DNA of 64,000 nucleotides, from positions 51,924 through 115,923 of the forward strand of contig JBNGBT010000009.1 in assembly GCA_049903315.1 (NCBI GenBank), in the 5' to 3' direction. Shown here in pieces: positions 1-64,000 of this stretch. Position 1 is the stretch's first letter; each line of letters opens with the position of its first letter. The notes beneath the pieces are model-generated. The model was given only the letters and a program-made list of their open reading frames with translations. It ran no database searches and had not been told where the DNA came from. A program made the position numbers and the translations under genes. Source of the stretch: Candidatus Cloacimonadota bacterium. GTDB lineage: Bacteria; Cloacimonadota; Cloacimonadia; JGIOTU-2.

Positions 1-1
1 A

Positions 2-685
2 GAAAGGAATTCACCCTCAATCTTTTCAATTAAAAATGAACATTTCTGTGAACCGCGAGTGTTAGCTTTTTACACCAGTTTGGCTTTATCAAAATTCTGG
101 GGGGCAAAAATACTTCTTAATAATAAATGGAAATTATATCTTGATTACAGTTATAATTTAAAATCAAAAATAAAAGATGGAAAATCACCAAAGTTAAAGG
201 CGTTTGAAACAATATTTTCACAATATATCCCTGAAATGAACTTATACCCTCCAGATATAAGATCAAACTGTATAACATGTAAGCACTTTGAAAAATGCAA
301 TTCAGAGCACCTTTTTAATGTAGAAAAGTATCTGGGGAAATATTCAAAAATCAGAGAATACGATGAATTATACCAGCTAAGAAAAGTAATAAACAAAATA
401 ATTCTAAGGACAACTGGCGAATTTAACCCAAACGATATAAAAAAGGAATTTTCTGAAGTAAAAATAAAATTAAGAAAACAGATGAGAAAGGTGTTCCCAT
501 CCTTCTCTCGTTGGTCAAAAATTTCTACAATTATATCTATCCCGGTTATTACATTCGGCTTATCATCTGGTAATCATTTAATTAGTGCTGCAGGTGGTGC
601 TTTGGCTGGTATGTCAAAAATGATTGAAAAATATATCGATTTATTTAACAATAAAAACAGATGGATATACTTTAAACAAGATTAA
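2..685 (+). CDS. Hypothetical protein, 5'-truncated by the window edge, with a CxxCxxxxxC cluster and a C-terminal hydrophobic Gly/Ala hairpin
   Basis: Frame is open from position 2 (ERNSPSIFSIKNEHFCEPRVLAF...) to TAA at 683-685; very AT-rich; motifs CITCKHFEKC and ISTIISIPVITFGL...AAGGALAG. Confidence 0.7.
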   Translation, partial: ERNSPSIFSIKNEHFCEPRVLAFYTSLALSKFWGAKILLNNKWKLYLDYSYNLKSKIKDGKSPKLKAFETIFSQYIPEMNLYPPDIRSNCITCKHFEKCNSEHLFNVEKYLGKYSKIREYDELYQLRKVINKIILRTTGEFNPNDIKKEFSEVKIKLRKQMRKVFPSFSRWSKISTIISIPVITFGLSSGNHLISAAGGALAGMSKMIEKYIDLFNNKNRWIYFKQD

Positions 686-773
686 CGGTATCTATTAAAT
701 AAATATTTTAGTCATTATTAGATAATTTAAATATTATGAAATAACATAGTTTCTTTAAATTTCGGAGGTCTTC

Positions 774-1673
774 ATGCCTATTACTCATCGTCAATTCAAC
801 CCGGAAGATTTCGCTCGTGTAAGTGATTTCCTTATCGCACATTATCTTCCGGAAAACCGTGATGGCAACTGGCTGCAGCCGGCATGGGAGTATATGCATA
901 CGCATCCTGCACTTGATGAGAAGTCTTTGAATAAGATCAGGATATGGGAAGACAACAGAGAAATCGTAGCTGTGGTTCATTATGAGTCCCGGCTTGGGGA
1001 AGCGTTTTTCCAGGTTCATCCTGACTATGGTAATCTCAAATCGGAAATGCTCGAGTATGCAGAGCACTCTTTTAAGGGTACAACAAAAGAAGGCAAAACA
1101 TATCTGCATGTGTTTGTGAATGATTTTGATAATGACTTCAAAAGTCTTGTCCGGTCAAAAGGGTACATACGAGCCGCAGCAGAAGATCGTCCTCTTTCCA
1201 TGATGCGTATACCCTGCCCATTTCCTGAAATTGCAGTACCGGATGGATTTATCATCAAAAGTCTCGCTGATGAGAATGACTTATACAAGATCAATCGTGT
1301 ACTTTGGAGAGGTTTTAACCACCCTGGAGAACCGCCTGAAGAAGATGAGGATATTGAAGATAGGAGAAAAATGCAGTCAAGCCCAAACTTCAGAAAAGAT
1401 CTGACCATTGTGGTCGCGGCAACATCCGGAGATTTTGTTGCCTTTGCCGGAACATGGTTCGCTCCAAAAAATAATTTTGCATATGTAGAACCCGTTGCCA
1501 CTGATCCCGATTTCCGTAAAAGGGGGCTGGGAAAAGCAGCAGTACTCGAAGGTATCCGACGCTGTTGTGAATTAGGGGCAGCCGTTGCGTATGTAGGTTC
1601 GGACCAGTTTTTCTATCAGAAACTTGGATTTAAAAAAATCTTTACTACAGAATGCTGGGAAAAATATTTCTGA
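774..1673 (+). CDS. GNAT family N-acetyltransferase (tandem GNAT-type domains)
   Basis: GGAGG RBS; C-terminal acetyl-CoA motif EPVATDPDFRKRGLGKA and FYQKLGF. Confidence 0.9.
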   Translation: MPITHRQFNPEDFARVSDFLIAHYLPENRDGNWLQPAWEYMHTHPALDEKSLNKIRIWEDNREIVAVVHYESRLGEAFFQVHPDYGNLKSEMLEYAEHSFKGTTKEGKTYLHVFVNDFDNDFKSLVRSKGYIRAAAEDRPLSMMRIPCPFPEIAVPDGFIIKSLADENDLYKINRVLWRGFNHPGEPPEEDEDIEDRRKMQSSPNFRKDLTIVVAATSGDFVAFAGTWFAPKNNFAYVEPVATDPDFRKRGLGKAAVLEGIRRCCELGAAVAYVGSDQFFYQKLGFKKIFTTECWEKYF

Positions 1674-1694
1674 AAAATAATAGGGAGCTTTCCA

Positions 1695-2606
1695 TTGGAA
1701 AACATAACTGACAAAACGATCTTTACTACCCTTATCAGGTCTCCTCAAGAAATCCCTCACGTGCGCCTGCTCATAGATAGCATTCGTACTTGGGGAGGAG
1801 TTATGGCGGACATTCCAATTATTATCTTTAATGTGAATCCGATTGAGGTCTCAACCAAGGAATTAGAAGGTAAGAATGTTGAAAGTATCATGCTTGATGT
1901 TCCGGAGAATCTCAGGAGATATTTCTATGGTGATAAAGTTTTTGCAAGTGCGCGTGCCGAAGAACTCTATCCCGAAATGGAGACGATCATCTGGATCGAT
2001 CCTGCATGTCTGGTAGTGAATCCTCCACTCGAATACCAGCTACAAAAAAAGTATGACTGCGCTGTTCGTCCTGTGCATATCAAAAATGTAGGTCTTCAAG
2101 CAAACGACTCACTCGATATTTTCTGGAAAAGGATCTATGAAATATGCGGTGTTAATGATATCGGCAGAACAGTCGAAACCTTTGTTGATAAAAAGCTTAT
2201 TCGGGCATATTATAATACTCATGCTCTCTCGGTGACTCCTGCTGCATGTTTGTTCAGACAATGGTTTTCATTATTTGAAAAACTCCTACAAGATGCTGAT
2301 TACCAGCAAGCTGCATGTGAGGATGTGTGGCACAAGGTTTTCCTCCACCAGGCAGTACTGAGTGCGCTCATTTCAGTCAGATGCGATGCGGACAGCGTGC
2401 GAATCCTTCCCCCCGAATATAATTATCCTTACAATCTGCAGGACAAAGTCCCCGATGAAAGAAGAGCCGCTGTTCTTAATGATCTTGTTACGGTCGCATA
2501 TGAAAACCGCACCCTCGATCCTGATACAATGGATGATATCGAGGTTCTCGAGCCACTGAAGGGGTGGTTGGAACGTGCTGTTCATATATCGCCAGGTTCG
2601 AACTAA
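1695..2606 (+). CDS. Hypothetical protein, GT8/nucleotide-diphospho-sugar transferase-like
   Basis: GGGAG RBS and TTG start; LLIDSIRTWGG, IIWIDPACLVVNPP, HQAVLS and LPPEYNYPY resemble GT-A/GT8 segments; DxD is degenerate (DPA). Confidence 0.5.
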   Translation: MENITDKTIFTTLIRSPQEIPHVRLLIDSIRTWGGVMADIPIIIFNVNPIEVSTKELEGKNVESIMLDVPENLRRYFYGDKVFASARAEELYPEMETIIWIDPACLVVNPPLEYQLQKKYDCAVRPVHIKNVGLQANDSLDIFWKRIYEICGVNDIGRTVETFVDKKLIRAYYNTHALSVTPAACLFRQWFSLFEKLLQDADYQQAACEDVWHKVFLHQAVLSALISVRCDADSVRILPPEYNYPYNLQDKVPDERRAAVLNDLVTVAYENRTLDPDTMDDIEVLEPLKGWLERAVHISPGSN

Positions 2607-2787
2607 AGGCGATATTGCACTCAAAATTCAAAATAAAGTCCCTTTTATAAAAATTTATTGACCGCTAAACAGAATTTTGAACAAATTTTCTCTATCACAC
2701 AGAATATATCGTAATTAATGCAGGTTCTCAAATTATTTTCACAGCAGAAACAGGAAAAATAAATAATATAAACTGGAGTAATACCCT

Positions 2788-4515
2788 ATGATAAAAGGTG
2801 TTCTTTTCATAGTAATTTTATTTCTCTTTTCTCCTCTCAAAGCGTATGAAACTACTCCCCCTGTTATCCACAAACCTTTTGATGAATCCGCTATTACACA
2901 ACCTCGTTATATCCCTCTGCAACCTCCCTCGGGACTTGAGATCGTTAATCCTGCAGAATTCGGCAGATCCGATGGCGTCATACTTGCGTGGCCAGGATGG
3001 GGGAATGAGATCATCGGAGATATCGCTTTTGAGGTTGCTCAGGACTATAAAGTGTTCATGGTTGTTGCCAATGATTATTATGAAACAGTTGCCGCTGCAT
3101 ATCTCACTTCTGTGGGTGTGAACATGGCAAATGTGTCCTTTATTCATGATTCCACGATGAACAATTCCGGTATGTGGATTCGGGATTATGGACCCTTCTG
3201 TATACATGATGACGGCAAACGTGGAATTGATGATTTCGTTTGGAGCGGCAATTACGGCATCGATCTTATACCCTACACTATTGCAGACACGTTTGACCTC
3301 CCTCTTTATCACAGCCCTGTTATCCATCATGGCGGCAATCATATATCAGACGGCAACGGCATGGGCTTTTTCTCTACAAATATTTTCAACCATAATACTT
3401 CCTACACCCATACTCAAATTAAGCAGGAATTCAAGGATTTCTTCGGTATAGACTCCATGGTCGTGTTCGCACCAATGAATGGTGATGGCACCGGGCATGT
3501 GGATATGTTCTGCAAATTATTGAATGATACGCTTCTCATCGTCGGAGAATATGAAACTCCAAGTGCAAGTTACCCCGGCGATTATGATCTTCTAAATAAT
3601 CTGGCTGCTTATCTTGGCACACTTACCAATATTGACGGCAGAAAATTCAGGGTGGAAAGAATCCCGATGCCTGCTTATTATTATGGCGGTCCCGCAGGAA
3701 CAATAAACTACACCTATACAAATTCACTTATTATTAACAACAAGGTACTTGTGCCCGTGTATGGATTTGATATGGATGCAGCCGCATTACAGGTTTATGC
3801 AGATTTGATGCCCGACCATGAAATAATCGGCATCGATTCTGAATTTATCATCCAGTACTGGGGTGCAGTTCATTGTATTACTAGTGAGCTTTTCAGCAAC
3901 AATCCATTGATAGTACTTCATCATGCAATAGATACTCTTATAGCGGGTGTAGCTCCGCAGATAAAATTCCGGCTTAATCCAAAATTTGCTGTGTCGGGAG
4001 GATCTGTTTTTTACAAATTAGACTCAGGCATTTTTTTTACTGAAGTTATCGCAGAACTGAACGGAGGAGTATGGACTGCGAGTTTGCCTGCGATGTCAGA
4101 GAATTTCTCTTACTATATTGAAGGTTCTTCTGTTTCCGGCAGTTATAATTTCGAAACAACTCTCCCGGAAAATGCCCCCTGGGAAACCTTCCCTGTTCTT
4201 GTGGAAAATGTTGCGGCTGACAATGAACATGCTTCACCATCCATATGTCTTACCAACTACCCAAATCCTTTCAATCCATCAACGACGATCTCATTCAGCA
4301 TTCATGATCCGGGAAAAATAGAAGTGAGTATATATAATATTAAGGGGCAAAAAGTAAAGAATCTGCTCAAGGAGCCAAAAGAATCCGGCACATACTCAAT
4401 AGTTTGGAATGGGAGAGATGAAAAAGAACAAGCGGTTGAGAGCGGAATATATTTCATCAGGCTTGCCACAGAAAAAGGGCATACCACAATAAAACGAATG
4501 ATATTGATGAGATAG
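2788..4515 (+). CDS. Secreted agmatine/peptidylarginine deiminase family protein with FlgD-Ig/T9SS-type C-terminal domain
   Basis: Signal peptide; PAEF, WIRDYGP, GGN, DGTGHVD, YTNSLI and GAVHCIT deiminase motifs; C-terminal NYPNPFNPSTTISF...IYNIKGQKV...WNG...SGIYF. Confidence 0.9.
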   Translation: MIKGVLFIVILFLFSPLKAYETTPPVIHKPFDESAITQPRYIPLQPPSGLEIVNPAEFGRSDGVILAWPGWGNEIIGDIAFEVAQDYKVFMVVANDYYETVAAAYLTSVGVNMANVSFIHDSTMNNSGMWIRDYGPFCIHDDGKRGIDDFVWSGNYGIDLIPYTIADTFDLPLYHSPVIHHGGNHISDGNGMGFFSTNIFNHNTSYTHTQIKQEFKDFFGIDSMVVFAPMNGDGTGHVDMFCKLLNDTLLIVGEYETPSASYPGDYDLLNNLAAYLGTLTNIDGRKFRVERIPMPAYYYGGPAGTINYTYTNSLIINNKVLVPVYGFDMDAAALQVYADLMPDHEIIGIDSEFIIQYWGAVHCITSELFSNNPLIVLHHAIDTLIAGVAPQIKFRLNPKFAVSGGSVFYKLDSGIFFTEVIAELNGGVWTASLPAMSENFSYYIEGSSVSGSYNFETTLPENAPWETFPVLVENVAADNEHASPSICLTNYPNPFNPSTTISFSIHDPGKIEVSIYNIKGQKVKNLLKEPKESGTYSIVWNGRDEKEQAVESGIYFIRLATEKGHTTIKRMILMR

Positions 4516-4520
4516 AATTT

Positions 4521-5852
4521 ATGTTAAATTTTTTTAAATTACTGAATAAGATTTTCGGCCTATTGTTCACAATCTGCATTGTTCTTGTTCATCCAATTAT
4601 TTGGGCGGATAGCGAATCTCCTGATCTCGAATTGATTATTCAAAAAGCAGAAAATGGAGACGCTTATTACCAGGGAGTACTGGGAGGAATTTATCGTCGT
4701 GGCGAAACAGGTGAAATAAACTATAAAAAAGCCTATGATTTGTCCCGATTATCTTCTGACAAGGGTAATCCAATCGGTTCATGCAATTTAGCTGTGTTGT
4801 ATGAATATGGGATCTTCGTTACAAAAGATTCTGTCCGTGCTCATGAACTATATGCAGAAGCCTATATGCCAATGTTTGAATTGGCAAGTCAGGGCGACGA
4901 AAGGGCTCAGGTGAATTTGGGATATATGCTCGAGCTTGGTAATGGCGTTGATCCCGATCTACAAAAAGCACTGATTTGGTATGAAAGAGCTGCCGTAAAT
5001 GGATACTCTAGAGCTCAACTCATTGTGGGTTATAAGTACTATTACGGATGGGGATATGAAAAAGATTATGATAAGGCATTTGAATGGTTCAAAAAAGCGG
5101 CAGAACAAGGTTACCCAATGGCTTGGCAATTTTTGGGAATCATGTATGAAAATGGCTATGGTGTAACAAAAAGTCTTGATCGGGCTGTGAAATGGCATAG
5201 AGAAGCAGAAAAATATCAGCCCAACATAGAGGTGATGCCTCATGATTCTGTGGACTATATGTTTAATGGGATTGAATACAAGGGAGATCAAATAATTCCT
5301 GGGTTACTACCTCCCCGCTTTATACTTGAAATTCCTGAAGGCAGCTGTGGTGAATCCTGTTTGTGGAGTATCATTAATTCAAAAGAATTCATTTCTGCAC
5401 AGTTAGAGATCAACACAGATGGAGGGAGTCCCGGGAGAGGATTGCATGCAAACGAGCTTCATAAACCTTTAGATAAATATCACATTCAATATGAGGATAA
5501 TATGAACAAATCATATTTTAACTATGTGGTATCGTTTTTTAATCCTGCAAACCTTTTTTCATCACATGCAAATAAATATAGAGCTTTTTTATATGATGAG
5601 ATAATCGAGAAAGTAAAACAGGGAAATCCAATTATTTTAGGAGTTAAAATATATCCGGATAAACATTATTTTTGGGATTGTGATCACTTTATTTTACTGG
5701 TTGGATATAATGAAACTACAAACGAGTTGATCTTCAATGATTTCAACGCACGAAAAAGAATACACGCAGATAAGCTGTTAGATAAAACTGATGGATATTC
5801 CATAATAAACAGGTATAATTTTCTCAATTATATAGAAATTAAGAACTTTTAA
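4521..5852 (+). CDS. Sel1-like repeat protein fused to a C39/papain-like peptidase domain
   Basis: Repeated AQ..LG..Y..G.G...D..KA..W...AA motifs; C-terminal GSCGESCL, DHFILLVGY and LIFND (Cys-His-Asp pattern). Confidence 0.8.
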   Translation: MLNFFKLLNKIFGLLFTICIVLVHPIIWADSESPDLELIIQKAENGDAYYQGVLGGIYRRGETGEINYKKAYDLSRLSSDKGNPIGSCNLAVLYEYGIFVTKDSVRAHELYAEAYMPMFELASQGDERAQVNLGYMLELGNGVDPDLQKALIWYERAAVNGYSRAQLIVGYKYYYGWGYEKDYDKAFEWFKKAAEQGYPMAWQFLGIMYENGYGVTKSLDRAVKWHREAEKYQPNIEVMPHDSVDYMFNGIEYKGDQIIPGLLPPRFILEIPEGSCGESCLWSIINSKEFISAQLEINTDGGSPGRGLHANELHKPLDKYHIQYEDNMNKSYFNYVVSFFNPANLFSSHANKYRAFLYDEIIEKVKQGNPIILGVKIYPDKHYFWDCDHFILLVGYNETTNELIFNDFNARKRIHADKLLDKTDGYSIINRYNFLNYIEIKNF

Positions 5853-5895
5853 AATCAGTTCAAAATTAAATAAAAATTCGATCAGGAGGTTTTGT

Positions 5896-7012
5896 ATGTC
5901 GCTTGCTGCTACAATTATCGGATGGATTTTATGTGGTATCTTCTTCATCTTTAATGATCATAACCCTTTCTCTAGGAAGAATCGTTCCGGCTATACCGTT
6001 ACTTCTTACCTGTATCCTTGTTTCACCCCTTTTCGGAAAATTGTTCAAAACGAAAAACGTCAAAATCATCATGTATATTGTGCGTACAGTTCTCGTGCTT
6101 GTATTTCTTTTTGGTTTTGTCATGCTCTCGTTCATTGATGCGATAAAATATCCTTTATACAAAACCAATCAGCTCAAAGCAGACCTGCAACGCGTCTATG
6201 ATGAGAAGATGGAAAAATGGCCAGTATCTTATGAGACACAATTTGTTGAATGTGCCGGGGGAAATGCATTTGTGGTTATCTGCGGTCCTGAAGATACTCC
6301 TCCCGTTCTGCTGTTCCATGCTGCAAGTATGGGATCGTGGTCATGGCTTTATAACGTTGAAGAGCTCGCTCAAGATCATAGAGTGTATGCCATAGATTAT
6401 ATTGGGGAACCCGGTAAAAGCATTGTAACAGACGAAAAGGCAATTCCTTTTGATACTGATGGTCTTAATAAAATGTATGATGACATCATAGCAGGACTTG
6501 GCATCAACCAACCTTATGATGTAATCGGAGCGTCTTTTGGTGGATTCGTTGCAGTTAATCGTGCGATGCATGCCCCCACTGATGTCAAATCCGTTATATT
6601 ACTCGGTCCTATGGGAATGACGCCAGCCACTTCGAGCGTGAATACAAAACTTATGGCATACCAGCTATTCCCGCTTAAGCCATTCCATAAAATGATGTTC
6701 CACTGGGCTTTGGGATATGATCCTGATGTTGTTTCAGAAACAGAGGAATGGTTCTGGCTGGTGCTGAATGGTGTCACAAGAAAAGGATCACCGCCAAATA
6801 CGTTCACACCTGAGCAATTAAAAAAGATAAAAATTCCCATGCTCCTCGTTCTTGGAGACAAAGATGGGCTTGTGGGAAATCCTGAAATAGTAACTCCGCT
6901 TGCTCAAAATGTACTCAATATGAATATTGAGATTCTGCCTTCCGGTTATCTTATCGGTATGGAAAAACCGGAAGAGACCAATGCCCTGATTATGGAGTTC
7001 CTTAGTAAGTAA
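5896..7012 (+). pseudogene. Membrane-anchored alpha/beta hydrolase with a probable +1 frameshift near 5950-5952 and a catalytic His-to-Tyr change
   Basis: Strong RBS CAGGAGG precedes ATG 5896, whose frame stops at 6138; deleting one T of the TTT at 5950-5952 fuses it to the hydrolase frame (VYAIDYIGEPGKS, GASFGG, LGDKD); SGYLIGME lies where GH is expected. Confidence 0.7.
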
Positions 7013-7240
7013 AATTCCCCTGCCAGAACCTAACGAAGCAGGAGTTTCTACACAACACAGTCTCCCCCTGCTTGTCATTTATTGAGATATACTCCCTTCG
7101 AAGGTAGTGGGGTTGCTTCGGAAGTTAAATCTTAAAAAGGTGAATCTTACTGATGATGACTCGATAAAAATAACCCATAAAAATTTGACAAGCAAAAACA
7201 CGTGTTCCTCTTTATCAAAAAAACACATATTAATAAAATT

Positions 7241-7507
7241 ATGAAATACGATATTGACCAAACGTGCAAAATATTAAAAGCACTCTCTCATCCGGACAGG
7301 CTGAAGATCGTGATCGGGTTATATCACGATGAATGTAATGTATCTGCCTGCCAGAAAAAGATGAATCTTCCGCAATCAACCATTTCCCAGCACCTGAGAA
7401 CGATCCGTGAAGCAGGAATTTGTATCAGCATGCGCAAGGGAAATCAGGTTTGCTATAAAGTGATTGATAAGTTTGCGATTGAACTTATCAAAGTCATGGA
7501 AGGATAA
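7241..7507 (+). CDS. ArsR/SmtB family transcriptional regulator
   Basis: LKALSHPDRLKIV...ECNV...LPQSTISQHLRTIREAG...RKGNQVCY; ATG 7241 preferred over GTG 7202; TTGACA at 7185. Confidence 0.9.
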   Translation: MKYDIDQTCKILKALSHPDRLKIVIGLYHDECNVSACQKKMNLPQSTISQHLRTIREAGICISMRKGNQVCYKVIDKFAIELIKVMEG

Positions 7508-7522
7508 ATTTTTTTACTTATG

Positions 7523-7544
7523 TATATCCAATTATTCGAATATA
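7523..7544. promoter_or_regulatory. Candidate ArsR operator (imperfect palindrome) upstream of nfnA
   Basis: TATAT-CCAATTATTCGA-ATATA between the arsR stop and the nfnA RBS. Confidence 0.4.
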
Positions 7545-7572
7545 ACAATAAACAGATAGTAAGGAGAATTAC

Positions 7573-8415
7573 ATGAAACACACCATTACACGTAAGGAAG
7601 ACCTCAATGCTGCCGATTATGTCATTGATGTCGTTGCACCCCGAGTGGCAAAGAAGTTCCGGCCCGGTAATTTCGCGGTGCTGATCACAGTACCAAATGG
7701 TGAAAGGATACCGATGTCCATCGAGAGGGCTGAAGGAGATAAGATCACCATGTATATCAAGCGGCTTGGAAAAACGTCCCGCGAACTGGACACATGGAAC
7801 GTGGGTGATGCGCTTTACAAGGTTATTGGACCCATGGGAACACCTCCTCCGCTTAAGAAATACGGTACTGTCGTTTTTGCGTCAGACCTTGTATGCGGAC
7901 ACGCAGAAAATAATGCGATGTGCCGGGAGCTTTCAAAAATTATGGGCAACCACATTATTTCCATCCAAAGCTTTCCTGATAAATCACAAATTTATCCGGA
8001 ACACGAGCTCGCAAAATCTGTGGCTGATGAATTCATTTTATGCACAGAAGATGGTTCTGTTGGAAGAAAAGGACACTATCTTGATATCATGCAGGAACTA
8101 CTCGAAGAGAGAAAGATCGATCAGGTCTTTGCAGGCGGAGGAATTCCCCCCTTGCAAAAACTTTCCATTCTTACAAAAAAATATAATGTGCCGGTTTATA
8201 CAACCGTCCGCCAGATCATGGTCGATGCAACCGGTATGTGTGGCTCCTGCCGCGTGTTCATAGATGGGGAACAGAAACTCGCCTGTATCGACGGACCTAT
8301 GTTTGATGGGCATAAAGTTGACTGGGAAGCCGCAATAAGCCGATTGGCTATGTTCAAGGGAAAAGAAGCAGTGGCGATGGAATGCTATAACGAAAAAATG
8401 AAGGCGGTGGTATAA
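7573..8415 (+). CDS. nfnA: NfnA/SudB-like FAD and [2Fe-2S] small subunit (atypical)
   Basis: APRVAKKFRPGNF, GERIPMSI, IGPMG, CTEDGSVG, MVDATGMCGSCRV and ACIDGPMFDG; the GGGxG NAD loop is replaced by ASDLVCGH. Confidence 0.8.
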   Translation: MKHTITRKEDLNAADYVIDVVAPRVAKKFRPGNFAVLITVPNGERIPMSIERAEGDKITMYIKRLGKTSRELDTWNVGDALYKVIGPMGTPPPLKKYGTVVFASDLVCGHAENNAMCRELSKIMGNHIISIQSFPDKSQIYPEHELAKSVADEFILCTEDGSVGRKGHYLDIMQELLEERKIDQVFAGGGIPPLQKLSILTKKYNVPVYTTVRQIMVDATGMCGSCRVFIDGEQKLACIDGPMFDGHKVDWEAAISRLAMFKGKEAVAMECYNEKMKAVV

Positions 8416-9794
8416 TGGCTATTCAAAAAAGAATTCCTATGCGCGAGCAGGATCCCAAAACCAGGATCACAAACTTCCTTTCGGTTCCTCTTGGCTATTC
8501 CGCAGAGGAAGCAGTTGAAGAGGCAAAAAGATGCCTACAATGCAAAGTGCCTTTGTGCGAAACAGGATGTCCTGTGCGCATGAGCGTAAAAGATATCATA
8601 AAATTAATCGTTGATGAAGATTTCGAAGAAGCGTTTTTCCTTTCAAAGCAGGACAATGCTGTCCCCGCAATGACCGGTAGGGTATGCCCACAAGAAGACC
8701 AATGTGAAGGGAAGTGCGTGTTAGACAAAACAGGTCAACCGATCAATATTGGAAAATTATTTGCCTTTGTCGCTGACTGGGCGCGTGAAAATAATCTCCT
8801 GGAAGATACAGTACCAAAAGAGAACGGCAAAAAGGTCGCAATTGTGGGTTCGGGTCCAGCCAGTATTACCTGCGCGGTCGATCTCCGCAAACTTGGTTAT
8901 CAGGTCACAATATTTGAAGCGCTGCACATGGCTGGCGGCGTTCTCCAATACGGAATTCCTGCATTCAGGTTACCCCGCGATGTCGTTGATTATGAACTGT
9001 CCTATCTTGAAAAAATCGGCGTAGACATCCAGCTCAATCAAGTAGTTGGTCAGAATGTGGACTTCGAAGAACTCAAAAAGGAATATGATGCGATCTACCT
9101 CGCAACAGGAGCGGGCGCGCCAAGATTCCTCAACTGTGAAGGGGAAAAACTGAAGGGCGTGTATTCTGCAAATGAATTCCTGATCAGGGTAAATTTGATG
9201 AATGCATATCAATTCCCAGACTGGGATACTCCGATAATTTGCGGCAATAAAGTCGGTGTGATCGGATGCGGAAATGTCGCAATGGATTCAGCTCGCTGCG
9301 CAAAACGCCTCGGTGCAAAAGAAGTGTATATACTTTATAGGCGCACAAAACAGTGTGCTCCGGCACGTGCCGAAGAAATCAACCATGCAGAAGAAGAAGG
9401 GATTATTTTCAAAGAAATGATCTCCCCGTGCCGTATCTTCGGTGATGAGGACGGCTGGGTAACAGGCATTGAAATGATAAAGACCGAATTCAAGGGTACC
9501 GACAAAAGCGGTCGCCCAAGACCGGTAAACATCGAAGGCTCCGAGTTCATCATGGAAGTGGACACCATCATAAATGCTCTTGGTACAACCCCGAATAGAC
9601 TCTTTCTGAGTAATGTCCCCGAGTTGGACACCCACTCATGGGGCGGGATCAAGGTCGATGATAATTTCATGACGAATATTCCCGGTGTGTTTGCAGGTGG
9701 AGATGCACTTTCCGGTGGATCAACAGTTATCGATGCAATGGGAAATGGAAGGGACGCAGCTGAACGTATTAATAGATTTTTAAAAAATCACTAA
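8415..9794 (+). CDS. nfnB: NfnB/SudA-like (GltD/homotetrameric GltA-like) FAD and 2x[4Fe-4S] NADPH oxidoreductase large subunit
   Basis: RCLQC..PLC..GCPV, GRVCPQEDQCEGKC, GSGPA, YGIPAFRLP, GNVAMD, YRR and GVFAGGD; stop/start overlap (TAATG) with nfnA. Confidence 0.85.
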   Translation: MAIQKRIPMREQDPKTRITNFLSVPLGYSAEEAVEEAKRCLQCKVPLCETGCPVRMSVKDIIKLIVDEDFEEAFFLSKQDNAVPAMTGRVCPQEDQCEGKCVLDKTGQPINIGKLFAFVADWARENNLLEDTVPKENGKKVAIVGSGPASITCAVDLRKLGYQVTIFEALHMAGGVLQYGIPAFRLPRDVVDYELSYLEKIGVDIQLNQVVGQNVDFEELKKEYDAIYLATGAGAPRFLNCEGEKLKGVYSANEFLIRVNLMNAYQFPDWDTPIICGNKVGVIGCGNVAMDSARCAKRLGAKEVYILYRRTKQCAPARAEEINHAEEEGIIFKEMISPCRIFGDEDGWVTGIEMIKTEFKGTDKSGRPRPVNIEGSEFIMEVDTIINALGTTPNRLFLSNVPELDTHSWGGIKVDDNFMTNIPGVFAGGDALSGGSTVIDAMGNGRDAAERINRFLKNH

Positions 9795-9816
9795 AATTAA
9801 TATAAAGGAAGTCCTT

Positions 9817-10194
9817 ATGCAAAAAATATTAAAAGCAATGGATATTATGGAAAAAAATGTAATAACTATTGGGCCTGAGGTAACTTTAGATAAAGCAATT
9901 CAAAGATTACTAGAAAACAAAATTAGCGGTATGCCTGTTGTCGACGACAATGGAAAGATATTAGGTGTTATTTCCGAAAAGGATATTCTGAATTTTGTGT
10001 TCTGTGGCTATCTCCATAATACAAAAGTTAGTGAGGTTATGACAGAAAATTTTGTTCATTTTGCCCCGGAGACAAGAATAGAAAAAATTGCTGTTGCAAT
10101 TTCTAAATATCAGTTTCGTAGAGTGCCAATAGTTAAGGACGGCACAGTAGTAGGAATTGTTTCGCGAAGAGATATTATTCGTCACGTACTTTAG
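9817..10194 (+). CDS. CBS domain pair protein
   Basis: DIMEKNVITI...ISGMPVVDDNGKILGVISEKD...VMT...RRVPIVKDGTVVGIVSRRD. Confidence 0.9.
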   Translation: MQKILKAMDIMEKNVITIGPEVTLDKAIQRLLENKISGMPVVDDNGKILGVISEKDILNFVFCGYLHNTKVSEVMTENFVHFAPETRIEKIAVAISKYQFRRVPIVKDGTVVGIVSRRDIIRHVL

Positions 10195-10240
10195 ACTACA
10201 TAAATATCTGAACTCATAAATTCTCTCTCGCTCAAGCATA

Positions 10241-10274
10241 AAGAACCGCCTGCAATTTTTCGGGCGGTTTTTTT
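10241..10274 (+). terminator. Rho-independent terminator of arsR-nfnAB-CBS
   Basis: AACCGCCTG/CGGGCGGTT stem followed by a T-run. Confidence 0.85.
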
Positions 10275-10421
10275 ATCTCAAAAATCCACACTTACAACGA
10301 CATCCTGTTAACAATATGTCCTGCCGATACGGATGATACGCATTTTATTGACATAAATCACATATCAAAATTTGTTAAAATATATACAATAAGGAAAAAT
10401 AATTTACATAAAGGAAGTTAT

Positions 10422-11939
10422 ATGAAAAAGACAATCGTTGTATTTTTTTCACTTGCAACCATGCTCATCCTTGTATGCAATTCTCTTCATGCAATAGAAT
10501 TATTAAAAGGCAAAACCCTGTACATGCAGGCACAATCCAGTGAAAAGAATGCAGATTACCTCAAAGCTCAAAACCTTTACAGGCAAGCGCGTAAAGAGCT
10601 TCTTAAGGAAAATGATATCGCTCTTGCAGATCTGTGCCGCCAGGGATTCACGCGGATGATGAAAATAACTCTTACCTATACTCATACTGCAGAGGATGTC
10701 CGAAAGATCATCAAAGAAAAATACCCGGAAACAACTGACCGGCGCATAGACGAAGTGCTCAAAGACGGTCGTCTTGCTCATCTTAAAATTGGTGGGGAAA
10801 CCTATTATTTTGACCAATTTTTGAATACACTCTATCATATCTATCCTGATTTTATGACAGAAGAAGCAAAGGGTGCCTTGGGAAAGATGGGAACGATCTT
10901 CGAGATCATGTCTCCCTACATTTATGAACATAAATATCTTCCTTCATGGCAGACAATCTCGAGTCCAATTACATTTGAGTTCGACGCGCATCTTTCTATC
11001 CCAAGAGATTCATTCCCTGATGAAGGAATGTTGCGTGCCTGGATGCCGCTCCCGCTTTCAAATTCGTCCCAGACAGATATTGTGATAGAGTCGGTCTGTT
11101 CCGAAGAGTACATTCCATATCCCGCTCAGCTTGATGGAGATATCGGGTATGTGTATTATGAATTCCCGCTTGAGCAAGTACAGGACAGTATAAGGATCGG
11201 TGCAAAATTTTCATACACTGCGTATGAGGTCCGGTTCGACGTAGACCCCGGGAAGGTTGGCGAGTATGATAAGAACTCCCCACTCTATAAACGCTATACT
11301 GCTTCAGACAAAAACATTGCCATCACACCGGAAATCCGAGAGACTGCGCTGAGAATAGCAGGAGATGAAACCAATCCTTATTTGATCGCGAAGAAATTCT
11401 ATGATCATATTGTGTACGATCTGGATTACAGCTATATGCCGCATGTTGCCCTGGAAGCACTGAAAATTCCAGAATCTGTCTATGTGCACGAACATGGTTA
11501 CGGTGATTGCGGCGCACAAAGCATGTACTTTTCTGCACTTTGTCGTTCGGTTGGTATTCCTGCACGTGCGTCGGGCGGGATGCAGCTTTTTCCGCTGAGT
11601 GCAGCACATTGCGGCGACCACTTCTGGGCGCATATGTACATCCCGAATTACGGATGGATACCAGTTGACACTTCGGTTGGTCAGGCAGCCAAATATATTA
11701 TTACCATTTCTAAAGAACAGCAAACAGACTTTATCGAATACTTCTTTAGCAAGATCGATCCGTTCCGCTACCTTATTCAAGTGGATGTTGATGTCCCTCT
11801 GGAACCTGCTCCTGAAGAACCTTTATTATTCGGAATGGTGCTCCAGGCGCCCACAGCAGAATGCATGGAAATGGATGAAAACCCCGGATTGCTGTTTATG
11901 GAAAACTGGAAAATACGCAGTAAGGAAATATCCAAATAA
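10422..11939 (+). CDS. Secreted transglutaminase-like domain protein
   Basis: Signal peptide; YGDCGAQSMYFSALCRSVGIPAR, HFWA and GWIPVD (Cys-His-Asp triad). Confidence 0.9.
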   Translation: MKKTIVVFFSLATMLILVCNSLHAIELLKGKTLYMQAQSSEKNADYLKAQNLYRQARKELLKENDIALADLCRQGFTRMMKITLTYTHTAEDVRKIIKEKYPETTDRRIDEVLKDGRLAHLKIGGETYYFDQFLNTLYHIYPDFMTEEAKGALGKMGTIFEIMSPYIYEHKYLPSWQTISSPITFEFDAHLSIPRDSFPDEGMLRAWMPLPLSNSSQTDIVIESVCSEEYIPYPAQLDGDIGYVYYEFPLEQVQDSIRIGAKFSYTAYEVRFDVDPGKVGEYDKNSPLYKRYTASDKNIAITPEIRETALRIAGDETNPYLIAKKFYDHIVYDLDYSYMPHVALEALKIPESVYVHEHGYGDCGAQSMYFSALCRSVGIPARASGGMQLFPLSAAHCGDHFWAHMYIPNYGWIPVDTSVGQAAKYIITISKEQQTDFIEYFFSKIDPFRYLIQVDVDVPLEPAPEEPLLFGMVLQAPTAECMEMDENPGLLFMENWKIRSKEISK

Positions 11940-11969
11940 TATAATCGTACTTTTGTCGAGGAAAGGAGA

Positions 11970-12635
11970 ATGATGAAAATTGTAACAGTACTTTTGATGA
12001 TAATCGTGTTGTTCTGTTCCGTTATATACGGACATGCACAGAAGGATAAGATCCCATCACATTATTTGATTGTCATGTATGGAAAGAGCCAACTTTATTT
12101 TGATTCTATCAATTCACATCAAAGCATATCGGTTGGATATAATCCCATGCATAAAAATAAAGGATTCGGTCTCAATGCATGGTATCTTCAGGATGATCAC
12201 ACTTCATATTATGGATTTAAAGAAAGTATGATCATAATCCAGCCATCTATTCATCTTCTCCATAAATCTCTCGTTGTAAAACTCGGCTGGAACGTATTTA
12301 TCCTCAGTGAAGGAGAGGAACCCGGACTGAAGACATGGCAGCCTGCGATCGAAATAAACTATGGGTTTATGGAAAATTTCTATCTCTCTTTTAATTTCAA
12401 ATCAGACATGTTTTTTGGTAGTGTAAATGCGAATATTCATTACGTGTTCAATGATAACATTTCAGGAATAATGCTCGGATATGCATATAAGGAAAACTGG
12501 GACGACGATTATAATGGACTTATATATAAGCTCGACTGCAAGGTTTTCAAAAAATTCCTACTGCGGGTTTGTGGCAATGTCGATTTTAAATTTTCGCCAC
12601 AAGGGATACAGGTTGGAGTTGGGATGCTTCTATAA
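11970..12635 (+). CDS. Hypothetical exported protein, probable outer-membrane beta-barrel
   Basis: AAGGAG RBS; signal peptide; alternating aromatic/polar strands ending GIQVGVGMLL. Confidence 0.6.
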   Translation: MMKIVTVLLMIIVLFCSVIYGHAQKDKIPSHYLIVMYGKSQLYFDSINSHQSISVGYNPMHKNKGFGLNAWYLQDDHTSYYGFKESMIIIQPSIHLLHKSLVVKLGWNVFILSEGEEPGLKTWQPAIEINYGFMENFYLSFNFKSDMFFGSVNANIHYVFNDNISGIMLGYAYKENWDDDYNGLIYKLDCKVFKKFLLRVCGNVDFKFSPQGIQVGVGMLL

Positions 12636-12660
12636 AAATGAAAAAGAAATAGAATAATCC

Positions 12661-12855
12661 GTCAACAAAAGTCATCCTTCTCATCACACATCGGCACACC
12701 AGCTTGCTGAGATTGCAAATAAGTGTAAACCGGAATTACTCATAACCTATCATACGCTTTACCGGGGTGCACATGATGGGGACATGCTTAATGAGATCAC
12801 ACAGAATTATAAAGGCAGGGTTGTAATTGGGCGGGATCTTCAAATTTTTCATTGA
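12661..12855 (+). pseudogene. Start-less C-terminal fragment of an RNase Z/AtsA-like MBL hydrolase
   Basis: Manual translation: VNKSHPSHHTSAHQLAEIANKCKPELLITYHTLYRGAHDGDMLNEITQNYKGRVVIGRDLQIFH*; in-frame TAA at 12655-12657 and no start codon before the motif. Confidence 0.7.
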
Positions 12856-12921
12856 CAATAAATTGTTGCAATCACGTTGTTTTTATTGATGCTATGCAAA
12901 TAAATCAAAGGAGAATGCATC

Positions 12922-13284
12922 ATGATAAAATTAATGACCGGGCTTCCGGACAATGTGCTGGGACTTATCGCAATTGGAGAACTTACTGCAGAGGATTACA
13001 AAACTGTTGTCATGCCTGCGGTTGAGGAAAAAGTTAACCTCTATAAAAAGATCCGGCTGATTTATGTCATTGGCAAAAAATATAAAGATTTCTCCATCGG
13101 TGCGATGTTTGATGACATGAAAACTGGCTTCAGCCACCTTGCTATATGGGATAAAGTTGCGGTTGTGACGGATATCAAATGGATTGCAAATGGAGTAAGA
13201 TTCTGGGGATTCACCGTGCATGGTGCTTTTAAGGTATTCAGCACAGACCAGGTAGAGCAGGCTCGAGAGTGGATATCAGAATAG
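12922..13284 (+). CDS. SpoIIAA-like STAS/SEC14 domain protein
   Basis: AAGGAG RBS; GELTAEDYK..V.PAVE, KIRL, WDKVAVVTDIKWI and F......AREWI. Confidence 0.85.
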   Translation: MIKLMTGLPDNVLGLIAIGELTAEDYKTVVMPAVEEKVNLYKKIRLIYVIGKKYKDFSIGAMFDDMKTGFSHLAIWDKVAVVTDIKWIANGVRFWGFTVHGAFKVFSTDQVEQAREWISE

Positions 13285-13294
13285 GAACTTCTCT

Positions 13295-14125
13295 ATGAAA
13301 CTTACCGTTCTTGTGGACAATAATACTTATATCGACCGCTACTTCCTTGGCGAGCCGGCACTTTCCTTCTTTATTGAAGATGGGGAAAAGAGAATTCTTT
13401 TTGATTGCGGATACAGTAATATATTTTTTGAGAATGCCCGAAAAATGGAAATTGATCTTCGCTTTCTTGATTATCTTGTGTTGTCACATTGCCATCTTGA
13501 CCATACATGGGGCGTTGAGACACTGATCCGTGAATATACAGAAGCCCGCCTTGAGAAGCTGGATTTTCACAAACCCCTCCTTGTTGCACACCCCGGTGTC
13601 TTTGTAAGCACTTATGTAGATGGAGTGGGTGAGATCGGCACACTACTTTCCGAAAACAAAACTAAGGCACATTTTTCATTACAGCTGAGCAAATATCCAA
13701 TTAATCTTACAGAAAACCTTATATTTCTTGGTGAAATACCGCGCGTATTCCCATTTGAAGCTATGGCTCCAATAGGTAGGAAAGCCGACGAAAAAGAATA
13801 TGATCTCGTTCCCGACGATACTGCGCTTGCTTTCAAATCAGAGAAAGGTTTGGTGATCATCACCGGCTGTTCGCATGCAGGAATTTGTAATATTACCGAG
13901 TACGCCAAAAAAGTCTGCAACGAGGATCGGATTGTTTCCATTATCGGTGGATTGCATCTGCTAGATCCGACCAAAGAACAGCTTGCCGGAACTTTGGAAT
14001 ATATTAATAAGCTTAACTTGAATGCTCTTTATGCCTGTCATTGTACTGATTTTGCTTCGAAATGCGCACTGGCAAAGGTTACTCCGGTAGAAGAAGTTGG
14101 AGCCGGGTTGTGTGTGGCGTTTTGA
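13295..14125 (+). CDS. MBL-fold metallo-hydrolase (COG1237-like)
   Basis: LTVLVDN, ILFDCG, SHCHLDH, PDDTALA, ITGCSHAGI, IGGLHL and CHCT. Confidence 0.9.
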   Translation: MKLTVLVDNNTYIDRYFLGEPALSFFIEDGEKRILFDCGYSNIFFENARKMEIDLRFLDYLVLSHCHLDHTWGVETLIREYTEARLEKLDFHKPLLVAHPGVFVSTYVDGVGEIGTLLSENKTKAHFSLQLSKYPINLTENLIFLGEIPRVFPFEAMAPIGRKADEKEYDLVPDDTALAFKSEKGLVIITGCSHAGICNITEYAKKVCNEDRIVSIIGGLHLLDPTKEQLAGTLEYINKLNLNALYACHCTDFASKCALAKVTPVEEVGAGLCVAF

Positions 14126-14153
14126 GGAATATTTTCACAGAAAAGGATATCTA

Positions 14154-14792
14154 TTGAAATATAAACTGGTCATCTTCGATTTCGACGGCACCCTTGCCGA
14201 TACTTTTCCCTGGTTTGTAAAGAACATCAGGGCTGTCGCGGATAAATACGGCTTTAAACATATAAAGGATGAGGAGGTAGAGGAGTTAAGAAATTTTGAT
14301 GCGAAACATATGTTAAAATTCGTAGAATTTCCCATACTTAAACTCCCGCTGATCGCTACATATATGCGCGGACTTATGAAAACAGAGATAGATGAGATCA
14401 AGCTTTTTGATGGTGTGCCGGAAATGCTGCACCAGCTTTATGATGCGGGTCTTACCCTCGCAGTAGTAAGTACAAACTCCCGGGAAAACGTGAAAGCTGT
14501 ACTCGGTGCTGATTTGAGTGCATTGATCACAGATTATGAATGCGGTGTGTCGCTTTTCAGCAAGGAAGCCAAGCTGAAGAAAATATCCCACAAGTGTAAA
14601 ATTTCCCTGTCAGAAGCCATTTACATTGCTGATGAACTACGAGATTTCGATTCTGCCCGGAACGTTAAGCTTGATATTGGGGCTGTTGCCTGGGGATATA
14701 CGAATCCTGAAGCATTGAAAAAATTGCAGCCAACATTGTTTTTTGAGAATGTGAGGGAGATTGAAAAGAAATTAAAAATGCTCGCAAAATAA
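14154..14792 (+). CDS. HAD-family hydrolase (phosphoglycolate phosphatase-like)
   Basis: VIFDFDGTLADT, VVSTN, DELRD and AVAWGY; TTG 14154 follows AAGGA. Confidence 0.85.
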   Translation: MKYKLVIFDFDGTLADTFPWFVKNIRAVADKYGFKHIKDEEVEELRNFDAKHMLKFVEFPILKLPLIATYMRGLMKTEIDEIKLFDGVPEMLHQLYDAGLTLAVVSTNSRENVKAVLGADLSALITDYECGVSLFSKEAKLKKISHKCKISLSEAIYIADELRDFDSARNVKLDIGAVAWGYTNPEALKKLQPTLFFENVREIEKKLKMLAK

Positions 14793-14928
14793 TTATCTCA
14801 TTCTCGGATATAATAAGTCTTTGAGGGAGGTTATAAAAATTTTTATAATAATGTTGACAATAAAATATAAAATTAGCATTAATTATTTAAATATGTTTTT
14901 TCTAAATTAATAGTGTTGGAGAAATTAC

Positions 14929-15024
14929 TTGACGGAAAATTTTTTTAAATTAGTTTATTGTCATCATCCTAAGGTAATCATGTATTGCTTTAGCCCCGAA
15001 TTCGAAAGAGGATTCGGGTTTTTT
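14929..15024 (+). promoter_or_regulatory. Promoter and structured leader (two hairpins plus U-tract) upstream of the NYN gene
   Basis: TTGACG 14929 and TAGTTT 14951; hairpin AAGGTAAT/ATTGCTTT 14971-14991; hairpin CCCGAAT-TC-GAAA-GA-GG-ATTCGGG 14995-15018 followed by TTTTTT. Confidence 0.55.
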
Positions 15025-15031
15025 ATATCTT

Positions 15032-15679
15032 ATGTTTAACGCTGTTTTCTTTATTGATGGATTTAATTTCTATCATTCATTGATTGATGATGATCCATTA
15101 ATGCATGTACAACGTTATTCCCAATACAAGTGGTTAAACTATCGGAAGCTTTGTGAACTTTTTATTTCAAAATCAATTTGTATTAGGAAGATTTTATTTT
15201 TTACAGCCCTTACTGTTTGGAATCAAGATAAAGTTTTAAGACATAAACAATTAATAAAAGCACTTCAATCTATTGATATAGAAATCGTTTATGGTAAATT
15301 TAAGAGAAAAGATAGAACTTGTCGTATTTGTAAGAAAACATATAGAACACACGAGGAAAAACAGACAGACGTAAACATTGCAATTGAACTTCTATCATTA
15401 GCCTATCAAAATGTTTATGATATTGCATATATTATATCAGGTGATAGTGATTTGATTCCATCAATTCAAGCAGTCCAAAAGACTTTTCCAAATAAAAAGA
15501 TTAATATAATTTTTCCAATGAACAGAACATCCTTGGAGCTTAAGCAGATTGTTGATCGGAGCATGAAAATAAAAGAGACTCATCTAATATCAAGTCTATT
15601 TGAAAGAGAAATTGCTTTAAGAAATGGAGAAAAAATAACCTGTCCGGATAGTTGGGTTAATCCAAAGTATCACATATAG
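15032..15679 (+). CDS. NYN domain (LabA/DUF88, PIN-fold) putative ribonuclease
   Basis: FFIDGFNFYH, EEKQTDVNIA and ISGDSDLIP acidic PIN motifs; very AT-rich; CxxC insert. Confidence 0.9.
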   Translation: MFNAVFFIDGFNFYHSLIDDDPLMHVQRYSQYKWLNYRKLCELFISKSICIRKILFFTALTVWNQDKVLRHKQLIKALQSIDIEIVYGKFKRKDRTCRICKKTYRTHEEKQTDVNIAIELLSLAYQNVYDIAYIISGDSDLIPSIQAVQKTFPNKKINIIFPMNRTSLELKQIVDRSMKIKETHLISSLFEREIALRNGEKITCPDSWVNPKYHI

Positions 15680-15719
15680 TGTCTTTTTAAAATTATTAGA
15701 TATCTTATTGGAAAAATTT

Positions 15720-15752
15720 AAGCCCCAACATTCGCCGGGGCTTTTCTTTTTA
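15720..15752. terminator. Terminator between the convergent NYN and kbl genes
   Basis: AAGCCCC/GGGGCTT stem followed by a T-rich tail. Confidence 0.75.
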
Positions 15753-15767
15753 TCTAAGTAAGTGGTA

Positions 15768-16997
15768 TTAGTGTGTTTCTTTATACTTTTTCAAAACGCC
15801 GAGCACATAATCAATATCAGCTTCAGTATGGTCAGCGTTTACCTGGAATCGAATCTCTTCATCACCTTTTGGCACAACAGGGAAGTTCAATCCTGTTGCA
15901 AGTACGCCGTTTTCTGTCAGGTATTTCACAAGTTCTGCTGTTTTGGGTGTATCGCGTACCATGAGGGGAACAACCGGGTGAGGTCCTTTGATGGTTTCAT
16001 ACCCAAGATCGATCAAACCTTTCTCAAATTTTGCAGTCATTTCTGCGAGGTGTGCGAGTCGTAAAAGTCCTTCCGGCGAATCTATGATTTCCAGAACTTT
16101 CAGTACTGCGGCAGCTTCTGAATTTGTGATCGGGTTGGAGTATATGTACATCGGGGCTTTCTCTCTAAGATAATCAAGAATCGTTTTGGAGGTAACTACA
16201 TATCCGCCGTTCACGCCAAAAGCCTTACCCATGGTTCCGACCAGCACATCGACCTTTGTGTTCAAATATTCTTCGGTTCCTCGTCCAGTTTTACCGAGTG
16301 CGCCAACGCCGTGGGAATCATCAACGATACATATGATGCCTTCTTCGAACTTATCATCATATTTTTTGCACAATTCCACGATCTTATCAAGCGGGGCATT
16401 ATCTCCGCGCATGCTGAAAATTCCGTCAGTAATGACCATGCAGCGCTTTCCTTTACCAACAGCTTCCTGCAGTTGCACCTCAAAGTCTTCCATATTATTG
16501 TGCTTCCAGATCAGCTTTGCCGCCGGGCGGGACAGCCGGATCGCCTGAATGATACAGTTATGATTCAGTTCGTCGCTGACCACCACGGTTTCTTTCGTCA
16601 TGAGTGGATATATCACACCCATGCTTGTCACATATGCAGAGCTGAATATCATGCCTGCTTCTCTTCCATGGAATTCCGCAAGTTTCTTTTCCAGCTCGAT
16701 ATGCGGCGTATAGGTTCCGCTGATGAACCGAACCGCGCCGGGACCAACACCATATTTTTCTGCAGCTTTTTCCTCAGCTTTAATCACCTCGGGGTTGAGT
16801 GACATTCCAAGATAGGAATTTGAATTCATCTTGATGAACTTTTTTTCTCCAGCGCCTTTGATGCGAAAACGGGGACCGAATTTGCCTTCGGGTTTTATCA
16901 CATCCGTGATAACCATTTCAGCACCCTTGTCTCTGCCTGTTTCTCTTAACTCTTTCAGTTCCTTTTCAAGCGCAGTTTTTAATCTGTTTACTGGCAT
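15768..16997 (-). CDS. kbl: Glycine C-acetyltransferase (2-amino-3-ketobutyrate CoA ligase), PLP-dependent
   Basis: SNSYLG, GAVRFISGT, SDELNH, TDGIFSMRG, VDDSHG, GTMGKAFG, YIYSN, FPVVPKG and RFQV; adjacent to threonine dehydrogenase. Confidence 0.85.
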   Translation of the reverse strand: MPVNRLKTALEKELKELRETGRDKGAEMVITDVIKPEGKFGPRFRIKGAGEKKFIKMNSNSYLGMSLNPEVIKAEEKAAEKYGVGPGAVRFISGTYTPHIELEKKLAEFHGREAGMIFSSAYVTSMGVIYPLMTKETVVVSDELNHNCIIQAIRLSRPAAKLIWKHNNMEDFEVQLQEAVGKGKRCMVITDGIFSMRGDNAPLDKIVELCKKYDDKFEEGIICIVDDSHGVGALGKTGRGTEEYLNTKVDVLVGTMGKAFGVNGGYVVTSKTILDYLREKAPMYIYSNPITNSEAAAVLKVLEIIDSPEGLLRLAHLAEMTAKFEKGLIDLGYETIKGPHPVVPLMVRDTPKTAELVKYLTENGVLATGLNFPVVPKGDEEIRFQVNADHTEADIDYVLGVLKKYKETH

Positions 16998-17025
16998 TTA
17001 TTCCTCCAAATATATTTTCTGTTCA

Positions 17026-17976
17026 CTATTTTAATTTTTTCGATAAAACTTCAAGCATGTCTTTTGTCATCGCTTCAAGATCATAATCGGGTTTCCAGCC
17101 CCATTCTTCGCGGGCAGCAGAATCGTCCATGGAGTTGGGCCATGAATTGGCAATTGCCTGCCGTACAGGATCGACATCATACTCCAGCACAAATTCGGGA
17201 ATGACTTTCTTGATCGAAGCAGCAATCTTTTCCGGATCAAAGCTCATTGCGGTCACATTAAAGGCATTTCTGTGTTTCAGTTTTGCGGGATCGGCTTCCA
17301 TGAGGTCGATGGCGGCTTTGATCGCATCGGGCATATACATCATATCCAGGTATGTTCCTTTGCCGAGATTGCAAGTATATTTTTTATTCTTGATGGCTTC
17401 ATAATAGATCTCGACCGCATAGTCTGTTGTGCCGCCGCCGGGGAGTGTTTCGTTTGAGATAATTCCCGGATAGCGGACACCACGGGTATCCACGCCGAAT
17501 CTTTTAAAATAATAATCGCAAAGTAATTCTCCTGCAACTTTGGTAACGCCGTACATCGTACTTGGTCTTTGGATCGTATCCTGTGGTGTGTTGTCAAGAG
17601 GTGTAGATTCTCCGAATGCGCCGATTGAGCTGGGAGTAAATACCGCACAACCATATTCGCGAGCTACTTCCAGAACATTGTACAGGGCATTTATGTTCAC
17701 GTTCCATGCAAGATTCGGTTTTGCTTCCGCAACTGCGGACAGGATCGCTGCCAAATGATAAATTGTGTCGATATTGTATTTTTTTACAACATCTCTTACC
17801 TGCTCGATATTGGTGCAATCAACCATTTCACAAGGACCTGAGTTTTTAAGTGTTTCTCCAGGTTTTGTTCTGTGAAATCCGGCAACCACATTATCATTAC
17901 CATATCTCTTTCGTAATTCCATAGTGAGTTCAGAGCCAATTTGTCCTACAGCTCCAGTAACAAGGATTTTTTGCAT
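17026..17976 (-). CDS. tdh: SDR-type L-threonine 3-dehydrogenase
   Basis: TGAVGQIG, YHLAAILSA, PSSIGAFG, YGVTK, PGGGTTDYAV, MMYMPD and SWP; ATG 17976 follows GGAGG. Confidence 0.9.
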   Translation of the reverse strand: MQKILVTGAVGQIGSELTMELRKRYGNDNVVAGFHRTKPGETLKNSGPCEMVDCTNIEQVRDVVKKYNIDTIYHLAAILSAVAEAKPNLAWNVNINALYNVLEVAREYGCAVFTPSSIGAFGESTPLDNTPQDTIQRPSTMYGVTKVAGELLCDYYFKRFGVDTRGVRYPGIISNETLPGGGTTDYAVEIYYEAIKNKKYTCNLGKGTYLDMMYMPDAIKAAIDLMEADPAKLKHRNAFNVTAMSFDPEKIAASIKKVIPEFVLEYDVDPVRQAIANSWPNSMDDSAAREEWGWKPDYDLEAMTKDMLEVLSKKLK

Positions 17977-17990
17977 GTATTCCTCCGATT

Positions 17991-18383
17991 TCAATTTATT
18001 TTTTCTAAAATTACTACTGCAATTGCAGATTCTTTCGTGTGAGAAAGCGACACATGGACATTATCGATACCTGCATTTTGACAAATCTCCTTCGCAGAGT
18101 TCTGCATGCGAAGTTCCGGCTTGCCAAGTTCATTATTGACAACCTCGACATCCTTCCATTTCAAACCACCCCGTAAACCGGAACCAAGTGCTTTCAGGAA
18201 TGCTTCTTTCGCAGCGAATCGTGCCGCAAAACACTGTGCCTGTATGCCGAGATTTTCGGCTCTGGTGCAATAGATTATCTCGCTCTTTGTGAAGAGCATA
18301 TCTATGAACTTTTCACCATGGGAAGCCAACTCTTTTTTGATCCGTTCAACTTCTACAAGGTCTGTGCCAATGCCAAATATCAT
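17991..18383 (-). CDS. acpS: Holo-ACP synthase
   Basis: GIGTDLVEVERI, AARFAAKEAFLKALG, GKP and VSLSH. Confidence 0.95.
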   Translation of the reverse strand: MIFGIGTDLVEVERIKKELASHGEKFIDMLFTKSEIIYCTRAENLGIQAQCFAARFAAKEAFLKALGSGLRGGLKWKDVEVVNNELGKPELRMQNSAKEICQNAGIDNVHVSLSHTKESAIAVVILEKIN

Positions 18384-18386
18384 AGT

Positions 18387-19937
18387 CTACTCTTTTTTTT
18401 CTGCTGGTTTCTCTGTCAACATTAATTCGCGCTTTTTTAAGGCATTTTGTACAACCAGATATTCACTCCAGGGAACTTCCTGAGTGCCGTAACACATTGT
18501 TGTTTCGTGAGCTTTCCCACATGTAATAACCGTGTCTCCATCCTGTGCAGAAAGTATCGCTTTTTCTATTGCTTTTTTGCGATCCGGTCTCTTAAAAAAA
18601 TCAATTCCTTCTCTTCTTCCTTCCTGCATGCAGCCAGCAGCGATCTCTTTTATGATCGCATCGGGTGATTCCGTACGTGGGTCTTCTGCAGTGATGTAAA
18701 TCTTGTCTGCGAGCTGCCCTGCGACAATGCCCATTTCTCTCCGCTTTTGTACATCACGAAGTCCGGCACTTCCAAAAACGACATGTATTTGACCTTTTGT
18801 GAATGTCCTAGCCGCTCGAAGGGCTTGCTCAAGCGCATTTGCCGTATGTGCAAAATCAATGATCACATTAAAATTTCCCAGCGTATGTGGGATAAGTTCC
18901 ATCCTGCCTTTTATGCGCTTTAATGAATCAATTGCCGAGATGATCTTCTCTTTGGGAATATTTTGAGAATATGCAACTGCAATTGCTGCGAGAATATTAT
19001 AGACGTTATACTCTCCGAGAAGGTGGCTTGTAATTTTTAGCTTTTCTTTGGGTGTATGAACCGTAAATTTCAGCAATCCCTCTTTTTGAAAGATATCATC
19101 AGCCCAGAAATCTGCGTTATTACTCAACCCAAAAGAAAAATGCTGACCTGCATCATATTTGCTAAAAGTGCCGTAGATTGGATCATCATAATTGAGCACA
19201 CTTATTTTAGGGATATCTTCCTTATTATTAGATAAAGAAAGAAGCTCGAATAAATGAGCTTTTGCGCTGATGTACTCCTCCCGGGATTTATGGAAATCGA
19301 GATGTTCAGAAGTAATATTCGTGAGTACTGCAAAATCATATTCGCATGCTTCCACACGATACTGTGCGAGCCCGTGTGATGAGGTTTCTATTACTGCATA
19401 TTCTGTTCCGGCTTCAATCATTTCTGCCAGATATTTCTGGATTGATACTGCGTCGGGTGTTGTGGTATGAAATCCTGTTTGGAATACTGTATCTCCGATT
19501 ATAGCATTTATCGAAGTTATCAAACCTGTTTTGTGTCCCGCTTCGTTCAGAATATGATGTATCAGCGTCGAAGTTGTTGTCTTTCCATCCGTGCCGGTCA
19601 CACCAATGATCCCGAGCTTTCTTGCTGGAAATCCGTAAAATGCTGCGGCAAGATGAGATATTGCGTCTCTTGTATTTTTTGTTTTTATGAAAGGTATAAT
19701 CTTATCATTGGGAGAATACGCTTCGTCTTCAAACAGAACTGCTGCTGCTCCTTTTTCAATTGCTTTATGTATATAATTATGCCCGTCGGCATCAACTCCT
19801 TTGATGGCCACAAACAGGTTGCCCATCTCAAGATTTCGCGTGTCAAAAGAAATGCCGGATATATTAATTTCGTGGATGGATTTTTTGCCCAATAAAACAT
19901 AATCTTTCAGATTTTCAAGGAGTTTTTGTAACGTCAT
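18387..19937 (-). CDS. murE: UDP-MurNAc-L-Ala-D-Glu--diamino acid ligase (MurE) with a non-DNPR motif
   Basis: GVTGTDGKTT, TTP, ETSSHG, TNITSEHLDFH, GRME, DFAHT, FGSAGLRD, AEDPR and GKAHE. Confidence 0.9.
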   Translation of the reverse strand: MTLQKLLENLKDYVLLGKKSIHEINISGISFDTRNLEMGNLFVAIKGVDADGHNYIHKAIEKGAAAVLFEDEAYSPNDKIIPFIKTKNTRDAISHLAAAFYGFPARKLGIIGVTGTDGKTTTSTLIHHILNEAGHKTGLITSINAIIGDTVFQTGFHTTTPDAVSIQKYLAEMIEAGTEYAVIETSSHGLAQYRVEACEYDFAVLTNITSEHLDFHKSREEYISAKAHLFELLSLSNNKEDIPKISVLNYDDPIYGTFSKYDAGQHFSFGLSNNADFWADDIFQKEGLLKFTVHTPKEKLKITSHLLGEYNVYNILAAIAVAYSQNIPKEKIISAIDSLKRIKGRMELIPHTLGNFNVIIDFAHTANALEQALRAARTFTKGQIHVVFGSAGLRDVQKRREMGIVAGQLADKIYITAEDPRTESPDAIIKEIAAGCMQEGRREGIDFFKRPDRKKAIEKAILSAQDGDTVITCGKAHETTMCYGTQEVPWSEYLVVQNALKKRELMLTEKPAEKKE

Positions 19938-21019
19938 TACTCTTCCAAAGAATCAGAGATCTTGCCCTTTTTAATGAGGCTGCGGAGCGATACATAGGTT
20001 TTTATTCCGCCGTTCATAAGCTTGTACCAGAATGGCTTGAATACATGATCCTGCATGCCGATGAATTTCCTGAACTCACCACCGAATCCCTTTTTGAAGC
20101 GATACACGCCAAAGAGCGGATGTCCCTCGTGGGGATGAGCAGGCACACCCCAGAGGTCATATATTTTATATCCCTGCTTCTGAGCCCACTGTATCACATG
20201 CCAGTGCAGCGCCTGGTTCGGCATGACATTTCGATATTCATTCGAGGATGCGCCGTACATGTACCAAATTTTTTGTCCAAATGCAAAGATATACACCCCA
20301 GCAACAGGAACGTTCTTATAATATGCCATAAATAATCGCACCATCCCTTTGTCTGCCATTTGCTCGATTACTCGTTTATAGTACTCAAAATTATGTATGA
20401 TGAATGCATCGCGCCTTGCAGTGGTTTCATAAATATCATAAAATTTCTGTGCGCCTTCCAGCGAAGTTTCTTCTCTTACTTCTACTCCTTTTTTCATCGA
20501 AAGCCGGATATTGTACCGTGTTTTTGATTCGCATCCTGCAAGAATATCCTCGGCTGATTTCGTGAGATCAAGAAAGTATGTTGCTCTTGGTTGTATCTGC
20601 TTTTTTACAAAATGAAAATTATGCTCTTGCAAAATACTGAGTGCCGTTTCATTATCTTCATCAATTTCAGGATCGATTTTCAGAACAATTGCATTATATT
20701 GTTTGGCAATCTGGGAAATTTTATCCATCAGTGCAGAGAAATGTTCGCGTTTTGTAACATCGATAACCGGGCCTCGCGGTGCATAGAACAGGCATTTTCC
20801 TATATATGGAATTTTCCGTTTTTGTATAGATATACCGCCTACTATTTTGCGGTCCTCGAAAACGGCAATTCTGATCGGCACCCAGCCGGAAATTCTCTTT
20901 ATCTCTCCCCATTCATAGGATTGGATGATCGGACATTCCGGCGTGGAAGCCACGAAGGTATTCCATGCGGAAAATTCTTCTTCGGTCTCTAAAATCTTGC
21001 ATTCAATATTTACATTCAT
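19937..21019 (-). CDS. FemABX/MurM family tRNA-dependent peptidoglycan bridge aminoacyltransferase
   Basis: QSYEWGEIK...W, YAPRGP, LKIDP, IQPRAT, KTRYNIR, YMYGAS, YDLWG and GVYRFKKGFGG. Confidence 0.9.
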   Translation of the reverse strand: MNVNIECKILETEEEFSAWNTFVASTPECPIIQSYEWGEIKRISGWVPIRIAVFEDRKIVGGISIQKRKIPYIGKCLFYAPRGPVIDVTKREHFSALMDKISQIAKQYNAIVLKIDPEIDEDNETALSILQEHNFHFVKKQIQPRATYFLDLTKSAEDILAGCESKTRYNIRLSMKKGVEVREETSLEGAQKFYDIYETTARRDAFIIHNFEYYKRVIEQMADKGMVRLFMAYYKNVPVAGVYIFAFGQKIWYMYGASSNEYRNVMPNQALHWHVIQWAQKQGYKIYDLWGVPAHPHEGHPLFGVYRFKKGFGGEFRKFIGMQDHVFKPFWYKLMNGGIKTYVSLRSLIKKGKISDSLEE

Positions 21020-21173
21020 AGATACTCAACGAACTTTTTCGTTCAGATGTGAGAATCTTTACATATCGAATCTGTCAACTTTTTCCTTCTCCGCTATGCA
21101 TTTCGTAAAAATTGACAGCCCTCACCGCTCATCCAAAAAGAACCCAATCATAATGAAAAGGAGTTCATTAATT

Positions 21174-21875
21174 ATGAAAATCATTCGATTGTTACTGATC
21201 GGTCTCATCTTAACCGTTCTGCTTTCCTGCGGCGGATTCCTTTTTGCACAGGATAATACACAACCAGAAGAGGAGATCATGAAAGACCCGATAGTAAAAA
21301 TGCACACGAATTATGGTGACATCACACTCAAACTTTATAACGACACACCTCAGCATAGAGATAATTTTCTTAAACTCGTTGAAGAATGCTTCTATGACAG
21401 CACACTTTTCCATAGAGTTATTGCCGGCTTTATGATACAGGCAGGTGATCCAGACTCAAAAGGTGCGATGCCCAAAAAACAGCTTGGCGTCGGTGGTCCG
21501 GGTTATACAGTAGCGGCAGAATTCCGTAAAGACCTAATCCACAAAAAGGGCGCACTTGCTGCAGCGAGGCAAGGTGACCAGGTCAATCCGCAGAAACGCT
21601 CTTCCGGGTCACAGTTCTATATCGTTGTAGGACGTCCCTGGACAGCAGACGAAATGATAATGGTCCAGGAAAGATTAGGTTTTAAATATACTGACGAGCA
21701 GAAAGAAATCTATGAAACTCTCGGTGGCTACCCCTTCCTTGATAGAGAATATACTGTATTTGGAGAAGTAATCGAAGGACTGGATGTTGTTGATGCGATA
21801 TCGGTTGTTGACACAAATCCTGCTGACAGACCACTTCAGGATGTGGTTATTGAAAGCATCGAAATTGTGGAATAA
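21174..21875 (+). CDS. Exported cyclophilin-type peptidyl-prolyl cis-trans isomerase
   Basis: FHRVIAGFMIQAGDP, HKKGALAAAR, SGSQFYIV, LDREYTVFGEV; ATG 21174 follows AAGGAG; signal peptide. Confidence 0.9.
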   Translation: MKIIRLLLIGLILTVLLSCGGFLFAQDNTQPEEEIMKDPIVKMHTNYGDITLKLYNDTPQHRDNFLKLVEECFYDSTLFHRVIAGFMIQAGDPDSKGAMPKKQLGVGGPGYTVAAEFRKDLIHKKGALAAARQGDQVNPQKRSSGSQFYIVVGRPWTADEMIMVQERLGFKYTDEQKEIYETLGGYPFLDREYTVFGEVIEGLDVVDAISVVDTNPADRPLQDVVIESIEIVE

Positions 21876-22002
21876 GTGTCTCGATTTTTCCCTTGGGAAA
21901 GCCCATGCTGTAGTATTTTTTATCATAAATTTCAGTGCAAAGATTGACATAGAAAATCATGGTTTTGTTTTTGATATATAAATTTACCGGAGGTGATACT
22001 TA

Positions 22003-22203
22003 GTGACCAAAGTGGTAGTTGGTAAAGACGAGAGCTTTGAAGGTGCTTTTCGCCGCTTCAACCGAAAGGTTCAGCGCTCGGGCGTTCTTTCTGATATCAA
22101 AAAGAACCGTTATTACGAAAAGCCCAGCGATAAACATCGAAGAGAACTCAAGGCGACTTTACGTAAACTTAAACGAAATAGTTTCAGATATCGTTCGCGC
22201 TAA
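22003..22203 (+). CDS. rpsU: 30S ribosomal protein S21
   Basis: GGAGGT RBS and GTG start; ESFEGAFRRFNRKV...YYEKPS. Confidence 0.95.
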   Translation: MTKVVVGKDESFEGAFRRFNRKVQRSGVLSDIKKNRYYEKPSDKHRRELKATLRKLKRNSFRYRSR

Positions 22204-22232
22204 TGTGTATCGATAATTTTACGTAAACCTCA

Positions 22233-22802
22233 ATGGATATTATTAATATCATTACCCTCGGAATCATTCTTGTTTTCGGGGGTTTTGGTTTTATATCAGG
22301 ATTCATCAAAGGAAGCGCTCGGCTCATTGGGTGGATCGTTGCCCTGATCATTGCAATCCGGCTGGGTCCTGCATTTTCAGTATTCTTCCAGAATACTTTT
22401 CATTTTTCGGTAAAAACATCTCACATACTGGGTGGTGTTGTTATTTTTCTTATTGTGATGGTTATCATTGCCTTTATTGTAAAAATTTTGAAGCGGCTGG
22501 CTCAGGCACTTCATTTGAGCTTCCTGGACAAATTACTCGGGCTTATTCTGGGCTGCTTCCAGGCAATGATCGTGATCTTTCTGCTTTCTCTTTTCATACA
22601 AATACTCCCACTGAAGGGAAAAGCACAAACAGTCATAACAAACGCAACTTTTGTGGAATGGAGCAACGAGAAGATCGCACGAATTCTTGAAGCGACCAAG
22701 CTTGATTCTCAAATTCGAAATAACTCCTATTATCAGGAACTTCTTAAATTACAATATAAGCTTCAGAAGGAAGTAACGGACACCGTTTCACCCCTTTCAT
22801 GA
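22233..22802 (+). CDS. cvpA: CvpA (colicin V production) family membrane protein
   Basis: GFISGFIK, four TM helices, LDKLLGLILG; directly upstream of mutS2. Confidence 0.85.
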   Translation: MDIINIITLGIILVFGGFGFISGFIKGSARLIGWIVALIIAIRLGPAFSVFFQNTFHFSVKTSHILGGVVIFLIVMVIIAFIVKILKRLAQALHLSFLDKLLGLILGCFQAMIVIFLLSLFIQILPLKGKAQTVITNATFVEWSNEKIARILEATKLDSQIRNNSYYQELLKLQYKLQKEVTDTVSPLS

Positions 22803-25168
22803 AAAACGCTTTTGAAGAACTGGAATTCAATAAAGTAAAAGCGTTGATTTCCTCACATTGCATGTCTCCACTTGGAGAACGGATTGTGGAAAATCTCGCA
22901 CCGCTTCGAGAAAAAAAACTCGTAGAAAAACACCTATCCAAGCTGCAGGACGTCTTCAATTACCTCGAACAAAGCCATCATTTTGCGCTTTCCGGTCTTG
23001 AAGACACAGAAATGCTGTTTGACTATTTTAGCAAATACGAGCAGTTCAATATCGACCAGCTCCTCATGTTTGGAAGCAATATCCGTATTGCAAACACTCT
23101 TAAAAAAGACAGAGATATTTTACCTGAGAATTTTCCCGAACTGCACGCAATTACATCTGCACTTATCGAGATGAAGGAGCTGGAAAATAGGTTTGATAAA
23201 ATCTTCGATGCAGGAGGTGAGATCAAAGATACAGCAAGCCCGATGTTATCTTCAATCCGAAAAAATAAGCTGAAGGCAAGAAAGCGCATTTATACCGAAC
23301 TTGAAAGCATTCTTGAGAAAAAAGATTACGAAAATGTTATTCAGGAAAAAGTTGTGACCTTCCGGGATGAGCGCTATGTGATACCCGTCCGAGAAGGTGG
23401 TGTTACGCAGATGAAGGGCATCGTGCACGGACGCTCAAAAACCGGCGCTTCCTTTTATGTGGAGCCCCTCTCTGTTATGGAACTCAACAATTCTCTGAAC
23501 ACACTCTCCGAAGAAGAAAAACAGGAAATTCACAGAATACTTACCGAGCTTTATAACCAGTTAAGAGACAATAAAGATGGGCTTTGGCAAAATCTTGGCA
23601 TTCTTCAAATAATCGATTTCCTAAATGCCTGCGCTCTCTATAGCAGAAGCATTGGTGCGCACATGCCGACCATTATAGATGACACGTGCCTGAGCTTGAA
23701 AAATGCCAGGCATCCCCTTCTTTTCACCAGCATAAAAGAGCCCAAAAACATCATCCCTTTCTCTCTGCATATTGGAGATGAATTCAGAGGGATCGTCATT
23801 TCCGGTGTGAATACCGGCGGGAAAACCGTCACGCTGAAAGCAACCGGACTTCTTACTATGATGGCTCTTTCAGGTTTGATGATCCCGGTCGAAGAGTCTG
23901 AGATAGGAATGTTCACTTCATTTTTTACTGATATCAATGACGAACAGTCGATCGAGGACTCGATCAGCACGTTTTCCTCTCATATTAAGAAACTCAATGC
24001 AATTTTTGATGGCGCAGATGAATCTTCCCTCATCCTTATTGATGAACTTGGTACTGGCACTGATCCGGAAGAAGGCGCTGCGTTTGCACAATCCGTCATG
24101 GAAGCACTGATTGCAAAAAAATCAAAGGTGATCATTACCACACATTTGAATAAACTGAAAATATTTGCATCTGAACACCCCCTTTGCGAAAATGCTTCGA
24201 TGCGGTTTGATCAGGAAAAGCTGCAACCCACCTATCTGCTCGATCTCGGTTTTCCGGGCAACAGCTATGCGCTCGATATTGCAAAAGAGTATCATTCTCC
24301 CGAATATATTGTATCGAGAGCGCGAGAACTTATTGATCAGAAAAGTCTGCAATTGAGTGAGCTTCTGAAAAAAACCGAGCAGCAGAGGATCCATCTTTCG
24401 CAAAAACTATACGAGTTCGATTTGAAGAATAAGCTTCTCGAACAGCAATTGGAATCTCTCAATAAAAAAGAGCAAAATTGGAAGCAGATCGAAAAAGACC
24501 GAACGCAGAAAGCGCTTAAGGATTCTGAGGAATATCTCTCACAATTACAACGGGAGTTCGATCGCGATATTGATGAACTGAAAAAACAATTCCGGGCAGA
24601 AAAAATTATAGATCATGATAAAGTACATGACGTTAAAAACAGAATCTCAAAAGAAAGAATTTCGATTGAAAAAAAGCAGGATGAGCTCTCCGATGTCGAA
24701 TTCGTTCCGATAAAAGAAATTTCTGTCGGCAAAGAGATTTATATCAAGCCGCTCAAGCTGGTTGGGAAAGTGCATTCTGTTGAGAAAAATACTGCTCATG
24801 TTCTTGCCGAGGGGCTTACCTACAACGTCAAGAAGTCCGACCTGTATGAAGTTCCCAAAGGTAAGGAGTCACACGATCATAAGGAAGATTCGGACATCTC
24901 CATTCATGCGGATATCGACCACGATTTTGCATTTGAGCTCAACCTTATGGGCTTGACTTTTGATGAAGCCCGTTTTGAATTAGATAAGTATCTTGACAAA
25001 GCGATACTGCTGAATTATCCAAAAGTAAGGATCTTGCACGGAAAGGGCTCCGGTCAGCTCAGGCGAAAGATCTGGGAGCATTTAAAGCATGACCGGCGCA
25101 TTAAAGAATTTGGCTCAGCTCCACTCCAGGAAGGCGGAGACGGAGTGACTGTGGTGTTTCTGAGGTAA
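22799..25168 (+). CDS. mutS2: MutS2 ATPase with coiled coil, KOW-like and Smr domains
   Basis: LEFNKV, HGRSKTGAS, ARHPLL, SGVNTGGKT, STFSSH, DELGTGTDP, TTH and ILHGKGSG...GGDGVT. Confidence 0.95.
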   Translation: MKNAFEELEFNKVKALISSHCMSPLGERIVENLAPLREKKLVEKHLSKLQDVFNYLEQSHHFALSGLEDTEMLFDYFSKYEQFNIDQLLMFGSNIRIANTLKKDRDILPENFPELHAITSALIEMKELENRFDKIFDAGGEIKDTASPMLSSIRKNKLKARKRIYTELESILEKKDYENVIQEKVVTFRDERYVIPVREGGVTQMKGIVHGRSKTGASFYVEPLSVMELNNSLNTLSEEEKQEIHRILTELYNQLRDNKDGLWQNLGILQIIDFLNACALYSRSIGAHMPTIIDDTCLSLKNARHPLLFTSIKEPKNIIPFSLHIGDEFRGIVISGVNTGGKTVTLKATGLLTMMALSGLMIPVEESEIGMFTSFFTDINDEQSIEDSISTFSSHIKKLNAIFDGADESSLILIDELGTGTDPEEGAAFAQSVMEALIAKKSKVIITTHLNKLKIFASEHPLCENASMRFDQEKLQPTYLLDLGFPGNSYALDIAKEYHSPEYIVSRARELIDQKSLQLSELLKKTEQQRIHLSQKLYEFDLKNKLLEQQLESLNKKEQNWKQIEKDRTQKALKDSEEYLSQLQREFDRDIDELKKQFRAEKIIDHDKVHDVKNRISKERISIEKKQDELSDVEFVPIKEISVGKEIYIKPLKLVGKVHSVEKNTAHVLAEGLTYNVKKSDLYEVPKGKESHDHKEDSDISIHADIDHDFAFELNLMGLTFDEARFELDKYLDKAILLNYPKVRILHGKGSGQLRRKIWEHLKHDRRIKEFGSAPLQEGGDGVTVVFLR

Positions 25169-25199
25169 CATTACTTATGATGGAGAAACGGAGGATCAT

Positions 25200-26189
25200 A
25201 TGAAAAATATACTCTTAATTATTACGTTATTATGCCTCTTATTTGCTTGTTCCGAAACCCCCTATGAACCCGAATGGGTAGACGCCATCTTTATTATGGA
25301 TGACGATGGCAGCAATGTAACATATCTAGCTGATGGGAATCCGGGTAGTATACAATTTGCCCCCGATGATTTAAAATTAATTATTAATAGGGGTGCAAGT
25401 GGGATTTGGTCCATGAATACTGATGGTACTGAGTATAAAGCAATAATAGATACTATAAGCGGAGGTTCTTCATTACCTTCCATTTATACGGATTCATTAG
25501 GTTGTACCAAAATTGCTTTTGCGTCAGGTGATATTTATACTATAAATCTCGATGGCACAAATTTACAGAATCTTACAAATACACCTGATGTAAGAGACAG
25601 ATATCCTCACTTCTCTCCTGACGGAGATTCTATTGTTTATACCACAGATTCTGATACCTTAATTACTATCTCTATAATTGATAAAAATGGCGAATCTTCG
25701 AGGATACTTATCAGCAACACCCCCTCAACTAAGCTTGCTCAGGTTTATTATTATCCTCGCTATAATAGAACCGGTGATAAAATCTATTATAAATTTCTTG
25801 GTGAATTAAAAGGTTTGTATTCTATTAATACCGATGGGACAGATAACTCTCTTCTTTTTGATGGCCATCTGGCAACAGATTTTCTTTCTATGCCGGATGA
25901 TGGGAGTAAACTTATTTTTTCGTGTAATTCTCATATCTATATATTGAATACTGTTGATTCTGAAATTATGGATTTAGGTTATGGTGGTTCACCAATGATT
26001 TCTTCTAATGGCGAAAAAATATTATTTAATGGTGTTAAAATAATGAATAATGATGGGTCGGGGCTTACAAAACTTGAATACGGTTGGGATCCTCGTTTCT
26101 CTCGCAACAAATATAATGGTCATTACAAAGTAGTCTATATCGGTGAAAGGCAAATTATCAAAGATTCAAACAAAGGAATCGTAAATTAA
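25200..26189 (+). CDS. Lipoprotein with TolB-like/PD40 beta-propeller repeats
   Basis: Lipobox LFAC; repeated IYTINLDGT, PHFSPDG and SINTDGT motifs. Confidence 0.8.
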   Translation: MKNILLIITLLCLLFACSETPYEPEWVDAIFIMDDDGSNVTYLADGNPGSIQFAPDDLKLIINRGASGIWSMNTDGTEYKAIIDTISGGSSLPSIYTDSLGCTKIAFASGDIYTINLDGTNLQNLTNTPDVRDRYPHFSPDGDSIVYTTDSDTLITISIIDKNGESSRILISNTPSTKLAQVYYYPRYNRTGDKIYYKFLGELKGLYSINTDGTDNSLLFDGHLATDFLSMPDDGSKLIFSCNSHIYILNTVDSEIMDLGYGGSPMISSNGEKILFNGVKIMNNDGSGLTKLEYGWDPRFSRNKYNGHYKVVYIGERQIIKDSNKGIVN

Positions 26190-26270
26190 TATTTCCGTTT
26201 TAGGGATCAATTCCTTCTTCTGCTATCATATTAAACTTGCATAAAAATAATCCTTCATTCAATTGAAGTC

Positions 26271-28031
26271 ATGCGATACGACCAAACACTTCTCGAAGAT
26301 ATACGCTCTGCAAACAGCATTGTAGATGTGGTCGGGGAATATGTGCCGCTGAAAAGAAGCGGTGCGAATTATACAGCGCCCTGCCCTTTCCATAATGAGA
26401 CAAAACCTTCATTTATGGTCTCGCCCCGCCTGCAGATTTTCAAATGCTTCGGGTGTGGAAAAGGCGGAAACGTCTTCAGCTTTCTCATGGAATATGAAAA
26501 GATCACTTTTAACGAGGCGGTTAAAAAACTCGCTGACAGAGTCGGAATAAAGCTCCCTGCATATAAGGAACAGTCCAAAGAAGACAAGAGTTTATACAAC
26601 TCCCTTTATGGCATTTATGAATCAGCCCTGCGGTATTATCAAAATAATCTTACCACAAAAGATAATGATGGGCTTGCGTATCTGAAAGCAAGAAACGTCT
26701 CGGAAGATGACATCAAAACTTTTCGGCTTGGTCTGGCTCTAAAAACACAAGCCGGGCTTCATGGACACCTGGCAAAAAAAGGATTTTCAAAAAATGCACT
26801 TGCCAAATGCGGATTGTTTACAAGCTCGAATGGCGGTCTTCGTGATAAATTTTTTGAGAGGATCATGTTTCCTGTGTATAGTTCGGACGGTAAGGTAATT
26901 GCGTTTGGAAGCCGAATATATAAAGAAGGTGATGACCGCGGTGCAAAATACCTGAACTCACCCGAAACCCCGATCTATCAAAAGAGAAAGCATCTCTATG
27001 GACTGTACCAGACAAAAGATTCGATCATCAAGAATGATTCTGCTATTTTAGTTGAGGGCAACATTGATCTGATTGCGCTCTGGCACTATGGGTTTACAAA
27101 CGTTGTTGCAAGTTTGGGGACAGCGCTTACAGAAGAACAGGTCAAACTCCTTTCCCGATATACTAAAAATATTTACATCCTTTATGACAGCGACAGTGCG
27201 GGAAAAGAAGCTGCTGCGCGCGCTGTTAATACATTCATAACTCAGTCTATTTTTCCAAAACTCATCACCCTTCCTTCCAACACTGACCCGGATGATTTCC
27301 TCGAAGAACATGGTGCAGGTGCGCTTCGTGATTACATCGATGATGCAAAGACATTCTACGGATTTATATATGAAATAAGAAATGCCGGGAAAAATCTTGA
27401 TTCTAAAAAAAGAGCGCTGTCCGAAGTTATCTCCTTCCTCGATCAAATTGTAAGCCCTGTGCAAAAAGAGCTTTATGTGCAGGAATGTGCTAATCTGTTC
27501 GGGGTAAGTGAAACGAACATCTTCCGTGCATTGCAGGCGCTTCAGAAGAAATCATGGAAGCCCAGAGATCCGCTTAACCTGCATGTGGACCCTTATCATG
27601 AAGAAAAAGATATTATCCAACTCATCCTTTCTCATCCAGAACAGTGTGCAGATTATTTTGATGATATAGAGGTTGATTATTTTACTCATCCCCTCATCAG
27701 AAAGCTTTTTAAGCTTTTCAAGACCAACGAAAATCCCGATATCCTTGCCGAGAAAGGTGCCCCTTTGTTGGACTATTTTGATCCAAAAGATGCTGATTTT
27801 ATTTCTGACCTTCTCTTCAATGAATTGCCTTTTTCCAGAAATGATTTTGAAAAAATGCTCCTCGGTTTGCAATTAAGAAAGTTAAATGTTGACTTAAATA
27901 TGCTTAATGAATATATTATAAAACATCCGGATAATGAAGATAAAATTCAAGAAAAGAAAGCTATTAAGCAAAAAATAAATCAATTAAAGAAGGACTTTAA
28001 AGGTGGTACTGTAAAGAAACTTTTAAGCTAA
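26271..28031 (+). CDS. dnaG: DNA primase
   Basis: CPFH...FKCFGCG Zn finger, RIMFP, KYLNSPET, VEG..D, YDSDSAG and DPDD. Confidence 0.97.
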   Translation: MRYDQTLLEDIRSANSIVDVVGEYVPLKRSGANYTAPCPFHNETKPSFMVSPRLQIFKCFGCGKGGNVFSFLMEYEKITFNEAVKKLADRVGIKLPAYKEQSKEDKSLYNSLYGIYESALRYYQNNLTTKDNDGLAYLKARNVSEDDIKTFRLGLALKTQAGLHGHLAKKGFSKNALAKCGLFTSSNGGLRDKFFERIMFPVYSSDGKVIAFGSRIYKEGDDRGAKYLNSPETPIYQKRKHLYGLYQTKDSIIKNDSAILVEGNIDLIALWHYGFTNVVASLGTALTEEQVKLLSRYTKNIYILYDSDSAGKEAAARAVNTFITQSIFPKLITLPSNTDPDDFLEEHGAGALRDYIDDAKTFYGFIYEIRNAGKNLDSKKRALSEVISFLDQIVSPVQKELYVQECANLFGVSETNIFRALQALQKKSWKPRDPLNLHVDPYHEEKDIIQLILSHPEQCADYFDDIEVDYFTHPLIRKLFKLFKTNENPDILAEKGAPLLDYFDPKDADFISDLLFNELPFSRNDFEKMLLGLQLRKLNVDLNMLNEYIIKHPDNEDKIQEKKAIKQKINQLKKDFKGGTVKKLLS

Positions 28032-28056
28032 GTTTTAGTGTGTGCCCGGAGACTTT

Positions 28057-29799
28057 ATGAAGACAATAAGTGAATTTATTGAAGAATTAAAACAGCGCGG
28101 GAACGAGAGAGGTTTCATCACCTATGATGAGATCAATCAGTTACTTCCCGATAACCCGATCTTTTTAGATAAAATTGATGATATTTTTAATGAACTAAAG
28201 GACGCCGGGCTCGAAGTTCTTGATGAAACCATGAAGGGGGACATCCGCAAGAGAAAGCGTGCCCCGAAACCCAAAAAAGCTTCTGTCAAAATTAGTTTTT
28301 ACGACGATCCTGTCCGAATGTATCTGAAAGATATGGGAAAAGTTCCCTTACTCACGCCTGAAGATGAAGCCCATATTTCAAAAAGGATAGAGGACGCACA
28401 AACTACCATCAATAAAATGACCCTTAATTGTGGGAGCAGTCTCCGTGAATTTCAAAATGTAATCAAGCGTTACCGCGAAGGCAAGATCAAAATAGACCAG
28501 ATATTAAAAATAGAATTCGGCAGCTGGTTTGATAAAGAAAATAACGAACGGCTCATAACCCTGCTTGATGAACGAACAAAAAAATCCCTTGATTACTCTG
28601 ATGAGATCGAGAAGATTATCAACAAAAAACCCTCTAAACGATTCAGTAAAACTCAAACCGTAGGCGAGAAGATCAAGGAGAACCGCGATCAAATCATGGC
28701 GCTTTTTGAGGAGATGTGCTTCACAGATATGATGATCCAACGCCTTATTTACAGGATCAGCAGCTTGCTTGGCCGTATTAATGTCAGCCTTAACCGCATA
28801 AATGCTGTGAGCAACATCAAGGGATACAGTACTGCAAAGATTTGTACTCTGGGGAGAAAAGCAGAAAAGGGAAAACAAGATTTTAATGAGGTTGCAGAAT
28901 TAACCGGACTCGATCCCCATATCTTTATGGATGCTCTTCGTAAAATTAAGAACAACCGGCGTAAGATCCGCAGGGTTGAGCTCGAAACCCGTATGACTGC
29001 CGATGAGCTTAAGCGTCTTATGGATGATATCCGTAAGGCTCAGGACGAAAAAGAGCAGGCAAAAAATGATATTATAAAAGCCAATGTCCGCCTTGTGATC
29101 AGCATTGCAAAAAAATATAACAATCGCGGGCTCAGCTTCCTCGACCTTATCCAGGAAGGAAATATCGGGCTTATTCGTGCCGTAGAAAAATACGATTATC
29201 ACAAAGGATATAAATTTTCAACATATGCCACATGGTGGATCAGACAGACGATCACAAAGGGGATTGCTGACCAATCACGTACTATTCGTGTGCCCGTTCA
29301 TATGGCAGAGGCAATCAACAAGGTGAACCGTGCTCATAACAAACTTGTACAAGCACTCGGTCGTGAGCCCTATCCAGAAGAAATCGCACAAGAGCTTGAC
29401 CTTCCGGTAGAAAAAATAAAAAGCATTATCAATGTCTCAAAACGCCCAGTGTCCCTTGACAAGCCAGTTGGTGATGAAGACGGAGACACCACCCTCAGTG
29501 ATTTTATCGAAGATGATAACATGATCTCTCCTGAGAAAATAGCCGAGAGAACACTACTCAGAAAACAAGTCGAAGCAGTGCTTTCTACACTCACCAAGCG
29601 GGAGCGCCGCGTGATAAAACTACGATTCGGCATTGGAGACCAAACGCCCCGTACCCTTGAAGAGGTCGGACATATTTTTGATATTACTCGAGAACGTGTC
29701 CGTCAGATCGAAGAAAAAGCAAAAGAAAAACTACGTCATCATAGCAGGGCAAATATTCTTAAGAAGTATATGGATACATTCGAGGAATTCAACAGATAA
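28057..29799 (+). CDS. rpoD: Primary RNA polymerase sigma-70 factor
   Basis: Region 1.1, [41 protein letters not shown] and TLEEVG...[12 protein letters not shown] 28057 follows GGAG. Confidence 0.97.
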
Positions 29800-29821
29800 A
29801 ACTTAATACCCCAAAAATACA

Positions 29822-29856
29822 TAAAAACCCCGAACTATAATTGTCCGGGGTTTTCT
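29822..29856. terminator. Bidirectional terminator between rpoD and the convergent gene
   Basis: AAAACCCCGAAC-7 nt-GTCCGGGGTTTT. Confidence 0.85.
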
Positions 29857-29877
29857 ATTATTAAGGAGAAATGGGAT

Positions 29878-32800
29878 TTATTTAAAAACGACGAACCTTT
29901 TTACGTCAAATGAGCTACCTGTTTGAAGTACATAGAAATATATGCCATTCGAAAGATCGTTGATATCTATAATCGCCTTTCCCTCGATACCTTGTACCGT
30001 TTTAACCAGCTCTCCAAGAATGTTATAGATGCTAATTTCTGTGTTTTGGTCGTTTGTGCTCCCCCTAATTTTGTAAAATATTTTTGTAGAACTCCTCGTA
30101 GGATTAGGGTACGAATTCCCAAGAACGTTCTCAAGATAGAAATCCGGAGAATTATCTCCGTTGCTATCTCCAGGGGTGTATTCTATAGAGCCATTGAATT
30201 CTGAAATTCCGTTGAGGTTCACTACTTCTAGCCAGTAATAATGTGGTGCGAGGATATTCGCATCAAGATCGGAAAAGTAATATTCATTGGTTTGTGTCGA
30301 CGTGCCTACTGCAGAAATAAGGCACTTGTTTATCCTATTTCCCACAGTTGAAACATCATCATGCTCGGAGCGATATACATTGAATCCCAGGACATCAGTT
30401 TCTGATGCAGTAGCCCAGGACAGCGACACAAATTCAATTGCTCCTTCGGTGCTGTACACAGCACTGAAGTATTGCAGTTCGACGGGTAGTGTGTTTAAAT
30501 TTTCACTCCCTGGGGTTCCCGTTCCTGTCGGATTTTCCGTCCACGACTCTTGATTTGTTCCAGAATTCAAGGACGTTCTTTCAAGCACTATTCCTGCATT
30601 CCAAGACCACGGATCTGCAGGATCATTGAACTGGTCGATGATTGCTTTTTTATCCGGAATGATGATTTCGACGATATCTTCTCCGCCATCAAGTGGAAAT
30701 TCTGATGTCATAGTTCCCCAGTCGAAGGGAGCTTGAAAATCTGCTGCTATCCCCATATATGTCATAGAGAATGCACCATGTTCTTGGCAAATGATTTTAT
30801 ATTGCGAAGGTTCTATCCAACCAAAAAGATCCAATGTGGCTGTTGGAGCAATGGCACCATTATCATAGTATCTAACCACAACATTGTTAAGGTCAATAAC
30901 AGAACTTGAAATATTTTGAAATTCAATAAAACCTGTATTTGGCTGACCCATTAGATCGACGCCATCTCCGACGATTTCTGTGATAATCAAATCTCCGGCT
31001 ACAGGTGTTGTGAGTGTAATTTCGCTTGCAGAAGGCACATCCCCGTCTGTTTTATAATTAATTGCTGTGCTTGAATTAGTATAGGGATAAATCTTGAAAT
31101 AATATGTAGTCCCTTCCAAAAGAGATGTCCAATTATAAGATCCCTTGCCGCTGTGAGCTATATTTACGATTCCTGCTCCATCAGAAAGATCTGTATCATC
31201 TACTTCTTCTGTTCCGTCAACTGGAGATACAATATCACCAAATCCCGTGTTATTTGCTTTTACCAAATATGCGTCTGGTAGTTGCCCTCCTTCTGAATCT
31301 GTCCATGAGCAGTTTATCTGATCTAGGCCAGTTCCGCCTTTTACTGCATCAAAATCTGTGACATGATTACTCGGTTCGGATTTGTAGGTTGTCGCGTCAT
31401 CATAGGGAACAGTTCCATCAGTTTTGTAATTCGTATATCCAAAGTCGTTAGTATAAGGATATATCTTAAAATTATACGTAGTTGAAGGACTACAATTATC
31501 AAATGAGTAGGATGTTGTTCCATGTGACACTTTCACATTTCCGCTACCATCAGTAAGGTCAGTATCATTGACTGGATCTGTGTTATCATCAGGTGGGACA
31601 ATTCCTCCTGTTGATGCTTTTATTAAGTAACCGTCGGCTGAATTATCGCCGTCATTTTCCGTCCAGGCAAGGTCTATCTGAACATCATCATAAGGAGTTG
31701 CACTAAAACCTGAAACATGATTCGATGGTTCTCTGGGATAATCTCCAGAATCTGCCCACCATTCATAAGCACCGATATCGACTTCTTCATTTATGGGAGC
31801 ATTTCGCTGATCCCTTGTATAACCTACCCCCCAAGCCGGTATTGAAGTATCATCACCATTATCTATGGCTATACTTCCTGAGCTCGTTTTTAACGTATAG
31901 GTTCCTTCTGTAGTAAAGTTGGACTCTAAATTAGAACTAAGATTCAAAAATGGTTGAGGGCCTGTATGATTAGATGCTTCTCCACTAAAATCGTATCCAT
32001 CATAATCTTCAATAATATTATAACCATAATCGTCCATATCTTCATCAGGTGGGTAGAAATACACATCATCACCTTCATCAGAATCAGAATCATTATTTCC
32101 GAGAATTGTATTCTTCAAACGGGCTGATGAATTAGGTCCGTAATAGATTCCTCCACCTTGACCGCCTGAATCGTTTTGGCTAATTGTTGCATTGCAAATA
32201 TATACTCTGCTTCCAGGATTTGTAACGGCAATGGAACGAGCTGATATCCCACCACCCTTAACTGCAGCAGTATTATGGGAAATTGTTGAATTACGAACAT
32301 CTAAGATCGGAGAGTAAGTTACATGAACGCTTTCGTAATTGCTGATACCTCCGCCATCTCCATCGGTTGTATTGTGATGAACTGTGCAATAATAAAGACT
32401 TAAAACACCCCTATAACCATTAAATATTCCTCCTCCACGATCATCTGCATGATTATAGACTATATTACAATTTTCCAGGATTAAATTAGCTTCCCTATTA
32501 TAAATACCTCCACCTCCGTTAGAAGTATTCCCATACCGAATAGTAACATCATGAATTCGAATATATCCCCAAGTATCAGATGTAGAGATAACTCTGCCAT
32601 CAGCAAGGCCCTGAACTGAATGACCTTGAATGATAGTGTCTTCTGCACCTGCACCTTGTAATGTAAGATCCTGGAAGGATCTGTTAACGATAATCGTTTG
32701 GGTTGTAGAACCATCCCAAAGATTAAATGTTCCTGAAGAAATGTAGATCACAATATCATTATCATCTGGGTCAGTAACATTATCTAAAGCGTATTGAATC

Positions 32801-32943
32801 GTCTGCCAGGCATCTGTTCCTGGTCCTGCGCCGTGGACTCCATCATCTGTACCCAGCGGGTCCACGTAGTAATAGTCAATCGCAAATAATCCAGTTGTTG
32901 TAAGTAATAAAATGATAAATAAAACAAGCTTCATTAATTTCAT
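29878..32943 (-). CDS. Large secreted multidomain protein: parallel beta-helix (GGGI/N repeats), two FN3-like repeats, lamin-tail-like domain, T9SS-type CTD
   Basis: Signal peptide; GGGIYN/GGGIFN repeats; DQRN...DIGAYE; two EPSNHV...TTY.FKIYPYTN...NYKTDG.VP repeats; LIITEI; TLPVEL; YPNP...IYNILGE...NGIYF. Confidence 0.85.
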   Translation of the reverse strand: MKLMKLVLFIILLLTTTGLFAIDYYYVDPLGTDDGVHGAGPGTDAWQTIQYALDNVTDPDDNDIVIYISSGTFNLWDGSTTQTIIVNRSFQDLTLQGAGAEDTIIQGHSVQGLADGRVISTSDTWGYIRIHDVTIRYGNTSNGGGGIYNREANLILENCNIVYNHADDRGGGIFNGYRGVLSLYYCTVHHNTTDGDGGGISNYESVHVTYSPILDVRNSTISHNTAAVKGGGISARSIAVTNPGSRVYICNATISQNDSGGQGGGIYYGPNSSARLKNTILGNNDSDSDEGDDVYFYPPDEDMDDYGYNIIEDYDGYDFSGEASNHTGPQPFLNLSSNLESNFTTEGTYTLKTSSGSIAIDNGDDTSIPAWGVGYTRDQRNAPINEEVDIGAYEWWADSGDYPREPSNHVSGFSATPYDDVQIDLAWTENDGDNSADGYLIKASTGGIVPPDDNTDPVNDTDLTDGSGNVKVSHGTTSYSFDNCSPSTTYNFKIYPYTNDFGYTNYKTDGTVPYDDATTYKSEPSNHVTDFDAVKGGTGLDQINCSWTDSEGGQLPDAYLVKANNTGFGDIVSPVDGTEEVDDTDLSDGAGIVNIAHSGKGSYNWTSLLEGTTYYFKIYPYTNSSTAINYKTDGDVPSASEITLTTPVAGDLIITEIVGDGVDLMGQPNTGFIEFQNISSSVIDLNNVVVRYYDNGAIAPTATLDLFGWIEPSQYKIICQEHGAFSMTYMGIAADFQAPFDWGTMTSEFPLDGGEDIVEIIIPDKKAIIDQFNDPADPWSWNAGIVLERTSLNSGTNQESWTENPTGTGTPGSENLNTLPVELQYFSAVYSTEGAIEFVSLSWATASETDVLGFNVYRSEHDDVSTVGNRINKCLISAVGTSTQTNEYYFSDLDANILAPHYYWLEVVNLNGISEFNGSIEYTPGDSNGDNSPDFYLENVLGNSYPNPTRSSTKIFYKIRGSTNDQNTEISIYNILGELVKTVQGIEGKAIIDINDLSNGIYFYVLQTGSSFDVKRFVVFK

Positions 32944-33111
32944 TTTTTTCCTCCTGTTTAGTTTTTTATGAAATTAGTTCTCGGATTCTGTTTCTGTATT
33001 CGTTACAATACATGTTCGTAGAAGTGCAAGATGAATGCGCACTTTTTTTTATAAAATTTAGTATTTTTCTGTCAATTATTTTATTTTAAAAATTTATCTT
33101 CATATTCCATA

Positions 33112-33165
33112 ACCCCGAAACACATATAAAATCCCAAATCTTCATTATTTGGGGTTTTTTTATTA
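33112..33165. repeat. Diverged direct-repeat copy of the rpoD terminator region (29808-29860)
   Basis: ACCCCGAAACACATATAAAATCCCAAATCTTCATTATTTGGGGTTTTTTTATTA versus ACCCCAAAAATACATAAAAACCCCGAACTATAATTGTCCGGGGTTTTCTATTA. Confidence 0.55.
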
Positions 33166-33307
33166 GGAAAAAAAGTCCAAAAATCTAAAAAATCCTTGAC
33201 GGCATCAGGACAAATGCTACTTTGTCTCATATTATTTTTCCAATATTGAGACTTAATAAACTTTATCACAAATAAACTTTGGATCTTAAGTTAGAAAGGA
33301 GTATTTT

Positions 33308-35470
33308 ATGCATAAAAAATTTAAGGTCTTTATATCCCTTCTTCTATTTCTTTTTATCGCTAATGTGTCTGTTGGGAGCTCAACAAACTCAAAACCAAAT
33401 TCTCACAAACAACACACCCTCAAAGTAACTACTGTACCGGTTTATCGTCTCAGAAGCGATTCCAATCAGGATCACTTTTATACTTCCAATCAGTTCGAGA
33501 TACCAGAATATACTGATGATGGTTACAGGTTTGAAAGTATTATCGGTGAGGTTTTTACAGAACAACAACCAAACACGGTGCCCTTGCATCGTCTGTACTG
33601 TCCATCAGAAAAAAACCATTATTACACTATCAGAGATAACTATGAAAAATTGACCACTCGATCATATAATCCATATACTTATGAAGGTGTCGTTGGATAT
33701 GTTTATGAAACAGAAGTGGAAAACTCTATTCCTCTCTATCGTTTAAGAAGCGATGCTCAAAAGAATCATTTTTATACCACAAATAGCAAAGAAAAGGATA
33801 TTGCTACCAAAAAAGGTTATCGTTTCGAACGTGTCGAATGTTATATACTTCCTTCCGAACAAAATAATGTGCAAAGTGATCCAGGCGTTGCGGTTAAGCC
33901 GCCTGGTGATGAAAAAAAATTAACTTCCCCACTTTACAGGCTACGGTCTGATTCGAACCAAGACCATTTCTACACATCCAATCAGGCAGAAATACCCGCA
34001 TTCACCGATCAGGGCTACCGGTTTGAAAGTATTATTGGTGACGTTTTTACAGAGCAACAACCAAATACAGTACCCCTACACCGCCTGTATTGTCCCTCTG
34101 AAAAGAACCATTTTTATACTATCAGGGATAATTATGATAAATTAGTTACTCGTTCCTATAATCCCTATACTTATGAAGGTATTGTTGGATATGTATATGA
34201 AACGGAAGTAGATAATTCTATTCCTCTATATCGTCTGAGAAGTGACGCTCAAAAGAATCATTTTTATACCACAAATAGCAAAGAAAAGGATAATGCAACC
34301 AAAAAAGGATATCGTTTTGAACGAATCGAATGCTATATCCTCCCTGAGGTTGTAGAAAATCAAGTAAATGATATTCAAGACGAACCTGTTATAGAGAAAA
34401 CTCCTTCCCCTCAAACCATGCCTACACAAGTTGAATATTCAGGAAATTTTGTTGAGGATGAAGATGTAAGAATTTATCAAGCTCATAATGGCTCTATCAC
34501 TCTTTTTGATTTTGATAATGATAATGACCTGGATCTTTTAGTTACAGGTAAACATCGTGCTGATTTGTATGAAAATGATGGTGCTGGTAATTTTGAAAAG
34601 CTGCCAGATGATTTTCAACCAGTACAATACGGCTGTGCTGTGGTGGGTGATGTTGATGGAGATAATTATAAAGATATCATCATAGCGAGCATGGGTAATA
34701 CGGTTTTATATAAGAATAATTCTGATGGAACATTTACCGAATCTTCCAGAAATTTTAAAGGATTGCATAGTACAGCAATGGCTATCGGTGATGTAGACGG
34801 TGATTTTGATCTTGATTTCTTAGTCTGTGGAAGAACTGGCAGTTTAGATAAAGAAACTCATTTGTACTTTAATAACGGAAACGGAATATTTGCGGAATCA
34901 TCCCAGGATTTTAAAGGTGTATCAAAAGGATCTGCAGAAATGGAAGATGTTGATGGTGACAATGACCTTGATATTCTTTTAACCGGAAATAAATCTGTTG
35001 TACTTTACATTAATAATGGTTCTGGGGTGTTTACGGAAAAGCCTTCTGGTTTCCCCGCACTTCTTGTAAGTGATAGCGATTTTGCTGATATCGATAGTGA
35101 TGGTGATAGCGACCTTGTTTTGATTGGTTCTACCGATGGAGATGAAATTACCAGAATCTATTTGAATAATGGAACAGGAAATTTTACTGATTCCGGACAA
35201 CGGCTTATAAATGTAGAAAACGGTGCCGCTAAATTTCATGATCTAGATTTAGATGGTGATCCTGACCTGCTTTTAAGTGGTTGGGATGGCGAGAATGGCA
35301 AAACTATTCTTTATTTAAACGACGGCTCAGGACTCTTTGTTGAAACAGAGATTAATCTTCCTGATGCCAATCAATCCATGGCAGACTTTGGTGATATTGA
35401 CAATGATGGTGATGTTGATATCATTTTTGGTGGCTATCGTGGTGGTACTGCCTTATACAGACAAGAATAA
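33308..35470 (+). CDS. Exported protein with two DUF5648-like repeats and FG-GAP/VCBS propeller repeats
   Basis: AAGGAG RBS; signal peptide; PLYRL...HFYT...GY..E motifs in a duplicated 139-aa unit; many GDVDGDxDxD plus LYxNxG motifs. Confidence 0.85.
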   Translation: MHKKFKVFISLLLFLFIANVSVGSSTNSKPNSHKQHTLKVTTVPVYRLRSDSNQDHFYTSNQFEIPEYTDDGYRFESIIGEVFTEQQPNTVPLHRLYCPSEKNHYYTIRDNYEKLTTRSYNPYTYEGVVGYVYETEVENSIPLYRLRSDAQKNHFYTTNSKEKDIATKKGYRFERVECYILPSEQNNVQSDPGVAVKPPGDEKKLTSPLYRLRSDSNQDHFYTSNQAEIPAFTDQGYRFESIIGDVFTEQQPNTVPLHRLYCPSEKNHFYTIRDNYDKLVTRSYNPYTYEGIVGYVYETEVDNSIPLYRLRSDAQKNHFYTTNSKEKDNATKKGYRFERIECYILPEVVENQVNDIQDEPVIEKTPSPQTMPTQVEYSGNFVEDEDVRIYQAHNGSITLFDFDNDNDLDLLVTGKHRADLYENDGAGNFEKLPDDFQPVQYGCAVVGDVDGDNYKDIIIASMGNTVLYKNNSDGTFTESSRNFKGLHSTAMAIGDVDGDFDLDFLVCGRTGSLDKETHLYFNNGNGIFAESSQDFKGVSKGSAEMEDVDGDNDLDILLTGNKSVVLYINNGSGVFTEKPSGFPALLVSDSDFADIDSDGDSDLVLIGSTDGDEITRIYLNNGTGNFTDSGQRLINVENGAAKFHDLDLDGDPDLLLSGWDGENGKTILYLNDGSGLFVETEINLPDANQSMADFGDIDNDGDVDIIFGGYRGGTALYRQE
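33437..34345 (+). repeat. Intragenic duplication: 33437-33853 and 33929-34345 (offset 492 bp)
   Basis: 13 amino-acid differences in 139 by manual alignment, plus many synonymous changes. Confidence 0.95.
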
Positions 35471-35490
35471 TTTATCATTAAAATATATTC

Positions 35491-35525
35491 GGGGGTTTGG
35501 TTTAATACTTAACCCCCCTTTTTTT
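35491..35525 (+). terminator. Rho-independent terminator
   Basis: GGGGGTT/AACCCCC stem followed by a T-run. Confidence 0.75.
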
Positions 35526-35605
35526 ATTGCAATTTTTGTTTCGGCTTCTATCATATTTTTTTCTCAAGGCACGCCAAGCTTGACAAAAATATTTATGTGC
35601 TACAA

Positions 35606-35643
35606 ATTTTACACTATGTAAAATGCTTTTACGTAAGGTAAAA
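35606..35643. promoter_or_regulatory. Tandem TetR-type operator palindromes at the tetR promoter
   Basis: ATTTTACA-CTA-TGTAAAAT (35606-35624) and TTTTAC-GTAAG-GTAAAA (35627-35643) downstream of TTGACA 35580. Confidence 0.7.
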
Positions 35644-35655
35644 TTGGTCATAAAA

Positions 35656-36258
35656 ATGAATAGAAAAGAAAAAGAAATGAATGCGCGCAGAGAAGCAATT
35701 GTTGCTGCTGCTGAAGAATTATTTCTCGACAAGGGCTTTCAGAATGTCACAATGGAAGAGATCGCCCGGAAAGCGGAATTCACGAGACCGACACTTTACG
35801 CGTATTTTAGCAACAAAGCAGAACTTTATTTGGTTATATTTACAAAAATTTCACTGATCCGCTGGAAATTGCTCAACGATGCAATGGCGACAAAAGATAC
35901 GGGCTATGACAAACTCTACGCTTTTGGTGATACCTATTATGAATTTGCAATCAAATATCCAGAATATCTGAAATTTATGCTGTACTGGGATCATTATGGG
36001 CTGCCTTTTGATAAAATAAATCCTGACATTGTAAATGCGTTTATTCAACCAAGGGATACGGCACGTCTCGATCTTGTGAATGCCTTTGAACTGGGGATAG
36101 CCGACAAGACTATTCGAGACGACATTAAAATTGAATATGTCATGCCCTACTTATGTATTACCACCCGCGCTGTTTTAAATGAAGTCGTTTTAGGGTATGC
36201 CGGAAAAGAATATTATTATAGTTTTCTTGAGTTGTTTCTAAGGGGACTAAAAAAATAA
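35656..36258 (+). CDS. TetR/AcrR family transcriptional regulator
   Basis: RREAIVAAAEELFLDKGFQNVTMEEIARKAEFTRPTLYAYFSNKAEL. Confidence 0.95.
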   Translation: MNRKEKEMNARREAIVAAAEELFLDKGFQNVTMEEIARKAEFTRPTLYAYFSNKAELYLVIFTKISLIRWKLLNDAMATKDTGYDKLYAFGDTYYEFAIKYPEYLKFMLYWDHYGLPFDKINPDIVNAFIQPRDTARLDLVNAFELGIADKTIRDDIKIEYVMPYLCITTRAVLNEVVLGYAGKEYYYSFLELFLRGLKK

Positions 36259-36277
36259 AGGCTGGCGGAGGTCTTCA

Positions 36278-37381
36278 ATGATAAAAAAGAAAAAATTACA
36301 TTGGGTAATTCTCTTGTGTGTATGTTTCCTTCCTATTATTTTACACGCTCAAAACTATCTAGATATGCCGGAGGGTATCTCGTATGACAGCATCTCAAAA
36401 AGTTATTTTGTTTCGTGCTGGAATCCTGCGTGTGTTGTAAAAATTGATAGTTTGGGAAATCAGAGTATTTTTAAATCCGGGCTAAATGCCTGTGCAAATA
36501 ATGTGCTGGTTGACTCTATACTCTATGTTTCCTACAGGTATGGAGTGAAGGCGTTTAATATTAACACTGGAGTTCAGGTTCTTTATAAGCCTATAAGTGC
36601 AAACAATTACTTCGACGGAATAGCATATCATGATGGTTATCTTTATCTCATTAATCACGGGCAGAAACTCTATAAGATAGATCTTTCAGATAGCTCTCAT
36701 GAATTGTTGGCGAGCACTGGTCTTGGTAACTATCCACAAGGACTCATCTATGATGAAGTAAATGACAGGCTGCTGTCCTGCTCTTTCCAGAATAGTGCTC
36801 CCATCGTTGCGATCGATCCTGAAACAGGACAGACGTCATATGCTCTGTGGACTGGATTGAATAATCTCGATGCCCTGGCCCAGGATCAACATGGCAACAT
36901 TTATGTTACCTGCAATGGAACGAGCTCGGTGTACAGGTACGATTCCAATTTGGAAAACAGGATAGTAGTTTCTTCCGGTCATAGCGGCCCTTCAGGCTTA
37001 GAATACAATCGTGAAGAGAATATTCTTGCGATCTCAAACTTTTTTACTGACGTTGTTGATTTCGTGTCGATGAGCCCTTATTCTGTCGATCCTTCTCCCG
37101 AGGATGGGATTCGTTTAAATCAAAATTTCCCCAATCCTTTCAATTCTTCTACAACCTTTCAGTTCTCGTTACGTAAATCCTCCAATGTTTCTCTCTCTTT
37201 GTTTGATTCCCGCGGTCGCCTTGTTCACAAACTTGTTGATGATTGCTATCCTTCCGGCACACATTGCGTGAATTGGGATAGAGAAATAAGCAGTGGTCAG
37301 GGCATTTCATCCGGAACTTACTTCGTCCTTCTGAAAAATGACGAACAGGAACTTGTAAGAAAAATTACGATTCTGAAGTAA
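36278..37381 (+). CDS. Secreted SMP-30/gluconolactonase-like beta-propeller with FlgD-Ig/T9SS-type CTD
   Basis: PEGISYD, FDGIAY, PQGLIYD and LDALAQD...GNIYV; QNFPNPFNSSTTFQF...SGTYF. Confidence 0.8.
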   Translation: MIKKKKLHWVILLCVCFLPIILHAQNYLDMPEGISYDSISKSYFVSCWNPACVVKIDSLGNQSIFKSGLNACANNVLVDSILYVSYRYGVKAFNINTGVQVLYKPISANNYFDGIAYHDGYLYLINHGQKLYKIDLSDSSHELLASTGLGNYPQGLIYDEVNDRLLSCSFQNSAPIVAIDPETGQTSYALWTGLNNLDALAQDQHGNIYVTCNGTSSVYRYDSNLENRIVVSSGHSGPSGLEYNREENILAISNFFTDVVDFVSMSPYSVDPSPEDGIRLNQNFPNPFNSSTTFQFSLRKSSNVSLSLFDSRGRLVHKLVDDCYPSGTHCVNWDREISSGQGISSGTYFVLLKNDEQELVRKITILK

Positions 37382-37466
37382 GTCTATTTCGAGTTTGTTG
37401 TTCCGTAAATTGTGACTGTAGGAAATTCGAGAACGAAAAAAATTTCTCTGAATATATCATATAATT

Positions 37467-37871
37467 TTAATCATCAAATCTGACTGATATTTCATCTATG
37501 TTTTCGTCACCCTTGAGGACTTTTTCCTGGAATTCGACGGTGGTGAGAAACCCCTTAGTTCTTCCTGCTTCGAAAATACCATAAAGCATCTTTGAGCCAA
37601 GCTCCAGATTTTTATGATACACCCGGACAATAATGCGCCTTTTAATCTGAAAACTCGCCTTGTTCACTACCTCAAAATAGACTTGGCAAAAGGTTGGGGC
37701 TTCTGTCTCGATCTTGATCTCCTGCACTTCCAGGTATTTATCAAGCTGTTTGTGGCAATACTTTGTTTGAAGCATACCGAATATTGCTGCTGCGAGGAGG
37801 AGCACCCAGATGAACATCGGCACTCTCTGTTTTCTTGTTTTTAATGTTTGGGGTTTTCGTACTCTTAACAT
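37467..37871 (-). CDS. Hypothetical single-TM membrane protein
   Basis: Basic N-terminus, TM segment FIWVLLLAAAIFGML, beta-rich C-terminal domain. Confidence 0.65.
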   Translation of the reverse strand: MLRVRKPQTLKTRKQRVPMFIWVLLLAAAIFGMLQTKYCHKQLDKYLEVQEIKIETEAPTFCQVYFEVVNKASFQIKRRIIVRVYHKNLELGSKMLYGIFEAGRTKGFLTTVEFQEKVLKGDENIDEISVRFDD

Positions 37872-37955
37872 ATGAGGAGAGTAGGCTGTCGAGAAATTTA
37901 CGGCAAGTTTTTCGAATAAAAAATTTCCATGCTATGAGGACAACTGATTACAAAA

Positions 37956-39797
37956 TCAAAAACTCGTTTCTACTTGAAATTTGATCTGTCTTGATCGCTT
38001 AATCTTCTTCTCTTTCCAGATTTTCTCGGCATATTTTGCTTGCAATGATATGTAGGAACCTATGTCATATTTGAGAAGAATATACCCGAATACACCATCG
38101 CCCTTAAATTGTGAGTTGAGCATGACCCCATCGAGGTCGTTTTCATACATGTACAGAATAATATCGCCCGTGTGATATTGGCAGAAGCGAATATAGTTTT
38201 TTAGCTTGGGCGTTATAAAGTACTTAATTTCTTGGTAGAGTAGGGTGCCGGCATCATACTTGTCGGTATTGGTATAATGATGATAGGTGAATTCTCCCCG
38301 GAATTTAAGTTCGATCTTATCGTTGATCTTTTGTATGAAATCACATCTGTAGGTATTTCTTTTTACCTGATACAGCTTGCTCACATCATCAAAGCTTCGC
38401 CATCGCTCTGTCTGCTTGTAATGATAGGTCAGGCGTATGCGAGAAGCATTCCACTTCTGATCAAATTGAACAAAAGAATCGAAGCCATAGATCGGAAGAT
38501 TGCCGTAAGTGCTTTCCTCGGGAAAACGGAAGACATCAAAATAAACGTCCAGGCGGGATTTCGCAAGGGGACGATATGTAATGCCATAATATAATCCTCT
38601 CTCGTTATCAAAATTTCCACCAGCATGAAACGGATTACCATGAAAGGAGGGGAAATCCTTCTCATAATTCCTGTATAAAATGACATTTTCGAATGTGTCT
38701 TGCTGCCATAGTACCCCAGTGAGAAAAGCACGCTTTCCATTCGCAAGTGCTCCTTCTCCGAAAATTGTGATGTTTTTGTAGTTAAGATAATAATCTGCGC
38801 TGTAAAGATTCTGAAACTGTTTTTTTGTCGAGTCACAAAAGGGATGGTTATAAAAATCTCTGTATGCAGTAATACCAAGCGTGTTCTGGGCTCCATAACT
38901 GATATGTGTGCCATATAATTTTTCCCGAATTGCGTCCTTTTTATCCAGGTCGCTCTCACTTCGATGAAATCCAGTAATATCTATGCTTTTTATACAGCCG
39001 TTTTCAACTATTCCATCAAGGGCATAGTCAGAATAGAAGGGTATGATATGAAAATCGTACAAAGAAAAATCTCCCGCAAAACCAAATAGGGAATATGCCT
39101 CATTGGTCGAGGTGTAGGGTTTTATATCTTGATAGTGTTTGAGTGGCTGGTGTGCTGCATTTCCGCCTTTCGAGAGCGCTAGTTTGGGGGCAAAAAGTAT
39201 TCCCTGACCGAAAGATAATCTATAGTTCCCTGCTGCGAAACTTTTTATAAAACCCATTTCTTTTGCATAGAGCGTTGCGCTCCAATAGTCAACCCAATCT
39301 TTCTCCCCCTCGTCCTTTTGTGAGAGGAAGTATAATGAAAAATTCCTCCAGTTCGCTTGATATCTCTGATAAAATTTCAGTGGCGAGGTATATTCTGTAT
39401 CTTCTTTGTACTGGATCCTTTGGCGCGTGATCACATGAACTGGCGTTGGCAAATGAAATGAAATATAGGGTTGAAGTTCCTCGATAATCCCTTGTGAAAT
39501 CCCTGCTTTCTGTAATGCGGTGTTGTTTACAATTGCGTGTGTTTTTCGATAAAGAAGAATTGCATCCACGTCCTGTGGTGAAAGCCAAGGAAGCGCAACA
39601 AGTTCTTCATAATCCGCCTTGTTAATGTCGAGTTTGTGTTTTTCAAGATATTCCAGGTGCTGCTGTAATTCGGTGGAAATATAGGTTTCATCTTCCGAAG
39701 AAAAGAGCTTTTCCATCTGCTCTTCTGTGTCTTCTGCGTGAAGCTGACATACAGCAACAGCGAGAAGAAAAACGAAGAAAAAAAATTTATTTCCCAT
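37956..39797 (-). CDS. Outer-membrane protein with a ComEA-like helix-hairpin-helix domain
   Basis: Signal peptide; LDINKADYEELVALPWL...ILLYR HhH; QKDEGE, GNYRLSFGQG, NERGLYYG, YMYENDL; terminal Phe. Confidence 0.8.
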   Translation of the reverse strand: MGNKFFFFVFLLAVAVCQLHAEDTEEQMEKLFSSEDETYISTELQQHLEYLEKHKLDINKADYEELVALPWLSPQDVDAILLYRKTHAIVNNTALQKAGISQGIIEELQPYISFHLPTPVHVITRQRIQYKEDTEYTSPLKFYQRYQANWRNFSLYFLSQKDEGEKDWVDYWSATLYAKEMGFIKSFAAGNYRLSFGQGILFAPKLALSKGGNAAHQPLKHYQDIKPYTSTNEAYSLFGFAGDFSLYDFHIIPFYSDYALDGIVENGCIKSIDITGFHRSESDLDKKDAIREKLYGTHISYGAQNTLGITAYRDFYNHPFCDSTKKQFQNLYSADYYLNYKNITIFGEGALANGKRAFLTGVLWQQDTFENVILYRNYEKDFPSFHGNPFHAGGNFDNERGLYYGITYRPLAKSRLDVYFDVFRFPEESTYGNLPIYGFDSFVQFDQKWNASRIRLTYHYKQTERWRSFDDVSKLYQVKRNTYRCDFIQKINDKIELKFRGEFTYHHYTNTDKYDAGTLLYQEIKYFITPKLKNYIRFCQYHTGDIILYMYENDLDGVMLNSQFKGDGVFGYILLKYDIGSYISLQAKYAEKIWKEKKIKRSRQIKFQVETSF

Positions 39798-40581
39798 ATT
39801 GTAGCGAGATATAATGTGTTGATTGCAAGTATTCGTGGGTTTCAATTGCATATTGTATCTTAAAATTTAAAAAGGTAAATTCGCATCCTGCAGTGAACTG
39901 GTTTGGTTCTGTATGAAATCCGCTGAAGAAGCCAAAATATTTCATGGGATAATATGAAATCCCTACCCGGAAAGAAAAGGAGTAATCGAATTCTTTCACA
40001 AAACCAAATCCTGCCTGAAGATTTTCTGCAATATCGTATGCAATAAATGTTCTATTCTCTTGTGGAAGAGGATCGTTTTCCAGCTCTCCAAAATTCAGAT
40101 TCAAGTATGAGGTTGAGAACGTAAGGTTTCTGTATTCTGCCCTAAACCCAATGTCCACCTGGTATGAATTCTGGGCTTCAAACGACTGTGTTTTATCACA
40201 TAGATAGCGCAATCCTACTCCAAGCCGATAGTGCGAAAAGATTCTAATATTTGCTGCGGAAATGAAGCTTTGTTCTTTATAAATATCGTTTCCGAAATCC
40301 TGATAACCAAAACCGATAGTTATTTTTCCAAACCGATACGAAAATGCAATATTTTTGTAAGATATTTCCCTAAATGAAAATGGCATTGTGTAGGATGAAG
40401 CTGCAGAGAACTGCTGCTGCATATTTGCCGGATTTAAGAACATGCTGGCTGCTGAACCGTCAAGCAGAGACATTCCGGAAAGTGCTGCGATCTTTGCTGA
40501 CGGGGCATACTGCAAGAATGCGCCTTCAGCCGGAAGGACGATCACACACATCAATAAAATCGTAAAAAGAGTAATTTTCAT
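39787..40581 (-). CDS. PorV-like outer-membrane beta-barrel protein
   Basis: ATG 40581 follows GGAG; SAKIAALSG...FLNPA N-terminal motif; barrel strands ending HYISLQY. Confidence 0.65.
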   Translation of the reverse strand: MKITLFTILLMCVIVLPAEGAFLQYAPSAKIAALSGMSLLDGSAASMFLNPANMQQQFSAASSYTMPFSFREISYKNIAFSYRFGKITIGFGYQDFGNDIYKEQSFISAANIRIFSHYRLGVGLRYLCDKTQSFEAQNSYQVDIGFRAEYRNLTFSTSYLNLNFGELENDPLPQENRTFIAYDIAENLQAGFGFVKEFDYSFSFRVGISYYPMKYFGFFSGFHTEPNQFTAGCEFTFLNFKIQYAIETHEYLQSTHYISLQYGK

Positions 40582-40655
40582 AACTCGCTCCACGTCTATT
40601 TTTTTTCCTTTGAAATGGAGTGTTGGTTTGTGATATTTTTTGTCAATTTTTTATT

Positions 40656-40677
40656 AAAAAAACCCGCAAGGTGCGGG
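40656..40677 (-). terminator. Terminator of the tRNA operon
   Basis: CCCGCA/TGCGGG hairpin followed by T7 on the minus strand. Confidence 0.8.
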
Positions 40678-40683
40678 AAAAAG

Positions 40684-40770
40684 TGGTACCAGAGGCCGGA
40701 CTTGAACCGGCACGGGTAAAAACCCGAGGGATTTTAAGTCCCTTGTGTCTACCAATTCCACCACTCCGGC
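40684..40770 (-). tRNA. tRNA-Leu (TAA)
   Basis: GCCGGAG acceptor, anticodon loop CTTAAAA, long variable arm, GGTTCAAGTCC, encoded CCA. Confidence 0.97.
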
Positions 40771-40782
40771 ACGTAATAAATT

Positions 40783-40856
<74 letters not shown>

Positions 40857-40865
40857 AGAAAAAAA

Positions 40866-40940
40866 TGGAGCGGGAAACGGGATTCGAACCCGCGACATCT
40901 ACCTTGGCAAGGTAGAGCTCTACCACTGAGCTATTCCCGC
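40866..40940 (-). tRNA. tRNA-Gly (GCC)
   Basis: GCGGGAA...TTGCCAA...GGTTCGAATCC...TCCA. Confidence 0.97.
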
Positions 40941-41035
40941 AGTAGGAAGTAAAAAATTTTAGTCCTGCTTCCCATGTCAAGAATTTTGCACGTCTATATC
41001 ATTCGTTCTCTGCCAGATACCGATCATGCAAATCC

Positions 41036-42796
41036 TTAATATCTTAATATCGGCTCTTTATCAAAATAATATCCTAAAATTTTACCGGCGAGTATTGCTG
41101 CAATGTCCGCTCCGGATCCGCCCTGTTCCACAAAGATAAGAACGGCTATCTCTGGATCATTCATTGGCGCTACTGCAACGAACCATGCATGGGTGTCTCC
41201 ATAATAATTTTCTGCGGAACCTGTTTTTCCACCAACCATAATATCTTTTACCCGGGCCATTCCACCTGTTCTTCCCTTTGCATTGACGGCTTCATACAAA
41301 GATTGTTTCAAGAGATCAAGGGTGTTTTGCGAAATTGGCAATCTCATTTGAGGATATTTATAGGGTTCTGTGATTTCATCCCGAATTGCATAATCTACAA
41401 AATGCGGACGATGCACAATTCCATTGTTTGCTATACCAGCATAAAAACAAGCCATTGATAGGGGTGTGAGAAGCACTTCACCCTGTCCGATAGTCAGGTT
41501 CAGCAGGTTACCTCTTGTCCAGCCCAATTTCCCATAATTTTTGTCATACCATTCTGAGGTTGGAAAGAAACCTTTTCTGCTTCGGATTTGGTCAACAGGA
41601 ATGCTTTCCAGAAGATTGCAGTCTTTTACAAATTCCATAAAATCGTTAAGGTCCATCATTTCTGCAATTTTATAAAAATATGAATCACACGACTCTCTTA
41701 TTGCATCGAGAAGATTAACTTTTCCGTGCCCATCCTCTTTCCAACATCCAAAAAACCTACCCCCATATTCTACTCCTCCTTCGCAATCAACGAGATTTTC
41801 ATGCGGCTCGACAAGGTTTCTTTCTAGTGCATAAGCTGCTACAACAAGCTTAAAAACGGATCCAGGCGGGTATGCTGCGCTCATAGCTTTATTCAAGAGC
41901 GGATTGTTCTCATCCTCCACTATTTGCTTCCAATAATCCTCATTCATACCAGTAACGAAATTATTCGGATCATATTCCGGAGTGCTTACCATTGCCACGA
42001 TCCCGCCTGTTTTACAATTCATCACAATGGCTACAGCTGAAGTATCTTTAGGGAGCAGTTGTGCAATTTTTTTTTGAAGACTTTTGTCGACCGTTAACAC
42101 AAAATCTTTCCCTGGTAAAGATTGTTTTCCGGAATTTTCTTTCATGAGACCCAGTGGTTGCCCCGTTGCGTCCACCTGGATGACATCGTATCCTTTTTCA
42201 CCCTTGAGCTCCGTCTCGAAACATTTCTCCAAACCAACTTTGCCAATATAATCTGTTTTTGAATAATCTCCATCTTGGAGCGTTTGATACTCCGCAGATG
42301 ACATCTTTCCTACATATCCGATATAATGAGAGTTTAGGTCATAATATCTGATTGCTTCCGGTTTAATAATGACTGCCGGGTATTCTTCGCTGTGTTCCTC
42401 AAGCTTGATCGCGATTTCCATATCAACTTTATCCTGTACAAGAACCGGTGCAAATTTGAAAAACCTGTGTTTATAGATGAGCTCAGAAATTTTCTCTACA
42501 GGAACCCCAAGATTTCCGGACAGGAAAGCCGCGACGTTGTCTGCATCTGTAATTTCATTGATATCAATATAAACTGAAAGGGATGGTATATTTTCTGTGA
42601 GCGGCTGCATATTGCGGTCATACAGGATGCCCCTGCGGGCGGGTTTTTTTATAATGCGAAAATAATTTTTCTCGGCAATTTCTTTGTACTCATTTCCCTT
42701 TACGACCTGTATCTGAAACAAAAAATAGGTAAACATCAGAAACAAAGCCAGTACGAGAATCAATAGCTGGTCGGCTTTTTTCAGCTTCAATTTCAT
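41036..42796 (-). CDS. mrdA: Penicillin-binding protein 2
   Basis: ARRGILYDRN, GKVGLEK, YPPGSVFK (SxxK), SCD, IGQG and GKTGSAE; last gene of the mre operon. Confidence 0.95.
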   Translation of the reverse strand: MKLKLKKADQLLILVLALFLMFTYFLFQIQVVKGNEYKEIAEKNYFRIIKKPARRGILYDRNMQPLTENIPSLSVYIDINEITDADNVAAFLSGNLGVPVEKISELIYKHRFFKFAPVLVQDKVDMEIAIKLEEHSEEYPAVIIKPEAIRYYDLNSHYIGYVGKMSSAEYQTLQDGDYSKTDYIGKVGLEKCFETELKGEKGYDVIQVDATGQPLGLMKENSGKQSLPGKDFVLTVDKSLQKKIAQLLPKDTSAVAIVMNCKTGGIVAMVSTPEYDPNNFVTGMNEDYWKQIVEDENNPLLNKAMSAAYPPGSVFKLVVAAYALERNLVEPHENLVDCEGGVEYGGRFFGCWKEDGHGKVNLLDAIRESCDSYFYKIAEMMDLNDFMEFVKDCNLLESIPVDQIRSRKGFFPTSEWYDKNYGKLGWTRGNLLNLTIGQGEVLLTPLSMACFYAGIANNGIVHRPHFVDYAIRDEITEPYKYPQMRLPISQNTLDLLKQSLYEAVNAKGRTGGMARVKDIMVGGKTGSAENYYGDTHAWFVAVAPMNDPEIAVLIFVEQGGSGADIAAILAGKILGYYFDKEPILRY

Positions 42797-43275
42797 TTTT
42801 GAGTAAAGCTTAGTTTAAGATGGTCTGCGAGGTATAAAAGGAGTATTATTATAAAAGAATATGCTGAATTATAGAGAGAGAGAACGATGATCTTTCCAAG
42901 CGCAAGCGCATCGCCTGTATTAAATATCAGGAATATCGCTGATGAAAGAAAAAAATAGAACAGGTTGGCGAGGATTACCAGTACAAATCCTATCCCGATC
43001 AGCTGTCTGCTCAGTAATCTCTTGAGTCTGCTGAGGTTAAATGCTATAATGAGAAAAAGCAGGGGCGATACTCCAAATGATGAGGGCTGATTAAGGTCAA
43101 TAATTATGCCGAGGATGAATGCTAAGACAAAACCGGAAACATTCTCCCGCGTGAGGTTATAATAGATAATCAGTGGTAAAAAAAGATTCGGTATCGTTTC
43201 CCATAATCCAAATGATGCTGCAAAAAAATATTGAAAATAGACTGTGAATATGGTGACGAGAATGAGAACGATCAT
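42793..43275 (-). CDS. mreD: Rod shape-determining protein MreD
   Basis: PNLFL...AFILGIIID...FG; hydrophobic; ATGA overlaps at both ends. Confidence 0.85.
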   Translation of the reverse strand: MIVLILVTIFTVYFQYFFAASFGLWETIPNLFLPLIIYYNLTRENVSGFVLAFILGIIIDLNQPSSFGVSPLLFLIIAFNLSRLKRLLSRQLIGIGFVLVILANLFYFFLSSAIFLIFNTGDALALGKIIVLSLYNSAYSFIIILLLYLADHLKLSFTQK

Positions 43276-43952
43276 AGCTTCTCCCAAACAAGGCACAATG
43301 GCGTGAGTTCCATTTGCTGTCCCTGTGGATTATCTCCCATGATCTCTTCGAGAAGCCGGGCATTAATTCCGGCTGATCTGCCAATAACCCACGATCCGCC
43401 TATGTCATTGATATCCATGATTGCGGCTTCGTTCCCAGTTATTTCATGAATTTTCCGGCATATCTCGTCCGTATGAATAGGACCTTTGATAACAGTCTTG
43501 TTGTACGGCGTTACTGGTGATGTGTGTGCAGCATCGACAAGTGCCGCTTGCTTACCAGCAATGCGGTAAAAGAGTCCGTGTATTCCAAATAATTTCCCGA
43601 TAGCGCCGGCAATTGCCGCTATTATAATCCTAAGGTGGCCGCACTCGTCTATTGCGCACTGCATGCTTGTTTTTGAGCGCAAGCCAACTCCATATGGTAC
43701 TTTGCTTACTCCTCGCCAGAGAAGTTTTGAGAGAAGTCCGATCTTTATCTCGTCTTCCAGTACAGCCCTTCCTTGAGTGATCGCCACAGGGCTTTCGCTC
43801 ATGACGATAATATCACCCGCTTTTCTTTTTCCTTCTGTATATTCAAGTACGATATTTACAATGTCGTCTTCGGGCGTTAAAATTTTTGTTTTGATGGGTT
43901 GCCTTAAATAGATTTTCGTTTCTACTGTTCTTTCTGTGATGTTATTTTTCAT
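43272..43952 (-). CDS. F420-0:gamma-glutamyl ligase (CofE)-like amide ligase inserted between mreC and mreD
   Basis: TKILTPEDDI, GDIIVMSESPVAITQGR, FYRIAG...VD, IMDIND and DNPQGQ..E.TP motifs. Confidence 0.8.
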   Translation of the reverse strand: MKNNITERTVETKIYLRQPIKTKILTPEDDIVNIVLEYTEGKRKAGDIIVMSESPVAITQGRAVLEDEIKIGLLSKLLWRGVSKVPYGVGLRSKTSMQCAIDECGHLRIIIAAIAGAIGKLFGIHGLFYRIAGKQAALVDAAHTSPVTPYNKTVIKGPIHTDEICRKIHEITGNEAAIMDINDIGGSWVIGRSAGINARLLEEIMGDNPQGQQMELTPLCLVWEKL

Positions 43953-44709
43953 AATTTTGAATTATCGCCACTGCCTCGATATTCGCGAGATTTACATAAG
44001 GTTCTATAGCTGCCCTTGTGAAAAGTCCATCGCTGCTTTGCTCGATCTCAACGATATTTCCAAATGGAAGTTCGGGAGGGTAAATCGAGCTTAGTTTTGA
44101 GGAAACGATCTGGTCTCCTGTTTTCAGATCACTCCCGACCTTGATCTTTTCAAAATATATCTTTCCGTTCAGTTCAGTTTGTACTATTCCGTGAATCCTG
44201 CTTCTGCTGTCAATCGCACCAAGCCGGAAATACTTGTTTCCAAAGGTTTGCACTACTGCATAATTCTGGTAAACAGTGATCACTTTTCCCACAAGCCCTT
44301 TTTCTGAAATAACTGGTTGATTGACCAGAATGCTTTTATTTTTTCCTGCGTCAATAATAAGCGTCTCATAGTTGAGAAATGATCCTGTTCCTATGACATC
44401 TGCTATTAAAAATTCATAGCCGGAAATATCAATATTTTCTACCAACTCTTCGAATCTTTTACTTTTACTGAGCCCTTCCTTGAGCATTCGCAATTCGTTC
44501 TGTGCAAGAAAAAGCTCTCTTTGCAGATAATTGTTCCTTTGGTATACATTTGAGAGATTTTTTATATAGGTGATACTCGATGAAAAGGGTAATAGGATTG
44601 TATTGCCGACGAATTGCGCTTTTTCAATTCTCTCCTGATTGTTTCCAATTATAAAGAGAATTGAGAGAATAAGAAGGATGCCGAAAACGATGTTTCTTCT
44701 GGTGAACAT
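43942..44709 (-). CDS. mreC: Rod shape-determining protein MreC
   Basis: TM, coiled coil, ADVIG, IIDAG, PVISEKGLVGKV and GDQIVSS....IYP. Confidence 0.92.
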   Translation of the reverse strand: MFTRRNIVFGILLILSILFIIGNNQERIEKAQFVGNTILLPFSSSITYIKNLSNVYQRNNYLQRELFLAQNELRMLKEGLSKSKRFEELVENIDISGYEFLIADVIGTGSFLNYETLIIDAGKNKSILVNQPVISEKGLVGKVITVYQNYAVVQTFGNKYFRLGAIDSRSRIHGIVQTELNGKIYFEKIKVGSDLKTGDQIVSSKLSSIYPPELPFGNIVEIEQSSDGLFTRAAIEPYVNLANIEAVAIIQNYEK

Positions 44710-44739
44710 AGGAACTCGTATTAGATTTCGTCTGTTCTA

Positions 44740-45771
44740 TTATACTTTTGGCAAAAGGACTTTTTCGTATTCTTCGAGATTATCTAATATCTTACCACAG
44801 CCCATGACCACACTGGTTAAGGGTTCGTCAACGAGCGTCACCGGAAGATTTATTGTCTCCTGTATTCTCCTATCAAGTCCTTTTAGTTGCCCTGCGCCAC
44901 CTGTCAGCACCACCCCTCTATCAGCAATATCGGCAGAAAGCTCTGGAGCTGTTTCTTCGAAGAGGCGTTTCACTGCATCGACAATTTTATTCACGGTGTC
45001 GGCAAGCCCTTCCCTGATCTCTTCGGAGGATATTTTCATAGAAACAGGATATCCTGTGATCAGATCTCGTCCGCGTACTTCCATGGTCAGTTCATCTTCA
45101 AGAGGAAATGCAGAGCCGATCTTCATTTTTATTCTTTCTGCGGTTGATTCTCCGATATAAAGATTATGCTTCCTTCTCAGATATGCAACGATTGCCTCGT
45201 CCATCTCATCACCGCCAATACGAATAGAATTATGGTCAACAATATGAGAAAGAGATATAATCGCAATTTCTGTGGTTCCACCGCCAATATCGATGATCAT
45301 ATTGCCATATGGTTCATGAACCGGTAAACCTACGCCTATCGCTGAAGCAAGAGGTTCCGAAACAAGATATACTGTTCTTGCACCTGCGTGTTCTGCCGAT
45401 TCTTTAACTGCTCGCTTTTCAACTTCTGTAATTCCTGAGGGTACTGCAACGATCACCCTGGGTCTTATCAAGAACTTCTTCTGTTGTGATTGAAGAATAA
45501 GATGGCGTAGCATTGTTTCCGTGATCTCAAAATTAGCGATCACCCCGTCCTTCATGGGCTTGATCGCCCTGATCTCTTCAGGTGTCTTGCCCAGCATCTC
45601 TTTTGCTTTATTTCCAATTGCTATGACCTTTTTGGATTCCGTCTCCACAGCAACTACTGAGGGTTCGTTGACAACAACTCCATGCCCTTTCAGATATACA
45701 AGTGTATTTGCTGTACCCAGATCAATCGCCACATCGTTTGTTAACCAATTTAAAATAAAATCCCAAAACAT
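44740..45771 (-). CDS. mreB: Rod shape-determining protein MreB
   Basis: AIDLGTANT, EPSVVA, PMKDGVIA, TEVEKRAV, DIGGGTT and PELSADI. Confidence 0.98.
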   Translation of the reverse strand: MFWDFILNWLTNDVAIDLGTANTLVYLKGHGVVVNEPSVVAVETESKKVIAIGNKAKEMLGKTPEEIRAIKPMKDGVIANFEITETMLRHLILQSQQKKFLIRPRVIVAVPSGITEVEKRAVKESAEHAGARTVYLVSEPLASAIGVGLPVHEPYGNMIIDIGGGTTEIAIISLSHIVDHNSIRIGGDEMDEAIVAYLRRKHNLYIGESTAERIKMKIGSAFPLEDELTMEVRGRDLITGYPVSMKISSEEIREGLADTVNKIVDAVKRLFEETAPELSADIADRGVVLTGGAGQLKGLDRRIQETINLPVTLVDEPLTSVVMGCGKILDNLEEYEKVLLPKV

Positions 45772-45780
45772 TGGTACTCC

Positions 45781-47358
45781 TTAAAAAATTTCATCGCGTT
45801 TATTTATTAGTTCATAGTCTATAATTGTGAATTCTTTTTCATGAATTGAAAAGACAATATTCATACGTGCATTCTCCGGTTCTTCGGGAATATTCAAGAA
45901 GCCCTTTTCTCGAAGATCCTTGATGGTAACATCTATCATTAGATAAACAATCGGTGGGTTTCTTTCTCCAAAAGGTGCAAATATTCTGTGTGTCTCTCTT
46001 ATTCTATTGACATCGAACTGGTCTTCGTCAAGCACATAATCGATGTATATTTTCTTTGATTCCTTTTGAAGTTTTTGAATATTTTTATATTGTTCTTCTG
46101 CCAGCACCGCCAGTTTATCATGGAGCTTAGAATAAAATTTGGCGTGGCAGGTAAATCCTGCTGCTTCTTTATGACCACCGTATTGTATAAGATAGGGTTC
46201 GATTTTTTTCAGGCAGTCAAGCCAGTTGAAGCCGGATGGTGCGCGTGCTTCAGCAGTAAGAATATCATCTTCCCATTTTGTGAGGACCAGGCTTGGTATT
46301 CGATATGTGTCCGTTATGTAGGACGTTGCAATTCCAAGATATTTTACTGATATTTCTCCTTTGGAATCATAATATTCAAAACAGTGGTTCCCTCTTTTCT
46401 TATACTCGGTTTCCATGATATCTCTGATCTTTTGTGCTTCCTCTTTGTTGTCATGAACACGTTTTTTAAGAATCGAGTAAATTTCTTTGATTTCATTTAT
46501 TTTTCTCGAAAGCAGGATGTCTACCCCAAGGTGCCTTCCGTTTTCTTCCCTGCCCAATGTAAGCAAAGGAATGAGCTGCTTTACTGCTTTTTCTCTGAGC
46601 AACCCGCGTGTTTCATCTGCATAAAATTGAAAAAATGGATTTTCTGATTGTTCAAAATTATAAAAAAGGTGCTTCGCATATATTCTATTATCGTCAACGA
46701 GCCGCATTCTGTCTGCAACAGTGCCAAGCCCCACAAGCAGCGGATACACCGGCTCTGTCGGAATGTCTGTCATTTGAGATAGCACTTTAACCACATTCAT
46801 CACCACGCCTACTCCGGCAAGGTATTTAAATGGAAATCGGTCGTTTTTTTTATGTGGATCTACGATAGCTGATGCCTGTGGATGTTCCTTCATTATTTTA
46901 TGATGATCAATAACGATCGTTTTAATGCCGTTCCTTTTGAGACGGGCTATTGATCCAACTTCTGAAACACCAATATCAACAGTAATTACTCTTTTGGTGC
47001 CGTCTTCAAAAACCTTCTGGATAAACTTCTCTCGTAGACCAAATTTCTCAAATTCCCTGTCGGGTATATAATAGGAAACATTCTTCGCACCAAGTTTTGA
47101 TAAAAAAGTATACAGCAGAACCGTGCTTGTGATTCCATCAACATCATCATGCCCGAAAATCGTGATCTTATCTCCATCATGAATATTTGCTAATATCTTT
47201 CTTGCAGCTTTTCGTGAACCGCTTAAAAGATTCGGGTCATTGCACTTGTCCAGGGTAGGATTCAAGAATTTATTAACATTCTTAATCTCTCTACCTCTGA
47301 CAATCGAAGTGACAATATCTTCTGTCTGATGATTACGGAGAAACCAATTCTCTTTCAA
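45781..47358 (-). CDS. recJ: RecJ-like DHH/DHHA1 phosphoesterase (divergent, short C-terminus)
   Basis: GHDDVDG, YIPDR, ITVD, IDHH, LAGVGV, GTVAD, GGHKEAAG and PFGERNP; TTG start. Confidence 0.75.
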   Translation of the reverse strand: MKENWFLRNHQTEDIVTSIVRGREIKNVNKFLNPTLDKCNDPNLLSGSRKAARKILANIHDGDKITIFGHDDVDGITSTVLLYTFLSKLGAKNVSYYIPDREFEKFGLREKFIQKVFEDGTKRVITVDIGVSEVGSIARLKRNGIKTIVIDHHKIMKEHPQASAIVDPHKKNDRFPFKYLAGVGVVMNVVKVLSQMTDIPTEPVYPLLVGLGTVADRMRLVDDNRIYAKHLFYNFEQSENPFFQFYADETRGLLREKAVKQLIPLLTLGREENGRHLGVDILLSRKINEIKEIYSILKKRVHDNKEEAQKIRDIMETEYKKRGNHCFEYYDSKGEISVKYLGIATSYITDTYRIPSLVLTKWEDDILTAEARAPSGFNWLDCLKKIEPYLIQYGGHKEAAGFTCHAKFYSKLHDKLAVLAEEQYKNIQKLQKESKKIYIDYVLDEDQFDVNRIRETHRIFAPFGERNPPIVYLMIDVTIKDLREKGFLNIPEEPENARMNIVFSIHEKEFTIIDYELINKRDEIF

Positions 47359-47364
47359 TTTTTC

Positions 47365-48609
47365 TTAGTTCCAATATTCTTTATATTTCGGGTCTAATTT
47401 TGGTATTTCTTTATCCTTTTTAAACTCTTTTGGGTTTCTCCACCAATCCGTTGATGAGAATCCAAAGGAGATACGGAAAAATTCATCTTGATAGATATTT
47501 TTATCCACAGATCCGCGTGTTCCATATGCAAGTGACACACTCAGTCTGCCCTGATTTAATAGCATTATAGGTATATCGAATCCTGCTGTTAGTGCCATTT
47601 CATCAATGTAATTACCTTTGGCTTTGCAAGAAAGCTGTCTGTAATATCCCCCTATTCTTGTGGGTGTCTTCCAGAAAAAATCCTTCTTTGGTGTATATGA
47701 AATTCCAAGTGAAACCATGTTTGTGTTTCTGCCATTCATTGTTTCAACGTTTGTATTTTTCCAGAAAGTATAACGTAAATCAGTTTCTGCATAGAGAAAA
47801 TCTGTTACTTCCCCACCCACTCCAAAACCCATCTGCATAGGGATATCATATTTTGAAGTAGTACTGTTTACATAATCATAGCTTGCATTGTTATAATATT
47901 CGATCTTGTAAGTGTCCACTGAATGTAATTTTGCTTTGGTTTGAATGAAGCCGCCAAAGGAGAAAATTTTATAGGGGAAAGTAAATCCTGCCGAGAAGTT
48001 CACTCCATCCATAAGATTTTGTTTTATCTCTCTTGTATCAATCAGGTCATTATCAGAATAATCTATGTGCAAGTCCTCGGTTCGGTTACCAAAGATATAG
48101 TTCATATTGATACCAAATCCAAAAACTCCGATCCTCTTTGCAAGCGCAAAGCCAAGTTGATTAAGAGAGCCAAACTTTTTATCAGTTACAAGGTAATCTC
48201 CTACAAGGCTTGCTGTGTCTTGTAATGCGGTATTAAGCCCAAAAAAATACTTCTCAAGAAAAGATATGCCAAGAATTGTTCCTTTGGCAACGGGGACATA
48301 CATTGCAGCATACGGCACACTTGAAACTTTGTTCGTATATGATCCATTTGAATCTTTGAAAACTGTATACCCAAAATCTGTCTGTGTTGAAAAATTTGCT
48401 TTATTTACAGTGGTGAGAAGAGCTGGATTTATTATTGAGAAATTCTTTCTGAATATCGAACTGATTCCGGTAAATCCCATACCCGATCCAAAATTGTCCG
48501 AGCCAAAATGTTCTTCAACAAATCCATTTGGTGAAAACATGGACGCACTGAACAAGGGAGTTATTAAGCAACAAAACAGAAGACATATTATTATTTTTCT
48601 AAAAAACAT
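47365..48609 (-). CDS. FadL/OmpP1-like outer-membrane barrel protein
   Basis: Signal peptide; GSGMG...INPA N-terminal motif; P...GFG; YGTRGS...RISFGF. Confidence 0.7.
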   Translation of the reverse strand: MFFRKIIICLLFCCLITPLFSASMFSPNGFVEEHFGSDNFGSGMGFTGISSIFRKNFSIINPALLTTVNKANFSTQTDFGYTVFKDSNGSYTNKVSSVPYAAMYVPVAKGTILGISFLEKYFFGLNTALQDTASLVGDYLVTDKKFGSLNQLGFALAKRIGVFGFGINMNYIFGNRTEDLHIDYSDNDLIDTREIKQNLMDGVNFSAGFTFPYKIFSFGGFIQTKAKLHSVDTYKIEYYNNASYDYVNSTTSKYDIPMQMGFGVGGEVTDFLYAETDLRYTFWKNTNVETMNGRNTNMVSLGISYTPKKDFFWKTPTRIGGYYRQLSCKAKGNYIDEMALTAGFDIPIMLLNQGRLSVSLAYGTRGSVDKNIYQDEFFRISFGFSSTDWWRNPKEFKKDKEIPKLDPKYKEYWN

Positions 48610-48619
48610 AGTACCTCAT

Positions 48620-49771
48620 TTATTCTAAAACTGGCTTTGTATAAATAATGTGCAGTGGTGGCGTGCTGTTTTCAAAGAGATCCACGAATGAATAATCCTT
48701 ATTTTCATGATTTGATACGATAGCAATAAAAGGATTTGACAGGTCGCCCCTGATCATACCTTCAAGGATCGGCGTGATATTTACGGTTGAAAGAGAATCT
48801 CCATCTTTGAAATAGGAAGTCGGAGTTGATGAAATATAGGTGCATTCATCTGTTTGAGTATCAGAAACATAATAAGGAATTATTGTAATGTAATCATCAT
48901 CCACATATGCATTTTCGACCATAAAGGAATCTATCTGGATTTCGGCTAAATTCATGCTGATCCGCTCAAGCTGGTCAAGCGTAATCCCAAGCTGAGAATA
49001 TATAGAATCCACATGCACCTTCAGGATAAGCCGCGAAGGTGGTAGATTTGCAAAGGTCATTTTGCCAGGATCATAGTTCTTCTGCATGTTTTCGTCGTAC
49101 CCGATAAAAGTATCTTTTGTTGTAGCGAGAAGAAGAGTATCTCTCTTTCCTGTGTCGTTACCAACAGCAACGATCTTGAGTTTCGCACCTCTATCACTCG
49201 AATTGAAGGTATAGAATTCTGCAAAATTCTCTATTGCATCCGGGGCATCGAGAAGTATACCGAAATTCAAAGAATCATTAGTAATCCAATCCTCAACTAT
49301 TGAAGGATCAATTGGAACATAGAATGAATCAGCTTCAGATACAAATTCAACAGGGATAGGGAAATCTTCAAACTCTGTTCCAATCGTATCCCATGTTGCA
49401 GAACCAACTGCCCAATCGACAAGAAGTTTGTATACATGGATATCAATAGTGGGTTGGAACTGTGACTTACGTTCAAAGAGAATTTCACAACTTTCAAAAG
49501 AGGTCGAATCCAGCCACGTTGTATCCGGCAATGTACCAAATCTCATGAGCGATCTGGTTTTCACTCCATTAAAGTTACCCACCAACATGATCGAGTTTGA
49601 TGAGTATATCCCAATCGTATCTGTAAACGATCTTTCTAAAGTGATTGCATGCGAAATAGTATCAGATACTATTACAACGTCCTGATCGTATCCCATATAA
49701 TTATTTTTTTGAGTACAAGACAGAATACCGATCAAAAAGACAAGCAAAATTACGGAAATAAACTTATTCAT
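48620..49771 (-). CDS. Lipoprotein (DUF4270/DNRLRE-like beta-sandwich)
   Basis: Lipobox ILSC; RSLMRF, ATW, VEDWI...NFGILL and PLHIIYT. Confidence 0.65.
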   Translation of the reverse strand: MNKFISVILLVFLIGILSCTQKNNYMGYDQDVVIVSDTISHAITLERSFTDTIGIYSSNSIMLVGNFNGVKTRSLMRFGTLPDTTWLDSTSFESCEILFERKSQFQPTIDIHVYKLLVDWAVGSATWDTIGTEFEDFPIPVEFVSEADSFYVPIDPSIVEDWITNDSLNFGILLDAPDAIENFAEFYTFNSSDRGAKLKIVAVGNDTGKRDTLLLATTKDTFIGYDENMQKNYDPGKMTFANLPPSRLILKVHVDSIYSQLGITLDQLERISMNLAEIQIDSFMVENAYVDDDYITIIPYYVSDTQTDECTYISSTPTSYFKDGDSLSTVNITPILEGMIRGDLSNPFIAIVSNHENKDYSFVDLFENSTPPLHIIYTKPVLE

Positions 49772-49774
49772 ATT

Positions 49775-50005
49775 AAAACCTTTTTTTATCTAAAATAACA
49801 TAAACAAATGAGTAGTCTTCATAGGTATAGTGAATTTGTGGATAACACAGCCCATTACCTGATAACATTATATACAGTGTCATAATATTCTGAGGATAGA
49901 ATTGTTGATAAATTTGATATATCCACAATTGATGTTGCTGTGCCAGTAATTTTTAAGAAAAGCAGAGACTTATGCACAGTATTGCACATGCAATGTGGAT
50001 TGTTT
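49775..50005. other. oriC (downstream of dnaA): DnaA boxes and candidate DnaA-trios/DUE
   Basis: TGTGGATAA 49837-49845, TGTTGATAA 49903, ATATCCACA 49919 and TTATGCACA 49970; in-phase TAG triplets at 49813, 49822 and 49828 next to an AT-rich tract. Confidence 0.8.
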
Positions 50006-50028
50006 ATTGAATAATTACGTTTCATATT

Positions 50029-51363
50029 TTATTGGATTATATTTTCTGTGATTTCGTTTATTTTTCTTTTGAGATTATTGTCTTTATCTAATTTTTGTGA
50101 AATGATTTTTTTCGCATGTATAATAGTCGTGTGGTCCTTTTTGTTATAATGATTGGCAATCTCAAGCAAAGATATATGCGGAATGAGTTTTGCAGAAAGG
50201 TACATTGCTATCTGACGAGGGAATGCGATCTCTTTTTTTCGCGTGGGATCTTTTATCTGGTTTTTCCCGATTTCAAAATACTTCGCCACTTCTTCCTGGA
50301 TAATATCGAGCGTGACAGGTCTTTTACGATTTGCCATCATATCTTCGAGAATTTGCTTCACATCAGTCATTTCGATTTGGTGGGGTTTGACTTTTTTATA
50401 TGATGAGAATGCAAGAATCTTTATAAGAGAACCTTCGAGCTGACGAATGTTATCGTCAAAATTTTCTGCGATGAATTCGAGGACTTCAGGTTTTAAGGTG
50501 ATATTTTCTTCATCACATTTTTGTCGTAGTATTGCAACGCGTGTTTCATAATTTGGACGTTTAATATCCGCAAGAAGCCCCCACTCAAATCTTGATATAA
50601 GCCTGTCCTGCAATTTTTTAATCTCTTTTGGAGGACGGTCACTTGTAAGAATGATCTGTTTTTTTGCATTATAAAGCGTATTGAATGTGTGGAAAAATTC
50701 CTCCTGACTCCCTTCCTTACCAGCAAGAAATTGGATATCGTCAATCATAAGAATGTCAAAGGTTCTGAATTTCTTTCTGAAATTTATCGTGGTATTTGCC
50801 TGGATTGCCGAGATCATTTCGTTCGTGAAGTCTTCAGTCGGAGTATAGAGAACGCGTTTGTTGATCTTATTCTGAATTAAGTAGTTTCCAACTGCCTGCA
50901 TGAGATGAGTCTTGCCAAGCCCGACACCGCCGTAAATAAAAAGCGGATTATATATTTTACCGGGTTTATCAGCAACTGCCTGAGCGGCAGAAATTGCGAA
51001 GTGGTTATTGTCACCCACGACAAACCGCTCAAAGGTATATCTTGGATTGAGACCGTTATCTCTTGAAGAATCGAGTATAGTCTTTTTCGAAAAGGTGTAA
51101 TTGCTCGGAGCTTCTGAAGCTGAGCCGATGAAATCAACAGCTATATTTTCGGCAGTGAGATTATAAGCGATTTCCTCGATAAAAGATTTATAGTGTTGAT
51201 CAAGCCAGTCTGCAAAAAATTTTGTTGGAGCTTTTACTGTGAGAGTATTATCAACAAAGCTGAACTCTTTTGTTTTATCAAACCAGGTAGAAAAGGTTTG
51301 AGGATCCACCTGATCTTTTATCTCATCAAGAACCTGTTTCCACAAACCTAATGATCCGGACAT
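50029..51363 (-). CDS. dnaA: Chromosomal replication initiator DnaA
   Basis: TFSTWF, LNPRYTFERFVVG, YNPLFIYGGVGLGKTHL, DDIQF, QEEFFHTFN, RQIAMYL and DHTT. Confidence 0.99.
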   Translation of the reverse strand: MSGSLGLWKQVLDEIKDQVDPQTFSTWFDKTKEFSFVDNTLTVKAPTKFFADWLDQHYKSFIEEIAYNLTAENIAVDFIGSASEAPSNYTFSKKTILDSSRDNGLNPRYTFERFVVGDNNHFAISAAQAVADKPGKIYNPLFIYGGVGLGKTHLMQAVGNYLIQNKINKRVLYTPTEDFTNEMISAIQANTTINFRKKFRTFDILMIDDIQFLAGKEGSQEEFFHTFNTLYNAKKQIILTSDRPPKEIKKLQDRLISRFEWGLLADIKRPNYETRVAILRQKCDEENITLKPEVLEFIAENFDDNIRQLEGSLIKILAFSSYKKVKPHQIEMTDVKQILEDMMANRKRPVTLDIIQEEVAKYFEIGKNQIKDPTRKKEIAFPRQIAMYLSAKLIPHISLLEIANHYNKKDHTTIIHAKKIISQKLDKDNNLKRKINEITENIIQ

Positions 51364-51369
51364 AGACAG

Positions 51370-51522
51370 TTATCAACCTTTTATATTACTGAATATCAGG
51401 GAGATACGAAATCCAACGCAATGTTATCCACAGACTTATCAACAATTTGCAAATACGTGTAATATCCAATTATTCAGGAGGATACAAGAAAAACAAGCAT
51501 TTGGAATTTTTGTTTATCCACA
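51370..51522. promoter_or_regulatory. DnaA boxes upstream of dnaA (autoregulation or second oriC half)
   Basis: TTATCCACA at 51424 and 51514; TTATCAACA at 51436; TTATCAACC at 51370. Confidence 0.85.
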
Positions 51523-51778
51523 TTTTGGTGTATTTCGAATCCTGAAATTTTTTTTCAAAAAAGGCTGATTGAAATAACTCCTGTCAACAAAAAGTTCCCT
51601 CTCGGCTAATATTAAACCATTCTTTTTACGATTCTTAATATTTCCATATAAGTTACTACAAGGTAATGTATAAATTATTATATTATTTACACCTCTTCAT
51701 GAAGTGTGTAAAACTTGACATTAGTAAGGAACAAACAGCAAATTAACATAAGAAAAATATTAATAATTTTTGAATAAA

Positions 51779-52726
51779 ATGAGTAACAAAAAAAGCTGGC
51801 ATATCCTCATTACGAGCAATTCTGCGACGGGAGTGAAAGACCTTCACATATCCAAACCATTGATTCTATTCCTCGTGATTTTTGTATCTATTTTTGTTAT
51901 TGCTACCGGAGTAATAACTTATTTTTTTGTTACCAGCGAAGTTGACAGACACCAGCTGCGAGAACTCCAGGCACATAACATCAAACTCAAAAATGAGATG
52001 ACGAGAATAAATTCCTTGCTTGACACTATGCAATTTGAACTTAAGAATGTTCAGGATAGAGACAAAGAAGTGCGAGAACTCGAGGGATTGCGCCCTATTG
52101 ATGATGACATTCGCCAAATGGGTGTTGGTGGTATTCAATATTTTGATTCCACATTTTTCTCTATGGACGAAGAGCTATTTAATGTCCATAACACCGTTCT
52201 GAACAAAATTGATGCTTTCGCACGACAGATTGACCTTGAAGAGACTAGCTTTGCCGAGATCTCAAAATATCTTACAGTAAAGAATACGATCTATAACCAC
52301 ACTCCATCCATCAAACCGACATATGGAAGGATTTCGGAAGGATATGGATACCGGGTTCACCCAATCTATGATGTGAGGCACTTCCATCATGGGGTTGACA
52401 TTGCAAACAAAGAGGGTTCTGTCATCTACGCAGCAGCGGACGGACGAGTTGCCGATAAAGGATATCACGAAGATTACGGATACTATTTACTGATCGACCA
52501 CGGTTATGGTTATAAGACATTCTATGGTCATTTCAGGAAGAGATTTGTAGAGATAGGACAGGAAGTAACAAAATATCAAATAATCGGAGAGATGGGCTCG
52601 ACCGGCACTTCAACAGGATCTCATCTTCATTACGAGGTGCGATTCTACGGCAAGAGCACCAACCCAATTAATTATTTCGACAAAAAGAAATCTACGATAT
52701 ACGTAGATAAAAGATATCTTTCATAA
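51779..52726 (+). CDS. M23 family peptidoglycan endopeptidase with TM and coiled coil
   Basis: TPSIKP, YGYRVHP, HHGVDIA, YGH and STGSHLHYEV. Confidence 0.92.
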   Translation: MSNKKSWHILITSNSATGVKDLHISKPLILFLVIFVSIFVIATGVITYFFVTSEVDRHQLRELQAHNIKLKNEMTRINSLLDTMQFELKNVQDRDKEVRELEGLRPIDDDIRQMGVGGIQYFDSTFFSMDEELFNVHNTVLNKIDAFARQIDLEETSFAEISKYLTVKNTIYNHTPSIKPTYGRISEGYGYRVHPIYDVRHFHHGVDIANKEGSVIYAAADGRVADKGYHEDYGYYLLIDHGYGYKTFYGHFRKRFVEIGQEVTKYQIIGEMGSTGTSTGSHLHYEVRFYGKSTNPINYFDKKKSTIYVDKRYLS

Positions 52727-52741
52727 CGATTTTATCGTATC

Positions 52742-53371
52742 TTGAAAAAAGCATTTATTTTCTGTAATAATAATTATATTAATTTTGCAATGGACTTTGC
52801 TTTGGATGGCACGATCATAGCAGCTGATGGCGGAGCAAATTTTCTCCTTAAGCACAACATAATACCTGATGTGCTCATAGGAGATTTTGATTCTATTTCA
52901 GAGACTTCTTTGGGGGAAATAAGAACAAGATCGGAAATCGTGCAGTTTCCCAGAGAAAAGGATAAAACAGACAGCGAGCTTTCGCTTGATTATTGCATTA
53001 ATGAACATTATGATTTCGTGACAATGGTCAATGCAGTGAACGGCAGACTGGAGCATTCGCTTGCAAATATTTTCTTGATAGAATATTTTGTGCAAAAAGG
53101 AATTTCAATTTATTTTATTAATAAAGAGAACGAAATATTTGTTCTTTATGGACCGGATGAGATGGAGTTGAGTAGCAAGAAAGGTGCAGAAATTTCTTTG
53201 ATCCCTCTTACAGAACAGGTTAAAATGGAATTTATAAAGGGATTTAAATATCCCCTGCAGAAAGAAACCTTGTACAGAAGTCACACGCGAGGAATCAGCA
53301 ATGTAGCAGAGAACGAGAAGCTTTCTGTGAAGATCTCATCGGGAATTTTATTGATAATAAGAGGAAGATAA
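52742..53371 (+). CDS. thiN: Thiamine diphosphokinase
   Basis: IAADGGA, PDVLIGDFDS, KDKTD, GRLEH, SLIP and GISN. Confidence 0.92.
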   Translation: MKKAFIFCNNNYINFAMDFALDGTIIAADGGANFLLKHNIIPDVLIGDFDSISETSLGEIRTRSEIVQFPREKDKTDSELSLDYCINEHYDFVTMVNAVNGRLEHSLANIFLIEYFVQKGISIYFINKENEIFVLYGPDEMELSSKKGAEISLIPLTEQVKMEFIKGFKYPLQKETLYRSHTRGISNVAENEKLSVKISSGILLIIRGR

Positions 53372-53584
53372 ATGGCAGAAATAAAATTTGAAAAAGCATT
53401 AGAGAGACTTCAGGAAATCGTGGAGACTCTCGAAAATGGAAATATTGATATTGAAAAATCTCTTGAGTATTACGAGGAAGGTATCAATCTGATAAAGCAA
53501 TGTTCCTCAAAATTGAAAAAGATCGAGAATAAGATCGCTTTGCTTAATGAGATAGACGAGGAAGAGGAAGTACAAGATGAATAA
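53372..53584 (+). CDS. xseB: Exodeoxyribonuclease VII small subunit
   Basis: FEKALERLQEIVETLENG...SLEYYEEG. Confidence 0.95.
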   Translation: MAEIKFEKALERLQEIVETLENGNIDIEKSLEYYEEGINLIKQCSSKLKKIENKIALLNEIDEEEEVQDE

Positions 53585-53608
53585 GGTGAGTTGTAAAGGA
53601 GTAATCCA

Positions 53609-54499
53609 ATGACCAAAATGATGCGACTGAAAAAGGATGTAAAAGAGAAACGGGAATTGGTCAATATTGTTATAGATCGTTTTTTACCAAGGAAAGATGA
53701 ATATCCTAAGATAATTCATAAAGCGATGCGCTATACTCTGTTTGCAGGTGGCAAGCGAATCAGGCCATATTTGACCATCACCACATACCAGCTCTTTGGG
53801 CACATGGACAAGAAGATATTACCCGTTGCAGCAGCGATAGAGCTGATTCATACTTATTCACTTATTCATGACGACCTTCCGGATATTGACGATGACGATT
53901 TGCGAAGAGGAAAATCATCAAACCATGTAGAATTCGGACAGGATATTGCTCTCCTTGCAGGGGATGCCCTGATAATGGAAGCGTTTCGGCTGATGGTCCA
54001 GATGGACGTAAAACCGAAATTTAAAGCCCAAATAATCTCAGAATTTACCGAGATAACCGGCAGCAAAGGCTTGATAGCAGGGCAAGTTGTGGACATTCTG
54101 AGTGAAGGAAAAAAAGTAACCGCCGAAACTCTCGACTACATACATATGAATAAAACCGCCAAACTGATCTGCATGGCAATCCGATTCGGTGCAATTATGG
54201 GGGAAGCAAGCGAAGACGATCTTATCCGTATTACAGAATTCGGACAAACTCTCGGACTGCTCTTTCAGATTGTGGACGATATCCTCGATGTAGAAGGAAC
54301 GACCAAGAAGATGGGAAAGAAATCCGGTAAGGATGTCAAGGTCGGAAAAGCAACCTATCCGAAGGTTTACGGGCTGGCAAAAGCAAAGGAAAAACGCGAT
54401 GAGCTTATGCTCAAAGCTCAGAATATAATTTCCTTTTACGGACCAAAAGCAGAATTTCTGAAGAAGATCTGTATCTATGTTGCGACTCGTGAATTTTGA
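53609..54499 (+). CDS. ispA: Farnesyl/geranylgeranyl diphosphate synthase
   Basis: GGKRIRP, SLIHDDLP..DDDDLRRG, AGDAL, GQ..D, KTA and FQIVDDILD. Confidence 0.93.
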   Translation: MTKMMRLKKDVKEKRELVNIVIDRFLPRKDEYPKIIHKAMRYTLFAGGKRIRPYLTITTYQLFGHMDKKILPVAAAIELIHTYSLIHDDLPDIDDDDLRRGKSSNHVEFGQDIALLAGDALIMEAFRLMVQMDVKPKFKAQIISEFTEITGSKGLIAGQVVDILSEGKKVTAETLDYIHMNKTAKLICMAIRFGAIMGEASEDDLIRITEFGQTLGLLFQIVDDILDVEGTTKKMGKKSGKDVKVGKATYPKVYGLAKAKEKRDELMLKAQNIISFYGPKAEFLKKICIYVATREF

Positions 54500-54930
54500 T
54501 GATCAAGATAAAATTCAAAAAACTCACACAATCAGCACATACACCACAAAAAATGACCGAGCATTCCTCGGGTTATGATCTCTATGCCGATGTCAAAGAA
54601 CTTTGCATTCAACCCAAGGACGTAGCGCTGATATCTACAGGTATTTCGCTGGAAATTCCTCCGGGTTATGAAGCGCAAGTTCGACCCCGCAGCGGATTAG
54701 CTATCAAACACAAGATCGGGATTTTGAATTCACCCGGAACCATTGATGCAGATTATCGCGGAGAAATTAAGGTGATACTGTTCAATTTTGGAAATAAGTC
54801 CTTTGTTGTTAAACGGGACATGCGGATTGCTCAAGTGGTGTTTGCAAAAGTAGAGCATGCGGAATTAGAGGAAAGCACTTCTTTAGAAGAGACAGAACGA
54901 GACGATGGCGGATTTGGTCACACGGGGTAA
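54499..54930 (+). CDS. dut: dUTP diphosphatase
   Basis: GYDL, RPRSG, NSPGTIDADYRGEI, RIAQ and R..GGFGHTG. Confidence 0.97.
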   Translation: MIKIKFKKLTQSAHTPQKMTEHSSGYDLYADVKELCIQPKDVALISTGISLEIPPGYEAQVRPRSGLAIKHKIGILNSPGTIDADYRGEIKVILFNFGNKSFVVKRDMRIAQVVFAKVEHAELEESTSLEETERDDGGFGHTG

Positions 54931-54935
54931 TCAAA

Positions 54936-55640
54936 ATGCCGGAAACCACACTGGACGACCTGCAATATGAAGACCTGCACCTGCGCCAGAATAAAAGAGG
55001 TTACCGCAGCACAGAAGATTCACTGATACTTTTATACACGATAATAAAAAAAATGGGATTTGATTACAAAGGAAATGCCTTTGAATTCGGAACCGGGTCA
55101 GGCATCATTTCTTTACTCCTTGCCGCCAAACTGAAAAAAATCACGATAACAGCAATAGAAATACAGAAATCCCTTTTTAAACTTGCAAAAGAGAATATTA
55201 TTCATGCCAGACTGGAAGAGAGAATAGTTCTTGTCAAAGCAGATGGTAGAAAGATCAAAGAGTATTTTAATCCGCAGAAATTTGATTGTGCTTTTTCAAA
55301 TCCACCTTTTTTTCCAAGAGGAACAGGAAAAGCAAGCCCGTCAAAAGAGAAACTTTATGCGCGCCACGAACTGCTCTGCACTATGGAAGATGTGTTGAAC
55401 TCCTTTGAATTTCTACTAAAAGTGAGCGGCTTGGGCTTTATCATTTATCCCGTGGAGCGACTCGAAGAATTTCTGGAAAAGATAAGGTCACAAAAACATT
55501 TGAAACTCTCATGCATTAAGTTTTTCAGAGACATAAAAAACACTGTCGGAATATGGAAATCTTCACAAAATGAATCCGATTTATCTAAATGGGCGCAAAA
55601 GAGCACATTATTTGTTGCGGAGATTAAAAGGCATTCATGA
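54936..55640 (+). CDS. tRNA1(Val) adenine-N6-methyltransferase-like SAM methyltransferase
   Basis: QNKRGYR..EDSLIL, EFGTGSG, IEIQ, SNPPFF and ARHE. Confidence 0.8.
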   Translation: MPETTLDDLQYEDLHLRQNKRGYRSTEDSLILLYTIIKKMGFDYKGNAFEFGTGSGIISLLLAAKLKKITITAIEIQKSLFKLAKENIIHARLEERIVLVKADGRKIKEYFNPQKFDCAFSNPPFFPRGTGKASPSKEKLYARHELLCTMEDVLNSFEFLLKVSGLGFIIYPVERLEEFLEKIRSQKHLKLSCIKFFRDIKNTVGIWKSSQNESDLSKWAQKSTLFVAEIKRHS

Positions 55641-56512
55641 AAGGTTTTTTCACTCTTTTTAGAAAACTCTATTCTGATCTTATCGGACACCTCATTATTA
55701 TCTGGTTTCTGATCCTGCTCACTGCACTTGTACTCCTTGCCATGTTCTATGCAGAAGATTTTTTTGAAGGAGTACTGCATAGGGAGGTTGTAAGATCATC
55801 GGTTATTGTGTATATCAACCCCCAGGCACAAACAGAAGATGTGATGATGAGCATTCTGTCTTATCCGACAATCGAGAATCACAAACTTATTACAAGCATG
55901 GAAACCATTAATGAACTGCAGAGAACCTATGGTTTGACAACACTACCCCAATGGGTGAATCCAGGAAAAATCCCGGATTTTGTGCACGCGAATCTTAATC
56001 CTCTGGAATTTTCATTAAAAAAGTTCAATGCAATGATCGACACACTCTCGGCAGATGAGCGTATCCAACAAATTGATTTTAACTCGGTAGAAGTCACGAG
56101 ACTTGGAACGATTAATTCGCTTTTTACAAGGTTCAGGTGGGCGCCGCAAATTCTGGTTTTGATACTTTTCTGTTTTGTGCTTTTCCTCGTCAGGCGGCTC
56201 ATGCGCAGCAGACAGAAAGAAAAGTGGAAACTCTGGAAAAGTATGAATATCAAACCCATCTTTAAACTACCACACCTCATTCTGGAGTTTATTATCACGA
56301 TCCTGGTTGTGAGCGGAATGTTCGAGGTGCTCATTCTATTATTTGGAGAAGACCTGCTGCTTCTGTTCAATATTAATATTCTGAAGTTCAATGATGGATG
56401 GCGTTCCGTTTGTGCACTACTCGGGCTTTATATGCTGATCTCACTTATAAATCTCTTATTTAAAGACAAAGTAACAACAAAGGTGGTATTCAAGAAAAGT
56501 GGAAAAATTTAA
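55637..56512 (+). CDS. FtsX-like membrane protein (divergent)
   Basis: TM1, extracytoplasmic domain (VIVYI...), then three TM helices. Confidence 0.5.
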   Translation: MKGFFTLFRKLYSDLIGHLIIIWFLILLTALVLLAMFYAEDFFEGVLHREVVRSSVIVYINPQAQTEDVMMSILSYPTIENHKLITSMETINELQRTYGLTTLPQWVNPGKIPDFVHANLNPLEFSLKKFNAMIDTLSADERIQQIDFNSVEVTRLGTINSLFTRFRWAPQILVLILFCFVLFLVRRLMRSRQKEKWKLWKSMNIKPIFKLPHLILEFIITILVVSGMFEVLILLFGEDLLLLFNINILKFNDGWRSVCALLGLYMLISLINLLFKDKVTTKVVFKKSGKI

Positions 56513-57050
56513 ACACCAGATCCCAAACGCACTCACAATTTTCAGGATCATCCTGATACCGATATTCATATATTGTGCGCTCAAAGATTTTTTTATTCCC
56601 GCCTTTATTGTATTTGTTGTTGCATCCCTGACAGACCTTTTTGATGGTGTAATTGCCCGAAAATTTGGATATGTATCAAACTTCGGTAAAATTGTCGATC
56701 CGCTTGCAGATAAGTTGCTGGTTGCCTCGGCACTTATAATATTTTCATACTGGGGAGTAGTTTTCTGGTGGCTTACGGCGATTATATTGTTACGGGAAAT
56801 ATTTATGACGATCTATCGCGAGTTATTGAAGAAGAGAGGAATTTTTCTTGCAGCGAACAGATACGGCAAAATGAAAACCACTGCGCAGATGGTAACTATC
56901 ATTGTAACTCTTGCATATCGAGTGATACTGCCGAAGATCATAATCATTGACACCATCCTGCTTATTATGTATTTTTTGATTGCAGCATTAGCATGGATGT
57001 CAGCAGGCATCTATATATTTCAGGTTCGGAAGGAGCGGCATGGGACGTAA
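56499..57050 (+). CDS. pgsA: CDP-diacylglycerol--glycerol-3-phosphate 3-phosphatidyltransferase
   Basis: IPNALTIFRI, TDLFDG.IAR, FGKIVDPLADK, RE and GKMKT. Confidence 0.95.
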   Translation: MEKFKHQIPNALTIFRIILIPIFIYCALKDFFIPAFIVFVVASLTDLFDGVIARKFGYVSNFGKIVDPLADKLLVASALIIFSYWGVVFWWLTAIILLREIFMTIYRELLKKRGIFLAANRYGKMKTTAQMVTIIVTLAYRVILPKIIIIDTILLIMYFLIAALAWMSAGIYIFQVRKERHGT

Positions 57051-58098
57051 ATGTGTTTTGTTAATGGCGGTATGCGCCGTATTGCTCGTCGCGGGATGTG
57101 ATAATGGACCTTCCGTGCGCAAGAGCAGCACAGATCACAAGAAACCTCTTTCCTGGGGGCAGTCTCACCGCATCTTCACCTATGCAGATAACAAAGCGTG
57201 GGATTACGGACAGCTTGAGATAAAGAAATCACTCGAACGGCAATTTTTTACTACAACCAACGAAGTGCTCTTTACTGTCGAAAGACACGAAATTTTAAAT
57301 ATACACACGTATTACAAATTTGCCAACCTGCTCCTCTTATGCGATGTCAGCTCGAATCAACCCGTCTCCAAATACGTGAAGGAGATAATCCCCGAACAAG
57401 TTGCCATGATTGGGGACTCGCTTCCGGCAACAATGGTTGCGGCAAAGGACCTTTGGGCGCGGGACCAGCGAGTGATCTTTATGTTGGGAAAAGATGTCGA
57501 ACAATTGCTTCTCTATACTTTTGAAAATCTGAATCTCATTTTTGATATCTATGAAAGTGCAGAATTTGAGCGGATTGAAGATGTGGTGTATAAACTCGGG
57601 CTGAATAATGAAGAGATCGCGTATGAGAAGGAGCATTACCCCTGGTACATGGAACTTCCCTCACAATACACGGTTTTCAAAAGAGATGACACTCACGATT
57701 TTGTGTCCTATCTCTGCAGGGTGAAAAATTATCCCGATAGATTTCTGGGCATCTATTGGGAGCTTATGGAAGAGAATAATGTTTCAAAAGAATGGCTCTA
57801 TCAGAAGCGGATTGAAATCGGAGAGAAATACTACAGCGGCGACACGCTCATAAAAGACGATGTACGGAAAGAGAATGCAGAATTTCTTGGTTATTCTGCA
57901 TACAAATTATCCGGCAGATGGCAGAACATGAAAAGCTATACCGGCGGCACCTTTGCATGCTGGGGCTTCTATGACGAACAGCAGAAAACGGCATATATGA
58001 TAGACAATGCCGTGTATTTCCCGGAAGGAGAAAAGCTCCGCGCATTGATAGGTTTGGATATTATTAGCAATACTTTTAAAACTATAGACAAAAAATAA
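57040..58098 (+). CDS. DUF4837-like lipoprotein
   Basis: Lipobox VAGC; DLWARDQ, LSGRW....GGTF and P...K. Confidence 0.7.
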   Translation: MGRKCVLLMAVCAVLLVAGCDNGPSVRKSSTDHKKPLSWGQSHRIFTYADNKAWDYGQLEIKKSLERQFFTTTNEVLFTVERHEILNIHTYYKFANLLLLCDVSSNQPVSKYVKEIIPEQVAMIGDSLPATMVAAKDLWARDQRVIFMLGKDVEQLLLYTFENLNLIFDIYESAEFERIEDVVYKLGLNNEEIAYEKEHYPWYMELPSQYTVFKRDDTHDFVSYLCRVKNYPDRFLGIYWELMEENNVSKEWLYQKRIEIGEKYYSGDTLIKDDVRKENAEFLGYSAYKLSGRWQNMKSYTGGTFACWGFYDEQQKTAYMIDNAVYFPEGEKLRALIGLDIISNTFKTIDKK

Positions 58099-58115
58099 AC
58101 TCACAGGAGGGTACC

Positions 58116-60608
58116 ATGAGAAAACACATTCTTGTTTCATTTGCAAGCACGATAGCCCTGTGCATATTTATTCTCCCTTTGCAGGCGCAGGAAATTAAGA
58201 TCAACGAAATCCTCTACGATCCCGCAGGGGGAGATACCGGAAATGAATGGATCGAGCTCTACAACCCGGGCACTCAGCCGGTTCAGCTTGAGGGCTGGCA
58301 GATACAGAAAGCCGGGACAACATTCGAGGAATGTTTCACCTTTCCGGAATATACTATTTACCCCGGACAATACCTATTAATTGGAGAAGCCCAAGTGCCG
58401 AACGCCGACCTGATCGGGGATCTTGCGTTCCAAAATGGAGGTACTGCAACAGATGGAGTGCGTATTATTTCAGCAGAAGGAGACACGGTCGATACGATCC
58501 TGTATGACTCTCCGAACTCGAACAATCTTCCGGGAGATGCTCACCAGCCGGGCATTTATTTTGCCGTTGATGTTTCTTCCGGGCATACACTCATCCGTTT
58601 TCCAAATGGACACGATACTGATAATTGCGAAGAAGATTTTTTTGAGTGCGAATACCCAACACCCGGCGCACCAAATGAGATGCCGCAAGATGTTGTCTTG
58701 CAGAATGTAGTAATACAACCACCACATCCCGACAGCACCGACATGGTTTCTCTGCATTTTTACGCATACAATGATTCGGATATCTCAATTCAGGCAGACG
58801 GCTGTTCATATAAAATATTCGTGTCCGGGATTCTTGTTTGTGAGAGTACTATTGATACTGAGATTCCCAGTCATGAAACATACCTGATTGAAACCTCATT
58901 GGGAATTTTTGATAACGGCTTGTATGAATATTATGTAGAACTCATTCTTTCAGCCGACACAACACCCTCAAACAATTCATATGAATCTTCTTTTCTTGTG
59001 GGAGAATCACCAATAATCATCAACGAGATCATGTACATGGCAGGCACACCGAACGTTGAATGGGTCGAATTGTTCAATAATTCTGAAAGCTCATTCTCTT
59101 CACTAAATTGGCATATCAAGGACGCAACTTCAGGATGGATCGCGGTTGCAACTCAGAAAGAAATAGCACCGCATTCATATATTGTGATCACTGAGGACAC
59201 GATGGCAGTGAAAGAATATTATGAGTATGATATTATGCTTGTCCAAACAAATGGGTGGGCATCTTTGAATAACACAACCCTGGACGAGGTGTATATTTCC
59301 GATAAATATTACACTCAACTGGATTCGATGGGATACGATCCTGCCGAATTTTCCTGTCCGTACAATTATTCTCTGGAGCGCATCAATCCTTATGAAAATG
59401 TTCCAAACAATTGGGGCGTTTCTGTGGACAGTCTTGGGGCAACACCGGGCAAGGTGAACAGTATCACACCAAAAGAATACGACATAGCGGTTACGTCGCT
59501 CACGAAAGAAGAGGACGGAGAAACCCTCGAACTAAGTGCGATCTGCAAAAATATCGGCTTCAACCCACTGACAAATGCTGAGTATATTTTCTTTGATGAC
59601 CTGAACTGGAATGCACAATATGATGCCGGAGAAGAAATGGACACGGGCTATTTCAATATTTCAACTGGAGATTCCGCGGCTTTTTCCTATTCCTTCATGC
59701 CGGAAATTGGCTATTATCAATATGGGTTTTATATAAAGGATGTTCAGGATTTGGATACTTCAAACAACCTCATGCTCACGACCCATAATACGTCCGGCTC
59801 TCATCCGCTATGTATCAATGAAATCCAGGCAGCGCCGTCCGGAGAACAGCCGGAATGGATCGAGCTTCTCAATATCTTTGATTTTTCTCTCAATATTTCT
59901 GGCTGGACACTGGCAGACCAGAGCGATACACTTATTTTACAATCTTCAAGAAGCGCAATATCTCAAAATGAATATCTTGTGATACTTCCCGAAGCAGGCG
60001 ACTCTCTTGCATTGAAATCACACTTTGCATATCTCGACACACTTCCACATTTCATATTTGCATGGGAGCTGCCCTCTCTTAATAATGACGAAGACATCCT
60101 TGTGCTTAGAGACGCAAACGGCTGCCTGATAGACAGCATACATTATTATAGCGAGTGGAAAGAGATAGAAGATAATTCTCTCGAACGTATAAATCCGCAT
60201 CTTCCTACAGAGAATTCTGATAATTGGGACAGCTCTGTGAGCAGTCTTGGCGCGACTCCCGGCACGCAGAACAGTTTATATGTCGAACACATTATTCCTG
60301 AAGTAGAGCTGAGCGTCACACCAAATCCACTCTCTTATAGAGAAAAGAAGTCTGTGCTCATAGAATACAATTTGCCGGAACCTATCTCCAAGATAAACAT
60401 CCGCATTTTTGACATGAAAGGGCGCATGATCCGCTGGCTCACAGACCAGCAATGGGTAGGATCCCAGGGTACAGTTATCTGGGATTGCAAAAATGAAAAC
60501 GGAAATGTTGTTCCCATTGGAATTTACATCGTGCACCTTGAAGGGGGAGGAAAGCTCAGCAACAAGATATATGAAAAAACTACTACAATGGTCATAGGAG
60601 AAAAATGA
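58116..60608 (+). CDS. Secreted protein with three lamin-tail domains and an FlgD-Ig/T9SS-type CTD
   Basis: Three INEI...EWIEL.N...TPG..N units; TPNP...IFDMKGRMI...WD...GIYI. Confidence 0.85.
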   Translation: MRKHILVSFASTIALCIFILPLQAQEIKINEILYDPAGGDTGNEWIELYNPGTQPVQLEGWQIQKAGTTFEECFTFPEYTIYPGQYLLIGEAQVPNADLIGDLAFQNGGTATDGVRIISAEGDTVDTILYDSPNSNNLPGDAHQPGIYFAVDVSSGHTLIRFPNGHDTDNCEEDFFECEYPTPGAPNEMPQDVVLQNVVIQPPHPDSTDMVSLHFYAYNDSDISIQADGCSYKIFVSGILVCESTIDTEIPSHETYLIETSLGIFDNGLYEYYVELILSADTTPSNNSYESSFLVGESPIIINEIMYMAGTPNVEWVELFNNSESSFSSLNWHIKDATSGWIAVATQKEIAPHSYIVITEDTMAVKEYYEYDIMLVQTNGWASLNNTTLDEVYISDKYYTQLDSMGYDPAEFSCPYNYSLERINPYENVPNNWGVSVDSLGATPGKVNSITPKEYDIAVTSLTKEEDGETLELSAICKNIGFNPLTNAEYIFFDDLNWNAQYDAGEEMDTGYFNISTGDSAAFSYSFMPEIGYYQYGFYIKDVQDLDTSNNLMLTTHNTSGSHPLCINEIQAAPSGEQPEWIELLNIFDFSLNISGWTLADQSDTLILQSSRSAISQNEYLVILPEAGDSLALKSHFAYLDTLPHFIFAWELPSLNNDEDILVLRDANGCLIDSIHYYSEWKEIEDNSLERINPHLPTENSDNWDSSVSSLGATPGTQNSLYVEHIIPEVELSVTPNPLSYREKKSVLIEYNLPEPISKINIRIFDMKGRMIRWLTDQQWVGSQGTVIWDCKNENGNVVPIGIYIVHLEGGGKLSNKIYEKTTTMVIGEK

Positions 60609-61510
60609 AGTACCTTTCATATTTTCTCATTTTGATAATTGTAGCCGGCTGTGCAACGATTACTCAGGGAACAAAGGAAGAAGTTGTGTTTACCAGCAAA
60701 CACGATAGTACAGAAGTGTGGGTTTCAGGAAAGAAAATAGGATACACACCGACATCGGCAGAAATTAGCACCTTTGGAAAAAAAATAGTCACATTGATAT
60801 ACCCAAACGGGCAGAGAAAAACATATGTGCTTAAGAAGACAATCAGTCCTACGATATTATTAAATCTTCTTCTCATTGCACCAGAATTATGTCTTATTGG
60901 ACTTGGTACCGACATGATCTCTGGTGGAGGTTGGACGTTTGTGGATAAGAAGACAGATAAGAGATTAGAAAGCACAGTTCGGAAAACAGAAGGTATAGAA
61001 GGCACATTAGAAATACAGACGGAACCATTGAGGATTAAACCAGAACTATATTTATTATTATCCGGCGGCGGATGTTATGGGAAAGTTGGCGAAAGTGGAG
61101 ACAGGAAAAATATTGTTACAGGGGATCTTTACTTTGAAACCATTTTATCTTTAAGAGATATTCTGCATTTTGGAATCGGGGGAAATTATGGACTCCTACA
61201 ATATGAGAAAAACGATAATGTAACCTATTATACATTATATTTTCTTTTTAAGGGAGCTCCAAAAGTAGAAAATATTAATAGGGGTTATGTATTATTACAT
61301 CTTGGGGGTGGAGATATTTTTGCGAATATCGAAGAACCATTGTCTTGCTCAAGACAGTATTTTTATCTTGCCTTTGGAGTTGGGATGGATTTGGGCAAGA
61401 AAATATATGCAGAAATATTAATAAAAGGTATTTCACATAAGTGTCCTAAAATGCCTACCGAATCTATTGGTTTGAAGGTTGGATTCAGGCTTCCAAATAT
61501 ATTGAAATAA
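60605..61510 (+). CDS. PEGA-domain lipoprotein with hydrophobic hairpin and C-terminal beta-barrel-like domain (paralog 1)
   Basis: VAGCAT, EV.FTS...VW.SG.KIGYTP, GTD...G.G and FGVG...KIYAEI. Confidence 0.75.
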   Translation: MKYLSYFLILIIVAGCATITQGTKEEVVFTSKHDSTEVWVSGKKIGYTPTSAEISTFGKKIVTLIYPNGQRKTYVLKKTISPTILLNLLLIAPELCLIGLGTDMISGGGWTFVDKKTDKRLESTVRKTEGIEGTLEIQTEPLRIKPELYLLLSGGGCYGKVGESGDRKNIVTGDLYFETILSLRDILHFGIGGNYGLLQYEKNDNVTYYTLYFLFKGAPKVENINRGYVLLHLGGGDIFANIEEPLSCSRQYFYLAFGVGMDLGKKIYAEILIKGISHKCPKMPTESIGLKVGFRLPNILK

Positions 61511-61517
61511 ACAGTTT

Positions 61518-62390
61518 ATGAAAATTATAGCGTTAAGTTTTTTGGTTATTATACTTTCTGCTTGTGCAACCATCATGATGGGAACAAAAGAGGAGGTAGC
61601 TTTCACCAGCGAGACAGATAGTGTTGAAGTATGGATTTCCGGTAATAAGATAGGATATACTCCCACATCAGTAAAACTAGGGAAAAAACATAAAAATGTT
61701 ATAACATTCGTTTTTCCTGAAGGGCAGACCTACTCATATGAACTAAAAACAAAGATAAGCCCAACAATATTGTATAATCTTATTAATATATACAATCCCC
61801 CTCTTGCTGCATTAGGTGCAGGAGTGGATTTATTTGGTGGTGCAGGACGGACTTTTTATGACAGAACAATATCATTTTCTGGCAGTAAAACAAACAATGA
61901 ATGGAACGTTAACATTGAAAAAATCAGGAAATATTCAGGAAATTATATCCTTTGTTCGGGTGGGTTGAGCTACCTCTTTCCTCAAGAAATAAACGGGATT
62001 TATATAGCAGAAACCTATTTTGAATTGATGCATTCTTTCTCGGATATCATTCATTGTGGTTATGGGCTTAATCCCGGTTATTTCAAGGCCAGAGAAGAAT
62101 CGGTTTTAATGGTATCAATGTACTTACTGTTCAAGGTTGCACCGAGGATAGATAATAGCCCAAGGAGATTTTATTTTATTGGACACTTCGGGACAAATTA
62201 TTTCTGGACAGATCGCAAAGAGGATAATGAGAGTTTTAATATTAACTTTTATATTGCGCCAGGATTTGGTATATCGTTTGGAGAGAAAATATATATAGAA
62301 CTATTATTGAAAGGTATTAAGCCTATGTTATCTGATAATTTTGCGCCCGTTCTTGGTTTTCGTGTTGGTTACAGGTTAAATCTATTTTAA
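61518..62390 (+). CDS. PEGA-domain lipoprotein with C-terminal beta-barrel-like domain (paralog 2)
   Basis: LSACAT, KIGYTP, GVDLFGGAG and GFG...KIYIEL...RVGYRLNLF. Confidence 0.75.
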   Translation: MKIIALSFLVIILSACATIMMGTKEEVAFTSETDSVEVWISGNKIGYTPTSVKLGKKHKNVITFVFPEGQTYSYELKTKISPTILYNLINIYNPPLAALGAGVDLFGGAGRTFYDRTISFSGSKTNNEWNVNIEKIRKYSGNYILCSGGLSYLFPQEINGIYIAETYFELMHSFSDIIHCGYGLNPGYFKAREESVLMVSMYLLFKVAPRIDNSPRRFYFIGHFGTNYFWTDRKEDNESFNINFYIAPGFGISFGEKIYIELLLKGIKPMLSDNFAPVLGFRVGYRLNLF

Positions 62391-62413
62391 GAAAACGGAA
62401 AGGGAAAATACCG

Positions 62414-63361
62414 ATGAAATTTGTGAAACATCTAACCATTATCGTTTTAGTGACATTAGTTTTGGCTTGCGCAATGATAACTAAAGGACCGGTTCAGGAA
62501 ATTGAGTTTACCAGCAGTACAGACAGCGTAACAGTGTATGTGGACGGTAAGGACATCGGACAAACACCGACATCGGAGAGTTTGTGGAAAATAAAGAAAC
62601 ATACAGCCACTTTTTTTCTCCCTGATGGACAGGAGCAAGAACATCAGCTTAAAACACATCCCAATAAAGACATCATTAATAACGGTCTGCTTTTACTCGT
62701 AGATCCCTATCTTGGAATTATTGGATTTGGAGTAGATTGGTTCGCCGGTTCGGGGCGTTCTTTTGATGAACGCACTCTTCGATTTGAACATCTTAAAACA
62801 GGAATACCAATAACTATTGATATTACTGCAAAGACATTTAAACCAAAAGATTATGGAATTTTGTTTGGAGGAGCAGGAATTTTACCCATTATGTCAAATG
62901 AAGATAATGATAAGCTCGAAAAGACCATTCCGTTTCCCGATGTCACCTTTGAAGTAATGAGATCATACCGTGGAAGGTATCATTTGGGTGCTGGAATTAA
63001 CCTACAATATATTGATAGATTAAAGGCAGAGGAAGACAAGATTCTAAACAATGTTTTTCAACTCACCGGATATGGTGTTTTTAAATTTTCCCCACTGAAA
63101 ATCTTTGATAATATTCGTCCTTATTTTGTAAACGAAATAGGGACCGGAGCATCATTCGGCAAGGATAATGGAAAACTTACCATGACCTTAGCGCTCATTT
63201 ATTTTGGAGGTGGATGGGGAATCGAATACAAAGAAAAATTATACGCAGAAATAATCGGGCAATTCCGACTTTTTGATGTTATATGGGGTGAAGGTCTTGG
63301 TTTAGGAAATGTTAGGTATATATTTCGAGTTGGATGCCGGTTTGACACAAAGAAGGGGTAG
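62414..63361 (+). CDS. PEGA-domain lipoprotein with C-terminal beta-barrel-like domain (paralog 3)
   Basis: VLACAM, VYVDGKDIGQTP, GVDWFAGSG and GWG...KLYAEI...RVGCRF. Confidence 0.75.
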   Translation: MKFVKHLTIIVLVTLVLACAMITKGPVQEIEFTSSTDSVTVYVDGKDIGQTPTSESLWKIKKHTATFFLPDGQEQEHQLKTHPNKDIINNGLLLLVDPYLGIIGFGVDWFAGSGRSFDERTLRFEHLKTGIPITIDITAKTFKPKDYGILFGGAGILPIMSNEDNDKLEKTIPFPDVTFEVMRSYRGRYHLGAGINLQYIDRLKAEEDKILNNVFQLTGYGVFKFSPLKIFDNIRPYFVNEIGTGASFGKDNGKLTMTLALIYFGGGWGIEYKEKLYAEIIGQFRLFDVIWGEGLGLGNVRYIFRVGCRFDTKKG

Positions 63362-63372
63362 CATGAAAAAGA

Positions 63373-63870
63373 TTATTTTCTACTCAACTCTTTCTCAAGC
63401 CTAACAGCCCTTATCTTTCCTGACGGATAGTCACAAAAAGATTCCCTAACCTTCTTATATCCAATCTTTTCGTAAAATTTCTGGTTATATTTCGGAATGA
63501 TCGTATCAACAATGATTGTTTCAATATCCGGAAGATAATTTTTTGCATATTCCTCAAAATGAAGAAGTAATTCAGAACCAATTCCTTGGTTCACGAAATT
63601 CAAATTAACATACAGAAACAGAATTTCAATCGTACTTTTATCATGAATCCTCGAGCCGATAAATCCAACTATTTCATTGTGAGTTTCTGCAACGAAGAGT
63701 GGATTGTTTTCTACGAGAAGAATAAGATCCTCGGGAGAATATGCTTCGATGCCAGCCCGTACAGCATCTTCTCCGATTTCTTTTACGAATAATTCCTTAA
63801 ACGCATCCGTACGAAGAGACCAACATACCTGGGCATCAGAGTGAAGAAAGGGGCGGATTTGAAATTCGAT
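63373..63870 (-). CDS. GNAT N-acetyltransferase with apparent ATC start codon (or a lost ATG)
   Basis: Frame is open from 63918 with no ATG/GTG/TTG until 63603; AAGGA-7 nt-ATC at 63870 gives (M)EFQIRPF...FVAE...IVGF...LYVN...QGIGSELL...FYEKIGY. Confidence 0.75.
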   Translation of the reverse strand: MEFQIRPFLHSDAQVCWSLRTDAFKELFVKEIGEDAVRAGIEAYSPEDLILLVENNPLFVAETHNEIVGFIGSRIHDKSTIEILFLYVNLNFVNQGIGSELLLHFEEYAKNYLPDIETIIVDTIIPKYNQKFYEKIGYKKVRESFCDYPSGKIRAVRLEKELSRK

Positions 63871-64000
63871 TTTTGTTTCCTTCTGAATTTTGCAGAAGCC
63901 TAAACTTTCGCAAAGGTATTATATGTAAGAAAACTTAGCGTTGTTTACAGAAATTGGGAGAAGAGTATGTTGTTGCAGAAAGGAGTACATGCCATGGTAA

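Follow-up and report, generated by a model that had tools for sequence, protein, structure and literature searches.

Between mreC and mreD of a Candidatus Cloacimonadota bacterium lies a gene for a 226-aa protein with a predicted CofE fold, here called X, which we lean towards reading as a cytoplasmic, membrane-bound amide ligase that would join an amine to a stem-peptide carboxyl group, probably that of D-Glu2, of lipid I or lipid II. Its modelled fold, its conserved acidic motifs, the lack of an F420 pathway, its operon position and the neighbours and fusion partners of its relatives are established; beyond these, we infer catalysis, membrane binding, a lipid-linked substrate and the D-Glu2 site. 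A first-pass annotation of the same DNA had proposed a precursor-modifying amide ligase working for the elongasome. The ligase remains the best reading, given wall-gene neighbours and fusions in unrelated lineages, while the dedication to the elongasome is not supported.

Within the window, i.e., the whole 64,000-nt stretch that was analysed, the minus strand carries, in this order, mreB (44740-45771; NF010539 and TIGR00904 over cut-off), mreC (43942-44709), X (43272-43952), mreD (42793-43275) and mrdA, encoding PBP2 (41036-42796; TIGR03423 over cut-off). Reading of the sequence confirmed the inserted gene and both overlaps described for it earlier: the mreC stop overlaps the X start by 11 bp (43942-43952), and the mreD ATG (43275-43273) shares the letters ATGA with the X stop codon TGA. 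Three tRNA genes come after mrdA, rodA lies outside the operon (on contig C7), and scans for promoters and terminators stayed at chance level (25 vs 26.7 and 7 vs 6.7, respectively).

Pfam model PF01996 matched X solely within residues 20-99 (29.7 bits against a cut-off of 25), and no NCBIfam model, those for CofE included, matched at E≤1. An AlphaFold2 model of X (pLDDT 89.9) retrieved A. fulgidus CofE as its sole Foldseek match (E 5.9e-9), and VIA-align superposed the two with a Z of 15.0 and an rmsd of 3.0 over 181 residues at 17% identity; the runner-up scored Z 4.6, leaving CofE as the only match above Z 5. Searches of solved structures by sequence did not retrieve CofE with X or a narrow profile, a broad profile alone reaching it, and a further PF01996-like protein tried as a bridge did not link X to the full CofE sequence.

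Aligned to CofE C39-R49 is the X segment S52-R62 (SESPVAITQGR; 43767-43799, this and all following X features on the minus strand), in which E53 stands in place of S40 and I58 in place of K45; isoleucine occupies the latter position in 76% of 152 family domains. Lys45 of CofE is presumably part of the GTP site, and with its replacement nucleotide use by X is not assured. D140 (43533-43535), 99% conserved and a likely metal ligand, may correspond to CofE D109. A likely metal-binding motif, D180-I-N182-D183 (43404-43415), aligns to CofE D150-T151-N152-G153, the pairing of D180 with D150 falling in a weak 5.4-bit HMM segment. The acidic metal ligands of CofE we take to be D109, D150 and E208, the last of which apparently corresponds to Gln212 of X, as judged from the end offset of the structural alignment. 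The family-wide C-terminal motif N208-P-Q-G-Q-Q-M-E-L-T-P218 (43299-43331) is followed by only 8 residues, so that X has no counterpart of the CofE C-terminal arm (the model used in the VIA-align comparison ends at chain residue 222); across the family, the C-terminus lies a median of 11 residues beyond the TP motif and within 20 residues of it in 118 of 146 cases. Conservation over the 152 domains reaches 86-99% for D47, E53, R62, D140, D180, N182, D183, N208, T217 and P218, with a mean family identity of about 28-35%. Near-invariance of D140, D180, N182 and N208 at such divergence looks like that of a working active site.

Residues 70-133 (43554-43745) form a helical, hydrophobic and cationic segment that is a predicted membrane-binding surface. 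Of the 151 family domains compared, 99% have a net positive charge here, and the core helix (residues 106-124) has a mean hydropathy of 1.17 and a net charge of +2.8. Hydropathy and charge thus predict X to sit on the membrane surface, facing the cytoplasm.

X is present in 184 of 232 Cloacimonadota. Among the best 80 of 159 GTDB loci, 72 carry mre genes, and in 70 of these MreC is encoded directly upstream and MreD directly downstream of X; the two exceptions comprise one contig end and one locus lacking mreC upstream. Such an arrangement is not due to chance. Ten of the 48 X-negative genomes were checked, however, and in all ten mreC abuts mreD and the plain mreB-C-D-mrdA order is kept, which marks X as accessory: it is not kept wherever the mreBCD-mrdA operon is kept, as a core part of the Rod complex would be. 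Together with the lack of mre genes at all 45 Sumerlaeota loci, this argues against a dedicated elongasome part. Across the phylum, none of Fem, SLH, AR-fold decarboxylase, AsnB or PgsB tracked X in its co-occurrence; for the decarboxylase, genomes divided into 60 with both, 37 with X alone, 14 with the decarboxylase alone and 3 with neither.

Outside the phylum, the linkage of homologs to cell-wall genes that the first-pass annotation had put forward as a check was recovered by neighbourhood analysis, with murI, murJ and dapF joining mreC and mreD as neighbours and AsnB-type amidotransferases and Amidase_3 as fusion partners. Of 48 Negativicutes-type loci, 35 have murI no more than two genes upstream, but every one has an acyl-CoA thioesterase gene, and the thioesterase-murI-rph block is an old Firmicutes synteny. 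The proximity of murI could therefore be fortuitous. In one Phycisphaerae locus the relative abuts murJ; with a relative in 1 of 201 Planctomycetota genomes, this is a single case. The mreC/mreD and murJ positions are specific to peptidoglycan. Sumerlaeota, the clade closest to X, have dapF adjoining at 2 of 45 loci and argD/argF at 12 of 45, and mostly no wall neighbours; in their long reading frames no further Pfam domain was present, and the starts of these frames are probably placed too far upstream. Fusions to the AsnB-type enzyme and to Amidase_3 were found in 11 and 6 of 92 sequences (9 and 4, respectively, among the 14 longer matches), the tree giving no support for two origins of the former. 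TPR fusions (12/92) and single fusions to PlsY, a PgsA-type enzyme, adenylate kinase, an M20 peptidase, HD, GNAT and AhpC say nothing for peptidoglycan. An N-terminal anchor whose charge bias places the C-terminal part inside is borne by most fused forms (17/19) and most partner genes (48/52). Homologs from Marchantia, Chlorokybus and Tetraselmis, the three taxa of the plant side, cluster with those of cyanobacteria (SH-aLRT 95), and Marchantia possesses a plastid peptidoglycan toolkit. No match to X was found on plasmids with four queries, nor any relative on viral contigs in three scans.

Elsewhere in the window, the genome's sole MurE, a stand-alone enzyme with an EDPR motif (18387-19937, minus strand), is paired with a Fem/MurM-type aminoacyltransferase (19937-21019, minus strand). 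Both genes are real, as first described, and neither belongs to the X system. Strong Fem matches (E<1e-18; 114 genomes searched) were confined to the window's order and one other genome, amounting to 9 of 97 X-positive genomes, and five of five genomes checked from other families encode a DNPR MurE, four of them together with X. The joint cell-wall chemistry that had been suggested for the three genes is therefore not upheld. That X occurs alongside both kinds of MurE is in keeping with its acting elsewhere than on residue 3.

Which amine might be used may differ between lineages. A diamine, an option raised initially, is not favoured in this genome, which encodes no amino-acid decarboxylase of the AR-fold, AAT-fold or pyruvoyl kind and no SLH domain (the latter found in 2 of 114 Cloacimonadota genomes); more likely candidates here are an amino acid and an amine taken up from outside, and cadaverine or putrescine is probably the amine of the Negativicutes-type relatives. 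According to the available portions of PMC10628300, PMC5020339 and PMC9434261, Negativicutes carry polyamines on the D-Glu α-carboxyl group and glaucophytes carry N-acetylputrescine on residue 2, and no gene for D-Glu polyamination is named there. Our literature search, which covered few subscription papers, found none that assigns the X family to peptidoglycan. The Negativicutes polyamination activity is ATP-dependent and membrane-bound and, to our knowledge, still lacks a gene. We tentatively suggest, as a possibility that we hold at less than even, that the X family provides a second, MurT/GatD-independent route of D-Glu2 substitution, which would include the cadaverine/putrescine enzyme of Negativicutes and the N-acetylputrescine enzyme of glaucophyte plastids and would have persisted in Cloacimonadota, Sumerlaeota, cyanobacteria and those plants that retain peptidoglycan. 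If so, an undescribed D-Glu2 substituent is predicted in each of these lineages. X and the Sporomusa protein share 36% identity and their clades join weakly, so their substrates may differ; the Negativicutes homologs known by name come from Sporomusa, Pelosinus and Propionispora, with none by name from Veillonella, Selenomonas or glaucophytes.

As a working model, X would be attached to the cytoplasmic side of the membrane by its cationic hydrophobic helix and, by analogy with CofE, would use a nucleoside triphosphate and a divalent metal. It would phosphorylate a free stem-peptide carboxyl group on lipid I or II, most likely the D-Glu2 α-carboxyl, and the acyl-phosphate would then condense with the amine. 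The step would be an accessory tailoring one; in Cloacimonadota it would be expressed together with the Rod genes, which do not depend on it.

The polarity of the reaction might also be reversed, X activating the side-chain carboxyl of free D-Glu or D-Asp and joining it to the side-chain amine of residue 3 as an interpeptide bridge, which the fused AsnB would amidate. There is precedent in the D-Asp ligase/AsnH pair of lactococci, which builds and then amidates a bridge, and the murI and dapF neighbours, the 11 AsnB fusions and the native activation of a glutamyl γ-carboxyl group by CofE all fit. Yet X occurs irrespective of the MurE type, for residue 3 the host already encodes a Fem-type enzyme, it contains no full-length AsnB (best E 1.4e-8), and Veillonella peptidoglycan is tabled as A1γ, i.e., directly cross-linked, in the available part of the source, all of which makes this alternative unlikely. 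Rather unlikely, too, is a role in membrane lipids, whereby X would make a fatty acyl-phosphate or an aminoacyl lipid (e.g. ornithine lipid) and reside in envelope operons for co-regulation. The ubiquitous thioesterase of the Negativicutes-type loci, the argD/argF genes near Sumerlaeota relatives, the PlsY and PgsA-type fusions and the predicted membrane helix are in line with it, but these lipid fusions are single sequences set against the multi-member AsnB and Amidase_3 groups, no thioesterase of the Negativicutes-locus type was found in the host genome, and the peptidoglycan-specific gene positions would be left aside.

Other folds of F420 enzymes have been repurposed for regulation, as in GlmR/YvcK with its CofD fold, and X might likewise regulate wall synthesis by binding a nucleotide or a precursor without catalysing any reaction. 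Loss of K45, dispensability, the TPR fusions and the lack of any PF01933 (GlmR/CofD) protein in the host agree with such a role; given the near-invariant putative active-site residues and the fusion of relatives to enzymes of amide chemistry, we regard it as improbable. Quite improbable is also that glutamate is still the amine used by X, which in Cloacimonadota would prime or anchor poly-γ-glutamate on a wall precursor: PgsB is indeed encoded in 107 of 114 genomes of the phylum, the host included, and in 96 of 97 X-positive ones, and the PGA operon is reported across the phylum in a paper of 2026, but 11 PgsB-positive genomes lack X, joint loss amounts to one reduced family, X and pgsB lie apart (contigs C22 and C71), and the Negativicutes, cyanobacterial and plant homologs would go unexplained. 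Finally, the notion that X simply acts as an F420-0:glutamate ligase, the name that NCBI gives to proteins like it, is hardly credible and largely refuted despite its fold and its above-cut-off PF01996 score, since the absence of other F420 genes noted for the window extends, on genome-wide search, to cofC, cofD and cofG in the whole 96.4%-complete host genome, cofD was found in 0 of 158 and a strong PF01996 match in 0 of 114 Cloacimonadota genomes, no CofE model of NCBIfam matched, and the F420-binding arm is gone together with the region of R234, the CofE residue that stacks on the F420 ring.

Should X be the precursor ligase that we favour, a fold so far met only in cofactor synthesis would serve wall synthesis as well; thousands of genes annotated as 'F420-0:L-glutamate ligase' would be misnamed and would wrongly suggest F420 metabolism; and an unrecognised stem-peptide modification would occur in Cloacimonadota, Sumerlaeota and plant plastids.

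Among known systems, CofE itself, a homodimer with its active site at the interface, glutamylates F420-0 in a GTP-dependent reaction. CofE, whose mechanism its source paper likens to that of MurD, has the fold of X and aligns with it in the nucleotide-binding segment at the N-terminus and, weakly, in the D150 motif, whereas X has K45 replaced, lacks the C-terminal arm and R234, has extra cationic hydrophobic helices and resides in a cell-wall gene setting of hosts without an F420 pathway. QimC, encoded in the Streptococcus pyogenes qim wall-modification operon, is likewise a CofE-like protein of a bacterial wall operon with no role assigned in the available part of PMC12803152; as described there, it differs from X in being far nearer CofE (rmsd 0.97 to 2PHN). 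MurT/GatD (PMC3266927, seen in part) also forms an amide in an NTP-driven reaction at the target proposed for X, the D-Glu α-carboxyl group of lipid-linked precursors. In contrast to the CofE fold of X, however, MurT has a Mur-ligase fold and receives ammonia from GatD; the host genome encodes no MurT_C domain, and X has no class I glutaminase partner. Closest in chemistry to our proposal would be D-Glu polyamination: the X host differs in lacking SLH/OmpM and diamine synthesis, yet homologs occur in Negativicutes and in a cyanobacterial-plastid clade, and the reaction, as far as the available sources describe it, needs a membrane-bound, cytoplasm-facing ligase, as X is predicted to be. This modification underlies outer-membrane tethering in Negativicutes, and the X family offers a concrete candidate for the enzyme.

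The gene set between mreC and mreD, called X here (226 aa; 43272-43952, minus strand), is a real, conserved and mis-annotated CofE-fold gene and, as a candidate, probably a stem-peptide tailoring ligase. The order on the minus strand is mreB (44740-45771), mreC (43942-44709), X, mreD and mrdA (41036-42796); as the first-pass annotation had read from the sequence, X shares 11 bp with mreC and an ATGA overlap with mreD. Three tRNA genes close the cluster, rodA lies on a different contig, and recJ, two envelope genes and dnaA are found upstream. The interval from dnaA to recJ-mreB (47365-49771, minus strand) encodes an outer-membrane barrel weakly similar to BamG, together with a lipoprotein carrying a DNRLRE domain, both kept 5′ of recJ-mreB in the closest genomes, and an M23 peptidoglycan endopeptidase (51770-52726, plus strand) is divergent from dnaA.

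X is present in 184/232 Cloacimonadota genomes (124/151 of high-quality ones), nearly always as a single copy; no relative was found on plasmids (four queries) or viral contigs. Among the best 80 of 159 X loci, 72 carried mre genes, and in 70 of these X lay directly between mreC and mreD. Where X is missing, mreC abuts mreD (10/10 genomes examined, out of 48 X-negative ones, from five families), which argues that X is an old, repeatedly lost accessory gene and not a core Rod component. At one locus (L041), the 6 kb upstream of X-mreD-mrdA contain neither mreB nor mreC, the operon being split exactly at the mreC|X junction. Six single-contig genomes of family f17 (G204-G209; 1.5-1.6 Mb), a reduced lineage, have neither X nor PgsB and retain mreB-C-D-mrdA (checked in G208). 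A short contig of another genome, G235, encodes a second, different PF01996-like protein (L263:3-734) that has only its N-terminal 53 columns in common with the X family.

DNPR in MurE denotes mDAP; EDPR denotes some other residue. The source genome encodes no MurE besides the EDPR one in the window, and its dcw cluster is without one. Outside the window's order, a single genome had strong Fem matches (9/97 X-positive genomes among 114 with the order included), and DNPR MurE, in frames of ~950 aa, was found in 5/5 genomes checked from other families, four of them X-positive. X thus occurs with either kind of residue 3, implying a target in a part of the stem common to both, such as D-Glu at position 2 (D-Glu2). 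A residue-3 bridge ligase is hard to reconcile with this co-occurrence, and the source genome already has a Fem-type enzyme for residue 3; we regard it as unlikely. The originally proposed peptidoglycan amide ligase keeps its wall-gene neighbours and non-F420 host but loses both its partnership with EDPR MurE and Fem and its dedication to the elongasome. The stand-alone MurE and the Fem/MurM-like gene paired with it together span 18387-21019 (minus strand; dcw cluster on contig C55); this pair marks the window's order, from which dapF and LysA-type matches are also missing, which suggests that a diderm lineage has exchanged its mDAP stem for a Lys/Orn one bearing a side chain. The DNPR frames in five Cloacimonadota of other families (L169-L173; 930-965 aa) are about as long as MurE-MurF fusions.

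Much like MurD, CofE proceeds through an acyl-phosphate to an amide (PMC8498797). By analogy, we lean towards X being a CofE-like ligase that, at the inner membrane face, would modify lipid I/II by this chemistry, most likely at the D-Glu2 alpha-carboxyl. Its Pfam PF01996 match (29.7 bits) is confined to residues 20-99, and no NCBIfam model matched. The sole structural match of a model built from an 81-sequence alignment (pLDDT 89.9) was A. fulgidus CofE (Foldseek E 5.9e-9; Z 15.0, rmsd 3.0 over 181 residues, 17% identity; runner-up Z 4.6). The match stops at CofE residue 222, and 118/146 family members end at most 20 residues past the last motif, indicating that X lacks the arm whose R234 stacks against the F420 ring in CofE (PMC10861534). 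Residues 70-133 are helical, with net positive charge in 99% of 151 domains (helix 106-124: mean hydropathy 1.17, net charge +2.8), and are predicted to form a membrane-binding surface. Such a surface would also serve a lipid acyl-activating enzyme, a reading that sits poorly with the mre neighbourhood and seems improbable.

In the profile alignment to 2G9I, X E53 and I58 align to CofE S40 and K45, and D180-I-N182, in a weak second segment, to D150-T-N152; in CofE, K45 belongs to the GTP site and D150 to the metal-binding acidic residues. The replacement of K45 might suit a non-catalytic regulator; with D47, E53, R62, D140, D180, N182, D183, N208, G211, T217 and P218 conserved at 86-99% across 152 domains, we give that idea little credence.

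A profile search for the X family yielded 1233 representatives, of which the best 150 were listed and the 92 longest scanned for domains. Fusions comprised TPR (12/92), AsnB-type amidotransferase (11/92), Amidase_3 (6/92, without a hydrophobic N-terminus) and eight single cases (GNAT, M20, PgsA-type, PlsY, HD, adenylate kinase, polysaccharide deacetylase, AhpC); 14 longer hits included AsnB in nine and Amidase_3 in four. The Amidase_3 proteins lacking a hydrophobic signal sequence (P0148, P0157, P0165, P0180, P0181, P0197, P0465) are apparently cytoplasmic MurNAc-L-Ala amidases, possibly used in recycling. Named members included those of Sporomusa, Leptolyngbya, Caldisericia, Natranaerofaba, Oscillospiraceae, Coprothermobacterota and Uhrbacteria, and from the eukaryotes Marchantia, Chlorokybus and Tetraselmis. 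In a tree of 82 of 152 family domains, the three eukaryotic proteins fell in one group with cyanobacterial sequences (SH-aLRT 95); the X clade and the Negativicutes/cyanobacteria clade each reached 99, their union being weak. Marchantia has a plastid peptidoglycan toolkit (PMC10784329). In the closest clade, Sumerlaeota, 55/69 genomes carry the gene; none of 45 loci has mre genes, 12/45 have argD or argF, dapF is adjacent in 2/45 and the remaining loci vary, lending the peptidoglycan reading modest support. There argD and/or argF often lie before the gene, and a gene for a histidine kinase with a GAF domain often comes after it (L183, L188, L190, L193, L194, L196, L203, L239, L243, L245). At one Phycisphaerae locus (1/201 genomes of its phylum) the family gene abuts murJ.

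Eighty metagenome loci encoded 61 distinct homologs, assigned to Negativicutes from their 62-83% identity to the Sporomusa protein. All 48 loci with at least 1.6 kb upstream contained a thioesterase gene and a small membrane-anchored partner gene, 35 contained murI and 15 had speD nearby. The murI association should not be over-read, since the thioesterase link is tighter and the thioesterase/murI block is old Firmicutes synteny. The partner corresponds to the N-terminal domain of ~400-aa fused forms, cyanobacterial and Chlorokybus included, and is absent from the source genome; charge bias places the C-terminus inside in 17/19 fused forms and 48/52 partners. The domain has no Pfam match (L095:5432-5977; N-terminal 180 aa of P0196, P0246, P0264). 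It is a separate gene directly 5′ of the ligase gene in Negativicutes-type loci, is fused to the ligase in cyanobacteria, green algae and other Terrabacteria, and is missing in Cloacimonadota.

In Negativicutes, the D-Glu alpha-carboxyl bears cadaverine or putrescine (PMC10628300, PMC5020339, 10.1101/2021.05.31.446380); in glaucophytes, residue 2 bears N-acetylputrescine (PMC9434261). The source genome contains no AR-fold, AAT-fold or pyruvoyl decarboxylase, SpeD match, MurT_C, SLH domain or full-length AsnB; its sole spermidine-synthase-like match sits in a 710-aa frame. As X and decarboxylases also do not co-vary across Cloacimonadota, it is unlikely that this organism itself makes a diamine for an OmpM tether. 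Glutamate is still a candidate amine because PgsB occurs in 107/114 genomes, and the poly-gamma-glutamate operon is reported throughout the phylum (PMC13082233). The same prevalence would favour X as a poly-glutamate primer; its absence from 11 PgsB-positive genomes counts against a glutamate link, and we find this role highly doubtful. In G053 (C125) and G052 (C41), an AsnB-type gene adjoins an AR-fold amino-acid decarboxylase gene. Two tandem divergent carbamoyltransferases, under all NCBIfam cut-offs, lie beside a carbamate kinase in the source genome (L257:2956-6438, contig C11).

That X is a true CofE is next to impossible: the absence of F420 genes, first noted for the window, extends to the source genome (96.4% complete; one PF01996 gene; no cofC, cofD or cofG), cofD is missing from all 158 Cloacimonadota genomes at least 90% complete and strong PF01996 matches from all 114 searched, while F420-making archaea gave matches as positive controls. 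A literature search found no paper assigning the X family to peptidoglycan. The nearest published case, QimC of a streptococcal wall-modification operon, is a closer CofE homolog than X and has no assigned role there (PMC12803152). Staphylococcal MurT/GatD amidates the D-Glu2 alpha-carboxyl (PMC3266927). X lacks defining features of both CofE and MurT/GatD; rather, it is predicted to work, probably, like CofE on a MurT-like target.
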